Positions 1-57,248 of a DNA stretch of 57,248 bases are shown here, piece after piece; the first letter of the stretch is position 1, and every line of letters starts with the position of its first letter. Both the position numbers and the translations under genes were made by a program. The notes below the pieces were generated by a model. The model did not search any database. It worked only from the letters and a program-made list of their open reading frames with translations, and was not told the DNA's origin. This DNA comes from Prochloraceae cyanobacterium (GTDB lineage Bacteria > Cyanobacteriota > Cyanobacteriia > Cyanobacteriales > JASJDA01), in contig JASJCW010000003.1 in NCBI GenBank assembly GCA_030065265.1, forward strand, positions 1 to 57,248, in the 5' to 3' direction.

Positions 1-469
1 TAGCGATAGTTGCTAGCACCCAAGCAACTCCAGCTAAAACAGCCGCACCGCCAAGTTTAGGCACAAATTCGCTAATTTGTCCTAAAAGTTGATTGAGAGG
101 CTCAGAAACCGCATTTAACTTGAGGGAGTCTAAAACTGCAACTGTGGTAAAAAGGATGATAATCCAAAATATCGTATTTGAAATCCACTTTTCGATCGGC
201 GGTTTTTCTGCAGTAGAACTTCCTCCGGTTACCCATTCAGCGATTTTGTTATCGATTTCGGTTTTGTTAAGAACCTTATAAATGATTCCCGAAACGATCG
301 AAGCGATAATCCAACCCAAGACTAAGATTGCGATCGCACCGAGAATACTAACTAAAGAACCCCCTAAATTATCGCCTAAAGAAGCCAATAATCCATCTAA
401 ACCAGGAATTCCCGATGTTTGTGCTATTAGTGGCAATTGAGAAATACTCGTGCCAATTATTTGCGTCAT
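1..469 (-). CDS. TM-helix repeat / MscS-associated membrane protein, 5' part (runs off the window start)
   Basis: Hand translation from ATG at 469: MTQIIGTSISQLPLIAQ...ILGAIAILVLGWIIASIVSGIIYKVLNKTEIDNKIAEWV...FVPKLGGAAVLAGVAWVLATIA. The frame is open to the window edge and carries typical TM_helix repeats. Not in the ORF track. Confidence 0.8.
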   Translation of the reverse strand, partial: MTQIIGTSISQLPLIAQTSGIPGLDGLLASLGDNLGGSLVSILGAIAILVLGWIIASIVSGIIYKVLNKTEIDNKIAEWVTGGSSTAEKPPIEKWISNTIFWIIILFTTVAVLDSLKLNAVSEPLNQLLGQISEFVPKLGGAAVLAGVAWVLATIA

Positions 470-694
470 TGATTACCAATTTCCTGTAACTATTTTGGAT
501 TGATTTAATCAAAATTATCGGGACAAAGAATTACTCTTTGTGCCGCGCTAGCTAATATTTACAATAGATCTAGACTAAAGTAGATTAACAGAAACACTTT
601 ATGTCCAGTTAATATTTAGATTAAGCTATTTTTAGGAGCTAAGATAAACTTATCCATCAATTTTTAAGATAGTCATTGTCAAAGTCGAAGTAAT

Positions 695-1981
695 TTAGGT
701 GTCGACTTGCTTCAACCAAATAATAAAAATATTTTGCCAATTGCTTTGTTCTCTGCGATCGCTAGCTTCAGAAACGATTAACTCAATTTCTCCTTCCATT
801 GCTTCAACAAATTCTTTGGCGATCGCCAATCCCAAACCCGTTCCCTGAATCTCTCCTCGAGCTTGTACTCCTCGGTAATGTCGCTCAAAAATCCTGAGTC
901 GATCCTGTGATGGTATTTCAGTACCAGTATTTTTAACTGCAATTCCGAGCCAATCGAGATCGTTTTTGTGCCGAGACAAACCGGCTTCAATTTCAACTTT
1001 TCCACCTTCAGGGGTATATTTCAAAGCATTATCGATTAAATTACTGAGAACTTCTCGCAAAGCTTCCCGATCGGCTGCTAAGAGTGGTAAATTAGCCTTA
1101 ATATAGCTAGTAAACTCAATTTTTCTTTCATTGGCGATCGCTTCTGTGCTGATTAATAAAGGATTTAAAACTTGTTCGATCTCTGTCGGTACTACTTGGA
1201 GATTTTTTGTTGGCGAGATTAAAGGAGATTTCGAGGGTAAAGATGGTAAGTTTGGCGCGATATTTAAAGCTAGCGAATCTGTATTTTGTTGAAAGGTTGC
1301 GATTAATTCTTGAAGGCGATCGCTTTCTCTCAACATACTCGTGGCAATTTTTCGATTCGGGTCTTCATTAATAAATCTTTTGAGTAACAGTTTACTAAAA
1401 GTTCGCAAGGCTGAAATCGGATTGCGTAACTGATGCAATAAATCTTCTAGTTGGTTGCGCTCGATTTTAGCTACTTGTTGCTGTTGTTGTAATTCTTCTC
1501 GATACCAATCTCTCTCTCTGGCTAGCTTACAGCCGATCGCAATAGTTGCGGCGATTTTCTCAATCAGATCGTATTCTTGTTCGTTCCATTCGCGATCGGA
1601 TCTCCTCGTTACCAATAACCCCACGACCCGATCTTGATATACTAAAGGCAATACTAGCTGTCTTTGTTTTACCAGATAGGACTTAGAACTAGTAAAGTTG
1701 ACTGCATTTTTTTTTCCTGAATTTTTCAACTCCTCTGTTGAAGGTAAACTCGGAGTTTTTTGCCATCGATGCCAAACTTTTGGTAATATTTCTAAGCGGT
1801 TATTTTCGGGCCTTAATTCTTGTGTTTGTGGATATGCGGCGACTTGAATCAATTGAGCTGGCTGGTTATTCTCTGCGATTTGCTGCGTTACGTAAACTGC
1901 ACTCCAAGACGCTCCCATAGCCTCATTTAATAAAGCTATTTGCCCTCGACACAGGTCGATAAATTCCTCAGAAGTTGCCAT
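695..1981 (-). CDS. GAF-domain sensor histidine kinase (Hik2/CSK-like)
   Basis: N-terminal 'SEEFIDLCRGQIALL' GAF region, H-box LLHQLRNP, N-box NLIDNALKYT, G-box GTGLGLAIA; no TM segment. Confidence 0.85.
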   Translation of the reverse strand: MATSEEFIDLCRGQIALLNEAMGASWSAVYVTQQIAENNQPAQLIQVAAYPQTQELRPENNRLEILPKVWHRWQKTPSLPSTEELKNSGKKNAVNFTSSKSYLVKQRQLVLPLVYQDRVVGLLVTRRSDREWNEQEYDLIEKIAATIAIGCKLARERDWYREELQQQQQVAKIERNQLEDLLHQLRNPISALRTFSKLLLKRFINEDPNRKIATSMLRESDRLQELIATFQQNTDSLALNIAPNLPSLPSKSPLISPTKNLQVVPTEIEQVLNPLLISTEAIANERKIEFTSYIKANLPLLAADREALREVLSNLIDNALKYTPEGGKVEIEAGLSRHKNDLDWLGIAVKNTGTEIPSQDRLRIFERHYRGVQARGEIQGTGLGLAIAKEFVEAMEGEIELIVSEASDRREQSNWQNIFIIWLKQVDT

Positions 1982-2288
1982 AATTGTCGGGTCTGAATCT
2001 AAAATTTGCTGGTTAATTGTCTATAAAAACATTTGTACTTACTTGTTTGGCGATTTTTGTCAAGTAGAGAACTTCACGAGTTGAAATCCCGATTATAAAT
2101 AAGCTTTACCTACTTTTAGGCGGCTTTTTACTCAATGTTTATTGATGTCTATTTGTCAAGCTTTGTTAGTTTATTTTGAGTAATCTTATACTTATTTATT
2201 TTTTTTTTAAGTTTTTTGCTTGCCCTCTATTGATTGTTATCCTTTGATTTTAGCCAACTAGCCGCCTTTATAAGCCCGATTTGAGGGC

Positions 2289-2345
2289 TTGATTTATCTC
2301 CTGAATCTCGATATAATTTTTTCGATTTTTGTAACTATTATTACA
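2289..2345 (+). promoter_or_regulatory. Sigma70-type promoter followed by an NtcA-like box
   Basis: TTGATT (2289-2294), 17-bp spacer, TATAAT (2312-2317); TGTA-N8-TACA at 2330-2345; AGGAGG RBS at 2361-2366. Confidence 0.6.
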
Positions 2346-2374
2346 GCTAGTATGTAAATTAGGAGGTAACTAAG

Positions 2375-2692
2375 TTGGCCAGGAAACGCAAACGTAAAAG
2401 TCGCCGCCGTCAAGAAGGACGTAAAATTCTCGAATTAGTACCTCATTATAGTATTGAAAGTGGAGAAGATAAACCGGTAACAGCCGCTCGCAAATACATA
2501 TCGGGTTCTGGAATAGTTCCTCCTGCGGTGTTGGTAGTCAAAAGAAACGAACATACAACAGATCGATACTTCTGGGCAGAAAAGGGATTATTTGGCGCTC
2601 AATACGTAGAAGAAAATCATTTTCTTTTTCCTTCTTTAAGATCGCTCCAACCACAAAAGCCAACTACAATAGCCGCAGTTGGCGTTCATTAA
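2375..2692 (+). CDS. DUF3155 family conserved cyanobacterial protein
   Basis: MARKRKRKSRRRQEGRKILE...KGLFGAQYVEENHFLFPSL signature; TTG start with strong RBS. Confidence 0.85.
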   Translation: MARKRKRKSRRRQEGRKILELVPHYSIESGEDKPVTAARKYISGSGIVPPAVLVVKRNEHTTDRYFWAEKGLFGAQYVEENHFLFPSLRSLQPQKPTTIAAVGVH

Positions 2693-2702
2693 ATTCGTAC
2701 TT

Positions 2703-2744
2703 TCCCTGCTCAGAGTTATCAGACTAACACGATTTGGGTAGGGA
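2703..2744. terminator. Hairpin between convergent genes
   Basis: TCCCTGCTCAGA...TTTGGGTAGGGA imperfect stem just after the stop codon. Confidence 0.4.
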
Positions 2745-2774
2745 TTGGCCCGAGGGATACGATCGAAATTTAAG

Positions 2775-3347
2775 TTATTCGCTTAACTTAAAACTAATAT
2801 TCTGTTGAAGTTGAATTAATTCATCTCGATGAGCGGCGATCGTCATTAAAGTTCGATCGTTGGTTTCATCACTGCTACTGAGAGCTTCAACTTTGAGATC
2901 TACGGTTTCAGTTCGCCCCGCTTTTTGCCAATAAAAATAACCGGCGATCGGCGCGATCGCATTCAATAATAGAAAATAAAGATTATTATCTTGAGGATAT
3001 AAAAAAGATAAAACCAAAGCAAAACAAGATAAACCAATTGCAGCCAAGCAGCTCAGAAAAATGGCAAGAAACCAACTCGGGCGAACGAAACCCTCAAAAG
3101 TAATTTGTTTTTTGTCGCGGTCTAATTTAACAATGTGATAGGATCGCGACTCAAAATATTCTTGCAAGCGGGTTAAAAGGATGTCTTGAGAATCGGTTGA
3201 AATTAATTTTACTTTTTTCGTCCGGTTTTTCACAGAAGCGCGAATAAAGAAAAAAAGACCCGACATTAATAGTAAAGTTAGCAAAAAAGTCGAAGATACG
3301 ATCGGCGTATTAACTGCCTCGATACCAAAAATAAACAAATTTTTCAT
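2775..3347 (-). CDS. ccb1: Cofactor assembly of complex C subunit B (CCB1, DUF3529); true start possibly GTG at 3314
   Basis: STFLLTLLLMSGLFFFIRASVKNR, FEGFVRPSWFLAIFL and AHRDELIQL motifs. Confidence 0.8.
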   Translation of the reverse strand: MKNLFIFGIEAVNTPIVSSTFLLTLLLMSGLFFFIRASVKNRTKKVKLISTDSQDILLTRLQEYFESRSYHIVKLDRDKKQITFEGFVRPSWFLAIFLSCLAAIGLSCFALVLSFLYPQDNNLYFLLLNAIAPIAGYFYWQKAGRTETVDLKVEALSSSDETNDRTLMTIAAHRDELIQLQQNISFKLSE

Positions 3348-3589
3348 AAAAAAATAGACACCAAATTTTGTTAAAAAAGCTCGGCGATCGCATGGAATAT
3401 AACTTCCGTAAATTGAGAATCGATCCGTTTATTTTGAACTAGCAAAACGAGTACAATCTCGTTTCTCGCTTGCTTTTTCGCCCCGATGCTTCTTATTATT
3501 TTTAGTAGCCCCATTTGTGAAAAACCAGCTAAATTTTAATTTATTTAAAACTTTTTAAAATTTTATTAAAGCGAAAACTTTTAACAAAT

Positions 3590-3868
3590 ATGACTAAAAA
3601 ACAAAAATTTCCTTACTTACTCGGTTCAAAATGGACTGCCAGACAAAAAACTTGGGGCTGGCGGCATTTTCAGGTAATCAACCGCAAAAACCAAGGTAAA
3701 TGGGTGTTTGCAGAAATGGTAGCATCTTGCGATCCGACAGTCAGATTTTGGATCAATGCCAAACAGCTCAAAGATACTTCAAGTTGGCAAGCAGGTTGGA
3801 AAACTTTAGCAGAAATAGATCGATCGCCAGAAGAAGATTTAAACGGCATCGATATTGTTGAATACTAA
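3590..3868 (+). CDS. TIGR02450 family Trp-rich protein
   Basis: KFPYLLGSKWTA...WGWRHFQV...WQAGW pattern. Confidence 0.8.
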   Translation: MTKKQKFPYLLGSKWTARQKTWGWRHFQVINRKNQGKWVFAEMVASCDPTVRFWINAKQLKDTSSWQAGWKTLAEIDRSPEEDLNGIDIVEY

Positions 3869-3924
3869 ACAATTTGGAGTTAAGGTTAAAATTTCTCTAG
3901 AGGCTGCACCATACTGTAGTAAAC

Positions 3925-4428
3925 TTGTCAAGTATAAAAGGGAAAGGAAAAGGCTTGAAATTAGCAAATAAAATTGAGGCAATTCTTTATCTTAAGGGTC
4001 AACCCCTTTCCTTGGGGGAAATCGCCGGTTTAGCTGGTTGCGATCGCCAAAAAGCAAAAAAAGCCCTCTTAGATCTAATGAACGATTATGACTCGCGAGA
4101 TAGCGCGCTAGAGGTGATTAATACTCCGGTAGGATATAGCTTACAATTAAAATCCACTTGCGAAGGAATGCTCGAAAGTTTAATACCTGCTGAGTTGGGA
4201 ATTGCCAGTTTGCGAACTTTAGCCGCGATCGCCCTAAAAAGTCCTTTGCTGCAAACAGAATTGATCGAACTGCGCGGTAGCAGTGCCTACGCACACGTCC
4301 AAGAACTGGTAAAATTAGGTTTAGTCCGCAAGCGTCGTCAAACAGACGGTCGTTCCTATTGGTTGCAAGTGACCGATAAATTTTATCAGTATTTTGAAAT
4401 CGATCGATTTTCGCAAAGTTTGAGTTAA
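3925..4428 (+). CDS. scpB: SMC-Scp complex subunit ScpB
   Basis: KIEAILY, LRTLAAIA..P, ELRG and T..FY.YF motifs. Confidence 0.9.
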   Translation: MSSIKGKGKGLKLANKIEAILYLKGQPLSLGEIAGLAGCDRQKAKKALLDLMNDYDSRDSALEVINTPVGYSLQLKSTCEGMLESLIPAELGIASLRTLAAIALKSPLLQTELIELRGSSAYAHVQELVKLGLVRKRRQTDGRSYWLQVTDKFYQYFEIDRFSQSLS

Positions 4429-4519
4429 TTTACATAAAAAAATTAACAATCTTGTAGTTAAACTGTAAAGTATGCCACAGTGAACTAATAAAGAGCCGTA
4501 AAAACTTAAAGTGTGCTAA

Positions 4520-4858
4520 ATGAACTTTGATTCTGATTTTTTCAATTCCGAACCAACCGAACAAACTGTCAACTCTCTCCTACAATATTTACAACAACAA
4601 AATCCTGAAACTTTAGCAAGAATAGCCCAGTCTGCTAGCCCAGAAATCAAACAAATTATTTCCCACAACGTTCGCGGATTGGTCGGAATGTTACCCTCTG
4701 GAGATTTTAACATTCAAGTTACCACCGATCGCGATAATTTAGCCAGCCTTTTAGCTTCGGCAATGATGACAGGTTATTTTCTCTGTCAAATGGAAAGACG
4801 CAAAGGTTTAGAAGAGTCTTTATCTGGAATCGATTCTATCGATCCTAACTCTCTATAG
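4520..4858 (+). CDS. DUF760 family protein
   Basis: NSLLQYLQ, NVRGLVGMLP and LASAMMTGYFL.QME.R motifs. Confidence 0.85.
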   Translation: MNFDSDFFNSEPTEQTVNSLLQYLQQQNPETLARIAQSASPEIKQIISHNVRGLVGMLPSGDFNIQVTTDRDNLASLLASAMMTGYFLCQMERRKGLEESLSGIDSIDPNSL

Positions 4859-4927
4859 CAACCGAAATCGGCAAATTATTTTGAGAGTGTTGGCAAGATA
4901 TTTATTTTAAAAGATCTACGATCTGAA

Positions 4928-6220
4928 TTATTGATTCATATCTCTGTAAGTTGCTACGGATGAAGGAGAAATCCGATTTAAATAACGGAAAATCCAATAC
5001 TTAAGTATTGTATCTAAGATTACTGGGAAAGTGGCAATAAATAAGAAATTGAATTCTCTACTTTCTGGTAAGCCAAAATGTCTGGCGACACTTTCTAAAA
5101 CAATTTCCCAACCGTGAGGAGAGTGGAAACCAACCAACATATCGGTGAATAGAATAATTGTGAATGCTTTCGCGCTATCGCTCAAACCGTAAATAAGATT
5201 ATCTAAAAAAGATTTAAAAACTATAATTTCTCTCTGGCAGAAAATCAGAATTAGCACAAAAGAAAAAAACGAAAAAAGATCGGCAAAAATATTGGCAACC
5301 CCATCGATACTTCGCCGACGATATTTTTCGATTATTTCAGAAACTTTTTCTTTTAATTTTATTTTTCTTTCCGTTGGCGTAATTTCTGGAGCTACACCAG
5401 CTAAACTTTTAAAATATAATTTGTATTCAAAACTTTGTAATTCTGCAAATGCTTCTTCTTCTAAATCTTGCTCGATAAAATGGAGGCGATCGGTATTCAA
5501 ATTAGCCGCAACTATTGGTTTGACTATCAATGTTTTACTGATTTGATAAGTCAAAAAGGGGACGATAATTAAAGTTAACAAAAAGCGACAAGATACGACT
5601 GTTTTTTGCCGAGATTGACGGTATTTTTGCAGGACTTCAAGATCTTTTGCCGGGGATGGAGGCGAGATATCTTCCTTAATCTGATTGTAAGTTCTAAAGA
5701 AAGATCTCGGTAATAAACTAGTTTTATCCGATACGGTTTCTATTTGGGCGATCGCCCCGGGCTTAGTCAATTCTCGCTCCACTGTCGGGCGATCGTATCG
5801 ATTTAAAATTGCCTCGATTGACTGCAATTGTTGGATAAAATTAGATTGAGAGCGATCTTCAAGAGTGAAAGACCTATCTAATTCCAAACCTCCTAAAGTG
5901 CTGCTAACAAAACTAAGAAAATTAGAACTAAATTCAAACTCTTTCAATCTGATTTTAATAATTTTTAAATATTTTTTGATTTCAGCTTGTAAAAAAATAG
6001 CAGTGCGATCGCTATGCTCGAAAGAAATTGTATTTTCTTGCTGGGTGCTTTCTGCTTTATTATCTAATTGAGAATTAAAATAGCGATCTTCAATAGCTTT
6101 AATTTTTAACGCAGCTTGATACGCTCGATTGATGGCTCTTTTGGGAGTATCTAAAAACCAGCTCATAGCTTTTAATTTTATATTTAGCGACCTTAAAAAT
6201 GAATCAAAAACCGTTACCAA
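4928..6220 (-). CDS. pxcA: Proton extrusion protein PxcA (CemA family); start uncertain (ATG at 6166 also possible)
   Basis: AYQAALKIKAIED N-terminus; C-terminal CemA motifs GLSDSAKAF, GFHSPHGWE, FPVILDT..KYWIFRYLNRISPS. Confidence 0.9.
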   Translation of the reverse strand: MVTVFDSFLRSLNIKLKAMSWFLDTPKRAINRAYQAALKIKAIEDRYFNSQLDNKAESTQQENTISFEHSDRTAIFLQAEIKKYLKIIKIRLKEFEFSSNFLSFVSSTLGGLELDRSFTLEDRSQSNFIQQLQSIEAILNRYDRPTVERELTKPGAIAQIETVSDKTSLLPRSFFRTYNQIKEDISPPSPAKDLEVLQKYRQSRQKTVVSCRFLLTLIIVPFLTYQISKTLIVKPIVAANLNTDRLHFIEQDLEEEAFAELQSFEYKLYFKSLAGVAPEITPTERKIKLKEKVSEIIEKYRRRSIDGVANIFADLFSFFSFVLILIFCQREIIVFKSFLDNLIYGLSDSAKAFTIILFTDMLVGFHSPHGWEIVLESVARHFGLPESREFNFLFIATFPVILDTILKYWIFRYLNRISPSSVATYRDMNQ

Positions 6221-8349
6221 TTTGGATTGAAGGCTCTAGTCGCAGTGGTAAAACGACTCGTTTAATTGCGGAGTTTCAAGCTTGGACGAGCAAACAAAAA
6301 CAAACAAAAACAAAACAAACAATCGGCCCTGCGGTATTAGTTTTTGCAGCTAATGGCAATAACAGTCGTCAATTGAGAGATCGATTGACCGCGACATTAG
6401 ACGGTAGCTATCCGTTAGTCTGTAAAACTCCTAATGGTTTTATTGTCGATGAAGTAAAGTTATTTTGGCCGATATTATTTGAAAACTTAGGAATTAAAGC
6501 GCAATTTCCAGTACGTTTGCGTCCAGAAACCGAACAAGAACTAGCAACCAGGTTATGGCGATCGCATTTAACAACAGAAGATATTGCCTTATTTGGTAAC
6601 GAATACACTTGTGTCAGACGTATTTTAGATCTTCTGCAACTAGCAGGAGCGAGTGGCATTCCGTTAGAGGACATACCCGATATTTTAGCTCGAGATTTAC
6701 CAGACGGTCTTTTTGGAGAAATTAAAGCAAAAACCTGGCACAAATTTGGCAAACTACTAATAGATTGGCGACAATGGTGTTTAGCTAGAGGGTTGCTCGG
6801 TTACGGCATTATTTACGAGCTTTATTGGCGTTATTTACTCTCAAATGAAACTTATCAATACCATTTAAGCAGAAGATACGAAGCGATATTTGCCGACGAT
6901 ACCGACGATTATCCCGCGATCGCCAAAGACTTGTGCGAGTTGTTACTTTCAAAAAATGTTTTTGCTGTTTTCACTTACAATCGCCAAGGTAAAATTAGAT
7001 TGGGTTTAAATGCAGATCCCGATTACTTTGCTAGTTTGGCTGCTCAGTGTCGAGTCGAATCTTTAAAATATCCTGAAAATTCAAACAGCTTGCAAGATTT
7101 ATCCGACTCAGTAGTCCAATTAGTTTTAGATCCGGGCTACATGGGAAATTTAGCCGACGATCGCATCGAATCAATTCAAACTATTTCCCGATCGCAAATG
7201 TTACGTCAAACAGCAACAGTAATTATCGCAGCGATCCAAAACAAAATAGTCGAACCGCGAGATATTGCGATCGTCGCTCCAGGATTAGATGAAATCGGAC
7301 GCTATACCCTAATCGAAATTTTATCCGCAGCAGGAATTGCCGTCGAACCAGTTAGCGAGCAAAGACCTTTAATTAGCAGCCCCCAAGTTAGAGCCTTATT
7401 AACCTTATTAGCCCTAATTTATCCTGGTTTGGGGCGATCGCTCGATCGCGATGCTGTTGCCGAAATGCTAACAGTTCTCAGCTATCAACCGGATCGAGAT
7501 GGCAGCAACAACCTAATTTCAGAAATAGACCCCGTTAGAGCTGGGGCGATCGCAGATCGCTGTTACGTTCCTGATTTAGACCATCCCCACTTAAGCGATG
7601 CGATCGAGTCTTTTCCTCGTTGGGATAGGTTAGGTCATCGTGCCAGCACTGCCTATAAAAAGATTTTAACTTGGTTGGAGACAATTAAGTCACAACGAGC
7701 CAAACAAGTTTTTACCAATCCAACGGAGGTACTAGATTTAGCAATTAAAGACTTTTTTGGCAAACAAAAACATTTTGGTTGCGCGCGACTCTCCGCTCTG
7801 CGAGAATTAATCGAAACAGCCCAACATTTTTGGCAAATCGATCGCAGAATCAGACAAAACGAACCCAGCATTCTCTCCGAAACCGCTACAATAGCTCAAT
7901 TCATTCAATTATTGCGTCGCGGTACGATTACAGCAAATCCCCGTCCTCTTTCTAATTTAGAGATCCAAAGCGATCGAAATGCAGTAACCTTTGCTAACAT
8001 ATTTCAGTACAGATCCCTTCGCACCCATCATCGATGGCATTTTTGGCTGGATGCAGGATCTTCCCTTTGGGATAAAGCAGGAAGTGCAGCATTATTTGCT
8101 TATCCTTTATTTTTAAAAAACAGATCTCCGGGACAATTAACCCCAGAAGCTGAAATTAAAGCCGATCAAGAGCGTTTCGAGCGGATTTTAAGAGATTTAT
8201 TAGCGCGAGCGAGGGAAAAAATATTTCTTTGTTACAGCGATCTGGGCGTGAATGGGAAAGAACAAACCGGGCCTTTGTTTAGTTTAGTTAATGCTTCGAG
8301 TCAGTTGTCCCTCGAAAATAAAAGCGATCTCATCGAAACAGCAAGATAA
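6199..8349 (+). CDS. Conserved cyanobacterial UvrD/AddB-like P-loop protein of unknown function
   Basis: N-terminal Walker A-like IEGSSRSGKT, degenerate Walker B IFADDTDDY, 'DIAIVAP' and C-terminal 'LLARAREKIFL' helicase-like motifs. Confidence 0.65.
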   Translation: MNQKPLPIWIEGSSRSGKTTRLIAEFQAWTSKQKQTKTKQTIGPAVLVFAANGNNSRQLRDRLTATLDGSYPLVCKTPNGFIVDEVKLFWPILFENLGIKAQFPVRLRPETEQELATRLWRSHLTTEDIALFGNEYTCVRRILDLLQLAGASGIPLEDIPDILARDLPDGLFGEIKAKTWHKFGKLLIDWRQWCLARGLLGYGIIYELYWRYLLSNETYQYHLSRRYEAIFADDTDDYPAIAKDLCELLLSKNVFAVFTYNRQGKIRLGLNADPDYFASLAAQCRVESLKYPENSNSLQDLSDSVVQLVLDPGYMGNLADDRIESIQTISRSQMLRQTATVIIAAIQNKIVEPRDIAIVAPGLDEIGRYTLIEILSAAGIAVEPVSEQRPLISSPQVRALLTLLALIYPGLGRSLDRDAVAEMLTVLSYQPDRDGSNNLISEIDPVRAGAIADRCYVPDLDHPHLSDAIESFPRWDRLGHRASTAYKKILTWLETIKSQRAKQVFTNPTEVLDLAIKDFFGKQKHFGCARLSALRELIETAQHFWQIDRRIRQNEPSILSETATIAQFIQLLRRGTITANPRPLSNLEIQSDRNAVTFANIFQYRSLRTHHRWHFWLDAGSSLWDKAGSAALFAYPLFLKNRSPGQLTPEAEIKADQERFERILRDLLARAREKIFLCYSDLGVNGKEQTGPLFSLVNASSQLSLENKSDLIETAR

Positions 8350-8513
8350 AATGATTTATTTAATTGGCTCGATCGCAAATCAGCATACATATTTACGTCA
8401 AACTAATTTACCTAGAACAAGTCAATTAGATGTTAATCTGTAATCAAGTTTGGTCGAGCGATAAAATTACGCCAAACGAGACAGTATCTGAATAGAGAGG
8501 CCGATCGTCAAAG

Positions 8514-9761
8514 ATGGATAAACTACAACGTTGTTTTGTCTGTAAAGATACGTTCAGCGATCGCCATTTTTTTTACTCCCAATTGTGTGCTAAATGCGGA
8601 GATTTTAACTATGCCAAACGCGATCGCACTGCAAATTTAGAAGGTAAAACAGCCTTAATTACCGGTGGTAGGGTTAAAATTGGTTACGCTCTCGCTTTAA
8701 AATTACTTCGAGCTGGTGCTAGTGTAATTCTGACTACTCGCTTTCCCCGCGATGCAGCAACAAAATATTCCACTCAACAAGATTTTCATCGCTGGGAAGA
8801 TCGCTTGCATATTTATGGCGTAGACTTACGCAATCTCAAAAGCGTCGATTTCTTTACTCAATACTTACTCAATACTTACCGCAGACTAGATATTATTGTT
8901 AATAATGCAGCCCAGACAGTTCGCCGTCCCCCCGCATTTTATCGCCATTTAATCGATCTCGAATCTTTAGACTATCAAGAATTACCGGCAGAAATCAAAC
9001 CTTTACTAAGCTGGAATCTCGCCAAAAGACGTGCAGAGAGCGATCCCGCAGGGATCCGCTTCGCGGTGCGCACTGTTAATAGAGAACAATCTCATCAATT
9101 ATCAGCTCGAGAAAATAGACAGATCGCCGAGATCGTACCGCCAAAATATCCAGTGTCTGCCGTTAATGCCGCTCAAATGGGCGAAATGCCTCTAATTGCT
9201 GCAGACAAACAAGAAAGCGATACTTTCTTTCCTCCTGGAAGTTACGACGAACAAGGAGAACAAATCGATTTACGCTCGTTTAATAGTTGGGTAATGAAAG
9301 ACGATGAAGTGAGTATTACCGAATTATTAGAAGTTCACATCATCAATGCGATCGTTCCTTTTGTCATCAACAGCCATCTCAAAAAATTAATGATGCGAGA
9401 GCCAAACATAGATAAATATATTATCAATGTTTCGTCAATAGAAGGTAGATTTAACTCCGCTAACAAACCTTGGCAACATCCTCACACTAACATGGCCAAA
9501 GCTGCTTTAAATCAAATGACTCGAACTTGTGCTAAAGAATATGCCAACCATGGTATTTTTATGAATGCAGTCGATCCTGGATGGGTTAGTTTTCACGATC
9601 CTTATCCTCAAGTCGAAGCAATGCGCGATCGCGGGATCGAACCATGTTTTGATTTTATCGATGCTGCTGCCCGGATTTGCGATCCAATTTACACTGGAAT
9701 TAATCAAGGCAAAAATGTTTTTGGTAAGTTGTTCGAGCATTATTTAGAAACAGATTGGTAA
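8514..9761 (+). CDS. SDR family oxidoreductase with N-terminal CxxC...CxxC motif
   Basis: ALITGGRVKIG, DIIVNNAAQT, HPHTNMAKAALN and AVDPGW motifs; CFVC and CAKC at the N-terminus. Confidence 0.85.
   Translation: MDKLQRCFVCKDTFSDRHFFYSQLCAKCGDFNYAKRDRTANLEGKTALITGGRVKIGYALALKLLRAGASVILTTRFPRDAATKYSTQQDFHRWEDRLHIYGVDLRNLKSVDFFTQYLLNTYRRLDIIVNNAAQTVRRPPAFYRHLIDLESLDYQELPAEIKPLLSWNLAKRRAESDPAGIRFAVRTVNREQSHQLSARENRQIAEIVPPKYPVSAVNAAQMGEMPLIAADKQESDTFFPPGSYDEQGEQIDLRSFNSWVMKDDEVSITELLEVHIINAIVPFVINSHLKKLMMREPNIDKYIINVSSIEGRFNSANKPWQHPHTNMAKAALNQMTRTCAKEYANHGIFMNAVDPGWVSFHDPYPQVEAMRDRGIEPCFDFIDAAARICDPIYTGINQGKNVFGKLFEHYLETDW
9045..9068. mobile_element. 24-bp double-hairpin element inserted in a HIP1 site (SDR5-like)
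   Basis: GCGAT|CCCGCAGGGATCCGCTTCGCGGTG|CGC; removing it restores GCGATCGC; in-frame. Confidence 0.65.
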
Positions 9762-9851
9762 TAATTTTGATTTTCAACACAATTTCGGGCTGGATTCCCC
9801 ATTCTTCTTAAAGGTGGGGAGGAAAGCCCGACCAACAAAAATATCGCGGTA

Positions 9852-9912
9852 GCGATACCACTGCTTGGTGCTCCCGACGTATCTGAGGTCTCCTCAGATA
9901 CGGAGCATCCGC
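9852..9912. repeat. Nested GC-rich hairpin insertion beginning at a HIP1 half-site, inside the IS left region
   Basis: GCGAT-ACCActgctTGGT-GCTCC[cgaCGTATCTGAGG tct CCTCAGATAC]GGAGC-ATCCGC. Confidence 0.55.
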
Positions 9913-9960
9913 TTATTGTACTAACCCGAGCGAAAAAGATTCATCAGGTGTATAATTGAT

Positions 9961-11283
9961 TTGTTATTGATGAAGTTTTTCTGGGTGAAGCAAGCAATTA
10001 CAGCAAAACTAAAACTAGATTTGTCTGACGACCAAAAACAATTGGTTAGACAGACGACTTTAGCTTATCGTGATGCGCTAAATTATGCTTCTCGTGTTGC
10101 TTTTGAGAATAACAAAATCTCTTCAGGAGTAGCTTTACAAAAAAAAATCTATAACGATTTACGGTGTATTTATGGCTTACCAGCACAAATGTCTTGTAAT
10201 GTTCCGAGACAAGTAGGTGCTACATATAAATCATTGTGGACTAAAGTTAAACAAAATGCAGCAGCCATTAAATCTGGTAGAACCAAGAAAAGATATAAAG
10301 GTTTAGACAATCGCCCTAAATTTGTATCTAGAACCTGCACTTTAAATTACAAAAGGGATTATTCTTTTGTCAAAGGCAAAGTTAGTTTAATTACTTTGTC
10401 TGGAAGAATCAAAGTGCCTTACTCAGGTTATTACAAACATTTGGAATTAATTAAATCTGGGGCAAAAATAGGTGCAGCTAAAATCTGGTATGATAAACCC
10501 AAAAAAACTTATTACTTATTGGTTAGTCTAGATTTAGAGATCTCTCAATTAAAACCTGAAGAGATTAAAGAGGTCAAAGGTGTTGATGTTGGACAGCGTT
10601 ATTTAGCGGTTGTAACTAATACTAAAAATCAAACTCAATTCTTTTCTGGCAAAAAAATTAGACATCATGCTAACAAGTATCATAAAGCCAGAAAAAGACT
10701 ACAGCAGAAAGGCACTCGTTCAGCCAAAAGAAGGTTAATTTCTTTGTCTGGAAGAGAGAGACGGTTCACTGCTGCGGTTAATCATCAGATTAGCAAAAAA
10801 ATAGTTTCTCCTCATACTTTGATTGGATTAGAAAATCTTAAGCATATTCGCGAAAGAACTAATCGCAGTAGCAGCAAAAAAGCGAATAGAAATCAGTCTA
10901 AATGGGCTTTTGCAGAATTACATGGATATTGTGATTATAAAGCAATATTGTCTGGTTCTCTGGCGGTAAAAGTGCCAGCACAATTAACAAGTCAGTGTTG
11001 TCCTAAATGCGGTCATTTTTCTAAACAAAATAGACCAAATAAAGGACTAACATTTAGATGTGTCTCTTGTAATCACACTTTGCATTCCGATCTAGTTGGA
11101 GCGAGAAACATAGCACTAAGAACGTTGCTCTTGAGGCAAGACTTTGAGAGTACGGGGCGAATTTCAGCCGTCCCTGATGTGTCGCACGAAGAAACCAAAG
11201 CTAAATATCTTCCGAGGTATTTAGAATTGAGGTGGAGTGCAGATACAATCCCTGACTTCAAGCGACGCGAGGAGCTAAGTTAG
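9961..11283 (+). CDS. tnpB: RNA-guided endonuclease TnpB; likely start GTG at 9985
   Basis: KQAITAKLKL N-terminus, RuvC-I GVDVG, RuvC-II IGLENL, Zn finger CPKC...CVSC, RuvC-III HSDLVGARNI. Confidence 0.92.
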   Translation: MLLMKFFWVKQAITAKLKLDLSDDQKQLVRQTTLAYRDALNYASRVAFENNKISSGVALQKKIYNDLRCIYGLPAQMSCNVPRQVGATYKSLWTKVKQNAAAIKSGRTKKRYKGLDNRPKFVSRTCTLNYKRDYSFVKGKVSLITLSGRIKVPYSGYYKHLELIKSGAKIGAAKIWYDKPKKTYYLLVSLDLEISQLKPEEIKEVKGVDVGQRYLAVVTNTKNQTQFFSGKKIRHHANKYHKARKRLQQKGTRSAKRRLISLSGRERRFTAAVNHQISKKIVSPHTLIGLENLKHIRERTNRSSSKKANRNQSKWAFAELHGYCDYKAILSGSLAVKVPAQLTSQCCPKCGHFSKQNRPNKGLTFRCVSCNHTLHSDLVGARNIALRTLLLRQDFESTGRISAVPDVSHEETKAKYLPRYLELRWSADTIPDFKRREELS

Positions 11284-11358
11284 GGTAGTTGAATTGCGAT
11301 CTCTCAGATAGCATTTTTTTAGAGATTTTATTTTTTGTAACTGTAGAGTTTCGGGAAA

Positions 11359-12504
11359 ATGAGTAAGTGGAAATTTTCTTATTTACTGTTTCGAGCTTCA
11401 TTTTGGATTGGAGCGTTATTAACAGGAGGTATTATTTTTTCTATTACCCCTACTGCCAAAAAATGGGCTATCTTAAGCAAAATTGAATTTTTGCCCGTAT
11501 CTTCAGAAATATGTTTCAGATCGCAAACAATGAAGAAATACCTTCAACATGGTGGAAATCCAAACGCTGAAATAATAACGTTCTTTTCTGATTCGGGGAT
11601 AGTGCGGATTTCTTTACTCGAGTGTGCAATTGAAATGTCTAACACCCGAGGAATAGAACTTTTAATTCCTTATATTGCCGATGTTAATGCCAAACAAAAA
11701 CAAGGCAAAACTATTATATACTGGGCGCGATCGCCCGAGATAGCAGAGCTGTTAATTGCCAAGGGCGCAAAGCTTAACGTTACCGACTTTAAAGGAAAAA
11801 CTCCACTACACGACATTGCAAGATTTTCGAGACAAGAGAAAACAGTAAAACTGTTAATTGCTAATGGTGCTGAAGTCAATGCTACTGACATTGATGGCAA
11901 GACTCCTTTGTATTATGCGTTAGGGCAAGGAAAAGAAGATGTAGCAAAACTGTTAATTGCTAATGGTGCTGAAGTCAATGCTACTGACATTGATGGCAAG
12001 ACTCCTTTGCATTACGTATCTCAGGGTGGAGATAAAGATGTAACAAAACTGTTAATTGCTAATGGTGCTGAAGTCAACGATACTGACATTGATGGCAATA
12101 CCCCTCTATATTTGGCTGCATGGGTACATCAAAATGAGAAGATAGTAGAAATATTGATTGACAACGGAGCTGATATTGATGTCAAATCAGAATCGGGTGC
12201 AACCCCCTTATTGCTTGCTGCCTCATATTCAAGGTACAAAACAGTAAAGCTGTTAATCGCTAAAGGAGCTAACATAGATGCTACAGACTCAAAAGGTAGG
12301 AATGCTCTACATTATGCCGCCAAAGCTATTGATAATCTGAAACTAATAGAGTTGCTAATTGCTAATGGGATAGATATTAATGTTAAGGATGACCTCGGTA
12401 AAACTCCGTTAGATTATGCTCTAGCCTCCAAAAAAAACGATCGCATAATAGAACTCCTCAAAGCCGATCGCAACACGAGCCTAAACCTCATTTTTTCTCA
12501 GTAA
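11359..12504 (+). CDS. Membrane-anchored ankyrin repeat protein
   Basis: N-terminal hydrophobic segment plus about 8-9 repeats of G.TPLH/Y...LLIA.GA.VNA.D. Confidence 0.9.
   Translation: MSKWKFSYLLFRASFWIGALLTGGIIFSITPTAKKWAILSKIEFLPVSSEICFRSQTMKKYLQHGGNPNAEIITFFSDSGIVRISLLECAIEMSNTRGIELLIPYIADVNAKQKQGKTIIYWARSPEIAELLIAKGAKLNVTDFKGKTPLHDIARFSRQEKTVKLLIANGAEVNATDIDGKTPLYYALGQGKEDVAKLLIANGAEVNATDIDGKTPLHYVSQGGDKDVTKLLIANGAEVNDTDIDGNTPLYLAAWVHQNEKIVEILIDNGADIDVKSESGATPLLLAASYSRYKTVKLLIAKGANIDATDSKGRNALHYAAKAIDNLKLIELLIANGIDINVKDDLGKTPLDYALASKKNDRIIELLKADRNTSLNLIFSQ
11847..12105 (+). repeat. Three 99-bp-period intragenic repeats
   Basis: 64-bp block AAAACTGTTAATTGCTAATGG...GACTCCTTTG identical at 11847 and 11946, near-identical at 12045. 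Confidence 0.9.
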
Positions 12505-13234
12505 ACTTTAAATAAGATTCGCTCAACTCTTTAACAGCCAAACGATACAACTTTTCACCATGTTCGGGAGTTGCCAAAGCAGGATTAGATCCCATTCTAC
12601 CATCGGGATAATTACGACGAAATTGGGCAGCACTGCGAATCGGATAGCCAGAAGGCACATCTTTAGCCAGATCGGCTTGTTTGATCGCTTCGGGATAGAG
12701 AAATTGAGTTACCGCAACTTCGCTGGGTGTAGCGTGAGATCCTTCTTCATCGCCATATAGTTCTTTAGCTAACTTATAGACCGATCGAGACATAAACCAG
12801 TTAGCTGTCTGACATTTTACCTCTTCAGCCCCCGCTAAATTTAAATAAGAAATGCGATCGTAAGTTTCAGAAAATGCCGCTTTAAGCGTAGCAATATTTC
12901 CCCCGTGACCGTTAATAAAGAAAAATTCTCTAAATCCTGCTTTTGTCAAACAAGTAACATAGTCTAGAATTACTTGTATTAGGGTAGTAGGACGCAAGCT
13001 AATCGTGCCCGGAAAAGCAGTATGGTGTAAAGCCATACCCACATTAATTGTCGGCGCAACCAAAGCATTCGCACTCTCACCTACCCCCTTAGCGATCGCT
13101 TCCGCACAAACCGCATCAGTCCCGATGATTCCAGTCGGGCCGTGCTGTTCTGTAGAGCCGATCGGGACGATTATTCCACTATTTTGTTTAAGATAAGTTT
13201 CAACTTCTTGCCAAGTACATAGATGTAAGAGCAT
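12488..13234 (-). CDS. Creatininase / creatinine amidohydrolase family protein
   Basis: PIGSTEQHGP, INGHGGN and GSHA..E motifs. Confidence 0.9.
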   Translation of the reverse strand: MLLHLCTWQEVETYLKQNSGIIVPIGSTEQHGPTGIIGTDAVCAEAIAKGVGESANALVAPTINVGMALHHTAFPGTISLRPTTLIQVILDYVTCLTKAGFREFFFINGHGGNIATLKAAFSETYDRISYLNLAGAEEVKCQTANWFMSRSVYKLAKELYGDEEGSHATPSEVAVTQFLYPEAIKQADLAKDVPSGYPIRSAAQFRRNYPDGRMGSNPALATPEHGEKLYRLAVKELSESYLKFTEKK

Positions 13235-13633
13235 AATTAGCCAACTTGAATTATGTTATTTCAAAGTTTATTTAGATAGCAATTAGAAAATAGCTCCATA
13301 ATTTAAACTTTAAATTTACTATTTTAAGATACAAGACGGGCTAAAATATGTTTGAACGAGCTAAAAAGATTAAAGAATTACTAAGTAGTTACAAAAAGTA
13401 GCAAAAATTGAAAAATACTTAGCTTAAATAATATACAAATAAAGTAATCTAGAATCGATCTCTGCAAAAATAGTTTTCGATCTAGATAAAAAAATATCCC
13501 CGATTTGAGGGATGTTCGTTGGGAATATAAATTAAGCAATAAATTGAAGTCTTCAAAAAAGTTCTTCAATTAAAATGAAATTACCATTGTTTGACGGTAT
13601 ATTTTGCTCAAAATCTCACAATAAATTACATTC

Positions 13634-14389
13634 ATGCTATCTTTTGACGTGGTTCAAAATCCTTCTCCTTCGGAACTAATTCACAACAATCGCATTTTAG
13701 TTGTGGAAGACGAAGATTTAATTCGAGATATGATTGCCATCGCTTTAAAAGAAGAAGGTTATGAAGTTATTTGCGCCAGTAACGGGCAAGAAGCTCTTAA
13801 CTTACTTCAAACCCAAGAAAGCGATCGCGTCAACTCCTTGGTGAGTTTGATCGTTTTAGATTTAATGTTGCCTCAAGTTAATGGTCTAGACATTTGTCGT
13901 TTATTGCGCTATCGCGGCAATATCGTCCCGATTTTGATTCTTTCAGCTAAAGCTAGCGAAACCGATCGCGTTCTCGGTTTAGAAGTAGGGGCCGATGATT
14001 ATTTAACTAAACCATTCAGCATGCGGGAATTAGTCGCTCGCTGTCGAGCCTTAATTCGTCGCCAAAACTATACGACCAATAACTCGAACGCGACGGTACA
14101 GCAATTTGGCGATATTGCTCTTTTTACTGAAGAATGTCGGGTCATAGTTCGCGGACAAGAAGTCAGTTTATCTCCAAAAGAGTTTCGTTTATTAGACTTA
14201 TTTATGAGTTACCCTCGTCGAGTTTGGTCTAGAGAGCAATTAATAGAGCAAGTTTGGGGGCCCGATTTTTTAGGAGATAGCAAAACCGTAGACGTTCACA
14301 TTCGTTGGTTGCGCGAAAAACTCGAAGAAGATCCTTCCCATCCAGAATATTTAATTACAATAAGAGGCTTCGGTTATAGATTTGGTTGA
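13634..14389 (+). CDS. sphR: Phosphate regulon response regulator SphR/PhoB (OmpR family)
   Basis: Receiver domain plus winged helix (KTVDVHIRWLREKLE, GFGYRFG); adjacent to a kinase and phoU. Confidence 0.85.
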   Translation: MLSFDVVQNPSPSELIHNNRILVVEDEDLIRDMIAIALKEEGYEVICASNGQEALNLLQTQESDRVNSLVSLIVLDLMLPQVNGLDICRLLRYRGNIVPILILSAKASETDRVLGLEVGADDYLTKPFSMRELVARCRALIRRQNYTTNNSNATVQQFGDIALFTEECRVIVRGQEVSLSPKEFRLLDLFMSYPRRVWSREQLIEQVWGPDFLGDSKTVDVHIRWLREKLEEDPSHPEYLITIRGFGYRFG

Positions 14390-14412
14390 ATAAAATCTAA
14401 ATTTAAAATCCA

Positions 14413-15765
14413 GTGACTTTTATTGTATCGATCGCCATGATAAGTATGATTGTCGGCTTATTTTTATGGAAACATAAATGTTCTAAAGTTATTTTGCGGC
14501 CGATTATAAATCTATTAACCCTACCTTTCAATTCTTTGCTCAATAAGAGTTTTACGGGTCGCGATCGCCGATATCAAGCCCTAGAGCAACAATTGCTGAT
14601 TTTGCAAGACTCCTTGGATAAAGCTCCAATCGGATATTTGCTCTTAGATGAAGAAAATCAATTGCTTTGGTGTAACGAGCAAGCCAGAAAACTATTAAGT
14701 ATAGACGATCGATGGCAACCCGGAACAACTCGTTTTTTATTAGAGTTAGTGCGCTCTTACGAATTGGATCGGCTCGTAGAAGAGACCCATCGCACCAAAA
14801 TCAACCAAACTAGAGAATGGAATTTTTATCCGAGCAATTACAATTTAACAGCTAAAAATACCCTAAATAGTAAAACAGCCATTCCCCTCAAGGGTTTTGC
14901 AGTTCCACTCGATTCAGATCGAGTTGCCGTTTTCTTAGAAAATCGGCAGTCCTTCGTCGAACTGTCTCAATCGCGCGATCGCGCTTTTTCCGACCTCGCT
15001 CACGAATTTAGAACCCCACTCACTGCGATCGGCTTAGTTGCAGAAACTTTACAAAAAAGATTAAAAGATCCAGAAAGTAAATGGCTCGAACGAGTTCTCA
15101 CAGAAATCGATCGCTTGATGCATTTAATTCAAGACTGGCTCGAAATAACTCAAATTCAGGAAAATCCCCTACAGAATTTAAATTACGATGCTCTCGATCT
15201 GCCAGAATTAATTTTTTCTGTTTGGATGACGCTCAAACCGATTGCCAAACAAAAAGAAGTAAAACTGGCTTCCTTGGGGCTAGACAAATTAGAAATCCAA
15301 GGCGATCGCGCCCGTTTAACTCAAGTCTTTTTAAATATATTAGATAATGCGATTAAGCACAGTCCCGAGCGGGGAACAATTGAAATAGAAATTCGCCGCA
15401 TCTCTCGAGAGATAGACGAGCGAGCAGATTCTTCCGACAGTTTGGAATACGTTCAAATCGATATTATCGATAGCGGCCCGGGTTTTTCAAAATTAGATCT
15501 GCCTCACGTTTTCGATCGTCTCTATCGAGGAGATCCGTCTCGAGTTAGAGAAAATTCATCGACTACTCCCCAACCCCAAGACTCACAATCTACTAAATGC
15601 GATCGCACCTCTGGAAGTGGTTTGGGTCTTGCCTTAGTTCGCGAAATTGTTAAAGCTCATTGTGGTTTAATTGAGGCTCGAAATCATCCCAAAACTGGAG
15701 GTGCTTGGTTGCAAGTTTTATTACCAATCGACAAATTTGAACGAGATCCGACTATCGAAAAATGA
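14413..15765 (+). CDS. sphS: Phosphate sensor histidine kinase SphS/PhoR
   Basis: LLELVRSYELD, DLAHEFRTPLT, NILDNAIKHS and GSGLGLA motifs; operon context. Confidence 0.85.
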   Translation: MTFIVSIAMISMIVGLFLWKHKCSKVILRPIINLLTLPFNSLLNKSFTGRDRRYQALEQQLLILQDSLDKAPIGYLLLDEENQLLWCNEQARKLLSIDDRWQPGTTRFLLELVRSYELDRLVEETHRTKINQTREWNFYPSNYNLTAKNTLNSKTAIPLKGFAVPLDSDRVAVFLENRQSFVELSQSRDRAFSDLAHEFRTPLTAIGLVAETLQKRLKDPESKWLERVLTEIDRLMHLIQDWLEITQIQENPLQNLNYDALDLPELIFSVWMTLKPIAKQKEVKLASLGLDKLEIQGDRARLTQVFLNILDNAIKHSPERGTIEIEIRRISREIDERADSSDSLEYVQIDIIDSGPGFSKLDLPHVFDRLYRGDPSRVRENSSTTPQPQDSQSTKCDRTSGSGLGLALVREIVKAHCGLIEARNHPKTGGAWLQVLLPIDKFERDPTIEK

Positions 15766-16153
15766 TTGTTAAATGCTTAGTTGCCAATTTTAAATATTAT
15801 TGTATTGGAACGCACAATTACGCGAACTTAATGTATTGGAACAGTTTTTTTAGTAAAAACGTAATATAATTTACTTTGAAAGCAAATCTGTTTTGTCTTT
15901 TAGTCAATAATAATTTAATTATTGTCGTTTGTTTTCAAAAACAATGTTTTATTCAGCTTAGACTTGTATTTTGGTCGATTTATTGTAGTTTAATTGAATC
16001 AGCTACAATCTAAAACTCTAAATTCAATCCACAAACTTCGTTTTCCTACTTTAATTAAACTAAATATATCCAAATCTTACGATCCGATCGAAGATTTATT
16101 TTGATAAATTTTTATCTTTAAAATACTAAAACTGAGAAAGGAGCTAGTAAACC

Positions 16154-16846
16154 GTGACAATAAGTAATAATCTTTCAATTAATTTATTTTCAGTAAATAA
16201 AAACTCAGATCGCTCGGCACTCAGTCGCTCCATTCGTCGCTTAGAACAAGACGTTTTGCGGATGGGTACATTAGTAGAAGAATCTTTTCGTTTAGCTTGT
16301 CAGTGCTTGTTCGATCGCAATTTGGATGCTGTCAAAAAAATAGCCGAACTAGAAGCAAGAATTGACGAATACTATCGTCAAATCGAATCAGACTGCGTTA
16401 ACATCATTGCTCTGAAAACTCCTGTAGCCAGAGACTTAAGGCTTTTAAGTGCCTACATGCAGCTAATTATCGACTTAGAAAGAATTGGCGATTATGCCGA
16501 AGAAATAAGTCAAATTGCCGTTAAACTTTTCTCCTATCCCGCTCACGATTGTTTGAGTGAAATTGAAGAAATGTCCGATCGCACTCAATTGATGTTAGCC
16601 ACCAGTTTGTTAGCTTTAACTGATATGGATGTCAGTACCGCAAGCAATCTCAAAACCCTAGACAATATAATTGATAAAGCTTACGATCGCCTCTATCAAG
16701 TTTTAGCCTATCAAAAAGATATTAAAGGAGTAGTCGAGCCGATCCTACTTTTAGGCTTATTAATTTGTCATCTCGAAAAAACAGCAAGTCACGCAGCTAA
16801 TATTGGCGAACGAGTTTCCTTCATTGTGACCGGAGAAAGGAATTAA
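16154..16846 (+). CDS. phoU: Phosphate signalling protein PhoU (SphU)
   Basis: VLRMG.LVE, PVARDLR, DLERIGDYA and NIGERV.FIVTG motifs. Confidence 0.92.
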   Translation: MTISNNLSINLFSVNKNSDRSALSRSIRRLEQDVLRMGTLVEESFRLACQCLFDRNLDAVKKIAELEARIDEYYRQIESDCVNIIALKTPVARDLRLLSAYMQLIIDLERIGDYAEEISQIAVKLFSYPAHDCLSEIEEMSDRTQLMLATSLLALTDMDVSTASNLKTLDNIIDKAYDRLYQVLAYQKDIKGVVEPILLLGLLICHLEKTASHAANIGERVSFIVTGERN

Positions 16847-17042
16847 ACTTTTTTGTTGAAATTGCCCATTTCTAGCTCGATCCACCTATCTTGAGAATAA
16901 AACAAAATATTCCCCACTCGAGTGCAAAATATTGCCAAAAACCAAATACCATCTAGAAATTCCGACATTGATAATTTTCAGTAGCAGAAACTACAATAAA
17001 TAGCGAGAAATAGCTATTTAAAAACTCGGGGAAGAGATAGGA

Positions 17043-19274
17043 ATGAACCTCAAAAGGCGAAATTTTCTAATTTTTTTAGGAGCAAGTTTGGGAGGCACTG
17101 TATTAGGCAATGCTAATACAAAAAATCACTTGCCATTTTCCGAACCAGCCACAGCAGCAAAATTGCTAGGGAGGCTAAACTTTACCCCTGTAAAAGTACC
17201 AGTACCCTTAAGCATAGATTCCATAACTGGTAAAGCAAGTGGTAAAGCGCAAAAATTAGCTTATCAAACGTATCAAGTCAAAGACGACCTAATTTTGCCA
17301 GAAGGTTATACCTACAACGTTATCGCAGCTTGGGGCGATCGCCTTGGGGATTCTCGTTTTGGCTACAACAACGATTATCTATCGTATTTAGAAACAGAAC
17401 CCGGACAAGGCTTTTTAACCGTCAATTTTGAATATATTAGCGGCAAAACCTGGATGGAAACATATGCCCGGGTAATCGGCAAAACACTACCTTTCGGTGC
17501 TGTAAAAACCGCTTTAGCAGAGCGCGACGGAGAAATTAACGCCTTTGGACTCCCAGAAGGAAATCCCCTCAAAGAACAAATTAAAGAAATAGCCAAAGAA
17601 GGCTTGATCGATCAAGGACTAGGCATTATTTCGATTAGAAAAAATCGAGATGGAAATTGGGAAAGAACCTATTCAGCGAGCGATCGCCGCATTACCGGAA
17701 TCTCTGGTTTAGAAGATAACCGCTACCTCAAAGCAACCGGCCCGGGCGTCTCAGTGTTCGTTAAAAACAATAAAAAAGGCTATGATGACGGACTGGCAAA
17801 TAAAATAATCGGCACGTTTCAAAATTGTGCCGGAGGAACTACCCCTTGGGGTACGGTATTGAGTGCGGAAGAAAACTTTCAAGACCAAGTTCCCGAACCA
17901 GTCATGGCCGACGGTTCTTCCTTAGATCCCAGTCAAAAACCCTTCATTCTCAACGATAAAGAAGTAGATGGCAGAGCAAACGTATTTGGTTTAGCAGGCA
18001 ATAAATACGGCTGGATGGTAGAAGTAGACCCCACCAACCCCCAAGACTACGGCACAAAACACACTTGGTTGGGCAGATATCGCCACGAAGCTTTTGGCTT
18101 GCGAGCAGTTCCAGGTAAACCCCTGGCCGTTTATTCAGGATGCGATCGCCGGGGCGGACATTTATATAAATTCGTTTCCGACAATAAAGTTAGCGACCTT
18201 AAATCTAAAAGTAACTCCCGCTTATTTGACGACGGGATGTTATTCGGAGCAAAATTCAATCCCGACGGAACTGGCACTTGGATCGCCCTAACTCCTTATA
18301 CTCCCCTAGATCCAGTTTTACCCAGCCAAGTAATCGGTAAAAACGGACAAGGAATGGTACCCCTTCCCAACCCCGATCGCCAACAAGGGGGCATAGTTAA
18401 AATTACCAGCGATGAAGCAGCAAAGAAATTCAAACAACAATTCTCCAGTCTCGGCGATCTCTATGAAGGTAATTTGATTGAAAAACAAGGAGCAATTTTA
18501 ATCGACGCTCATTTTGCGGCCAATGCAGTCGGGATTACTTGTACTGCACGCCCCGAAGACACTCAAGTAACAGATAACGGCAATCTTTATATTACTTTTA
18601 CCTCCGGTTCTCCAGGTAACGATGGCGGCCCCGATAAACGGATTTTTAGAGGGCCCAATGGCGAAATTCCCCACGAATACGGTTGGATAGTTCGTTTAAT
18701 TGAAAACGACCTCGATCCTGCTGCAACTGGCTTCCGTTGGGAAATCGTGGCGATCGGCGGCGAACCAGCTCGAGGTGCGGCCGGTTTTGCTAACCCCGAT
18801 AACTTAGAAATCGACAGACAAGGAAATATTTGGCTGCTCACGGATATTTCCACCAGCAGACAGAATAAAGAACTGATCTCTCGCACTGAAAACGGTCAAC
18901 CAGTCAGTCAAAGTTCGGTTTCTGGAGTGTTCGGCAATAATTCAGCTTGGGTGATTTCTCCTTACGGTATTAATGCAGGCCAAGCTTATCCTTTTGCGAT
19001 CGGGCCGATGGAAACAGAAATGACCGGGCCTTTTTTCACCGAAGATCAAACGACTCTATTTCTTTCGGTGCAACATCCTGGAGAAAGAAACGGAATCAGA
19101 CGCAACATGAATTCTGAAATCCGTCAATTTGAAATGGAGACCACCGACGGCGAGACATTTCGCCAAAATCGAGAAGTTCCGATCGGATCTAACTGGCCTG
19201 GCAAACAAGTTAACGATCCCCCTCGTCCTGCGGTTGTGGCAATTCGTCGCGCAGACGGGCGATCGATAAGTTAA
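17043..19274 (+). CDS. phoX: PhoX family alkaline phosphatase (DUF839), Tat-exported
   Basis: Twin-arginine KRRNFL; NCAGG.TPWGT.LS.EEN, GRYRHE, NPDNL, E.TGP and SVQHPGE motifs. Confidence 0.9.
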   Translation: MNLKRRNFLIFLGASLGGTVLGNANTKNHLPFSEPATAAKLLGRLNFTPVKVPVPLSIDSITGKASGKAQKLAYQTYQVKDDLILPEGYTYNVIAAWGDRLGDSRFGYNNDYLSYLETEPGQGFLTVNFEYISGKTWMETYARVIGKTLPFGAVKTALAERDGEINAFGLPEGNPLKEQIKEIAKEGLIDQGLGIISIRKNRDGNWERTYSASDRRITGISGLEDNRYLKATGPGVSVFVKNNKKGYDDGLANKIIGTFQNCAGGTTPWGTVLSAEENFQDQVPEPVMADGSSLDPSQKPFILNDKEVDGRANVFGLAGNKYGWMVEVDPTNPQDYGTKHTWLGRYRHEAFGLRAVPGKPLAVYSGCDRRGGHLYKFVSDNKVSDLKSKSNSRLFDDGMLFGAKFNPDGTGTWIALTPYTPLDPVLPSQVIGKNGQGMVPLPNPDRQQGGIVKITSDEAAKKFKQQFSSLGDLYEGNLIEKQGAILIDAHFAANAVGITCTARPEDTQVTDNGNLYITFTSGSPGNDGGPDKRIFRGPNGEIPHEYGWIVRLIENDLDPAATGFRWEIVAIGGEPARGAAGFANPDNLEIDRQGNIWLLTDISTSRQNKELISRTENGQPVSQSSVSGVFGNNSAWVISPYGINAGQAYPFAIGPMETEMTGPFFTEDQTTLFLSVQHPGERNGIRRNMNSEIRQFEMETTDGETFRQNREVPIGSNWPGKQVNDPPRPAVVAIRRADGRSIS

Positions 19275-19316
19275 TTCTCTTATTTTCCTAGAGACGTTTC
19301 CCCAACCATCCATAAT

Positions 19317-19388
19317 GCAGAGGTCACAAAGGTAGTTACTATGCTGCTACGGATTTTTATCCTAATTTTGACCTCTGCTAGTTTTTTG
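19317..19388 (+). terminator. Branched hairpin with T-tract after phoX
   Basis: GCAGAGGTCA...TGACCTCTGC 10-bp stem followed by TAGTTTTTT. Confidence 0.5.
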
Positions 19389-19473
19389 TATTTCTAAATT
19401 GATATTTTCTGAAAGTAGCCTCGATACCAATTCCCCAAAATAACCCTACAGCTTAATTTTCCCAATCTTTTAC

Positions 19474-19585
19474 CTCTTCCCTTTTGCCCCTTGCCTGCTT
19501 GACTCTTCCCTTTTGCCCCTTGCCTGCTTGACTCTTGCCTATTGACTCTTGCCTGTTGCCTCTTGCCTGTTGCCTCTTGCCTATT
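19474..19585. repeat. STRR-type heptamer array (CTTGCCT/GTTGCCT) including an exact 29-bp duplication
   Basis: 19474-19502 is identical to 19503-19531, followed by TTGCCT/TTGACT heptamers. Confidence 0.85.
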
Positions 19586-19942
19586 AATTATAAATCTTGC
19601 TTGATTCTTATTTTCTAAATAAGTATTTATCTTTTTAAAATAATCTTAATTGTTTTTATATTTTCTTAAATTAGTCAAGAAAAATTAACAAAGCAATCAA
19701 AATTTTGAGTTGGCTTATAAGTATAAATTACTATCTATATTTGACGGCTTCTCTATTTCAACCGATTAAGACCAATATTTATTTCTTAAAAAAATTTTGT
19801 TGTCAAATTTCATTCTTCGGGTAAACTGAAAATTGAGGAAATTAAATAAACACTTGAAACTTAAATTAGGGTTAAGAGATCTCATCTCAAACCTAAAATT
19901 TTTAGAAAGTAAAGTGTATTTAGGTGTGAGGAAAACAACAAA

Positions 19943-21964
19943 ATGTCAAAAATATTATGGCAAGTCCTAAAAGCTGCGCCAGCAGTTTTAATTGGCTCGT
20001 TAATGGTAGCCAAAGGCTCGATCGCTGCTGAAACAACTCAAAAATTCGCAACAAACAACCAAAACAGCAGTTTAATCGCCCAAGCTAAAGATAGCAGCCA
20101 ACTTTTAGAACAGATCGATCGCTACAATCAAGAAGGCCGCGAACAAGGCCAAATCGTTAACGTTTTTCAACTCAGAGACGTTTCTCCTGGAGACTGGGCT
20201 TTTGAAGCATTACGCAGCTTAGTAGAGCGTTACGGTTGTATCGTCGGTTATCCAGACCGCACTTTCCGCGGCAACCGCGCTTTAAGCCGTTATGAATTTG
20301 CTGCTGGTTTAAACGCTTGTTTGAACCAAATCGAGCGTTTAATTGCTGCTAGCGAAGCAGTATTGCGCGAAGATATCGACAGATTGCAACGCTTAATTCA
20401 AGAATTTGAAGCAGAATTAGCTGCTTTAGGAGTAAGAGTAGATGACTTAGAAGGCCGCGTTGCTTTCTTAGAAGATCACCAATTCTCTACCACTACTAAA
20501 TTAAAAGGTGAAGTTATTATCGGTGCTAGCGTTGCTGGTGGCGGCGATAAAGCAAGCAACGGTGAAATCCTTGCTCTGGATGCTCTAGGAAATACTATCC
20601 TTGTTGAAGGCTCAGAATTCAGTAACTTACGTCCTACTAATAACCCCGTTCCTCCTTCAGATTTAGGTGGAAGAACTCAAAACATTAACGAAGCGATCGC
20701 CAGACTAAACCCTGCTTTACAAGCAAGACTTGCAGCAGATCCGAGCGTTAACCCGACTGGTATTGTCGATGCTGCTGGACTTCCCGCTCTTGTTTTTGCA
20801 GATCCAGATCCGCTCGACGATGAAGTAGTTCTCTATCAAAGAACTCGCTTAAACTTAAATACCAGTTTCACCGGAAGAGATAAATTAGTAACTCGTCTCG
20901 AATCTGGTAACGTTACTCGCTTCGATCGCGCTACTGGAACTGATTCCGCCCGTTTAGGCTTCGATAAAAACAACAACAACAATATCGACCTCGGTAAACT
21001 TTGGTATCAGTTCCCCATCGGCGAAAAAGTCACAGTACACATCGGTGCTTCTGATGTTGACTTTGACGATATTTCCGATCCTAAAAACCCTTACTTTGAA
21101 AGCAGTGGCAGCGGTGCATTAAGCCGTTTCGGTCGCCGCAACCCAGCTATTTTCCGTACTGGCGGCTCTCAATCTTTAGGTGTCAACTTCGAGTTTAACG
21201 ATATTTTTGGTGTTGACTTAGCTTATTTAACTGAAGGTTCTAACGACCCCAGAGATAAAGGCGGTCTCTTCAACGGTGACTATACTGCTGCAATTCAGTT
21301 GAATATCGATCCGACTGAAAATATTGAAATCGGTGTTGCTTACGCGCGCAGTTACCAACCTGGAGAAGAAGTAAACTTATCCGGTAGCACTGGTACTCAA
21401 GATGCTAAAAATCCTTTTGCCTATTACGAACCCGGTCTAGGATTCGGTACTCCTTTAGACGTAGTCGGCCTGCTCACTGAAGATATTCCCGTATCCGCTA
21501 ACCGCTTCGGTATTCAAGGTAGCGTCAAATTAGGCGAAAGATTTAACATCAATGCTTGGTTCGGCTACGTTGAAGGTATTGCCGAAGAACCTTCGACTCT
21601 AGTTGCACTAAACCAATTAGTTCCTGGAACATTTAGCGACACTCTCCTCGATGTTCTCGACGCTAACATTGAAGAAGGCGACAGTCGCGGTGTAATTAAC
21701 GGTGCTTTAGGTATCGCTATTCTCGATGTTGGTAAAGAAGGTAGCGTAATCGGTTTAATCGCTGGCGTACCTCCTTTTGCTCCCGACACGACTACTTTAG
21801 GTGGTTCTGACGATGTACCTATCTTTATTGAAGGTCAATATCGCTTCCCAATCACCAAAAACATCTTAATCACTCCTGGTTTATACACCATTATTAATCC
21901 AGAACAAAACTCCGCTAACGATACTATTTTCGTAGGAACTATTCGCACTACCTTCAGATTCTAG
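19943..21964 (+). CDS. Cyanobacterial SLH-domain outer-membrane porin (Som/OprB type)
   Basis: DVSPGDWAFEAL.SLVERYGCI.GYPD SLH domain, coiled coil, FSTTTKL.GE, C-terminal RTTFRF. Confidence 0.92.
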   Translation: MSKILWQVLKAAPAVLIGSLMVAKGSIAAETTQKFATNNQNSSLIAQAKDSSQLLEQIDRYNQEGREQGQIVNVFQLRDVSPGDWAFEALRSLVERYGCIVGYPDRTFRGNRALSRYEFAAGLNACLNQIERLIAASEAVLREDIDRLQRLIQEFEAELAALGVRVDDLEGRVAFLEDHQFSTTTKLKGEVIIGASVAGGGDKASNGEILALDALGNTILVEGSEFSNLRPTNNPVPPSDLGGRTQNINEAIARLNPALQARLAADPSVNPTGIVDAAGLPALVFADPDPLDDEVVLYQRTRLNLNTSFTGRDKLVTRLESGNVTRFDRATGTDSARLGFDKNNNNNIDLGKLWYQFPIGEKVTVHIGASDVDFDDISDPKNPYFESSGSGALSRFGRRNPAIFRTGGSQSLGVNFEFNDIFGVDLAYLTEGSNDPRDKGGLFNGDYTAAIQLNIDPTENIEIGVAYARSYQPGEEVNLSGSTGTQDAKNPFAYYEPGLGFGTPLDVVGLLTEDIPVSANRFGIQGSVKLGERFNINAWFGYVEGIAEEPSTLVALNQLVPGTFSDTLLDVLDANIEEGDSRGVINGALGIAILDVGKEGSVIGLIAGVPPFAPDTTTLGGSDDVPIFIEGQYRFPITKNILITPGLYTIINPEQNSANDTIFVGTIRTTFRF

Positions 21965-22017
21965 GTATTGCTCTAATAATTCGAGTATGGGTCAAAATCA
22001 CTCATACTCTTTCCTAA

Positions 22018-22056
22018 CCCGATCGCCGATTAAATGCGATCGGGCTTTGTATTTTT
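22018..22056 (+). terminator. Rho-independent terminator of the porin gene built from two HIP1-like sites
   Basis: CCCGATCGC-N9-GCGATCGGG followed by CTTTGTATTTTT. Confidence 0.6.
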
Positions 22057-22292
22057 GGCAACCCAACTGCCAATTAAATTAATAGAAACTTAATTATTTT
22101 GTGCCTTATCAAAGTATAGTGATGTTGGAAGCGAACTTATTCGATCTTTACAATCGGCGATCCAAATCTCAATTTAATAACTGTTAAATATATTTTTTCA
22201 ATATAGATGGAACAGTTAGTTAATTAGAATACTTTGTCATCCCGCGATCGAATAATAAACTTTAATTAAAGAGAAAGAATACTTCAAAAAAT

Positions 22293-23396
22293 ATGCGTTC
22301 TCTCAAGATTACAAAAAAACGAACTTGGTTAGCTCCTATACTAGCTTTAACTTTATTAATAGTAACAAGTTGTGCCGGTACGGAAACAACCGAAACAGGT
22401 GAAGCAGAAGAAACAGCAAAAAAACCAGCACCAACTACAGCAGAAGTATCGATCACAGGCGCGGGAGCAAGTTTCCCAGCTCCCCTTTACCAACGTTGGT
22501 TCTCTGAATACAATCGACTTTATCCCAACATCAAAATTAGTTACCAATCAGTTGGTAGCGGTGCTGGAGTAGAGCAATTCACCAAAGAAATACCCTTTTT
22601 TGCCGCCAGTGATGTGGCAATGAAAGATTCAGAAATTGCCAAAGTTGAAAGAGGCGTGCAATTATTACCCATGACAGCAGGGAGTATTGTTATTGCCTAT
22701 AACGTACCTGGAGTTGAAACTGGTTTAAAGCTGTCTCGAGAAGTATATGTAGATATATTCTTGGGTAAAATTACTAAATGGAACGATCGTAGAATCGTCG
22801 AAGATAATCCAGAAGTGAATTTACCCAACCAAAATATAACCGTGATCCACCGTTCCGATGGCAGCGGAACAACTGGAGTTTTTACCAAACACTTAAGTGC
22901 GATCAGTCCCGCTTGGAAAAAAGAAATCGGTGAAGGCAAAACCGTTCAGTGGAAAGGTGGAGTTGGTGCCAAAGGTAATGAAGGCGTTACCGCGCAGCTA
23001 AAACAAACTGAAGGTTCGATCGGCTACGTTGAATTTGCCTATGCAAAACAACAAAAAATCCCTTTTGCTGCCTTAGAAAACAAAGCAGGGAAGTTCATAC
23101 AAGCTTCTCAAGAATCAGCTTCTGAAACTCTTGCTGCCGTAAAATTGCCGGAAAATCTCAGAGCATTTATTACCGATCCAGAAGGTGATAATTCTTATCC
23201 AATTGTGACTTATACTTGGATTCTTGCTTATAAAAAATACGAAGATCCAGAAAAATTAAAAGCCTTTAAAGGTGTAATTAAATGGAGTCTAGAAGACGGA
23301 CAAAAAATCAGTGAACAATTAGGATACATTCCTTTACCTGAAAATGTAGTCGAAAAAGTAGAGACTGCATTAGAAGGGATTACTGTTGGAGAATAA
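22293..23396 (+). CDS. pstS: Phosphate ABC transporter substrate-binding lipoprotein PstS
   Basis: Lipobox VTSC; GAGASFPAPLY, GSGAG, RSDGSGTT and YPIVTYTW motifs. Confidence 0.95.
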   Translation: MRSLKITKKRTWLAPILALTLLIVTSCAGTETTETGEAEETAKKPAPTTAEVSITGAGASFPAPLYQRWFSEYNRLYPNIKISYQSVGSGAGVEQFTKEIPFFAASDVAMKDSEIAKVERGVQLLPMTAGSIVIAYNVPGVETGLKLSREVYVDIFLGKITKWNDRRIVEDNPEVNLPNQNITVIHRSDGSGTTGVFTKHLSAISPAWKKEIGEGKTVQWKGGVGAKGNEGVTAQLKQTEGSIGYVEFAYAKQQKIPFAALENKAGKFIQASQESASETLAAVKLPENLRAFITDPEGDNSYPIVTYTWILAYKKYEDPEKLKAFKGVIKWSLEDGQKISEQLGYIPLPENVVEKVETALEGITVGE

Positions 23397-23435
23397 AACT
23401 CCAATTTGTCTGGGATAAATCATATTATTTTTGCA

Positions 23436-23470
23436 AAAGTAGGGTGCGATCGCAAATCTCGCCCTACTTT
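23436..23470 (+). terminator. Terminator-like hairpin after pstS
   Basis: AAAGTAGGGTG...CGCCCTACTTT. Confidence 0.55.
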
Positions 23471-23547
23471 CTAATAAAATTTGAAAAATACTTTTAATTA
23501 AATAGAATATCTAGTATGATAAGAAATTGTGAGTTTTTATAGGAACG

Positions 23548-23910
23548 ATGAACGCTCGAGAAATTATCGATTCAATCGAGGCAGAACAGCTAAAAAAGAA
23601 GTTACCAACAATCCACGTTGGTGACACCATTAGAGTAGGCGTACTAATCGCAGAGGGAGGGAAAGAAAGAATCCAACCCTATGAAGGTACGGTTATCGCT
23701 ATGCGTAACGGTGGTATCAATGAAACAATCACCGTTAGGAAAGTGTTTCAAGGAGTAGGAGTAGAAAGAGTATTCTTACTTCATTCCCCTAAAGTTGCCA
23801 ACATCAAAATTATCCGTCGGGGTAAAGTACGTAGAGCTAAGCTATATTATTTGCGTAATCGTTTTGGGAAAGCAACTCGAATTCAACAACGTTTCGATCG
23901 CCCCGTGTAA
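23548..23910 (+). CDS. rplS: 50S ribosomal protein L19
   Basis: GVGVERVF and [14 protein letters not shown] motifs. Confidence 0.97.
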
Positions 23911-24259
23911 GATCTCTATTTGCTGTGTAATATCCGCAAAATTCTTAATTCTTCTCTAGGGCACCCTATTTGAATGTCAGCTTTTTAAGCCAGTCGATCC
24001 AACGGCGGATTATCAGATCTAAACGATTACGATCCGTTTTCTTCGATTGCTTTTAAGTATTGCGAGCAGACATTCCTAAGATTTTAACATCATAGGAATT
24101 ATATTCACTTTCAAACAAATATAATTAAGACAACAGGGTAAAGCCAGAGAAATTGAAAGCGATCGCCAAACAAAAAATCAAAATTCTCGAAAAAAACAAG
24201 CAAAGTATGCTACCCTAGAAAAAGTGAAAGCTTAACTACAAATAACAGTTATGCACTGT

Positions 24260-24332
24260 GCGTCTTTAGTTCAGTTGGTAGAACGCAGGTCTCCAAAACC
24301 TGATGTCGAGGGTTCAAGTCCTTCAAGGCGCG
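24260..24332 (+). tRNA. trnW: tRNA-Trp (CCA)
   Basis: Cloverleaf with GCGTCTT/AAGGCGC acceptor stem, anticodon loop CTCCAAA and T-loop GGTTCAAGTCC; 3' CCA not encoded; canonical position before secE. Confidence 0.96.
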
Positions 24333-24485
24333 TTAGTTAGTAAAGCTAAACTTTTCTAAGCAAGCAGAAAAGCTCCAGAATAAAAAAAATTGGCTTTACA
24401 AAAAAAACAAAATAAAGCTTTGGCTTTAGCAAATACTGCCAGTCGTTGCCAAAGATAAAGCAAACTCTGGAGATGAAAGGAATCT

Positions 24486-24734
24486 ATGGGTAAAAAAAAT
24501 ACAGCAAAAAAAGAGAATACCCAAACGCAAGAACAAGAAGCAAACAACAGTGGGTTTAAATTGTTCGGGTTCGCAAACGAATCGAAGCAAGAATTAAACA
24601 AAATTGTTTGGCCTTCGAGGCAGCAACTAATCGCTGAGTCCGTAGCGGTTGTCTTAATGGTGGTATTAGTAGCAACAGTAATTTACTTAGTAGATAACTT
24701 GTTTAGCTGGGGAGCAGGGAAGGTTTTCGGATGA
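24486..24734 (+). CDS. secE: Preprotein translocase subunit SecE
   Basis: EL.KIVWPSRQQL plus one TM segment; lies before nusG. Confidence 0.93.
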   Translation: MGKKNTAKKENTQTQEQEANNSGFKLFGFANESKQELNKIVWPSRQQLIAESVAVVLMVVLVATVIYLVDNLFSWGAGKVFG

Positions 24735-25372
24735 GTTTTTCTGAAGATAGCCCCCAAGAAGAATACGAAGCCAAAGCCCCGCCAGCCAAAAAAGGTGGTT
24801 GGTATGCCGTTCAAGTTGCCTCCGGTTGTGAAAAGCGAGTTAAAACTAACTTGGAACAAAGGATCAAAACTTTGGACGTAGCCGATCGCATTTTTCAAGT
24901 CCAAATCCCCCAAACACCAACAGTAAAGGTACTTAAAGACGGCAGTCGCAAACACGGCGAAGAAAAAGTATTTCCCGGCTACGTGTTGGTGCAAATGGTG
25001 ATGGACGACGAAGCGTGGCAGGTGGTGAAAAACACGCCTAACGTGATTAACTTTGTCGGGGCAGAGCAAAAACGTCGTTACGGTAGAGGAAGAGGACACG
25101 TCACCCCCTTACCATTGTCGCGATCGGAAGTCGAAAGAATTTTCCGACAAGATCGAGAACAAGAACCAGTCGTCAAAGTAGACATGGCTGTAGGCGATAA
25201 AATACTAGTTTTAGCAGGGCCTTTCAAAGACTTCCAAGGAGAAGTTATCGAGGTCAGTCCAGAAAGAAGTAAATTAAAAGCACTCTTGTCCATCTTCGGA
25301 CGAGATACTCCAGTAGAACTAGAATTTAATCAAATCGAAAATCTTTCTCGCAACGAACGTCAAGGCGAATAA
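24731..25372 (+). CDS. nusG: Transcription termination/antitermination factor NusG
   Basis: WYAVQVASGCEKRV, FPGYVLV, KOW motif and SIFGRDTPVEL. Confidence 0.97.
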   Translation: MSFSEDSPQEEYEAKAPPAKKGGWYAVQVASGCEKRVKTNLEQRIKTLDVADRIFQVQIPQTPTVKVLKDGSRKHGEEKVFPGYVLVQMVMDDEAWQVVKNTPNVINFVGAEQKRRYGRGRGHVTPLPLSRSEVERIFRQDREQEPVVKVDMAVGDKILVLAGPFKDFQGEVIEVSPERSKLKALLSIFGRDTPVELEFNQIENLSRNERQGE

Positions 25373-25430
25373 AAAGTAAATCAAAATCAATTATCTGCAA
25401 AAATAAAAGCTAGAAAATAGATAAAGTAGC

Positions 25431-25856
25431 ATGGCAAAAAAAGTTGTTGCGCTAATTAAATTAGCGTTACCGGCTGGAAAAGCAAACCCAGCACCTCCCG
25501 TAGGGCCAGCATTAGGTCAACACGGCGTTAATATCATGGCATTTTGTAAAGAATACAATGCCAAGACATCCGATAAAGCAGGCACGATCGTGCCGGTAGA
25601 AATTTCGGTATTTGAAGATCGCAGTTTCACCTTCATCCTCAAAACGCCCCCAGCATCGGTATTAATCAAAAAAGCGGCGGGAATTGAGAAAGGATCGAGC
25701 CAACCCAATAAAGAAAAAGTTGGCAGCATTACAACCGCGCAACTGCAAGAAATTGCTCAAACCAAAATGCCCGACCTCAACGCCAACGACATCGAAGCCG
25801 CGATGAAAATCATCGAAGGAACTGCTCGCAACATGGGCATCAGCGTTAAAGAATAA
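25431..25856 (+). CDS. rplK: 50S ribosomal protein L11
   Basis: [18 protein letters not shown] motif. Confidence 0.98.
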
Positions 25857-25874
25857 ATCGAGTTGAGAAATTTA

Positions 25875-25909
25875 GGGGAGAAGCACAACTTCGTTATTGA
25901 CCCAAGGAG
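25875..25909 (+). promoter_or_regulatory. Putative L1-binding autoregulatory RNA site before rplA
   Basis: GGGGAG-AAG..CTTC-GTTATTGACCC next to the RBS, resembling the L1-binding GGGAG...GACC motif. Confidence 0.5.
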
Positions 25910-25915
25910 ATAATA

Positions 25916-26629
25916 ATGGCAAAAAAATTATCGCGCCGCATGAAAGCAGCGTTAGAAAAAGTAGAAGAGAAAGCATACGAACCGATAGAAGCATTAAAAC
26001 TGCTTAAAGAAACGGCAACAGCAAAATTTGACGAAACCGCAGAAGTTCACATCCGTTTGGGTATAGACCCCAAATATAGCGACCAGCAATTGAGAACTAC
26101 CGTAATTTTCCCCAAAGGCACGGGGCAAAGCGTTAGGGTTGCAGTCATTACTAGAGGGGAAAAAGTCCAACAAGCCAACGATGCCGGAGCAGATCTAGTC
26201 GGATCGGAAGAATTAATCGACGAAATTCAAAAAGGAATGATGGATTTTGAAGTATTAATTGCTACGCCCGATATGATGCCTAAAGTTGCGAAATTAGGAA
26301 GGTTATTGGGGCCTAGAGGTTTAATGCCCTCTCCGAAAGGTGGAACGGTAACCACCGACTTAGAAGCTGCGATCGGAGAATTTAAAGCAGGAAAACAAGA
26401 ATTTAGAGCCGACAGAACTGGTATAGTTCATGTTATGTTTGGTAAAGCATCGTTCGCTCCAGAAGATTTACTGGTAAACTTAAAAGCTCTCCAGGAAGTG
26501 GTCGATCGCAATCGTCCTTCGGGTGCTAAAGGTCGTTACTGGCGGAGTATTTTTGTTTCAGCATCGATGGGGCCGGCGATTGAAGTAGATATTAGTACGC
26601 TGCGCGATCTAAAATTAGAAGCAGCTTAA
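25916..26629 (+). CDS. rplA: 50S ribosomal protein L1
   Basis: [20 protein letters not shown] and SMGP motifs. Confidence 0.98.
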
Positions 26630-26671
26630 AAACAAAAGTCTTCCCAACACAAAAACTAAATATTTAATCTG

Positions 26672-26802
26672 TCCGTACCGAAGACAGCAGGTGCTAAAAG
26701 CTTAATATCCTGCCGAGGCTAACAGCAGTTATTGTCACTTTGATTCAATTCAAGTGTAACTAAGTATGAAACCTCGGCAATAAATCAATTGTCGGGGTTT
26801 TG
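26672..26802 (+). promoter_or_regulatory. L10 leader (rplJ autoregulatory RNA)
   Basis: CCGAAGACAGCAGG...TTAA..CCTGCCGAGG...CCTCGGCA...TGTCGGGGTTTT pattern upstream of rplJ. Confidence 0.8.
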
Positions 26803-26833
26803 TGTTGTATTGAGACTGACTCAGGAGGTGAAA

Positions 26834-27406
26834 ATGGGAAGAACCCGAGCGAATAAGTTAGAAGTAATCAACGATCTCAAGCAAAGCTTGAGCGAAGCCC
26901 AATTAGTCGTAGCGATCGACTATCACGGGCTATCGGTTCAAGAAATCAGCGATTTGCGCGATCGCCTGCGCGAAAAAGATAGCGTTTGTAAAGTAACTAA
27001 AAATACTTTCATGCGTCTTGCCGTCGAAGAGGATGAAAATTGGCGGCCTATGACCCAGTTTTTAGCTGGATCTTCTGCCTTTATCCTCATTAAGGACGAT
27101 ATCGGTGGCGCGATCAAAGCTTACCAAGCATTCCAAAAAGACACCAAGAAAACCGAATTTCGCGGTGGGGTAATGCAAGGTCAAGCCTTGAGTGAAGAAC
27201 AAGTTAAAGCCCTAGCTGACTTGCCTTCTAAAGAGGAATTGATGGCTCAAATCGCTGGATCTATCAAATCTATACCGACTAAATTGGCTGTGGGTGTTAA
27301 AGAAGTACCTTCGTCTGTATGTCGCGGCATCAACGAAGTACCGGCATCCTTTGCTCGCGTTATTGCAGCACTCGAAGCCAAGAAAAAAGAGCAAGAAGCA
27401 GCTTAA
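26834..27406 (+). CDS. rplJ: 50S ribosomal protein L10 (start corrected to ATG 26834)
   Basis: AGGAGG RBS; MGRTR..K, DYHGLSV, KVTKNT and LPSKEEL motifs. Confidence 0.96.
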   Translation: MGRTRANKLEVINDLKQSLSEAQLVVAIDYHGLSVQEISDLRDRLREKDSVCKVTKNTFMRLAVEEDENWRPMTQFLAGSSAFILIKDDIGGAIKAYQAFQKDTKKTEFRGGVMQGQALSEEQVKALADLPSKEELMAQIAGSIKSIPTKLAVGVKEVPSSVCRGINEVPASFARVIAALEAKKKEQEAA

Positions 27407-27487
27407 ATCGATTAAGCATTCTTTTTGCCCCGTTTAACTCACAAAACATAAAACATCTAAGTAATTCAATTGTAAAGGAGAGAATCA

Positions 27488-27889
27488 ATGTCTGCTGTTG
27501 ATGAAATCATGGACAAGCTAAAAACCCTAACTCTATTAGAAGCATCTGAGTTAGTCAAGAAGATTGAAGAAGAATTTGACGTTAGTGCTGCTGGTGGTGG
27601 CGGCGGTATGATGATGATGCCAGGAATGATGCCTGGCGCGCCTGGTGGTGCTGCGGCTGAGCCTGAAGAAGAGAAAACTGAATTCGACGTTATGCTCGAA
27701 GAAGTTCCTTCCGATAAGAAAATCGCTATCCTCAAAGTGGTTCGTAAGCTTACTGGCTTGGGACTTAAAGAAGCTAAAGACGTGGTTGAATCTGCACCTA
27801 AAGCTATCAAAGAAGGCATTCCCAAGGATGAAGCTGAAAGCATTAAGAAAGAACTCGAAGATGCTGGTGCTAAAGCTAGCGTGAAGTAG
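27488..27889 (+). CDS. rplL: 50S ribosomal protein L7/L12
   Basis: [19 protein letters not shown] and GLGLKEAK motifs. Confidence 0.98.
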
Positions 27890-27928
27890 TCTTTTCAAAT
27901 AAATAAGGCAGAAGGCAGAGGTAAGTTA

Positions 27929-28073
27929 GGTCAGAGGTAATAAGATTGAAAATTAGTCGATTTATTTTCAATTAGTAGAACAAATATTATGTTTGTACCC
28001 CTGACCCCTGACCTTAAAAGGCGCAGCCTTCTGACCTCTGACCTACTGGCACCCAGTGCCCTGACCCCTGACC
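27929..28073. repeat. Dispersed structured element, copy A, with GGTCAG/CTGACC heptamer arms
   Basis: Shares identical blocks with 43341-43453; lies between convergent rplL and the ORF ending at 28074. Confidence 0.85.
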
Positions 28074-28454
28074 TCAAGACTTACAAACCCATTTCCATAA
28101 AGGATGAGCCGGGCCGGTAGCCCGGATTTTTTTTACTTGTTGTTTTAAGCGATATATTTCTTTTTGGGGAATTCCTTGAAGGATATTTCTGCTTTGCCAA
28201 GTTAAAACTGCTGCGGTCACGCCAATACAAGTAGCTAAACAAATACTAGAAAATCGATTATAATACAATCCATACCTAACTGCTATCCAAGTAAAATCCT
28301 CCAACCATAAGGAAAATTCTTGTCGCAGTCCCCAAATTCCAGCAGTTCCCAAGGTCAACCAACAACCAAGTACGAACAGCCAGCGACCGTAAACAGTTAA
28401 TTGATGTAATTTTTTAATTTCGCTCTTAAACTTGCGATCTAATTGTTTCATCAA
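28074..28454 (-). CDS. Conserved hypothetical membrane protein
   Basis: Two hydrophobic segments; LHQLTVYGRW and I...GP.HPLWKWV pattern of cyanobacterial hypotheticals. Confidence 0.7.
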   Translation of the reverse strand: MMKQLDRKFKSEIKKLHQLTVYGRWLFVLGCWLTLGTAGIWGLRQEFSLWLEDFTWIAVRYGLYYNRFSSICLATCIGVTAAVLTWQSRNILQGIPQKEIYRLKQQVKKIRATGPAHPLWKWVCKS

Positions 28455-28492
28455 TAATTATTTTGTATATATAATTATCATTCGGGTTAACC

Positions 28493-28702
28493 ATGAGCGA
28501 CACGCAAAAATGGTATGTCATTAAAGAAGACGACGGTAGTTGCAAAATAGTTGAGGCGATCGCAGATTCTTTAGCTGAACCCGATCGAAACAGAGAAGAA
28601 AATTTTGGAGCAAAAAAATATTGGGGGCCTTTCCCGTCTGCTGAAAAAGCGATCGTAGCTAGAGTAGGATTGATTCGCGCCGGAAAATGCAAGCCTGTTT
28701 AG
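28493..28702 (+). CDS. Small conserved cyanobacterial hypothetical protein
   Basis: WYVIK..DGSC.I and WGPF.S...AI..RVGLIRAGKC.P motifs. Confidence 0.7.
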   Translation: MSDTQKWYVIKEDDGSCKIVEAIADSLAEPDRNREENFGAKKYWGPFPSAEKAIVARVGLIRAGKCKPV

Positions 28703-28767
28703 TAGCCCTTGCTATCTACAGACAACAAAGGCAGGTAAGAAAGAAACGAAATTGTTCCCTATTTATG

Positions 28768-30033
28768 CTATTTTTTTGCCCTAATTTCTTGATTGAGAAT
28801 CGTTAGAGCTTTTGAAAATTGAGGATCTCCCAAAGTACCGATCAGAGTGCGATCCTTTTGAAGTTTTTCGCGATCTGCATCGCTCAATTCGATAATAATA
28901 TTCGGGGGAATTCCTTCTTTGTTGATATCTCTACCGCTAGGGGTTAAATACTTAGCTATAGTTACCGCTAGTCCAGATCCGTCTCCTAAAGGACGCACCG
29001 ACTGAACCAAACCTTTACCAAAAGTTTTAGTTCCGACCAAAACTGCTCGACCGTTATCTTTCAAAGCACCCGAAAGAATTTCACTGGCACTGGCAGAACC
29101 GCCATCAACCAATATTACTACAGGTTTATTAGTTATAGCGCGGTTGTTTGCTTTTTGCTCTTCAACGACACCTTTACGATAAACTGTTGAGACTATTTTA
29201 CCGCGATCGAGGAACATTCTAGCAATATCTACACTAGCGTATAATAGTCCTCCCGGATTAGAGCGCAAATCTAGAACGTAACCTTCGACATTTTTTCGTT
29301 CTAAATTTCTAATTGCTTCTCGCATTTCTTTAGGTGCTTGGGCACTAAATTGAGTTAAGCGAATATAGCCGATTTTTCCTTGAGAAGTATTTTCAACCCG
29401 CGATCGCACTGCATGGAGCTTAATTCTAGCTCTTTCTATAGTGAAGTTTCTAATCCGAGATCCTCTTTGAATTGTTAAAGTTACTGTAGTTCCTGGCTTG
29501 CCTCGAATCAACTTAACCGCGTCGTTGATTTCCATTCCTTGAGTGCTTTTGCCATCAATTTTAGTAATAATATCTCGAGCCATAATTCCCGCTTTAAAAG
29601 CAGGAGTTTCCTCAATTGGAGAAATAACAATTAATCTATTGGTTTCTTCATCTTTTGAAATAGTGATACCTACTCCAGTCAATTCTCCAGAGGTATCGAT
29701 CTGCATGTTCTTATATTCTTGAGGATCCATAAAACGAGTGTAAGGATCGTCAAGCTTGCCGAGCATTTCTTTAATTGCTGTATATGCCTCTTCTTGGTTG
29801 GCATAAGATTTATTGAGATACTCTCTGCGAACTTGTCGCCAATCTACCTGATTAAAAGTAGCATCTACATAGTTGTAATTTATAATTTGCCAAACTTCAT
29901 CTATTAATGCTTTAGGGCTTTCCTTGAAAAAAGCCTGAGTTCGAGGAAGATGAACTCCTGCTCCAACCACAGCAACGGTTGAAAGAACTACAGCACTACT
30001 ACAAAGGACTAGCCCGCGTTTTGTCAAGGTCAT
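28768..30033 (-). CDS. S41 C-terminal processing protease (probably CtpC type)
   Basis: PDZ domain; LDLRSNPGG, SASASEI and TFGKGLVQ motifs; MTLTKRGLVL N-terminus. Confidence 0.9.
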   Translation of the reverse strand: MTLTKRGLVLCSSAVVLSTVAVVGAGVHLPRTQAFFKESPKALIDEVWQIINYNYVDATFNQVDWRQVRREYLNKSYANQEEAYTAIKEMLGKLDDPYTRFMDPQEYKNMQIDTSGELTGVGITISKDEETNRLIVISPIEETPAFKAGIMARDIITKIDGKSTQGMEINDAVKLIRGKPGTTVTLTIQRGSRIRNFTIERARIKLHAVRSRVENTSQGKIGYIRLTQFSAQAPKEMREAIRNLERKNVEGYVLDLRSNPGGLLYASVDIARMFLDRGKIVSTVYRKGVVEEQKANNRAITNKPVVILVDGGSASASEILSGALKDNGRAVLVGTKTFGKGLVQSVRPLGDGSGLAVTIAKYLTPSGRDINKEGIPPNIIIELSDADREKLQKDRTLIGTLGDPQFSKALTILNQEIRAKK

Positions 30034-30217
30034 AAGCTTACTTTCTGATGGTGATAATATTAAGATATTATTGCTATCCTTTTAACGCTCACTCTAACAC
30101 AGGTGTCTCGATCTGTAGAGCTAATTGCTTGTAGCACAACGAATTAAAGGATAAAAGAATAAATCTATCGATACTATATATTTTGTTTACTATATCCAGT
30201 TATAAGCGATCGCCGAG

Positions 30218-31153
30218 TTATTTTCCAGAGGAAAACCGATCTACTGCGCTAAAGAATTGATTGAGATCGCCGAGCATAGTTCGCGCTCCTTTTTTAGTTA
30301 CGCTCAAAGCCCCCATAACGCTAGCCCATTGTAAAGCTTCTTTTAAAGATTTTCCCTCAGCTAGGGCTGCCGCTAGCCCGCCATTAAAAGCATCTCCCGC
30401 ACCGACAGTATCGATAACTTCTGTTTGGGGAATCGCGGGGAGCGTATAAGATCCCGAGTCGCTCGAACAAAAACAACCATCTGCACCTAAAGTAACGATC
30501 GCAGTACGAACCCCTTTCGCTCTAAAAAAATTCGCTGCAGCGGCGGCACTATCGCGATCGGTTACAGGAAAGCCTGCTAATTGAGAAGCTTCTATTTCGT
30601 TGGGGGTGATGATATCGATCGAGGAGTAAAGTTCTGCTGGCAAACTAGAGGGTGCAGGTGCGGGGTCTAAAATTACCGTTACTCCAGCTGATTTAGCAGC
30701 TTTGGCTGCTTCTAAAACTGCATCTAGAGGAATACCTAACTCTAGCATCACTATTTTAGCATTCTCGAGCAAAGCCTTGAAAGCTTCAATTTCTTGTTTT
30801 CCTACACAACCATTAGCTCCAGCAGCGATCGCGATCGTATTATCCCCATTAGCAGCCACGGCGATCGAAGCAACGCCAGAATGAATATTTGAATTTATTT
30901 TAACTGCATCGGTTTTAACTCCTGCCGCTTGTAAACTTGCTAGTAAGGAGCGTCCAAAATCATCGGCTCCAACTTGACCGACAAAATAAACCGGAGACAA
31001 TTTTAATTGAGCGGCTGCTACTGCTTGATTTGCTCCTTTGCCACCACTAGCAGTGAAAAAACTTTCTGAAGGTATTGTTTCTCCTGCAAGGGGTAAACGG
31101 GGAACGGTTACCACTAAATCCATATTAATGCTGCCAAAAACTACAATGCTCAT
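30218..31153 (-). CDS. rbsK: Ribokinase
   Basis: GSINMDL, GGKGANQAVAAA and DTVGAGDAFNG motifs. Confidence 0.92.
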   Translation of the reverse strand: MSIVVFGSINMDLVVTVPRLPLAGETIPSESFFTASGGKGANQAVAAAQLKLSPVYFVGQVGADDFGRSLLASLQAAGVKTDAVKINSNIHSGVASIAVAANGDNTIAIAAGANGCVGKQEIEAFKALLENAKIVMLELGIPLDAVLEAAKAAKSAGVTVILDPAPAPSSLPAELYSSIDIITPNEIEASQLAGFPVTDRDSAAAAANFFRAKGVRTAIVTLGADGCFCSSDSGSYTLPAIPQTEVIDTVGAGDAFNGGLAAALAEGKSLKEALQWASVMGALSVTKKGARTMLGDLNQFFSAVDRFSSGK

Positions 31154-31173
31154 ATCGATGATGGTTTAATTTT

Positions 31174-32082
31174 TTGTGGGGCTTGAGAGGGAGCTTTTTA
31201 GAGAGCAAAGAGCGAATTAAAGACTTATCACTCGATAATTTAGGATCTGAGGCGATCGCAATGGGAAATCAAAAACACATTCTTGCTAATCATTATAAGA
31301 AACGCCGCGAACAACTCAAACAAAACAGAAGAATTGAATTTTGGCAAGCCACCTGGAGACTATTTTTTTTGTTGCTGGTAACTGGCGGTATTTGTTGGGC
31401 GATCGCCTTACCCAATTGGCTCATTTTACGAAAATCTCAAATCCAGATTCAAGGAAATCAATATTTAACCAGCGATGCAATTAGAGAATTATTAGGATTA
31501 TCTTATCCCACATCTGTTTTAGAAATACAGTCCCAGAAATTGATTCAACAACTTAAAGATAATGCTGCGATCGAAGAAGTAATCATTACTCGACAACTTT
31601 TACCTCCAGGGGCGATCGTTACAGTTCGAGACAGGCCTCCAGTGGCGATCGCCCTATCACCTCAAACTCAATTAGACGACCCCGAATCTTACAGTAAAGA
31701 AATCGGTTTTTTAGATGAAAAAGGTATTTGGATGCCGAAAAGTAGCTATCAAAACGATCTAGAAAAATTGCCGATTCCTAATTTTAAAGTGACTGGCAAT
31801 AGCTCTCACTACTTACAATATTGGCCGGAAATCTATCCAATTATCCAACAAGCAACAATTAAAATTTACGAGTTAAACTGGGAAGACCCGAGTAATACCA
31901 TCTTAAGAACCACACTAGGTAAAGTTCATTTAGGGGCTTATAGCTCTCCAGCCCGATTTCAAGAACAGTTAGCTGTCTTATCAAAAATGCAAGAATTGCC
32001 AAATAAAATGCCCCTGGTTCAAATTGACTGGATCGATTTAAAAGACCTCAACTCTCCTCAGATCGAGGTATATTCACCTTAA
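31174..32082 (+). CDS. ftsQ: Cell division protein FtsQ/DivIB (start uncertain; ATG 31261 possible)
   Basis: Basic N-terminus, one TM segment, POTRA 'IQIQGNQYL', C-terminal IDL; upstream of ftsZ. Confidence 0.85.
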   Translation: MWGLRGSFLESKERIKDLSLDNLGSEAIAMGNQKHILANHYKKRREQLKQNRRIEFWQATWRLFFLLLVTGGICWAIALPNWLILRKSQIQIQGNQYLTSDAIRELLGLSYPTSVLEIQSQKLIQQLKDNAAIEEVIITRQLLPPGAIVTVRDRPPVAIALSPQTQLDDPESYSKEIGFLDEKGIWMPKSSYQNDLEKLPIPNFKVTGNSSHYLQYWPEIYPIIQQATIKIYELNWEDPSNTILRTTLGKVHLGAYSSPARFQEQLAVLSKMQELPNKMPLVQIDWIDLKDLNSPQIEVYSP

Positions 32083-32702
32083 AACTCTTTTCGATCTGTT
32101 TAACTTGGGACTGTTAACCTAGTTATCAATAAAATAAATCATTCATAAGCTACGATAATACTAAGAGTTTGACTTGCAATCTTTATTCGATTGAGTTTAT
32201 TTGTATTAGTCAAGTAATTAACATTTAAATTAGTTAGGAATTGAGACGAATTTGCCCTTGAGAATCAAATATAGTCGTGAAAGTTATTATTTTTCCATAA
32301 TGTCGATATAGTGTCGTTCTCAATACTATTTTCTCGATTAATAAACCGTTTTTTGCATCCAACAAAGCTAAATTTATTGGATTTGAAAAGAGGATAATAA
32401 TAACTAAATTAAAGCAGAGATTAAAAAAACTTGAACCAACCTCTGGAGAAAAATCTTTAATTATTACCAATATTTTCCTGGATTTAATCTGTATGTGTCT
32501 CAATTGAATGGAAGTGACTCAGTAATATCCTGACGATGGGGCGAAAATTAACCTGATGGATAAGAATATTTACGACGTTGGCACAATATAACTAGAAAAT
32601 TTAAATATTTTTTAGTTATTAAAAGCTCTGGCTAAATCAGCATAATAATAAACGTAGTCAACTTCCCTCACATAAAATACCGAATCAATCAAAGGTGCAT
32701 GT

Positions 32703-34013
32703 ATGTACGAAAACTCTCCAGATACCGTTAAGGGCGATCGGCTAAACGGACAAAATTCTCGTTCCCAAAATAATTCTACTTTTAATAATTCTAAAGAATA
32801 TCGGGATTCCCCAAGTAACATTTCAGGTAATTATCTATACGATCGCAATTTTGAAGTACCGATAAATAAAAACTCTACTTTACCCAGAGAGGGAAAACCG
32901 GACAATATCGTGCCCAGTAACGTAGCTAAAATTAAAGTAATCGGTGTGGGTGGAGGCGGTTGCAATGCGGTCAATCGCATGATTCAAACTGATATTATTG
33001 GGGTAGAGTTTTGGGCGATCAATACCGACGCACAAGCATTAGCTCAAGCTGCCGCTCCAAATCGCCTTCAAGTCGGTCAAAAACTCACCAGAGGACTCGG
33101 TGCGGGTGGAAACCCGGCGATCGGACAAAAAGCAGCCGAAGAATCTCGCGAAGAAATTGCGATCGCTTTAGAAGGTACGGATCTAGTCTTTATTACGGCC
33201 GGTATGGGTGGAGGAACTGGAACTGGTGCAGCTCCGATCGTCGCTGAAGTCGCCAAAGAAATGGGTTGTTTGACCGTCGGCGTAATTACTCGTCCTTTTA
33301 CTTTTGAAGGCCGTCGTCGCACCAATCAAGCTGACGAAGGGATAAGTGCGCTAGAAACAAGAGTCGATACTTTAATTACCATCCCCAACAATCAACTACT
33401 TTCAGTAATTTCTCCAGAAACTCCAGTTCAAGAAGCTTTTCGCGTTGCTGACGATATTCTTCGCCAAGGGGTACAAGGAATATCCGATATTATTACCGTT
33501 CCTGGTTTAGTTAATGTTGATTTTGCTGACGTTAAAGCGGTCATGGCAGATGCGGGATCTGCTTTAATGGGAATCGGCATCGGATCTGGTAAATCGAGGG
33601 CCAAAGAAGGCTCTGTAATGGCAATTTCTTCTCCTTTATTAGAATCTTCGATTTCCGGGGCTAAAGGAGTCGTGTTAAATATTACTGGTGGCAGCGATCT
33701 GACGCTTCACGAAGTTAATACAGCCGCAGAAACAATTTACGATATCGTCGATCCGAACGCTAACATTATTTTTGGTGCGGTAATTGACGAACAAATGCAG
33801 GGCGAAATTAGAATTACTGTAATTGCCACCGGCTTTACCGGAGAAGGACAGAAAACACCACCAAAAACTACTAAAGTTCAATCGCCTTTAGATCGGCCCG
33901 GATTTTCCCAGCAAAGAAAAACCACAACTCCAGCTAAAGAAACTTCAAAAGATAAAGGGCTGCTCGATATTCCAGAATTTTTACAGCGTCGTCGTAACTT
34001 CTCTAAAAATTAA
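32703..34013 (+). CDS. ftsZ: Cell division protein FtsZ
   Basis: [21 protein letters not shown] and C-terminal [10 protein letters not shown]; cyanobacterial N-terminal extension. Confidence 0.98.
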
Positions 34014-34041
34014 CTAGCCTTGATAGAAAAATTGATGACTA

Positions 34042-34851
34042 ATGACTAAGTTTGACAAAATTGCGATGACCATCGCTGGTTCTGATAGTGGAGGAGGAGC
34101 GGGAATTCAAGCAGATTTAAAAACTTTTGCTTTTCACTGCGTGCACGGAACTAGTGCCATAACTTGCGTTACCGCTCAAAATACGGTCGGAGTAAGGGAA
34201 GTGATGGCGATCGCCCCCGAAACAGTTGTAGCTCAAATCAAAGCAATAACAGAAGATATCAATCCGGGCGCGATTAAAACCGGAATGCTGTTCGATCGAG
34301 AGATTATTTTCTCAGTCGCAAAGTGTTTGCAACAATTGCCTTCAATCCCTCTAGTCGTAGATCCGGTAATGGTATCTCGCACTGGAGCTAAATTGCTCGA
34401 CGATCGCGCTGTGACTCGCTTGGAAAAGGATTTGTTTCCCCTCGCAACTATCGTCACTCCCAATATTTACGAAGCACAAATATCGAGTAAGATCGCCATA
34501 AATAACCTCGAAGATATGCAAGCGGCCGCTAAAATAATTCATCAGAAAGGAGCTAAAGCGGTTTTAATTAAAGGCGGTGCGATGTTAGCAGATTTGCGAG
34601 GGGTAGATGTTTTTTTTGACGGTCGAGAATATCGCATACTTCGGACTGAAATTGTCAATACTAAGCACACCCACGGAACTGGATGCACTCTCTCAGCTGC
34701 GATCGCTGCTAATTTAAGTTTGGGAAAAGATCTTTTCAGCGCAGTTGAAGCCGCTAAAGATTACATTACCAAAGCACTAAAATATTCTCTCAATATCGGT
34801 GAAGGTACGGGGCCCGTAGGTCATTTTTTTCCTTTACTCTTGAAAAGTTAA
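34042..34851 (+). CDS. thiD: Hydroxymethylpyrimidine/phosphomethylpyrimidine kinase
   Basis: TIAGSDSGGGAGIQADLKTF and THGTGCTLSAAI motifs. Confidence 0.95.
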   Translation: MTKFDKIAMTIAGSDSGGGAGIQADLKTFAFHCVHGTSAITCVTAQNTVGVREVMAIAPETVVAQIKAITEDINPGAIKTGMLFDREIIFSVAKCLQQLPSIPLVVDPVMVSRTGAKLLDDRAVTRLEKDLFPLATIVTPNIYEAQISSKIAINNLEDMQAAAKIIHQKGAKAVLIKGGAMLADLRGVDVFFDGREYRILRTEIVNTKHTHGTGCTLSAAIAANLSLGKDLFSAVEAAKDYITKALKYSLNIGEGTGPVGHFFPLLLKS

Positions 34852-34995
34852 ATCTTAATAAAAACAAAAATAAAATCCTCGAATCGATAGTAAAACAAAC
34901 GAATACCACCCTAATAAATTTTTAATAAACTAACTTTAGGAAAGGTCGTTAGGCAATAATTAACGAGTACGAAAAAAGATTATCTTATTGACGAG

Positions 34996-36210
34996 TTGCG
35001 ACCAGCAAGATCGCAAGATTTTATTATGCTTAATTGGCAATTTTTACTGCAAAAAAAAGGCGATTTTATTTGGTCGGCGATTGATTCGCCAAAATTAAAA
35101 ATAGAAGAAGGTATTTATCGGATTTTGGGTCAGGGTAGTTGCAGCGATCGTGAGGTGGAAGTGCGCTGCACTTATCAAGATTTTTTGGCGCGACAAGTCT
35201 CTAATTGTTTATCTAAAAAAACTCGTCGTCTCGATCGATTGGGATTGATTGTAGTAATTCCTTTTACCTATCTAGATCCTGGTTATTGGGAGTTCAGTTG
35301 TTGCTACGACCTGCTGTTTGAAATGTTAGGTAGTTCTTGGCACGATCGCTTACAATTACAGGTTTTACCGACAATAGATAAAACAGAAAAACCAAAAAAA
35401 TTCAGAAAAAAAGTAACGATCGAACGAGATAAAAAAGAGATAAGATCCAGTTCAGTTTTTGATTTTTTGCCGAATCCAAAAAGTATTTCGCGATCGCAAA
35501 TATTTGCATTTCCTCAAGAAATGCCCAGGAAAAAAGTAATCAAAACAAGCAAAGCTGAAGAGTTTTTTGCCAGCAGAAAAGTCTCCTCTTGCCTCTTACA
35601 TGAAGAAACTCGCGCTAGTTTAGCTGGAATTGCTTTAAATATTATAGACTGGCAGAATTTAAATGTATTAGAACTATTTAAAAAGCCGATTTCCTGGAAA
35701 GGAATTAAACTAAGACAAGACGATCGGGAAAATTTACAACAAATCAAAACAGTCTCAGAACCAAGAAAAACTCAATCAGAAAATTTATCTTCAAGATTAC
35801 ATTTACCAAATCTACCAAAAATAACTAAACTTGTTACTGATGTTCCCCTATCACCGATGCGCGATCGCAAATCTAGATTACAAACATCTTTAGGACAAAT
35901 TTTGCCACCAAAGATCGCAACTTCTTCTCCTCACAAAAAGCGTCAATTGCCCCAACTTCCTAAATTAATCTCTTCACCAATTCCGACAATTAATCTGAAT
36001 AAACCCGCTTCTTTTAAAATTACTAAAGCCAATAATCAAAGCGCGCCACTTACAAGCGGAATTATTCGAGATCGCTCTATAGATAGCAAGATTAAATTAG
36101 ATTCTTGGCACAATAGTAAAGTCGATCGCAAATTTGCAGCTTTAAGATCTAAGGAACGTTTTTTAGCTAATTTACACTCTCTAACAGAAGGGTCTCAAAA
36201 GCAAAAATAA
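34996..36210 (+). CDS. Hypothetical protein (cyanobacterial W.FLLQK.GD..W N-terminal domain, Pro/Lys-rich tail); likely start ATG 35026
   Basis: Long ORF; N-terminus WQFLLQKKGD...EEGIYRI...GLIVVIPFTYL.PG.W; C-terminal ERF...L.SL. Confidence 0.65.
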   Translation: MRPARSQDFIMLNWQFLLQKKGDFIWSAIDSPKLKIEEGIYRILGQGSCSDREVEVRCTYQDFLARQVSNCLSKKTRRLDRLGLIVVIPFTYLDPGYWEFSCCYDLLFEMLGSSWHDRLQLQVLPTIDKTEKPKKFRKKVTIERDKKEIRSSSVFDFLPNPKSISRSQIFAFPQEMPRKKVIKTSKAEEFFASRKVSSCLLHEETRASLAGIALNIIDWQNLNVLELFKKPISWKGIKLRQDDRENLQQIKTVSEPRKTQSENLSSRLHLPNLPKITKLVTDVPLSPMRDRKSRLQTSLGQILPPKIATSSPHKKRQLPQLPKLISSPIPTINLNKPASFKITKANNQSAPLTSGIIRDRSIDSKIKLDSWHNSKVDRKFAALRSKERFLANLHSLTEGSQKQK

Positions 36211-36336
36211 ATTTTTTGACAATTTATAAATTATTTCTTTAATTGCCTCGATTGACAGGCAACAAGTTAAAATAAATGCAGTAAACGAGCATTTTTTCTA
36301 AGTTTATCCTTTTAATTTTAGTTTAAGAAAATTTCC

Positions 36337-36786
36337 ATGACTATTGCTAATTTTTTATTCAGCCCAACCATGTGGTGGCTAGTTATTGGCTTTCTTCTTT
36401 GCTGCAGTGAAGTATTTATTCCCACTGCCTTTACATCTTTTGTGATGGGTGCAAGTGCTATAATCGTAGCCGCAATATCTTTAATCGTTCCTCAGCTCAG
36501 CTTGCAGATAGCAATATGGATGGTAATCTCTCTATCATTTGTATTAATGTCGCGAACTTTATTGCCAAAAACCAAAAGAACAGCCTATTTAGGAGACGAC
36601 TCCACCGCCGAAACTTTAACATCAATAGTTCCAGGTAAAGGGGGTAGAGTGCTTTATGAGGGTGGTTCTTGGCAGGCTAAAACTGAGTACGAACAAGAAA
36701 TAATTCCCAAAGGAGAAACAGTTTACGTAATTGGTAAAAAAGGAACTACTTTAATTGTTCTATCGCAAAAGTTGCTCGATTCATAA
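36337..36786 (+). CDS. NfeD family protein
   Basis: TM segments plus G.V.YEG.SWQA OB-fold; precedes an SPFH gene. Confidence 0.88.
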   Translation: MTIANFLFSPTMWWLVIGFLLCCSEVFIPTAFTSFVMGASAIIVAAISLIVPQLSLQIAIWMVISLSFVLMSRTLLPKTKRTAYLGDDSTAETLTSIVPGKGGRVLYEGGSWQAKTEYEQEIIPKGETVYVIGKKGTTLIVLSQKLLDS

Positions 36787-36813
36787 TTTAATAATCAAAA
36801 ATAATAAATTTAA

Positions 36814-37860
36814 TTGCTGAGGTTTAAAAATATGCAATGGTTCTGGATAATAGCTGGGATTTTTGGTTTTGCGACGCTTAAAGGTTCTGTCAAAATCGTC
36901 AATGAAAAAAATGAGTATTTAATCGAAAGACTGGGCAGTTACAATCGTAAATTAGAACCGGGACTCAAATTTGTAATTCCCGTACTTGAAAACATAGTTT
37001 ACAAAGAGACTATTCGCGAAAAAGTTCTCGATATTCCCGCACAATCCTGTATTACTCGCGATAACGTTGCTATTAATGTCGATGCAGTCGTATATTGGCG
37101 GATTATGGATATGTATAAAGCTTACTATAAAGTAGAGAACCTTCAGGATGCAATGGTGAATTTAGTTTTAACCCAAATTCGCTCCGAAATGGGTAAATTA
37201 GAACTAGATCAAACTTTTACCGCTCGCACCGAAATCAACGAAATCTTATTGCGAGAATTAGATGTAGCAACCGATCCTTGGGGCGTAAAAGTGACTCGAG
37301 TCGAACTGCGCGACATCGTTCCTTCTAAAGCAGTTCAAGACTCGATGGAGTTACAAATGGCCGCAGAAAGACGTAAAAGAGCAGCTATCTTAACCTCTGA
37401 AGGGGAAAGAGATGCTGCAATTAACTCTGCTAAAGGTAAAGCTGAATCTCAGGTATTAGAAGCAGAAGCCAAGAAAAAAGCCGCCATTCTCGCAGCAGAA
37501 GCTCAAAAACAAGCAATAGTTCTCAAGGCCGAAGCACAACGTCAAGAACAAGTTCTCAAAGCCGAAGCGACTTCCCAAGCAATGGAAATTGTCACCGATA
37601 AATTAAATAGCGATCCCAAGGCGATCGAATCTTTACAATTTTTGTTGGCTCAAAATTATCTAGAAATGGGTAAAACTATCGGCAGTTCTGAAAGTAGCAA
37701 GGTAGTATTTATGGATCCTCGCAGTTTACTATCGACTATTGAAGGAATGCGATCTGTCTTAAGCGAAAAGAGCGAAATCACCAGTAATAGAGATTTGGGT
37801 AATAATGTCGATGTCGATATCGATCTCGAAGCAATCAAGCAACGTTATAGCAATTCTTAG
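36814..37860 (+). CDS. SPFH/stomatin (band 7, paraslipin) protein; likely start ATG 36832
   Basis: [23 protein letters not shown] and [10 protein letters not shown] motifs. Confidence 0.92.
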
Positions 37861-37982
37861 TTAGATTATTGAAACAAACATTAATAAATAATAGGTAACA
37901 AATTCAAAATTTAAAAATTAATTACCAATTATTACTTAATCAAAGCGTTCTAGGAATTTGCAAGCCGAGAATGCAATTTTTT

Positions 37983-38672
37983 TTATTTCGGACAATTGAT
38001 TGGCGCGCAAGAAACTTCGATCGCTCTAATAGCCGCATTATTACGAAACTGTTGCGTTTGACGATATTCTTCAGAAGTAGCCTTGTAAATCCCTGCCAAA
38101 TCAGGATCTAACCAATTTGTTCTGAATTCAAGATTATCTTTAGGGCGATCGCCAAAGCTGACATATTCCCTAGATTCGTTGGCAGTATTGTAGGATAAGG
38201 TTGCATTTCCATAAATAGTTTCAGCAGCTGCGATCGCAGTGCCAACTTTGACACCTTCTTTAGTTTGATAATTAGGATTGTCAGTCATCAAAATTGTTAT
38301 CGGATCTCGATCGCTCGGCGTAATTCTATCGGGATGTGAAGTAGTTCCTGCTAAATAAAGTATATAGTATTGAACTACTCCAGATTTAGTTACCGCGATC
38401 GCATTGAGATCGACCATAAAAGAAGATTGAAGTTTAAATTCAGTATCTGGATCTGATATTTCCTTGAGTTGACCTAAAGTCATGCCCAGTCTGGCTTTGC
38501 CAATTCCTTCAGATGAGATTATTAAGTCTCGATCTATACCCGGATCTTTGTTTTGCAATTCAGATTTTGGATCGGTTTGAATTGGTTTTTCAATTTCGAT
38601 CGCTTTGTCCTGACAGGCTGAAATTAATAATGCAGTTAATAAAATAGCGATATTTATATTCAAATATTTCAT
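37983..38672 (-). CDS. Hypothetical lipoprotein
   Basis: Lipobox LISAC; GIG.ARLGMT and T.EGVKVGT motifs. Confidence 0.7.
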   Translation of the reverse strand: MKYLNINIAILLTALLISACQDKAIEIEKPIQTDPKSELQNKDPGIDRDLIISSEGIGKARLGMTLGQLKEISDPDTEFKLQSSFMVDLNAIAVTKSGVVQYYILYLAGTTSHPDRITPSDRDPITILMTDNPNYQTKEGVKVGTAIAAAETIYGNATLSYNTANESREYVSFGDRPKDNLEFRTNWLDPDLAGIYKATSEEYRQTQQFRNNAAIRAIEVSCAPINCPK

Positions 38673-38872
38673 AGTTAAAATTGCATTTTTTTCCGATATA
38701 AATTATTATTTTTTTTCTTGATTATATAAAATTAAATTAAAATTATAAATTATAAAAGTTTCTACAAGACTAGATTTTAAGTGATATTTAACGTTATCAA
38801 TTAACAAGAAAAAAAGCCACATTTCTGGAAAATTCTCTAACGAGCGGTCTTTGGCTTCAGCCAACTATGAAC

Positions 38873-38894
38873 TGTTGCCTGTTGCCTATTGCCT
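38873..38894. repeat. Short STRR heptamer run (TGTTGCC/TATTGCC x3)
   Basis: TGTTGCCTGTTGCCTATTGCCT. Confidence 0.6.
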
Positions 38895-39026
38895 TTTCCC
38901 TTTTAATTAATTCAAAGTAATTTTCAAAAAAATAGTATGATATTCACTAAGCCGCGATCGCATCGAGCAATATTTAAATCAAATTTTACTGATAATATTT
39001 ATTCTCTAAAGTATGAGTTGAAACGC

Positions 39027-39078
39027 AAAAAAATAAGGGCAGGAAATACAGAACTTATAATTCTGTTCGATCTGCCCT
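39027..39078 (-). terminator. Terminator after pntB
   Basis: AGGGCAG...CTGCCCT stem with inner CAGAA/TTCTG; A-tract on + strand gives a U-tract on the - strand. Confidence 0.55.
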
Positions 39079-39092
39079 CTGGCTGCAAATTT

Positions 39093-40532
39093 TTAAGAAG
39101 CTACTAAAACAGTCTCTTGAACGGTTTCAGGCGCAGAATTAGTTAACTCAGCATAAACAGCATTAACATTCTTCTTCGCATCACCGAAGAGCATGAAAGT
39201 ATTTTCTTTGAAGAATAAAGGATTGCCAACACCCGCGTAGCCGCTACCCAAACTGCGTTTGAAAACAACTACAGCATCAGCCTTCCAAACTTCCATGACG
39301 GGCATACCCGCGATCGGGCTGCTAGGATCGTCTAAAGCACTGGGGTTAACAGTATCGTTAGCACCAATTACCAAAACTACATCGGTTTTAGGGAAATCAT
39401 CGTTAATCTCGTCCATTTCCAAAACGATATCGTAGGGTAAATTAGCCTCAGCTAAAAGTACGTTCATGTGACCTGGCATTCTTCCAGCTACTGGGTGGAT
39501 ACCAAAACGAACGTTAATGTTGCGCGCTCTTAAGAATTTTGTAATATCGGATACGGCGTGTTGAGCTTGAGCTACGGCCATCCCGTAACCAGGTACGATA
39601 ACTACACTCTGAGCGTCTCTTAACAATTCTGCGGTTTCTGCAGCAGTTGTAGGCGTGGCTTCGCCCTCAATTTTAGCTCCAGTACCAGTAGGGGTCGCAC
39701 CTTCGCCAAAACCGCCCAAAACAACGTTGAGGAAAGAGCGGTTCATTGCTTTACACATTACGTAGCTGAGGATCGCGCCGCTACTACCGACGATCGAACC
39801 AGTAACGATAAGCAAGTCGTTAGAAAGCATGAAACCAGTAGCAGTTCCTACCCAACCAGAATAGCTGTTGAGAATCGAAATTACCACAGGCATATCAGCA
39901 CCGCCGATCGCCATCACCATGTTAATGCCCAAAATCGAGCTAATAGCAGTCATAACAGCCAAAGGCAACATCATTGCTTCGGTGCTGGCAACTGACATAA
40001 ATTCAAAGCCAAAACCAACGCAAGCTACGAACATAGCTAAGTTCACCCAATGGCGGCCCGGAAGCATTACAGCTCTGCTAGTGACTAAACCTTGTAATTT
40101 AGCAAAAGCAATAACCGATCCGGTAAAGGTGATCGCACCGACAAAAACACCGATGAAGATCTCCAATTTGTGGATCGTGAGATCGACACCGACTAAAGTG
40201 CCATCTAGTTTTAATAATTCCGAAAAACCGATTAAAACAGCAGCTAAACCGACGAAACTGTTAAACAATCCCACCATTTGGGGCAGTCCTGTCATAGCTA
40301 CTTTGACAGCGGCGATCGCGCCGATAGTTCCACCGATAATAATCGCGACAATTAAAGGGCCGTATCCGGTTACTTCATGGCTTAAAGCCGTAGCGACAAC
40401 GGCAATAATCATGCCGATAATGCCGTAAATATTGCCTCGAGGTGCTGTTTCGGGCTTAGATAGACCCCAAACGCTGATAATAAACAATGCGATCGCGCCG
40501 ATATAGGCGACTGTTAATAAGTTATCTGACAT
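39093..40532 (-). CDS. pntB: NAD(P) transhydrogenase subunit beta
   Basis: [17 protein letters not shown] and [18 protein letters not shown] motifs. Confidence 0.97.
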
Positions 40533-40574
40533 AACAAAGGAAAAAATTGCGGTAAAGGTTAACGAGATCGAAAA

Positions 40575-42182
40575 TTATTTGCGGAACATATTCAGCATTC
40601 TTTGAGTAACCACAAATCCACCAGCGATGTTGATAGTGGCGAATAAAATAGCTACAGCCCCTAAAATAGTTGGCGCAGATGCGATCGATCCCGAAACTTG
40701 TAACATACCGCCGATGATGATGATCCCGCTAATCGCGTTAGTTACGCTCATTAAAGGAGTATGTAAAGCTGGGGCAACATTCCAAATTGCTTGCCAACCG
40801 ATAAAGCAAGAGAGGACGAATACTGTTAAATGGGATAAGAACGACTCGGGCGCGCCCATTCCTACGCCAAAAAGAGCCAAACCAGCGCAGAATATTAAGA
40901 TCCAACTGCGAAGACTGCCGGATTTTTTCTCTTCTTTCGCCTCAGTTTTAGCTGCTGTTTTCGGTGCAGTTTGAGCCGGGGCCGGGCGATCTACTTTTGG
41001 TGGCGGCCAGGTTACTTTACCTTCGTGAAGCACTAAAGCACCGCGCACTACTTCATCTTCGAGATCTACCTTGTAATTTTCACCACCGCCCATATCTTTG
41101 AGCAAGTGAGATAAGTTAGTACCGTATAATTGACTCGACTGGGCAGCCATGCGACTCGGTAAGTCGGTCAAACCAATAACTGTGATCCCATTATGGTTGT
41201 AAATTTCGTTTGGTTTAGTAATCTCGCAATTTCCACCTTGTTCGGCAGCAAGATCGACGATCACCGAACCTTGTTTCATGCTTTCGGCGGTTTCTTTGGT
41301 AATTAGCAAAGGAGCTTTTTTACCGGGGATCAAAGCTGTAGTGATAATAATATCCACTTCTTTAGCTTGTTGAGCGAACAGAGCCATTTCCGCATCGATG
41401 AACTCTTTACTCATGATCTTGGCATAACCGCCCTGACCCGTGCCTTCTTCGTCAAATTCTAGAAGTAAAAATTCTGCTCCTAAACTTTCGACTTGCTCTT
41501 TAACAGCAGGACGAACGTCAAAAGCGCGCACGATCGCGCCCAAACTTTTTGCAGTTCCGATCGCAGCTAATCCCGCTACCCCAGCACCAATTACTAACAC
41601 TTTAGCCGGAGGTACTTTACCCGCAGCAGTGATTTGTCCGGTAAAAAAGCGTCCGAAATGGTTCGCCGCTTCAACTACAGCCCGATATCCGGCGATATTA
41701 GCCATCGAACTCAAAGCATCTAGCTTTTGCGCTCTACTAATACGAGGTACGGCATCCATTGCCAATACTGTAGCTTTGCGTGCGGCGAGTTTTTCTAATA
41801 ATTCCTGATTTTGAGCCGGCCAAATAAAACTTATTAAAGTTGCTCCTTCCCTGAGTAACTCAGTTTCATCAACATTTAAAGTTGGGTGCAGTTGCGGAGC
41901 GCGCACTTTAAGGATAATATCTGCTTGACTCCAAAGGGTTTGGGTGTCTACTATCTGACAATTTGCCTGTTGGTAGGCTTTGTCTGGGAAATTAGCTAAT
42001 TCTCCCGCGCCAGATTCGACTAAAATACTGAAACCAAGTTTTTGCAGTTTTTTGACGGTATCGGGAGTTGCAGCTACGCGACATTCTTGAGGATATATTT
42101 CTTTGGGAATACCAATCTTTTTCTTGTTTTCTAGAGCAGATTGCTCTCCCGTTTCATTTTCTTTAGTGACGATTGCGGTCAT
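40575..42182 (-). CDS. pntA: NAD(P) transhydrogenase subunit alpha
   Basis: RISRAQKLDALSSMANIAGY, GAGVAGL and LHTPLMSVTNAISG motifs. Confidence 0.97.
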   Translation of the reverse strand: MTAIVTKENETGEQSALENKKKIGIPKEIYPQECRVAATPDTVKKLQKLGFSILVESGAGELANFPDKAYQQANCQIVDTQTLWSQADIILKVRAPQLHPTLNVDETELLREGATLISFIWPAQNQELLEKLAARKATVLAMDAVPRISRAQKLDALSSMANIAGYRAVVEAANHFGRFFTGQITAAGKVPPAKVLVIGAGVAGLAAIGTAKSLGAIVRAFDVRPAVKEQVESLGAEFLLLEFDEEGTGQGGYAKIMSKEFIDAEMALFAQQAKEVDIIITTALIPGKKAPLLITKETAESMKQGSVIVDLAAEQGGNCEITKPNEIYNHNGITVIGLTDLPSRMAAQSSQLYGTNLSHLLKDMGGGENYKVDLEDEVVRGALVLHEGKVTWPPPKVDRPAPAQTAPKTAAKTEAKEEKKSGSLRSWILIFCAGLALFGVGMGAPESFLSHLTVFVLSCFIGWQAIWNVAPALHTPLMSVTNAISGIIIIGGMLQVSGSIASAPTILGAVAILFATINIAGGFVVTQRMLNMFRK

Positions 42183-42202
42183 ACATTCTCCTTATCGACT
42201 TT

Positions 42203-42225
42203 GTACGGACGTTTCATGAAACGTC
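42203..42225. repeat. REP-like palindrome upstream of pntA
   Basis: GTACG followed by the perfect 18-bp palindrome GACGTTTCATGAAACGTC (42208-42225). Confidence 0.65.
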
Positions 42226-42660
42226 ACTCGAACCATAGTTCGTAATTTTAAGATTTGTTCTCAATTTTCTAAATTTTTTCTTAAATAATTGCTCCTTTTT
42301 CTTAGCTTGGTTTAAACAGATATTTGTTACCGAATGCTCGAACGCTGAAAATAACTATTTTTTAGAGCCAAGTTAAAGATAAGCATTATTTTTTTCTAGG
42401 AAAATTTAGATTGAGGGATAAGATCTATCTCAGAAAATAAGTCGCTAACTATATAGATTTCCCCAACTCGGATAATTGACTAGCTCGGTAAATAGCTAAT
42501 CTTTCGCTACTTAATTGCATCCTATGTCGATTCCGCTATAACAATAGTTATCTTCAACTTGTTTTATAGATTCGTTGTGACTTCTGGCACTTTTTTTCTA
42601 TAATTTCGTCACCAATAGGCGTAAGCCGAGATCGAAAGGACAAACATTAATTAACATTTA

Positions 42661-43230
42661 ATGACAAAGATCTTGAAAACTTATTTTGAGTTAATAACCT
42701 CTATGTTCAAATTGAAATCTTCAGCCTGGATTTTGTTACTTTTTCCGATGACATTATTAGGATATTTTGTAGCTAATCCCGTTTCCGCACAAAGCACTTC
42801 TGGATTGACTATTTTTGGCGGAGTTGACAGGGAAAATATCCTTAATTATTACTTGGAGTGGGATGTCGGCCCGAAAAGAAGGGAACGCTATAAATTAACA
42901 ATTCCCGCCAAAAAAATGATTCAGGGAGCTTCTAAGATTTTTATTACTTATCCCGATTATTACGATGGCAAATTTGAAGAAGATCGCATTGAAATCAGAA
43001 TCAAAAACAAGCCGATCGAACTAGAAGAAGTAGTTTGGGATGAAGAAAGCCGCATTATCGAAATTGTGCCCAAAGAACAGATTACCCAAAGCAACAAATT
43101 GCAAATTGTGATGCACAACGTCAAAAATCCTTCCCGGGCAGGCACATTTTACTTCAATTGTCAACTAATTGCCGCCAACGATCTGCCGATCCGTCAACAC
43201 GTAGGCACTTGGATTATTACTGTCGATTAA
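42661..43230 (+). CDS. DUF2808 family secreted protein (start may be 42703)
   Basis: Signal peptide; GLTIFGGV, YPDYY.G.F and NVKNP...GTFYFN motifs; upstream of rpmH as in other cyanobacteria. Confidence 0.8.
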   Translation: MTKILKTYFELITSMFKLKSSAWILLLFPMTLLGYFVANPVSAQSTSGLTIFGGVDRENILNYYLEWDVGPKRRERYKLTIPAKKMIQGASKIFITYPDYYDGKFEEDRIEIRIKNKPIELEEVVWDEESRIIEIVPKEQITQSNKLQIVMHNVKNPSRAGTFYFNCQLIAANDLPIRQHVGTWIITVD

Positions 43231-43272
43231 ATTAGAAATTAAAGAGGTAAGAGGCACGTCGCTACGCTCCAA

Positions 43273-43492
43273 GGGAACAGGGCACAGGGCAAAAGTAGCA
43301 AGTAGCAAGTAGCAAGTAGTCAGTAATTAATGGGGTCAGGGGTCAGAGGTAATAAGATTGAAAATTGTTTTATTAGTATCAAATTAGTAGAGCGATTATT
43401 ATACTTTAACCCCTGACCCCTGACCATAGGCGCAGCCCCCTGACCTCTGACCTTACAAAGATGCTCCCTACGCCTCCCACGCCTCCCCCCTA
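43273..43492. repeat. Composite repeat region: GGAACAG/GGCACAG and AGTAGCA heptamers plus dispersed element copy B (43341-43453)
   Basis: AGTAGCA x3; block identity with 27929-28044; CCTCCC repeats at the 3' end. Confidence 0.85.
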
Positions 43493-43512
43493 CGCCGATC
43501 GCACTATTTTTT

Positions 43513-43541
43513 TTGATTTCAAGCTCGATATGAGATATAAT
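43513..43541 (+). promoter_or_regulatory. Sigma70-type promoter of the rpmH operon
   Basis: TTGATT, 17-bp spacer, TATAAT. Confidence 0.6.
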
Positions 43542-43596
43542 TATCGATTGTGGCTTTTTGTGCGTAAAAAATCGAGAAACAAAGAGGAGAATTTAA

Positions 43597-43734
43597 ATGA
43601 CTAAAAGAACTTTAGGCGGGACAAATAGAAAGCAAAAAAGAACTTCAGGATTTCGAGCTAGAATGCGAGATCGTAACGGCCGTAAGGTAATTAGAGCGAG
43701 AAGAAAAAAAGGTCGTCATCGCCTTGCAGTTTAA
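43597..43734 (+). CDS. rpmH: 50S ribosomal protein L34 (below ORF-track cutoff)
   Basis: [45 protein letters not shown]; GAGGAG RBS. Confidence 0.97.
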
Positions 43735-43888
43735 AGTTTTTAAATAAGCTATTTTAAGCAAACGAGCCTTTTTAAAAAAAGCTCTCAAACTTAAAGGAAA
43801 ATTATAAATCTTGCCAACAAGCAATCAATTGCAGGATTCGCTGGCAAATAATTAAAAGAAATATTAGCTTATTTAATGAGGAAAAGGC

Positions 43889-44272
43889 GTGGGATTGCCT
43901 AGGGCTAATCGACTCAAACATAGACGTGATTTCGATCGAATCTATAAAAAGGGACTGTATCGCCAAACTCCTCATTTAGTTTTACGGGCACTATTAGAAG
44001 CGAAAAAAAATCCAATTGATGGTAACGAGCGGGTAGAAAGCCCCCCTCAAATCGGAATTTCAATCGGACGAAAAGTCAGCAAAAAAGCAGTAATTCGCAA
44101 TCGGATTAAAAGACAGATCAAAGCTGTCATGAGAGAATTACTGCCCAATATTCCTCCAGGTTGGAAAATAATAATCGGAGTAAGATCCCAAGCTTTAAAA
44201 TGCGAATATAAAGATTTTCTGGGAGAATTAAAACAGTTGTTAGTAAAAGCAGAAATAATCAATGGCAATTAA
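43889..44272 (+). CDS. rnpA: Ribonuclease P protein component
   Basis: LPRANRLK and GISI.RKVSKKAVIRNRIKRQI motifs. Confidence 0.95.
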   Translation: MGLPRANRLKHRRDFDRIYKKGLYRQTPHLVLRALLEAKKNPIDGNERVESPPQIGISIGRKVSKKAVIRNRIKRQIKAVMRELLPNIPPGWKIIIGVRSQALKCEYKDFLGELKQLLVKAEIINGN

Positions 44273-44654
44273 AGAAAATAAGTTTTACGAAGGCGGCCCC
44301 CATATCGGCGATCTGATAATAAACGTTTTATTAGGATTTACCGTGATCTGTTTGCCCTTAACTGTGGCCGCAGTGGTTAGAGCTTTGTGGTTGAGATATT
44401 TAATCACCGATCGCCGCGTTTCAATAACTTCTGGATGGATGGGGCGCGAACGTACTGATATCATTTACAAAGACATCGTTAAAATTGTCAAAATGCCTCG
44501 AGGTATAGGCATATGGGGCGATATTGTCATCACCCTCAAAAACAGAACTCGTTTAGAATTGCGAGCAATTCCTAATTTTAGAGAAGTATCTGAATATATT
44601 GCCGAAAAAGCAGCACAAAAAACCGATAAATCGAAAGAAGCAATTACCGCTTAA
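44262..44654 (+). CDS. Bacterial PH-domain membrane protein
   Basis: FYEGGPH.GDL and LRY.IT.RR.S motifs; conserved position between rnpA and yidC. Confidence 0.85.
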   Translation: MAIKENKFYEGGPHIGDLIINVLLGFTVICLPLTVAAVVRALWLRYLITDRRVSITSGWMGRERTDIIYKDIVKIVKMPRGIGIWGDIVITLKNRTRLELRAIPNFREVSEYIAEKAAQKTDKSKEAITA

Positions 44655-44797
44655 ATACCTCAGCGATCGCCAGACTGATTTGTATAGTTATGTTAAGCGA
44701 TCGCTAAACCAGATTTAGATTTTATGCCACAAGCGGCAAATATTAGATAAATTAGACTGAGAAAACCTTACAAAGCCAACAGCTAGCTCGATTTGAT

Positions 44798-45955
44798 ATG
44801 GATTTTGGAATCGGATTTATTTCCAATAACATCATGCTGCCAATCCTGGATTTCTTTTACGGGATTACGCCCAGCTATGGTTTTGCGATCGTCGCCCTCA
44901 CCTTAGTAATTCGCGGAGCAGTTTCTCCTCTCAATGCGGGGCAAATTCGCAACGCCAGAAAAATGCGAATTACTCAGCCAATGATGAAAAAAAGGCAAGA
45001 GGAAATTCAAAACAAGTATAAAGATAACCCAGAAAAACAACGGGAAGAATTAGGTAAATTAATGCAAGAATTCGGCAATCCCCTAGCGGGTTGTTTGCCG
45101 TTGTTGGTACAAATGCCGATTTTATTCGCATTGTTTGCCACTTTGAGAGGATCGCCATTTACAGACATTGCTTACACCCTAGACGTGCAAGTATTGCCCC
45201 GCGAGCAAATGGAATTCGTTCAGCCCCAAACTTTCAGCACTAAAGCTCAAAATATTTATGTTGATGACGGGGTTCACTACAAAATTGCCGCCCTATTACC
45301 AGCAGGAAAGCAACTAGTAGTTGGCAAAGAAAGCAAAATAGAATTTCAAACCGAAGCAGGCAAATCTTTAAACAACTTAATCGCAGAATACCCAGACAAA
45401 GACATTCAGCCAAAATGGGAAGTAACTAAAGGGCAAGAAAGGATTAACATCAAAGAAGATGGCACCATAGAGGCGATCGCCCCTGGAGACGCAACAATTC
45501 AAGCCACCATCCCCGGAATTGCTTCAGAAAAAGGATTTCTCTTCATCCAAAAGCTAGGCCGCGTTGGTGTATCTGGAGAAAACGGCGCGATCAATTGGGA
45601 TATTCTCGCTTTAGTAGTTATTTTTGGCGTTAGTTTATACGTCAACCAAACCTTGACCGGTCAGTCAGGACCTAACACCGGACAGCAACAAGCAATTAAC
45701 AAGTTTATTCCCGTAATCTTCAGTGGGATGTTTCTATTTTTCCCCTTACCTGCAGGGGTTTTACTGTACATCGTAGTCGCTAACGTTTTCCAAACCGGGC
45801 AAACCTTCTTTTTGATGCGCGAACCCCTACCAGATAACTTGCAAAAACTAGTACAGCAACAGGAAAAAGAAGAACGTAAGAAAACTGGCCAAGGGGGTAG
45901 AGAAGAACTACCTTTTGAAAAGAAACGTTCTAAGAAAAAAGAAAAAACATCATAA
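44798..45955 (+). CDS. yidC: Membrane protein insertase YidC
   Basis: [15 protein letters not shown] and PAGVLLY...N.FQ..Q motifs. Confidence 0.96.
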
Positions 45956-45968
45956 AGATCGAGGCGGT

Positions 45969-46457
45969 ATGAGGGAGAGGCAAATCCAGCGAGGTAAGGA
46001 GTGGTTGGAGAATCTACTCGAAATAATGGGAGTTCCAGCCTCAGTAACGGTAGAACAAATCGACTCAAGTTCAGAACAAGAAAATCCTTGGTTGACGATC
46101 GATCGCAATGATTTTAACCAGCAGCAGATAGAGGCACTAATCGGCCCGAAAGGAGAAGCAATCGATTCGATTCAATACTTAGCCAACACTTTGTTAAATA
46201 TTGGTGCAGATCCCCAAGAACAAAGTTCCTTCACAGTTGAATTAGACGGCTATCGCGCCAAAAGGAGAAAAGAGTTAGCAGCCTTGATCGAAGAAGTAGC
46301 CGCAAGGGTACGTCAAACAGGTAACGAAGTTGCCATCGAGTCCTTATCTTCAGCAGAACGCCGTCAAATTCACACTTTATTAAAAGATTCAGAAGACTTA
46401 GCGACTGAAAGTCGAGGGCAAGAACCAAACAGACATTTAGTAGTTCGCCTTCGCTAA
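45969..46457 (+). CDS. Jag/KhpB-type RNA-binding protein (KH + R3H); start corrected to ATG 45969
   Basis: LIGPKG..IDSIQYL, ERRQIH and S.GQEP.R.LVV motifs. Confidence 0.88.
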   Translation: MRERQIQRGKEWLENLLEIMGVPASVTVEQIDSSSEQENPWLTIDRNDFNQQQIEALIGPKGEAIDSIQYLANTLLNIGADPQEQSSFTVELDGYRAKRRKELAALIEEVAARVRQTGNEVAIESLSSAERRQIHTLLKDSEDLATESRGQEPNRHLVVRLR

Positions 46458-46494
46458 ATTCTAAAATGGGAATTAGTAGGAGATTTTACCAAAA

Positions 46495-46998
46495 ATGGAA
46501 GTTATCTACATTCCTCAATTACTCAAAGCACCAGATAGAACCGAGGAAATCACCCTAGATGAGCCGATTGCCGGTTTAAATACCTTAACCCCAGTCAAAG
46601 GAGCGATCGTCATAACTCACGGAGGCACTTATTTAGAAGTGAGTGCAAAAGCAGAAACAATTATTACGGTCGTTTGCGATCGCTGTTTGGCTAATTACAA
46701 TCATCGCTTATCTGTCGATACTTCCGAAATAATTTGGCTAGAAGATAATGCCGATGAAACAGCCAAGTTTGTCGAACGAGAAATTCCTTTAGAAGATCTC
46801 TCCGAAAAACTCTCTCCTTGGGGGTATTTTGAACCAGAATCCTGGCTGTACGAACAATTATCCCTAGCAATGCCCATGCGTCAATTATGCGGTGAAGAAT
46901 GCCCCGGAGCAGCAGATCTCCGAACCGAAAACACCGATCCTCTAGTTGACAGCCGTTGGGCCAGTTTGGCCGCATTAAAAGAAAAATTCTCAGGCTGA
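46495..46998 (+). CDS. YceD/DUF177 family protein
   Basis: CDRCL, LYEQL.LA.P...LC...C.G and DSRWA.L..L motifs. Confidence 0.9.
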   Translation: MEVIYIPQLLKAPDRTEEITLDEPIAGLNTLTPVKGAIVITHGGTYLEVSAKAETIITVVCDRCLANYNHRLSVDTSEIIWLEDNADETAKFVEREIPLEDLSEKLSPWGYFEPESWLYEQLSLAMPMRQLCGEECPGAADLRTENTDPLVDSRWASLAALKEKFSG

Positions 46999-47068
46999 TT
47001 ATCGCGCGCGACCGCCAGCTTAAACAAAACCGAAAAAAACAACGATCGAGAACAGAAAAATCGAAAAA

Positions 47069-48577
47069 ATGACTTTTAATCAAGAGTTTCAACTGTTACT
47101 GCGAGCTTGCTATCCGCTCGTTTACGTTGCCACTCCCGAAGAGGAAAGAGTAGAAGCCGCGATCGCACTTTCGGCAAAAGCAGTCGGCGATCGCCCCGTT
47201 TATATTTGGGATTTTGTCGAAGGCTATCAAAATAATCCTAACTATCAAGGCTTCGGCAAACGTAACCCCCTACAAGCCTTAGAATTACCGGAAAAACTGC
47301 CCCAAAGTGCCGGGGGGATCTTTATTTTACGAGATTTTCAACGCTTTTTAGAAGATATCTCAGTCTCTCGCAAATTGCGTAATTTAGCCAGGGTTTTAAA
47401 ATCAGCTCCCAAAAATATCGCGATCGTTTCTTCAGAAATTAACATTCCTAGAGAATTGAGCGAAGTAATTACGGTAATTGAATTTCCTTTACCGACAACC
47501 GTAGAAATCAAAACAGAAGTGCAAAGACTGCTTGCTTCAGTGGGACAAAATCTAGCCGACAAAAAATTAGACGAATTAGTGAATACGGCTCGAGGGCTAT
47601 CTTTAGAAAGAATTAGAAGAGTTTTAACCAGGGCGATCGCAGTTTCGGGCCAGCTGCAACCAGAAGATATCGAACTAGTATTAGAAGAAAAACGTCAATC
47701 AATTCGTCAGACTCAAATTTTAGACTTTTATCCCGCCAAAGAACAAATCTCCGATATCGGCGGATTAGATAACCTCAAAGACTGGTTATTGCGTCGTGGC
47801 GGAGCTTTTTCCGAGCGAGCTAGAGCTTACGGTCTACCCTACCCTCGCGGCCTCTTATTGGTCGGAATTCAAGGCACGGGAAAATCGTTAACAGCCAAAG
47901 CGATCGCCCATCATTGGCATTTACCCTTGTTGCGTCTCGACATCGGTCGCTTGTTCGGTGGTTTGGTCGGAGAAAGCGAATCTCGTACCCGTCAGACAAT
48001 TAATTTGGCCGAGGCGATCGCTCCTTGTATTCTTTGGATCGACGAAATTGATAAAGCTTTTTCCGGTATTGATGGTAAAGGCGACTCGGGAACTACTAGC
48101 AGAGTGTTCGGAACTTTTATTAACTGGTTAGCAGAGAAAAAATCCCCAGTATTTGTCGTGGCTACAGCTAACAACGTCCGCGCATTACCCCCAGAAATGT
48201 TACGCAAAGGACGCTTTGACGAGATATTTTTTGTTGGTCTGCCCAGTCAAACTGAAAGAGAAGCAATTTTTAAAGTTCATTTGTCTCGCGTCAGACCTCA
48301 CAATCTAAAGAATTATGACATTTCTCGGCTTGCTTACGAAACCCCATTATTCTCTGGAGCTGAAATAGAACAAACTATAATCGAAGCGATGCATATTGGT
48401 TTCAGCCAAAATCGCGATTTCACTAATGATGATATTTTAGAATCAGCCAGTCAGATAGTTCCTTTAGCCCAAACAGCTAAAGAACAAATTGAGTTTTTAC
48501 AAAACTGGGCTGCTGCGGGTAAGGCTCGCATGGCTTCTAAACAAAGTGGCACTTTTAAAGTAAACTTCAATAGTTAG
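47069..48577 (+). CDS. ycf46: Ycf46 family AAA ATPase
   Basis: IGGLDNLKDWL, GIQGTGKS, LWIDEIDK and LRKGRFDE motifs. Confidence 0.9.
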   Translation: MTFNQEFQLLLRACYPLVYVATPEEERVEAAIALSAKAVGDRPVYIWDFVEGYQNNPNYQGFGKRNPLQALELPEKLPQSAGGIFILRDFQRFLEDISVSRKLRNLARVLKSAPKNIAIVSSEINIPRELSEVITVIEFPLPTTVEIKTEVQRLLASVGQNLADKKLDELVNTARGLSLERIRRVLTRAIAVSGQLQPEDIELVLEEKRQSIRQTQILDFYPAKEQISDIGGLDNLKDWLLRRGGAFSERARAYGLPYPRGLLLVGIQGTGKSLTAKAIAHHWHLPLLRLDIGRLFGGLVGESESRTRQTINLAEAIAPCILWIDEIDKAFSGIDGKGDSGTTSRVFGTFINWLAEKKSPVFVVATANNVRALPPEMLRKGRFDEIFFVGLPSQTEREAIFKVHLSRVRPHNLKNYDISRLAYETPLFSGAEIEQTIIEAMHIGFSQNRDFTNDDILESASQIVPLAQTAKEQIEFLQNWAAAGKARMASKQSGTFKVNFNS

Positions 48578-48594
48578 GACTAAGTATTTTTATA

Positions 48595-49038
48595 GTGAAA
48601 AGCAATACTATTTCAGGTTTCTTTCAGTTTGTTCTGGGTTTTTTCCTCGGTATTGTTATCTTGAGTGGAAGCGCGGTTGGTGTAGCCTATTATCTCTTTA
48701 CCAAAATGACAATAGTCCCGGAAAAACCCATATTTCCCGAAGAAAAAACCAGAAGTATCTCAGCTCAAACCATTCCTATCGAGACAAAAGCAAAACCTAT
48801 TGCCAGTCAAGTGGCTTTTGCCTCAGAAGGATATCGCGCTAGAGTTACTTGGCCTCAAGGCTTGGTTTTGCGCGCAGGCCCTACTACTCAATCGGCGCGT
48901 CTTGGAGGAATAGCATACAATAGTTTAATTGTAGTTCTCAAAGAAGATGTCAGCGTCGGATGGCAAAAAATTCGTGAAGTGCAAACAGGACGAGAAGGCT
49001 GGATTAAATCCGGGAATATCGAAAAGATACAGCCTTAA
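48595..49038 (+). CDS. SH3-domain membrane protein
   Basis: N-terminal TM segment; Y.ARVTWPQGL.LR...EGWIK.GN bacterial SH3. Confidence 0.85.
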   Translation: MKSNTISGFFQFVLGFFLGIVILSGSAVGVAYYLFTKMTIVPEKPIFPEEKTRSISAQTIPIETKAKPIASQVAFASEGYRARVTWPQGLVLRAGPTTQSARLGGIAYNSLIVVLKEDVSVGWQKIREVQTGREGWIKSGNIEKIQP

Positions 49039-49249
49039 AAACGATATTTTGCTCGAAACCGATCGCCAAAAACACCCAATTTCCATTTATTTTTTCCAAG
49101 CAATTCAAATCTTGTTTGCTGTGGAGGACAGATTTTAATTAAGCAGCAAAATATCAGTACAGTCAAGCAAAACTGCGATCGATATCTAATTCTTTTAAAT
49201 TAAATTTAATAGTTTAATATTTATTTTTTTAAATCGATTTTAATTTTTC

Positions 49250-50203
49250 CTATTTATTGTTGTTATTTTTATTATTAGTATTTCCGTTTTCTTCTTCAGA
49301 AATTGTGGGAAACGCGTCCAATAAATCGCTCAGCCTTTTTATTTCTTCTTCTAAAGGTTTTTGCTCTAGATTTAATTCGTCTAAAACAGAATCACTTTTA
49401 TTCTCCGTAGAGTTTGTCAAACCTTCTAAGTCTAGTGATTCTTCATCGTAGGAAGGTAAATCTTCAAAGAAATCTGCAAGTTGTTGAATCTCATCAGTAT
49501 CATCTGTTATCGGATCTGCTTCATTCAGATTTGCGTCTTCCGAGCCAATTTTAAACAATTCTTTTATTCCTGCTTCAGTAGCATCAGATAAAGAACTAGG
49601 TTCATCAGATCCCGTCAATATGCCGCTTAATTCTGCTTCATCAAAATCAAGAGAATCAATTGATGGAAGTCCTTCTAAAAATTCGTCGAAGTTTTCGGTT
49701 TTATTTTTGAATTGTTCTCTAGAAATATCGAGTTGTTTTAATTGATTTTCGTATTCTTCTTTGACAGAATTAACTGTCTCTTCTAATTCTTTTTTGTGAG
49801 ACTCTTCTAATTCTTGAATTTTAGCTCGGTGGGAATCTTGTAGCTCTTGAATTGTAGCTTGATGAGATTTTTCAAGCTCTTCAATATCGGTTAAATTAGC
49901 TCGTTCTAAACTTTCAATTTTATTGATATTTTCTTTTTCTAATTTTTTAATTAAAGCTTGAGTTTCAAGCTTAGCCTTATCCGTCGCTTCGAGAGCCTTA
50001 AGTTCGCTCTCTTCTTGCAAAGACATTATGGTATTTTGCAGTCTAGTCTGGTGTTCTTGTTCGGATTGTTCCAGTTTTTTCTGCATTTGTTGTAACTGTT
50101 TTTCTTTGCGATCTATTTTGCTCTTTTGCATGAAGAACAAAACTGCCGCACCAACCAAAAATCCAACAATACCGCCAATTACAAATTGCATTAGTGCCTC
50201 CAA
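49250..50203 (-). CDS. Hypothetical bitopic coiled-coil protein with acidic tail
   Basis: N-terminal TM segment, long coiled coil and D/E-rich C-terminus. Confidence 0.7.
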   Translation of the reverse strand: MEALMQFVIGGIVGFLVGAAVLFFMQKSKIDRKEKQLQQMQKKLEQSEQEHQTRLQNTIMSLQEESELKALEATDKAKLETQALIKKLEKENINKIESLERANLTDIEELEKSHQATIQELQDSHRAKIQELEESHKKELEETVNSVKEEYENQLKQLDISREQFKNKTENFDEFLEGLPSIDSLDFDEAELSGILTGSDEPSSLSDATEAGIKELFKIGSEDANLNEADPITDDTDEIQQLADFFEDLPSYDEESLDLEGLTNSTENKSDSVLDELNLEQKPLEEEIKRLSDLLDAFPTISEEENGNTNNKNNNNK

Positions 50204-50507
50204 ACTTAGCTGTTTATTATAGTCGATCCTCGATCGCTCCGAAATCTTTAGTCTTTATTGATTTTAGATCGAGCGATTAGTTCGTTTTTGGATTTTGTTG
50301 ATAGATTTGAGCCACGAAATCATCAGAATCTTAACTATCGAAATCGATGAATGTAGTTAAAGTTTAATTGTTTGTTGCCCTCAGATTAGTTTAACTTCAA
50401 TATATCTCTCCGATTAACTCTCAAGCCAACTTTAATTTTAATCTCGAATATAGTAGGTGATTAGAAGATTTTAAGCAAGAGATCGCCCGATCGAGATCGA
50501 GGCAATT

Positions 50508-51422
50508 TTAAGTCAGTCTGCGATCGCCAATAACGGCAAAGCCAACTCCTAGAAGTTGGATCGCTCCTCCCAACAATACCAACAAAGAGGGAACTTCAGC
50601 AAACAATAAAAAACCGAAGAAACTAGCACAAATCGGTTCAAATAATAGTGCTAAAGCCACTAAAGTCGGAGAAATCACAGCTAAAGACCAATTAAAGCTA
50701 GTATGACCGATTAGTTGCGAGACAACTGCCATTAAAAAAACATAAAAATAAACTGGTGTTTCATAGCTCAAATATCCCGAACCAAACAAAATAGGTACAG
50801 GAAATAAAACGATCGCCGCAGTAGTATATGCGATCGCCGCGTAAATATCAATCTTCAAACCATTTTGTTGTGCCAAACGACCGAACAGCAAATAGCAACT
50901 GACAAAAATGCTGCCAGTTAATGCCAGTAAATTGCCTAATAACGGATTAGAATATGCTGCGGTTGCTGCTCGATCGCCAAAAGCAATGACTATTGACCCC
51001 AAAATAGCGATCGAAATCCCCGCGATCGTCAATTTACTCGGTTTTTCCTTTAATAACCACCAAGATAAAATTGCCACCCAAATAGGGTTAGTAGTTACTA
51101 AAGTTGTTGAAGCTGCGATCGAAGTAAAAGATAGCGAACTAATCCAAACAGCAAAATGAACCGCCAAAGAGATTCCAGCACCAACAGCATACCAATAGGC
51201 TTTAAAATTCACTTTGACTTTGGCAATATTCTTCCACAATGGCAGTATTACAAGTGCAGATACCAGCAGACGAGAAGCAGCTAAAAACAAGCTGAAATCA
51301 ACTCCTCCCCCTTCTCCTGCGGCCATAGCTAGACGAACGAAAATAGCCGCACTAGATACGCTAACTACGCCAAGGAGTAAAATAAATACGACCTGCCATT
51401 TTTGGGGCTTTTTCATTAGCAA
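50508..51422 (-). CDS. DMT/EamA family transporter (likely start ATG 51416)
   Basis: About 10 TM segments; HF..WI.SL..TSIA.ST.LV and Q.IGHT.FNW motifs. Confidence 0.9.
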   Translation of the reverse strand: MLMKKPQKWQVVFILLLGVVSVSSAAIFVRLAMAAGEGGGVDFSLFLAASRLLVSALVILPLWKNIAKVKVNFKAYWYAVGAGISLAVHFAVWISSLSFTSIAASTTLVTTNPIWVAILSWWLLKEKPSKLTIAGISIAILGSIVIAFGDRAATAAYSNPLLGNLLALTGSIFVSCYLLFGRLAQQNGLKIDIYAAIAYTTAAIVLFPVPILFGSGYLSYETPVYFYVFLMAVVSQLIGHTSFNWSLAVISPTLVALALLFEPICASFFGFLLFAEVPSLLVLLGGAIQLLGVGFAVIGDRRLT

Positions 51423-51431
51423 ATTGAAACT

Positions 51432-51809
51432 ATGTCTGAATTACCACCGCTAAATACAGAAACCATCTGGGCAATCATTAAAGCAGAAATTGACGATCGC
51501 ACTGTAAATCAATTGGTTTGGCATTATTTAGGATATCGCTATAATTCTCTAGAAAATACTTGGGATAATAGTAACGTGTCTGAAGAATGGCGATCGCAAT
51601 ATCCAGAGCCTCCCGATTTTATCGCCGATCGCCCCCCAACCGTTAAATTAACTCGTTCTATTCCCAAACCAAACAAACAGCTTCTTAAGGAAAAATTGGG
51701 TTTTCAAGGTTATAAAGTAGGCGAATTTACCCCGACGCAAGCCCGTCGCGCTACTATGGCTAATTGGTTGTTAAATTATATGCAAGAAAATGGTATCCCA
51801 ATTAATTAG
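51432..51809 (+). CDS. DUF1823 family protein
   Basis: VNQLVWHYLGYRY, KLTRSIP and RRAT.ANWLL motifs. Confidence 0.85.
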   Translation: MSELPPLNTETIWAIIKAEIDDRTVNQLVWHYLGYRYNSLENTWDNSNVSEEWRSQYPEPPDFIADRPPTVKLTRSIPKPNKQLLKEKLGFQGYKVGEFTPTQARRATMANWLLNYMQENGIPIN

Positions 51810-51855
51810 TTATTTTGCTAAGCAAAGTATCTGAAAACAATTATTAGCGATCGCC

Positions 51856-52611
51856 TTAAGCTTCTTCTAAATAATTATATTTCTGGTTATAAATATAAAC
51901 TCCACTTTCTAGATCTTCGGCAATTTTTTCCAGCCAAGAACGAAAATTGACAGCAACTAATTCGCGATCGTCACAATCGTGCCACAAAGTAATAATTTGC
52001 CCGTAATTACCATTAATATCTGGATCTAAATCCAAACAATCCTGATTTCCAGCCCCATCGTAATACCATTTTTCAAAAGTAATAAGATACTTAATGCAGG
52101 TAAAAAGGTCAGGAGTCAGAGAGGTCGTCGCTGCGCTCCTCGTGCGGCAAGCGGAGCAGGGGTCAGACAATACAAGCTTTTTCAACTTTTTTCATATTTT
52201 TAAATAAAATCGCTATGTATTTTGCTATTTTTGCAAATTGGTATAAGTTATCGGAATCAATTTCGGATTCCACCAATAATTTATTTTTATTACTCTATCT
52301 AGTTCGCAATAGCTACTGAAACATTCGGGATCGTCAAATTCTCCAGCATCAAATAATTCTTTCCACACTTTCTATTCTTCGATTATTCTTTTTAAACCAA
52401 TAAGCTTAAAATCATCAATCCAAATAACATTAAGTTTCTCTAATCCATTATGAATGCGATAAGATGCTTTAGAATCTTCAGGAAATTACACACCTAAAAT
52501 AGCTGCTGTATTTTCGCTCTCTGCTTGACTTGCTCCAGGTTCTAAACGATTTAAAATTGCTGGATCATTTATTTTTAACCAAGCTTCGAGCCGCTCCCAA
52601 ATTCGATCCAT
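51856..52611 (-). pseudogene. SMI1/KNR4 family immunity-type protein, pseudogene
   Basis: ATG 52611 gives MDRIWERLEAWLKINDPAILNRLEPGAS...LGV*FPEDSKASYRIHNG; stops at 52486-88 and 52372-74; frameshift before WWNPKLIPIT; MITE insertion; resumes YDGAGNQDCLDLDP...GQII. Confidence 0.85.
52064..52243. mobile_element. 180-bp MITE with 15-bp imperfect TIRs and TAA target-site duplication
   Basis: TAA|TACCATTTTTCAAAA ... TTTTGCAAATTGGTA|TAA; excision restores codons I-T-Y-D-G. Confidence 0.85.
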
Positions 52612-52873
52612 AATTGAAAAATCTGACTGAAGAAATACTATTTTAAAAACTAATTATCTCAGCAAAAAGCAAATAAAGATCCAGAGATTAATCGATGATT
52701 TATTATATTGTTAAGTGGTTACAAAAAAATTAGACAAGCTTGGGTGGGATTATTTTTAACAGAGCGATGTTTAACTTTTGAAAATAAAATATAATATTTC
52801 TTTATCGAGTTCGATAGAGCAGTTATTAATAAAAGACCTGCGATCTGCGACCTCTGACCTCTGGGAGCAACCT

Positions 52874-53410
52874 ATGGCTGAAAAAACAATTGAAATACTT
52901 TCTGCGGAAGAAATTCGCCGAACCATTAACCGTTTGGCCTCCGAAGTAGTCGAAAAATCAGGAGATCTTTCCCAAATAGTATTGCTGGGAATTTATACCA
53001 GAGGAGTTCCCCTAGCAATATCGATCGGCGATCGCATTGCAGCATTAGAAGGATTTCAAGTTCCAGTAGGAGCGATCGACATTACATTTTATCGCGACGA
53101 CCTCGATCGCATTTCCACCCGTACCCCAGCAAAAACAGAAATCCCTGGAGATATTACCGGTAAAACAGTCATTATAGTAGACGACGTGATTTATTCCGGT
53201 CGGACGATCCGCGCTGCTTTAAATGCAGTTACAGAATACGGCAGATCGGCGAAAATTCGCTTGCTAGTCCTAGTCGATCGCGGTCACCGAGACCTACCAA
53301 TTCATCCCGATTTTACCGGAAAATACTTACCCACAGCCAAAGAAGAAAAAGTAAAAGTCTATCTCCAAGCAATAGACAAAAAAGATGCAGTTGAATTAAT
53401 TAAAGTGTAA
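52874..53410 (+). CDS. pyrR: Bifunctional pyr regulator / uracil phosphoribosyltransferase PyrR (start corrected to ATG 52874)
   Basis: [30 protein letters not shown] and DRGHR.LPI motifs. Confidence 0.95.
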
Positions 53411-53451
53411 TTGCAGAGCAATTGTGTGAGATAATACAAAGTCGTTAATTT

Positions 53452-54507
53452 ATGCTAAGTCAAGAGCGATCGGTGAATCAACCTAATATCCAAGTCAGAA
53501 AAGCCGACCACATCAGGATTTGTCTGGAAGAAGACGTGCAATTTAATCGTTTAACTAACGGTTTCGATCGCTATCGTTTTACCCACTGTTGTTTGCCAGA
53601 ATTAGATCGCAACGAAATTGACCTGAGTACGGTTTTTTTAGGCAAAAAACTAGGAGTACCCTTATTAATCTCTTCGATGACGGGAGGAACTCAAACAGCC
53701 AAAACCATCAATTATCGACTTGCAGAAATAGCACAGAAATATCAAATAGCGATGGGTGTCGGTTCCCAAAGGATAGCAGTCGAAAATCCAGATTTAGCAG
53801 ATACTTTTGCCGTTAGAGAAGTAGCCCCAGATATTCCTTTATTTGCTAATTTAGGAGCGGTGCAGCTCAATTATACCTATGGTTTAGATGAATGCTTGCG
53901 AGTCGTCGATATTCTCGCAGCAGACGCGCTAATTTTGCATTTAAATCCCCTTCAAGAATGCATTCAACCTCGCGGCGATACTAATTTTAAAGGAATTATT
54001 GACAAAATCGAAGTTTTATGCAGTAAGTTGCCAGTTCCCGTAATCGTCAAAGAAGTAGGTAACGGAATTTCAGCAAAGATCGCCCGCAAGTTAATCGAAA
54101 TTGGCGTAAAAGCGATCGACGTAGCAGGTGCGGGAGGTACATCTTGGGCCAAAGTAGAAAGTGAAAGAGCCGAAAATAGCTTGCAGCGTAAATTAGGCAA
54201 AAGTTTTGCCGATTGGGGATTGCCCACAGCAGAATGTATTGAAAGCATTAGCCGCTTAGATCCTAACGTACCCTTAATAGCTTCAGGAGGGTTGCGAAAC
54301 GGCATCGAAGCAGCCAAAGCGATCGCCCTAGGAGCAGATTTAGCCGGGTTAGCATTTCCATTTTTACAAGCAGCCTCAGAATCAACCGATGCGATCGACG
54401 AATTAGTAGAATTATTAATCGCAGAACTAACTACCGTATTGTTTTGTACTGGAAATAGAAATTTAGAGGAACTGCAAAACTCCGAATCGATCCAAAAAAT
54501 AATGTAA
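53452..54507 (+). CDS. fni: Type 2 isopentenyl-diphosphate delta-isomerase
   Basis: RKADHI, SSMTGG, HLNPLQE, KEVG.G and GAGGTSW motifs. Confidence 0.95.
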
Positions 54508-54606
54508 AAGATCGAGTTAAGATGAAGAACGTAACTGGGAATAATACGTAAGGGAAAGAAATCAGTTACCGGCAGCTCTGAACCTTAAGCAAAGAATACT
54601 AAACAG

Positions 54607-56397
54607 ATGGGAAAATTCATTAAACAAACTCTTGCCAGTGTAATCGGCACTATGGTAGGAATATTTTTATTTTTAACTATCGGCATTAGTGGATTAGTAT
54701 TTTTACTCATATCAACAGCACAAACAACGGAAACAGTAAAAGTCAAAAATAAATCGGTCTTAGTTATCGATTTAGCAACTACGATCGCCGATATTAAACC
54801 AACATCGACTTTAGGAGATGTTATTTCAGGAGAACGAGCTAAGATACTTTCACTGCGTCAAACATTAAATTCAATTGAGGCCGCAACTAAAGACAAACGT
54901 ATAAACGCGATATTTTTAGATGGTAGGGGGCCAGACGGAGCAACAGGTTACGCTACATTAAAAGAAGTTCGCTCCGCTTTAGAAGAATTTCGCGCTGCTG
55001 GAAAAGAAATTATTGCATATGACAACGATTGGAGCGAAAGAAGTTATTATTTAAGTTCCGTTGCCGATCGCATAATTCTCAACCCGATGGGAACTATGGA
55101 AATCAATGGTTTAGCCTCTCAAACCATGTTTTTCGCTGGAGCTTTTGAAAAATACGGTATTGGCGTGCAAATAGTTCGAGTTGGCGACTACAAGTCAGCA
55201 GTAGAACCATTGATTAGAAAAAATTTTAGCCAAGAGAATAAAGAACAAACCGAAGCATTATTAGAAGATATTTGGCAAGAATTTATTACAGGGGTAAGTA
55301 AAAGCAGATCCATCGATTTAAAACAGTTAAACAAGATTACTGATGAGAGTGGTTTTTTAACAGCAGAAGAAGCTAAAAAAGCCGGTTTAATCGATCGCAT
55401 AGCCTATTTTGATGAAGTAATTGAAGACCTCAAAAAATTAGGTTACAGCGATCGCAAAAATAATACATTTCGTCAAATTTCTCTAGCGGGTTATAGTAGC
55501 GAAGTTAACAAAGAAAAAAGCTCGAGAAATAAAATAGGGGTTATCTACGCTCAAGGCACTATTGTTGGGGGTGAAGGTGACGTACAACAAATAGGAGGAG
55601 AAAGCTTTGCTAGAGAATTGCGTAAATTGCGTCAAGATAAGCAAGTAAAAGCAGTAGTAATTCGGGTAAACAGTCCTGGAGGAAGTGCGACCGCTTCAGA
55701 AATTATTTTACGGGAAATTAAACTAATCGCCAAAGAAAAACCAGTTATAGTTTCGATGGGAAATGTGGCTGCTTCTGGCGGTTATTGGATTGCAACTGGT
55801 GCGAATTACATTTTTGCCGAACCCAATACTATTACCGGATCGATCGGCGTTTTTGGGGCTTTATTTAACTTCAAAGAAATCAGCAATAATAACGGGATTA
55901 CTTGGGATACAGTTAAAATCGGAGAATTTGCCGATCTCGGGACTGCTACCCGACCGAAAACAGAAGCAGAATTAAAAATATTTCAAAAATACGTCAATCA
56001 AATTTACGATTTATTCCTCGATAAAGTAGCAACATCTCGCAATTTACCTAAAGAAAAAGTCGCCGAAATTGCTAGGGGAAGAGTTTGGTCTGGAATAGAT
56101 GCTAAAGAAATCGGTTTAGTCGATGAATTAGGAGGTTTAGAAGCTGCGATCGCTTATGCAGCTAAAGAAGCAGAATTAGGCACTAATTGGCGAGTGGTTG
56201 AATATCCAAAATTTGAAAGTTTTGGCGAAAGATTCTTAAAAGAATTATCAGAATCAAGCATTCAAAAACAAGCAAAAAATGCCGATCCTCTAACTGCCGA
56301 ACTGATAAAAATTAAACAAGATTTAGCAATTTGGCGAGGTTTAAAAGACCCCAAAGATGTTTATGCAATCTTCCCTTACAAATTGAGAATCGATTAA
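54607..56397 (+). CDS. sppA: Signal peptide peptidase SppA (67K type)
   Basis: G.YKSAVEP, RVNSPGGS, AASGGYW and TGSIGV motifs. Confidence 0.95.
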   Translation: MGKFIKQTLASVIGTMVGIFLFLTIGISGLVFLLISTAQTTETVKVKNKSVLVIDLATTIADIKPTSTLGDVISGERAKILSLRQTLNSIEAATKDKRINAIFLDGRGPDGATGYATLKEVRSALEEFRAAGKEIIAYDNDWSERSYYLSSVADRIILNPMGTMEINGLASQTMFFAGAFEKYGIGVQIVRVGDYKSAVEPLIRKNFSQENKEQTEALLEDIWQEFITGVSKSRSIDLKQLNKITDESGFLTAEEAKKAGLIDRIAYFDEVIEDLKKLGYSDRKNNTFRQISLAGYSSEVNKEKSSRNKIGVIYAQGTIVGGEGDVQQIGGESFARELRKLRQDKQVKAVVIRVNSPGGSATASEIILREIKLIAKEKPVIVSMGNVAASGGYWIATGANYIFAEPNTITGSIGVFGALFNFKEISNNNGITWDTVKIGEFADLGTATRPKTEAELKIFQKYVNQIYDLFLDKVATSRNLPKEKVAEIARGRVWSGIDAKEIGLVDELGGLEAAIAYAAKEAELGTNWRVVEYPKFESFGERFLKELSESSIQKQAKNADPLTAELIKIKQDLAIWRGLKDPKDVYAIFPYKLRID

Positions 56398-57248
56398 TTA
56401 GATTTTAAAATTGCTGCCAAAAAGCGTTCGGTATAATACAAAGCAAGCTGATTGCTAATTCCAGAAAAAATAGCATCAAAAGCGTGTTCGGCCCAAGGAA
56501 TTTCTAAACGAATCGCTAAATTTTGACTTGCTTTTAACTTCTGCTCTAATTCTTTGCCAAACTTAGGTTGCGTTAAATGGTCGCGACCGGCATAAACTAA
56601 TAGAGTAGGTGGCAGATCTGGCCTGGTATAAGTAATGGGCGAAGCTTGTTGATAAAGTTCTGGCAACTCTTCCGGCGTTCCACCCAAAAAGTTTTCTAAA
56701 ACATTTGCACTCTTAATTGGATTAGGAACTGGAGGATCGTAGTAGCCCTTTGCTAAATTAACCGGGCCGTAATATTTTACTACCCCACGAACCGGAATAG
56801 CACCTTGTTGGTAGGCACTCAAAAGAGCCAGATGACCCCCAGCCGATCGCCCCATAACCGCCATTCTTTGAGGATCTACTTCTAACTCCTCAGCGCGATC
56901 GCGAATGTAGTGCAAAGCTGTAGTTACGTCCTCGAGTTGGGCCGGAAACTTATACTTAGGTGCGTGACGATAATCAACTGCAATCACCGCATAGCCTCGA
57001 GCCGCCATATAGCAACTAAAATCCTCGTAGCCGTCAGGAGTTCCACTTCTCCAAGCTCCACCATAAACGATCGCCAAAGCGGGGTATTTGCCCTTTTCTA
57101 GTGGGCGATAAAGGTTCATTTTCAGATCGACTCCATCGGGACTAGCAAAAATAATGCCCTTGTCGATGCGAACTTCTGGTTTGGCAATACCCAGAAAAAA
57201 ATCTTTCAAGATAAAAGGGTGCGATCGCATTCGATTTTTGACATCTTC
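56394..57248 (-). CDS. Alpha/beta hydrolase (esterase/lipase), 5' end beyond the window
   Basis: YGGAW, DYR.AP, GRSAGGHL and H.FD motifs; frame open to the window end. Confidence 0.88.
   Translation of the reverse strand, partial: EDVKNRMRSHPFILKDFFLGIAKPEVRIDKGIIFASPDGVDLKMNLYRPLEKGKYPALAIVYGGAWRSGTPDGYEDFSCYMAARGYAVIAVDYRHAPKYKFPAQLEDVTTALHYIRDRAEELEVDPQRMAVMGRSAGGHLALLSAYQQGAIPVRGVVKYYGPVNLAKGYYDPPVPNPIKSANVLENFLGGTPEELPELYQQASPITYTRPDLPPTLLVYAGRDHLTQPKFGKELEQKLKASQNLAIRLEIPWAEHAFDAIFSGISNQLALYYTERFLAAILKSN

Follow-up and report, generated by a model that had tools for sequence, protein, structure and literature searches.

Heptamer-repeat islands with a lineage-restricted AT-rich core in a cyanobacterial genome

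The short tandemly repeated repetitive (STRR) heptanucleotide sequences of filamentous cyanobacteria were reportedly first described by Mazel et al. in 1990. For Nostoc punctiforme, Elhai et al. are said to have described in 2008, together with mini-transposons, the small dispersed repeats (SDR), which are tiny gene-less sequences of 21–27 nt lying in heptamer arrays or nested in one another, and whose hairpin shape is reportedly kept through changes on both arms. For the P6b stem of the Nostoc trnL intron, one account describes degenerate heptanucleotide repeats whose pairing produces a hairpin and which differ in repeat number as well as in insertions and deletions of non-heptamer elements (PMC3488679). 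Another describes heptamer repeats of Nostoc and Xanthomonas as occurring in inverted pairs and as varying strongly between relatives (PMC4692102). For Anabaena sp. 90, 147 MITEs that lack a matching IS are described (PMC3542288), and GTAG-tagged REPs are reported to occur in cyanobacteria (PMC3733652).

The DNA that we analyzed is a stretch of 57,248 nt (the window), contig C152 of the genome G000, which is a 379-contig draft of 5.48 Mb and 91% complete. The octamer GCGATCGC (HIP1) is found 5501 times in G000 against about 25 occurrences expected from base composition, i.e., about 222-fold, and by this abundance the genome is cyanobacterial in type, HIP1 having been described as hyper-abundant in cyanobacteria (PMC5861425). 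A sequence-only reading of the window had pointed out two copies of an element of about 115 nt in which an identical scaffold alternates with two variable segments of fixed length (V1 and V2), and it had offered a structured RNA, possibly with guide-like loops, an attC-like site or a non-autonomous mobile unit as explanations. Both copies, A (27929-28044) and B (43341-43453), were found where it had placed them. A global alignment of the two has 116 columns, of which 94 are identical and 22 differ; the left block is identical over 26 nt and V1 and V2 are of equal length in both copies (15 and 17 nt), as had been claimed, and the differences include one 3-base gap in the spacer preceding the GC hairpin. 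The differences are clustered. The four longest identical runs add up to 67, a sum that only 45 of 20000 permutations of the columns reached, so this is a real pattern for which chance does not account. The ends pair as proposed: the whole islands fold with z = -3.9 (A) and z = -6.5 (B), and none of 200 shuffles was as stable for either copy. The two inner hairpins were described correctly for copy A, which forms both, but copy B forms neither and instead folds its core as one long G.U-rich hairpin centred elsewhere.

The element is by no means restricted to two copies. A first similarity search of the whole assembly gave 20 matches. We then aligned 16 copies by hand, built an nhmmer profile from them and ran it for five iterations; at E <= 0.01 it gave 57 matches in G000 to an AT-rich core some 52 nt long, and five of the 57 are interrupted or truncated. 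Where a match is partial, either truncation or a nested 100-nt insert accounts for it in every case. Conservation across the whole family is seen in the box AATTAGTAGAAC and at the left end of the core. The listed core copies are all flanked by tandem heptamers, with purine/G-rich units 5′ of the core and C-rich units 3′ of it, and the heptamer words vary from copy to copy. Most cores occur singly and scattered over the genome; contig C106 has two that are separated by 56 nt. In the largest subfamily, which has 15 copies, the similarity extends beyond the core by about 30 nt on the left and 25–30 nt on the right, and no duplication is visible at the points where it ends. The repeated unit of this subfamily is about 115 nt long, and its arms consist of heptamer-like words which are not complementary.

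Seen against this family, A and B are composites of three parts (Table 1) and not a two-copy element with a scaffold. Their resemblance comes from arms made of generic heptamers, from mini-hairpins of one and the same type, from the boxes conserved throughout the family and from a left block that was exchanged recently, and they differ at those positions where family members normally differ; the pattern of identical blocks and variable windows would thus follow from a modular build combined with short-patch exchange between copies. We consider it probable that each 115-nt element is layered selfish repeat DNA typical of cyanobacterial STRR heptamer islands rather than one functional scaffold unit. 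The first layer would be the inverted 7-base arrays, G-rich and then C-rich, which together would make up a long imperfect palindrome. The second would be the central, gene-less and lineage-specific AT-rich core of about 52 nt, to which the 15-copy subfamily would add an arm of about 30 nt on each side (about 115 nt in all), and the third the tiny GC hairpins with a C-GCA-G loop that would have been inserted in the C-rich arm.

Table 1. Features of islands A and B in the window, and copies of the nested element of about 100 nt
Feature	Position	Strand	Content and basis
Copy A left arm	27907..27941	+	Five G-rich heptamers (GGCAGAA, GGCAGAG, GTAAGTT, AGGTCAG, AGGTAAT); read from sequence
Copy A AT-rich core	27941..27993	+	V1 and V2 lie inside; nhmmer match, fold
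Copy A hairpin 1	within core 27941..27993	+	ATTGAAAAT / ATTTTCAAT
Copy A family box	within core 27941..27993	+	AATTAGTAGAAC
Copy A hairpin 2	5′ arm and loop in core; 3′ arm to ~27996 in adjoining right arm	+	Fold
Copy A right arm, first part	27994..28013	+	C-rich heptamers TGTACCC, CTGACCC, CTGACC; sequence and fold
Copy A mini-hairpin insert 1	28014..28030	+	AAGGC-GCA-GCCTT at 28018-28030, inside C-rich array
Copy A, two further CTGACCT heptamers	28031..28044	+	End of the element as given in the sequence-only reading
Copy A continuation	28045..28074	+	Second mini-hairpin GGCAC-CCA-GTGCC at 28048-28060 and two more heptamers
Copy B left arm	43274..43352	+	G-rich heptamer arrays: GGGAACA-type, AGTAGCA x4, GGGGTCA / GGTCAGA, AGGTAAT; sequence, fold
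Copy B AT-rich core	43353..43405	+	nhmmer match; covariance-model match of 51.6 bits
Copy B right arm	43406..43453	+	CCCCTGA heptamers, imperfect mini-hairpin GGC-GCA-GCC (43428-43436), then CTGACCT x2
Copy B outer C-rich repeats	43460..43514	+	CTCCCTACGCC-type repeats, HIP1 site, run of eight T (43507-43514)
Nested element of ~100 nt	C106:19239-19338, C50:2814-2913, C230:3785-3840, C120:7750-7849, C160:44935-45033, C239:10879-11027		Copies in G000

Copy A is located 18–40 nt past the stop codon of rplL, between convergent genes; its left arm begins 18 nt past this stop codon and pairs with the right arm in the fold. The covariance model described below matches it at 27938-28001 with 63.7 bits, and when the copies were folded singly it was among the best-folding members of the family. 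An insert identical to its first mini-hairpin insert is present on contig C176. The continuation of the island, which lies beyond the limits originally drawn, reaches the stop codon of the convergent ORF on the minus strand (28077-28454, 126 aa); this ORF has no Pfam match and its DNA is conserved in G001 and G002, two further genomes of the genus. Downstream of island A the terminator scan still finds a canonical terminator at 28109-28133. This plus-strand hairpin with its run of eight T is situated inside the 3′ part of the 126-aa ORF, and the end of the ORF and the rplL terminator therefore appear to overlap. Metatranscriptome contigs (runs X13 and X14) cover rplJ/rplL up to 27671 and in addition a 32-nt piece (27807-27838); element A is outside the covered span.

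The genes on the two sides of copy B are a DUF2808 gene and rpmH. Its core has the same derived left block as copy A and a different middle. The island terminates with the outer repeats, the HIP1 site and the eight T ahead of a promoter-like site of rpmH, and despite these final eight T the terminator scan called no terminator in it. The whole island of about 240 nt is absent in both G001 and G002, and G001 has a terminator-like hairpin in its place. At the corresponding locus of G002 upstream of rpmH (L133) we found an unrelated long and perfect MITE-like palindrome where G000 has island B, which makes the spacer preceding rpmH look like a hot spot of palindrome insertion.

The host range was determined with a covariance model made from 42 copies, i.e., the 40 best complete copies fetched as loci together with A and B; of the 57 cores, 15 were left out (five interrupted or truncated, ten weaker). 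Under the stricter filters of Infernal the model gives 57 matches in G000 and 22 in G001, and none in G002 or the 58 other genomes of the order that were scanned; the core family is thus present in 2 of 61 genomes. A strict IUPAC pattern, which recovers nine copies in G000, hit a single stretch in 185,579 species genomes; this stretch, which lacks heptamer arms, looks like a chance match. The same pattern gave 13 stretches in the metagenome collection. Eleven of them are members of the core family with heptamer arms, ten of which match G000 loci by their flanks and one of which (L137) has no evident counterpart; the remaining two are the same chance sequence. Going by metagenome labels, the genus comes from microbial mats, and the family to which G000 itself belongs has only three species genomes in the collection. 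The plasmid and phage collections gave no match. Rfam at the gathering threshold has no match to the element; its only entries in the window are an L10 leader and a tRNA, and the surroundings of copy A give only sub-threshold chance matches.

Having a large number of copies at hand, we analyzed whether the inner hairpins are maintained in the family. In the alignment of the 42 copies hairpin 1 is paired in 82% of the cells and hairpin 2 in 67%. Column composition alone gives this much pairing, as 287 of 500 shuffles equal or exceed it, and the observed covariation score was reached by 269 of 500 shuffles. The alternative long helix of copy B is paired to 66.5% across the family, which is likewise not above the shuffles (105 of 500 as good). 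When 52 copies were folded singly, hairpin 1 had z < -1.5 in 12 copies (mean z -0.67) and hairpin 2 in five (mean z -0.02); most core copies fold no better than shuffled sequence, and RNAalifold found no consensus structure for the 52 copies. A structured noncoding RNA with a constant scaffold and guide-like loops is thus not borne out, since covariation does not exceed that of shuffles and the hairpins are weak in most copies. The long hairpins formed by islands of the A/B type are a matter of the whole island, and were described above.

The islands belong to a much larger population of heptamer arrays, TRF giving 1449 arrays of period 7 in G000. We looked at 75 pairs of neighboring arrays lying 15–140 nt apart. 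Fifty-two of these pairs run from G to C, 11 are G-G, 10 are C-C and two run from C to G, which amounts to a strong G-rich to C-rich polarity of the islands (52 vs 2). The core is present in 11 of the 52 G-then-C pairs; the rest hold other small centers, some of which are repeated.

We collected the mini-hairpins with a crude screen that asked for C-rich heptamer units on both sides of a perfect 5+3+5 hairpin. It gave 20 matches, nine of which are directly abutted by CTGAC-type units as judged by inspection. These nine count as eight different stems around GCA, GTA or CCA loops: AAGGC (twice), GAAGC, GGCAC and GGGGC (each twice, with different loops), GGTAC and GTCGC. Imperfect mini-hairpins are present in B and C114. 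Judging from these stems, a compensatory pattern appears to be clear in the mini-hairpins alone. C-GNA-G loops form unusually stable DNA mini-hairpins, and by analogy the loops seen here would fit a single-strand DNA stage.

Two other dispersed elements are found in the arrays. One is GC-rich, about 100 nt long and bounded by short inverted ends; G000 holds at least four full and several partial copies of it. In three cores it is nested exactly between hairpin 1 and the AGTAGAAC box, and elsewhere it lies in phase inside G-rich heptamer arrays, AG always coming next; the copy on C239 carries a further nested insert. Rfam has no match to this element. The other is a dispersed repeat of about 45 nt (containing ...GAGGAGCGCAGCGACGACCTCT) inside CTGACC-type heptamer arrays, which is found in the window at 52092-52148 (minus strand) and at about 12 other places.

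Comparison with related genomes and with contigs from other populations shows that the islands turn over rapidly. At locus A the heptamer island of G001 differs in its AT-rich center and in its mini-hairpin, and G002 has a plain terminator hairpin only. In one X3 contig and one X2 contig, both from other populations, positions 27997-28063 are skipped, i.e., the right arm with both mini-hairpins; 10 letters fit on either side of the joint. The X3 contig spans locus A and its X2 counterpart has 18 letters on the shorter side. A further X2 contig has 140 other letters in place of island A, and the metagenome stretch L145 has a different right arm lacking the mini-hairpin of its counterpart C26:17105. 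Orthologous cores of G000 and G001 are about 60–65% alike by eye, compared with a BLAST identity of 84–87% in the flanks. A clean empty site with a target-site duplication was not found at loci A and B or in the further pairs of G001 and G000 loci; in two of these pairs (L114 and L106) we see replaced sequence and not clean excision, and the third (L096) is N-masked.

The exchange also affects short parts of the element. The 19-nt left block GGTAATAAGATTGAAAATT is found only in A, B and C280:7167 when up to two mismatches are allowed over the 26-mer, and these three copies share the left block with all three middles being different. The G001 ortholog of C280:7167 carries a left end of another type, one that is frequent among family members, and an X3 contig of 1225 nt spanning locus A has small indels relative to the window exactly at 27938-27945, inside the block. 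From the spread to three loci, the G001 ortholog and the X3 indels it follows that the block is young in G000 and has been copied between pre-existing loci. The ATTGAAAA ending, which had been likened to the end of CRISPR repeats, is indeed present in the A/B block, but this block is restricted to three loci and is a derived variant of the usual left end. Two metagenome alleles of C230:10943 (L141 and L146) differ at five of 280 positions, all of them inside 13 nt; this patch is the segment equivalent to V2. By eye the altered patch of L141 resembles the same segment of the C134 copy, and no exact donor was found for any patch. Going by these mosaic patterns, short-tract gene conversion between dispersed copies would be the simplest reading.

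The fixed-length variable windows between identical blocks and the ATTGAAAA ending could also be taken to mean that V1 and V2 specify targets, as in a programmable guide-like RNA (IS110 bridge RNA, OMEGA- or CRISPR-like guide) or in an attC-like site. These two features are all that speaks for such a reading, which we regard as hardly credible. A linked IS110 enzyme had been proposed as a check, and the IS110 DEDD domain (PF01548) is absent from the 91% complete genome G000. Of the variable segments, V1 of copy A is not unique and recurs exactly in a family copy on C210 and in a core-like fragment on C160, and V1 of copy B and both V2 segments match nothing else at <=1 mismatch. For the integron integrase (TIGR02249) the best score is 57 bits against a cut-off of 265. 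The copies are not organized in arrays or cassettes and are dispersed after housekeeping genes, the neighbors of A and B being rplL, the DUF2808 gene and rpmH. Rfam, as mentioned, does not recognize the element, and the ATTGAAAA block is the derived variant just described. The guide-, attC- and CRISPR-like readings therefore fail on the features by which they can be tested. As individual candidates we rejected the CRISPR repeat, given single and dispersed copies (apart from the two on C106) and an ATTGAAAA ending in three copies, the IS110 bridge RNA, given the lack of PF01548 and of matches to the V segments other than the two extra occurrences of A's V1, and the integron attC site, given that no integrase scores above the cut-off and that the copies stand singly after housekeeping genes.

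A linked Y1/RAYT gene had been proposed as a further check. G000 has seven intact Y1_Tnp genes, and the core might be a hairpin-ended IS200/IS605 derivative (PATE or REPIN-like) which is moved as single-stranded DNA by a Y1 (HUH) transposase acting in trans. The element is gene-less and has no terminal duplications, as in the IS200/IS605 family, and the C-GNA-G loops of the mini-hairpins would point to a single-strand stage. Against this, no core is found on the contigs of the seven Y1 genes or within 3 kb of them, and nhmmer at E <= 10 revealed no similarity around these genes; no REP-type doublets flank a transposase gene, and hairpins 1 and 2 are unlike each other and degenerate in most copies. 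On balance we hold this origin to be improbable, though far less so than a guide or attC function. A full-length parent element or a mobilizing enzyme was not found in the 379-contig draft, in which a parent could be unassembled.

We also investigated the position of the cores relative to genes, using as a crude rule the nearest stop-to-stop open frames of >=120 codons. Only one of the 57 cores lies inside such an open frame, and the median distance from the stop codon to the core is 53 nt. By the rule 41 of the 57 cores are co-directional with the upstream frame, and 42 once locus A, at which an antisense frame within rplL had misled the rule, is corrected manually (binomial p = 0.0005); in tandem gene contexts 27 are co-directional vs 11 (p = 0.014), and 13 contexts are convergent vs four divergent (p = 0.049), all of these counts, like the strand counts given next, being non-independent and overstating the evidence because the copies share ancestry. 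Folded singly, the core is more stable on the sense strand in 38 copies vs 14 (n = 52), and the whole island in 28 vs 24, which is about equal.

Such a bias would be expected if island and core were a cis-acting 3′-UTR RNA module, i.e., a mobile hairpin which ends or stabilizes transcripts and replaces ordinary terminator hairpins. The plain terminator-like hairpin that a relative has in place of the island at both loci of the window, the eight T at the end of island B, the stable folds of both islands and the preference of the core for the sense strand agree with this proposal. We nevertheless judge it unlikely, because there is no covariation beyond that of shuffles, the core hairpins are weak in most copies, the whole island hardly distinguishes the strands, locus A keeps its canonical terminator downstream, the terminator scan makes no call in island B, the orientation and strand counts come from copies of shared ancestry, and orthologous cores diverge much faster than their flanks. 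The counts leave room for a modest role at the RNA level, as a 3′-UTR hairpin, terminator or stabilizer. One could go further and regard the islands as a mobile "3′-end cassette" system that replaces terminator hairpins and whose centers are actively rewritten in short templated patches, by targeted conversion or template switching on transcribed hairpins and not by mere decay; the five substitutions inside 13 nt between the alleles L141 and L146 would be an example of such a patch. To us this is somewhat less likely still than the 3′-UTR module itself.

We therefore return to layered selfish repeat DNA as the preferred reading. Of the explanations originally offered, the non-autonomous mobile unit fits, the element being gene-less, present in many copies, and present or absent among close relatives and strains. 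The sequence-only reading had named a match to an STRR-flanked MITE as the outcome that would speak against its own proposal, and in kind a MITE-like element of this sort is what we found. Copy number, restricted host range, gain, loss and replacement among relatives and strains, and patch-wise differences between alleles are direct observations. Spreading and overwriting of the copies would be the work of recombination or gene conversion, or would proceed through single-stranded hairpins, an enzyme being provided in trans. As they are sited just after stop codons in sense orientation, the islands would be co-transcribed as 3′ UTR hairpins and may be tolerated or mildly useful there. What speaks against the selfish-repeat reading is that islands are replaced rather than neatly inserted and that neither enzyme nor parent was found; in addition the orientation bias and the sense-strand fold hint at a constraint at the RNA level which pure selfish DNA would not need.

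The pattern which resembled a guide RNA, arising from nested modules and short-patch exchange, is a warning for scans that search for programmable RNAs. At the same time, a young and well-delimited family (57 + 22 copies in two species of a poorly sampled mat genus, with strain variants) offers a handle on how STRR and SDR sequences move and are rewritten. The patch-wise rewriting and the preference for the 3′ ends of genes are the parts of most value for follow-up.

Among the known systems, REP/REPIN sequences with their RAYT and the GTAG-tagged palindromes are similar in being small palindromic extragenic repeats after genes, in having a conserved box (here ..TAGAAC) beside a hairpin and in having known cyanobacterial hosts, as far as they are described in PMC3116915 and PMC3733652. 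They differ in that our family has no repeat-flanked Y1 gene and no doublets, and that the box reads GTAG in some copies only. The MITEs, for which Nezha of Anabaena/Nostoc and the elements of Anabaena sp. 90 may serve as examples, resemble our element in size (about 115 nt), in being non-coding and in having tens of mostly intergenic copies, according to the account of the latter (PMC3542288). The ends of the A/B subfamily are inverted, and there is no matching IS in G000, as given there for the "type II" MITEs (PMC3542288). Unlike in MITEs, we found no target-site duplication or defined terminal inverted repeat for the core; its arms are tandem heptamers of variable number, and those of the largest subfamily are non-complementary.

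Closest of all is the system of STRR heptamers of filamentous cyanobacteria, with the SDR repeats and mini-transposons that lie in them. The arrays of G000 are intergenic tandem 7-mers of many types, and the inverted arrays pair into hairpins and change fast between relatives, as described for other heptamer repeats (PMC4692102, PMC3488679). Neither the host family nor the heptamer words of G000 (GGTCAGR, GGCAAGA, AGTAGCA and others) are those of the classic STRR sequences. With SDR sequences the family shares the nesting, since mini-hairpins lie inside CTGACC-type arrays, cores lie between arrays and the 100-nt element is nested in three cores; the shape of the mini-hairpins is kept by eight different perfect stems, and presence or absence differs between close genomes. 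The core, on the other hand, is longer at 52 nt than the 21–27 nt reported for SDR sequences, shows no compensatory pattern by the shuffle test given above, and is confined to two species of one genus. By comparison with the description of the SDR families, the core family is probably a new, lineage-restricted member of the known STRR/SDR/MITE-like class.
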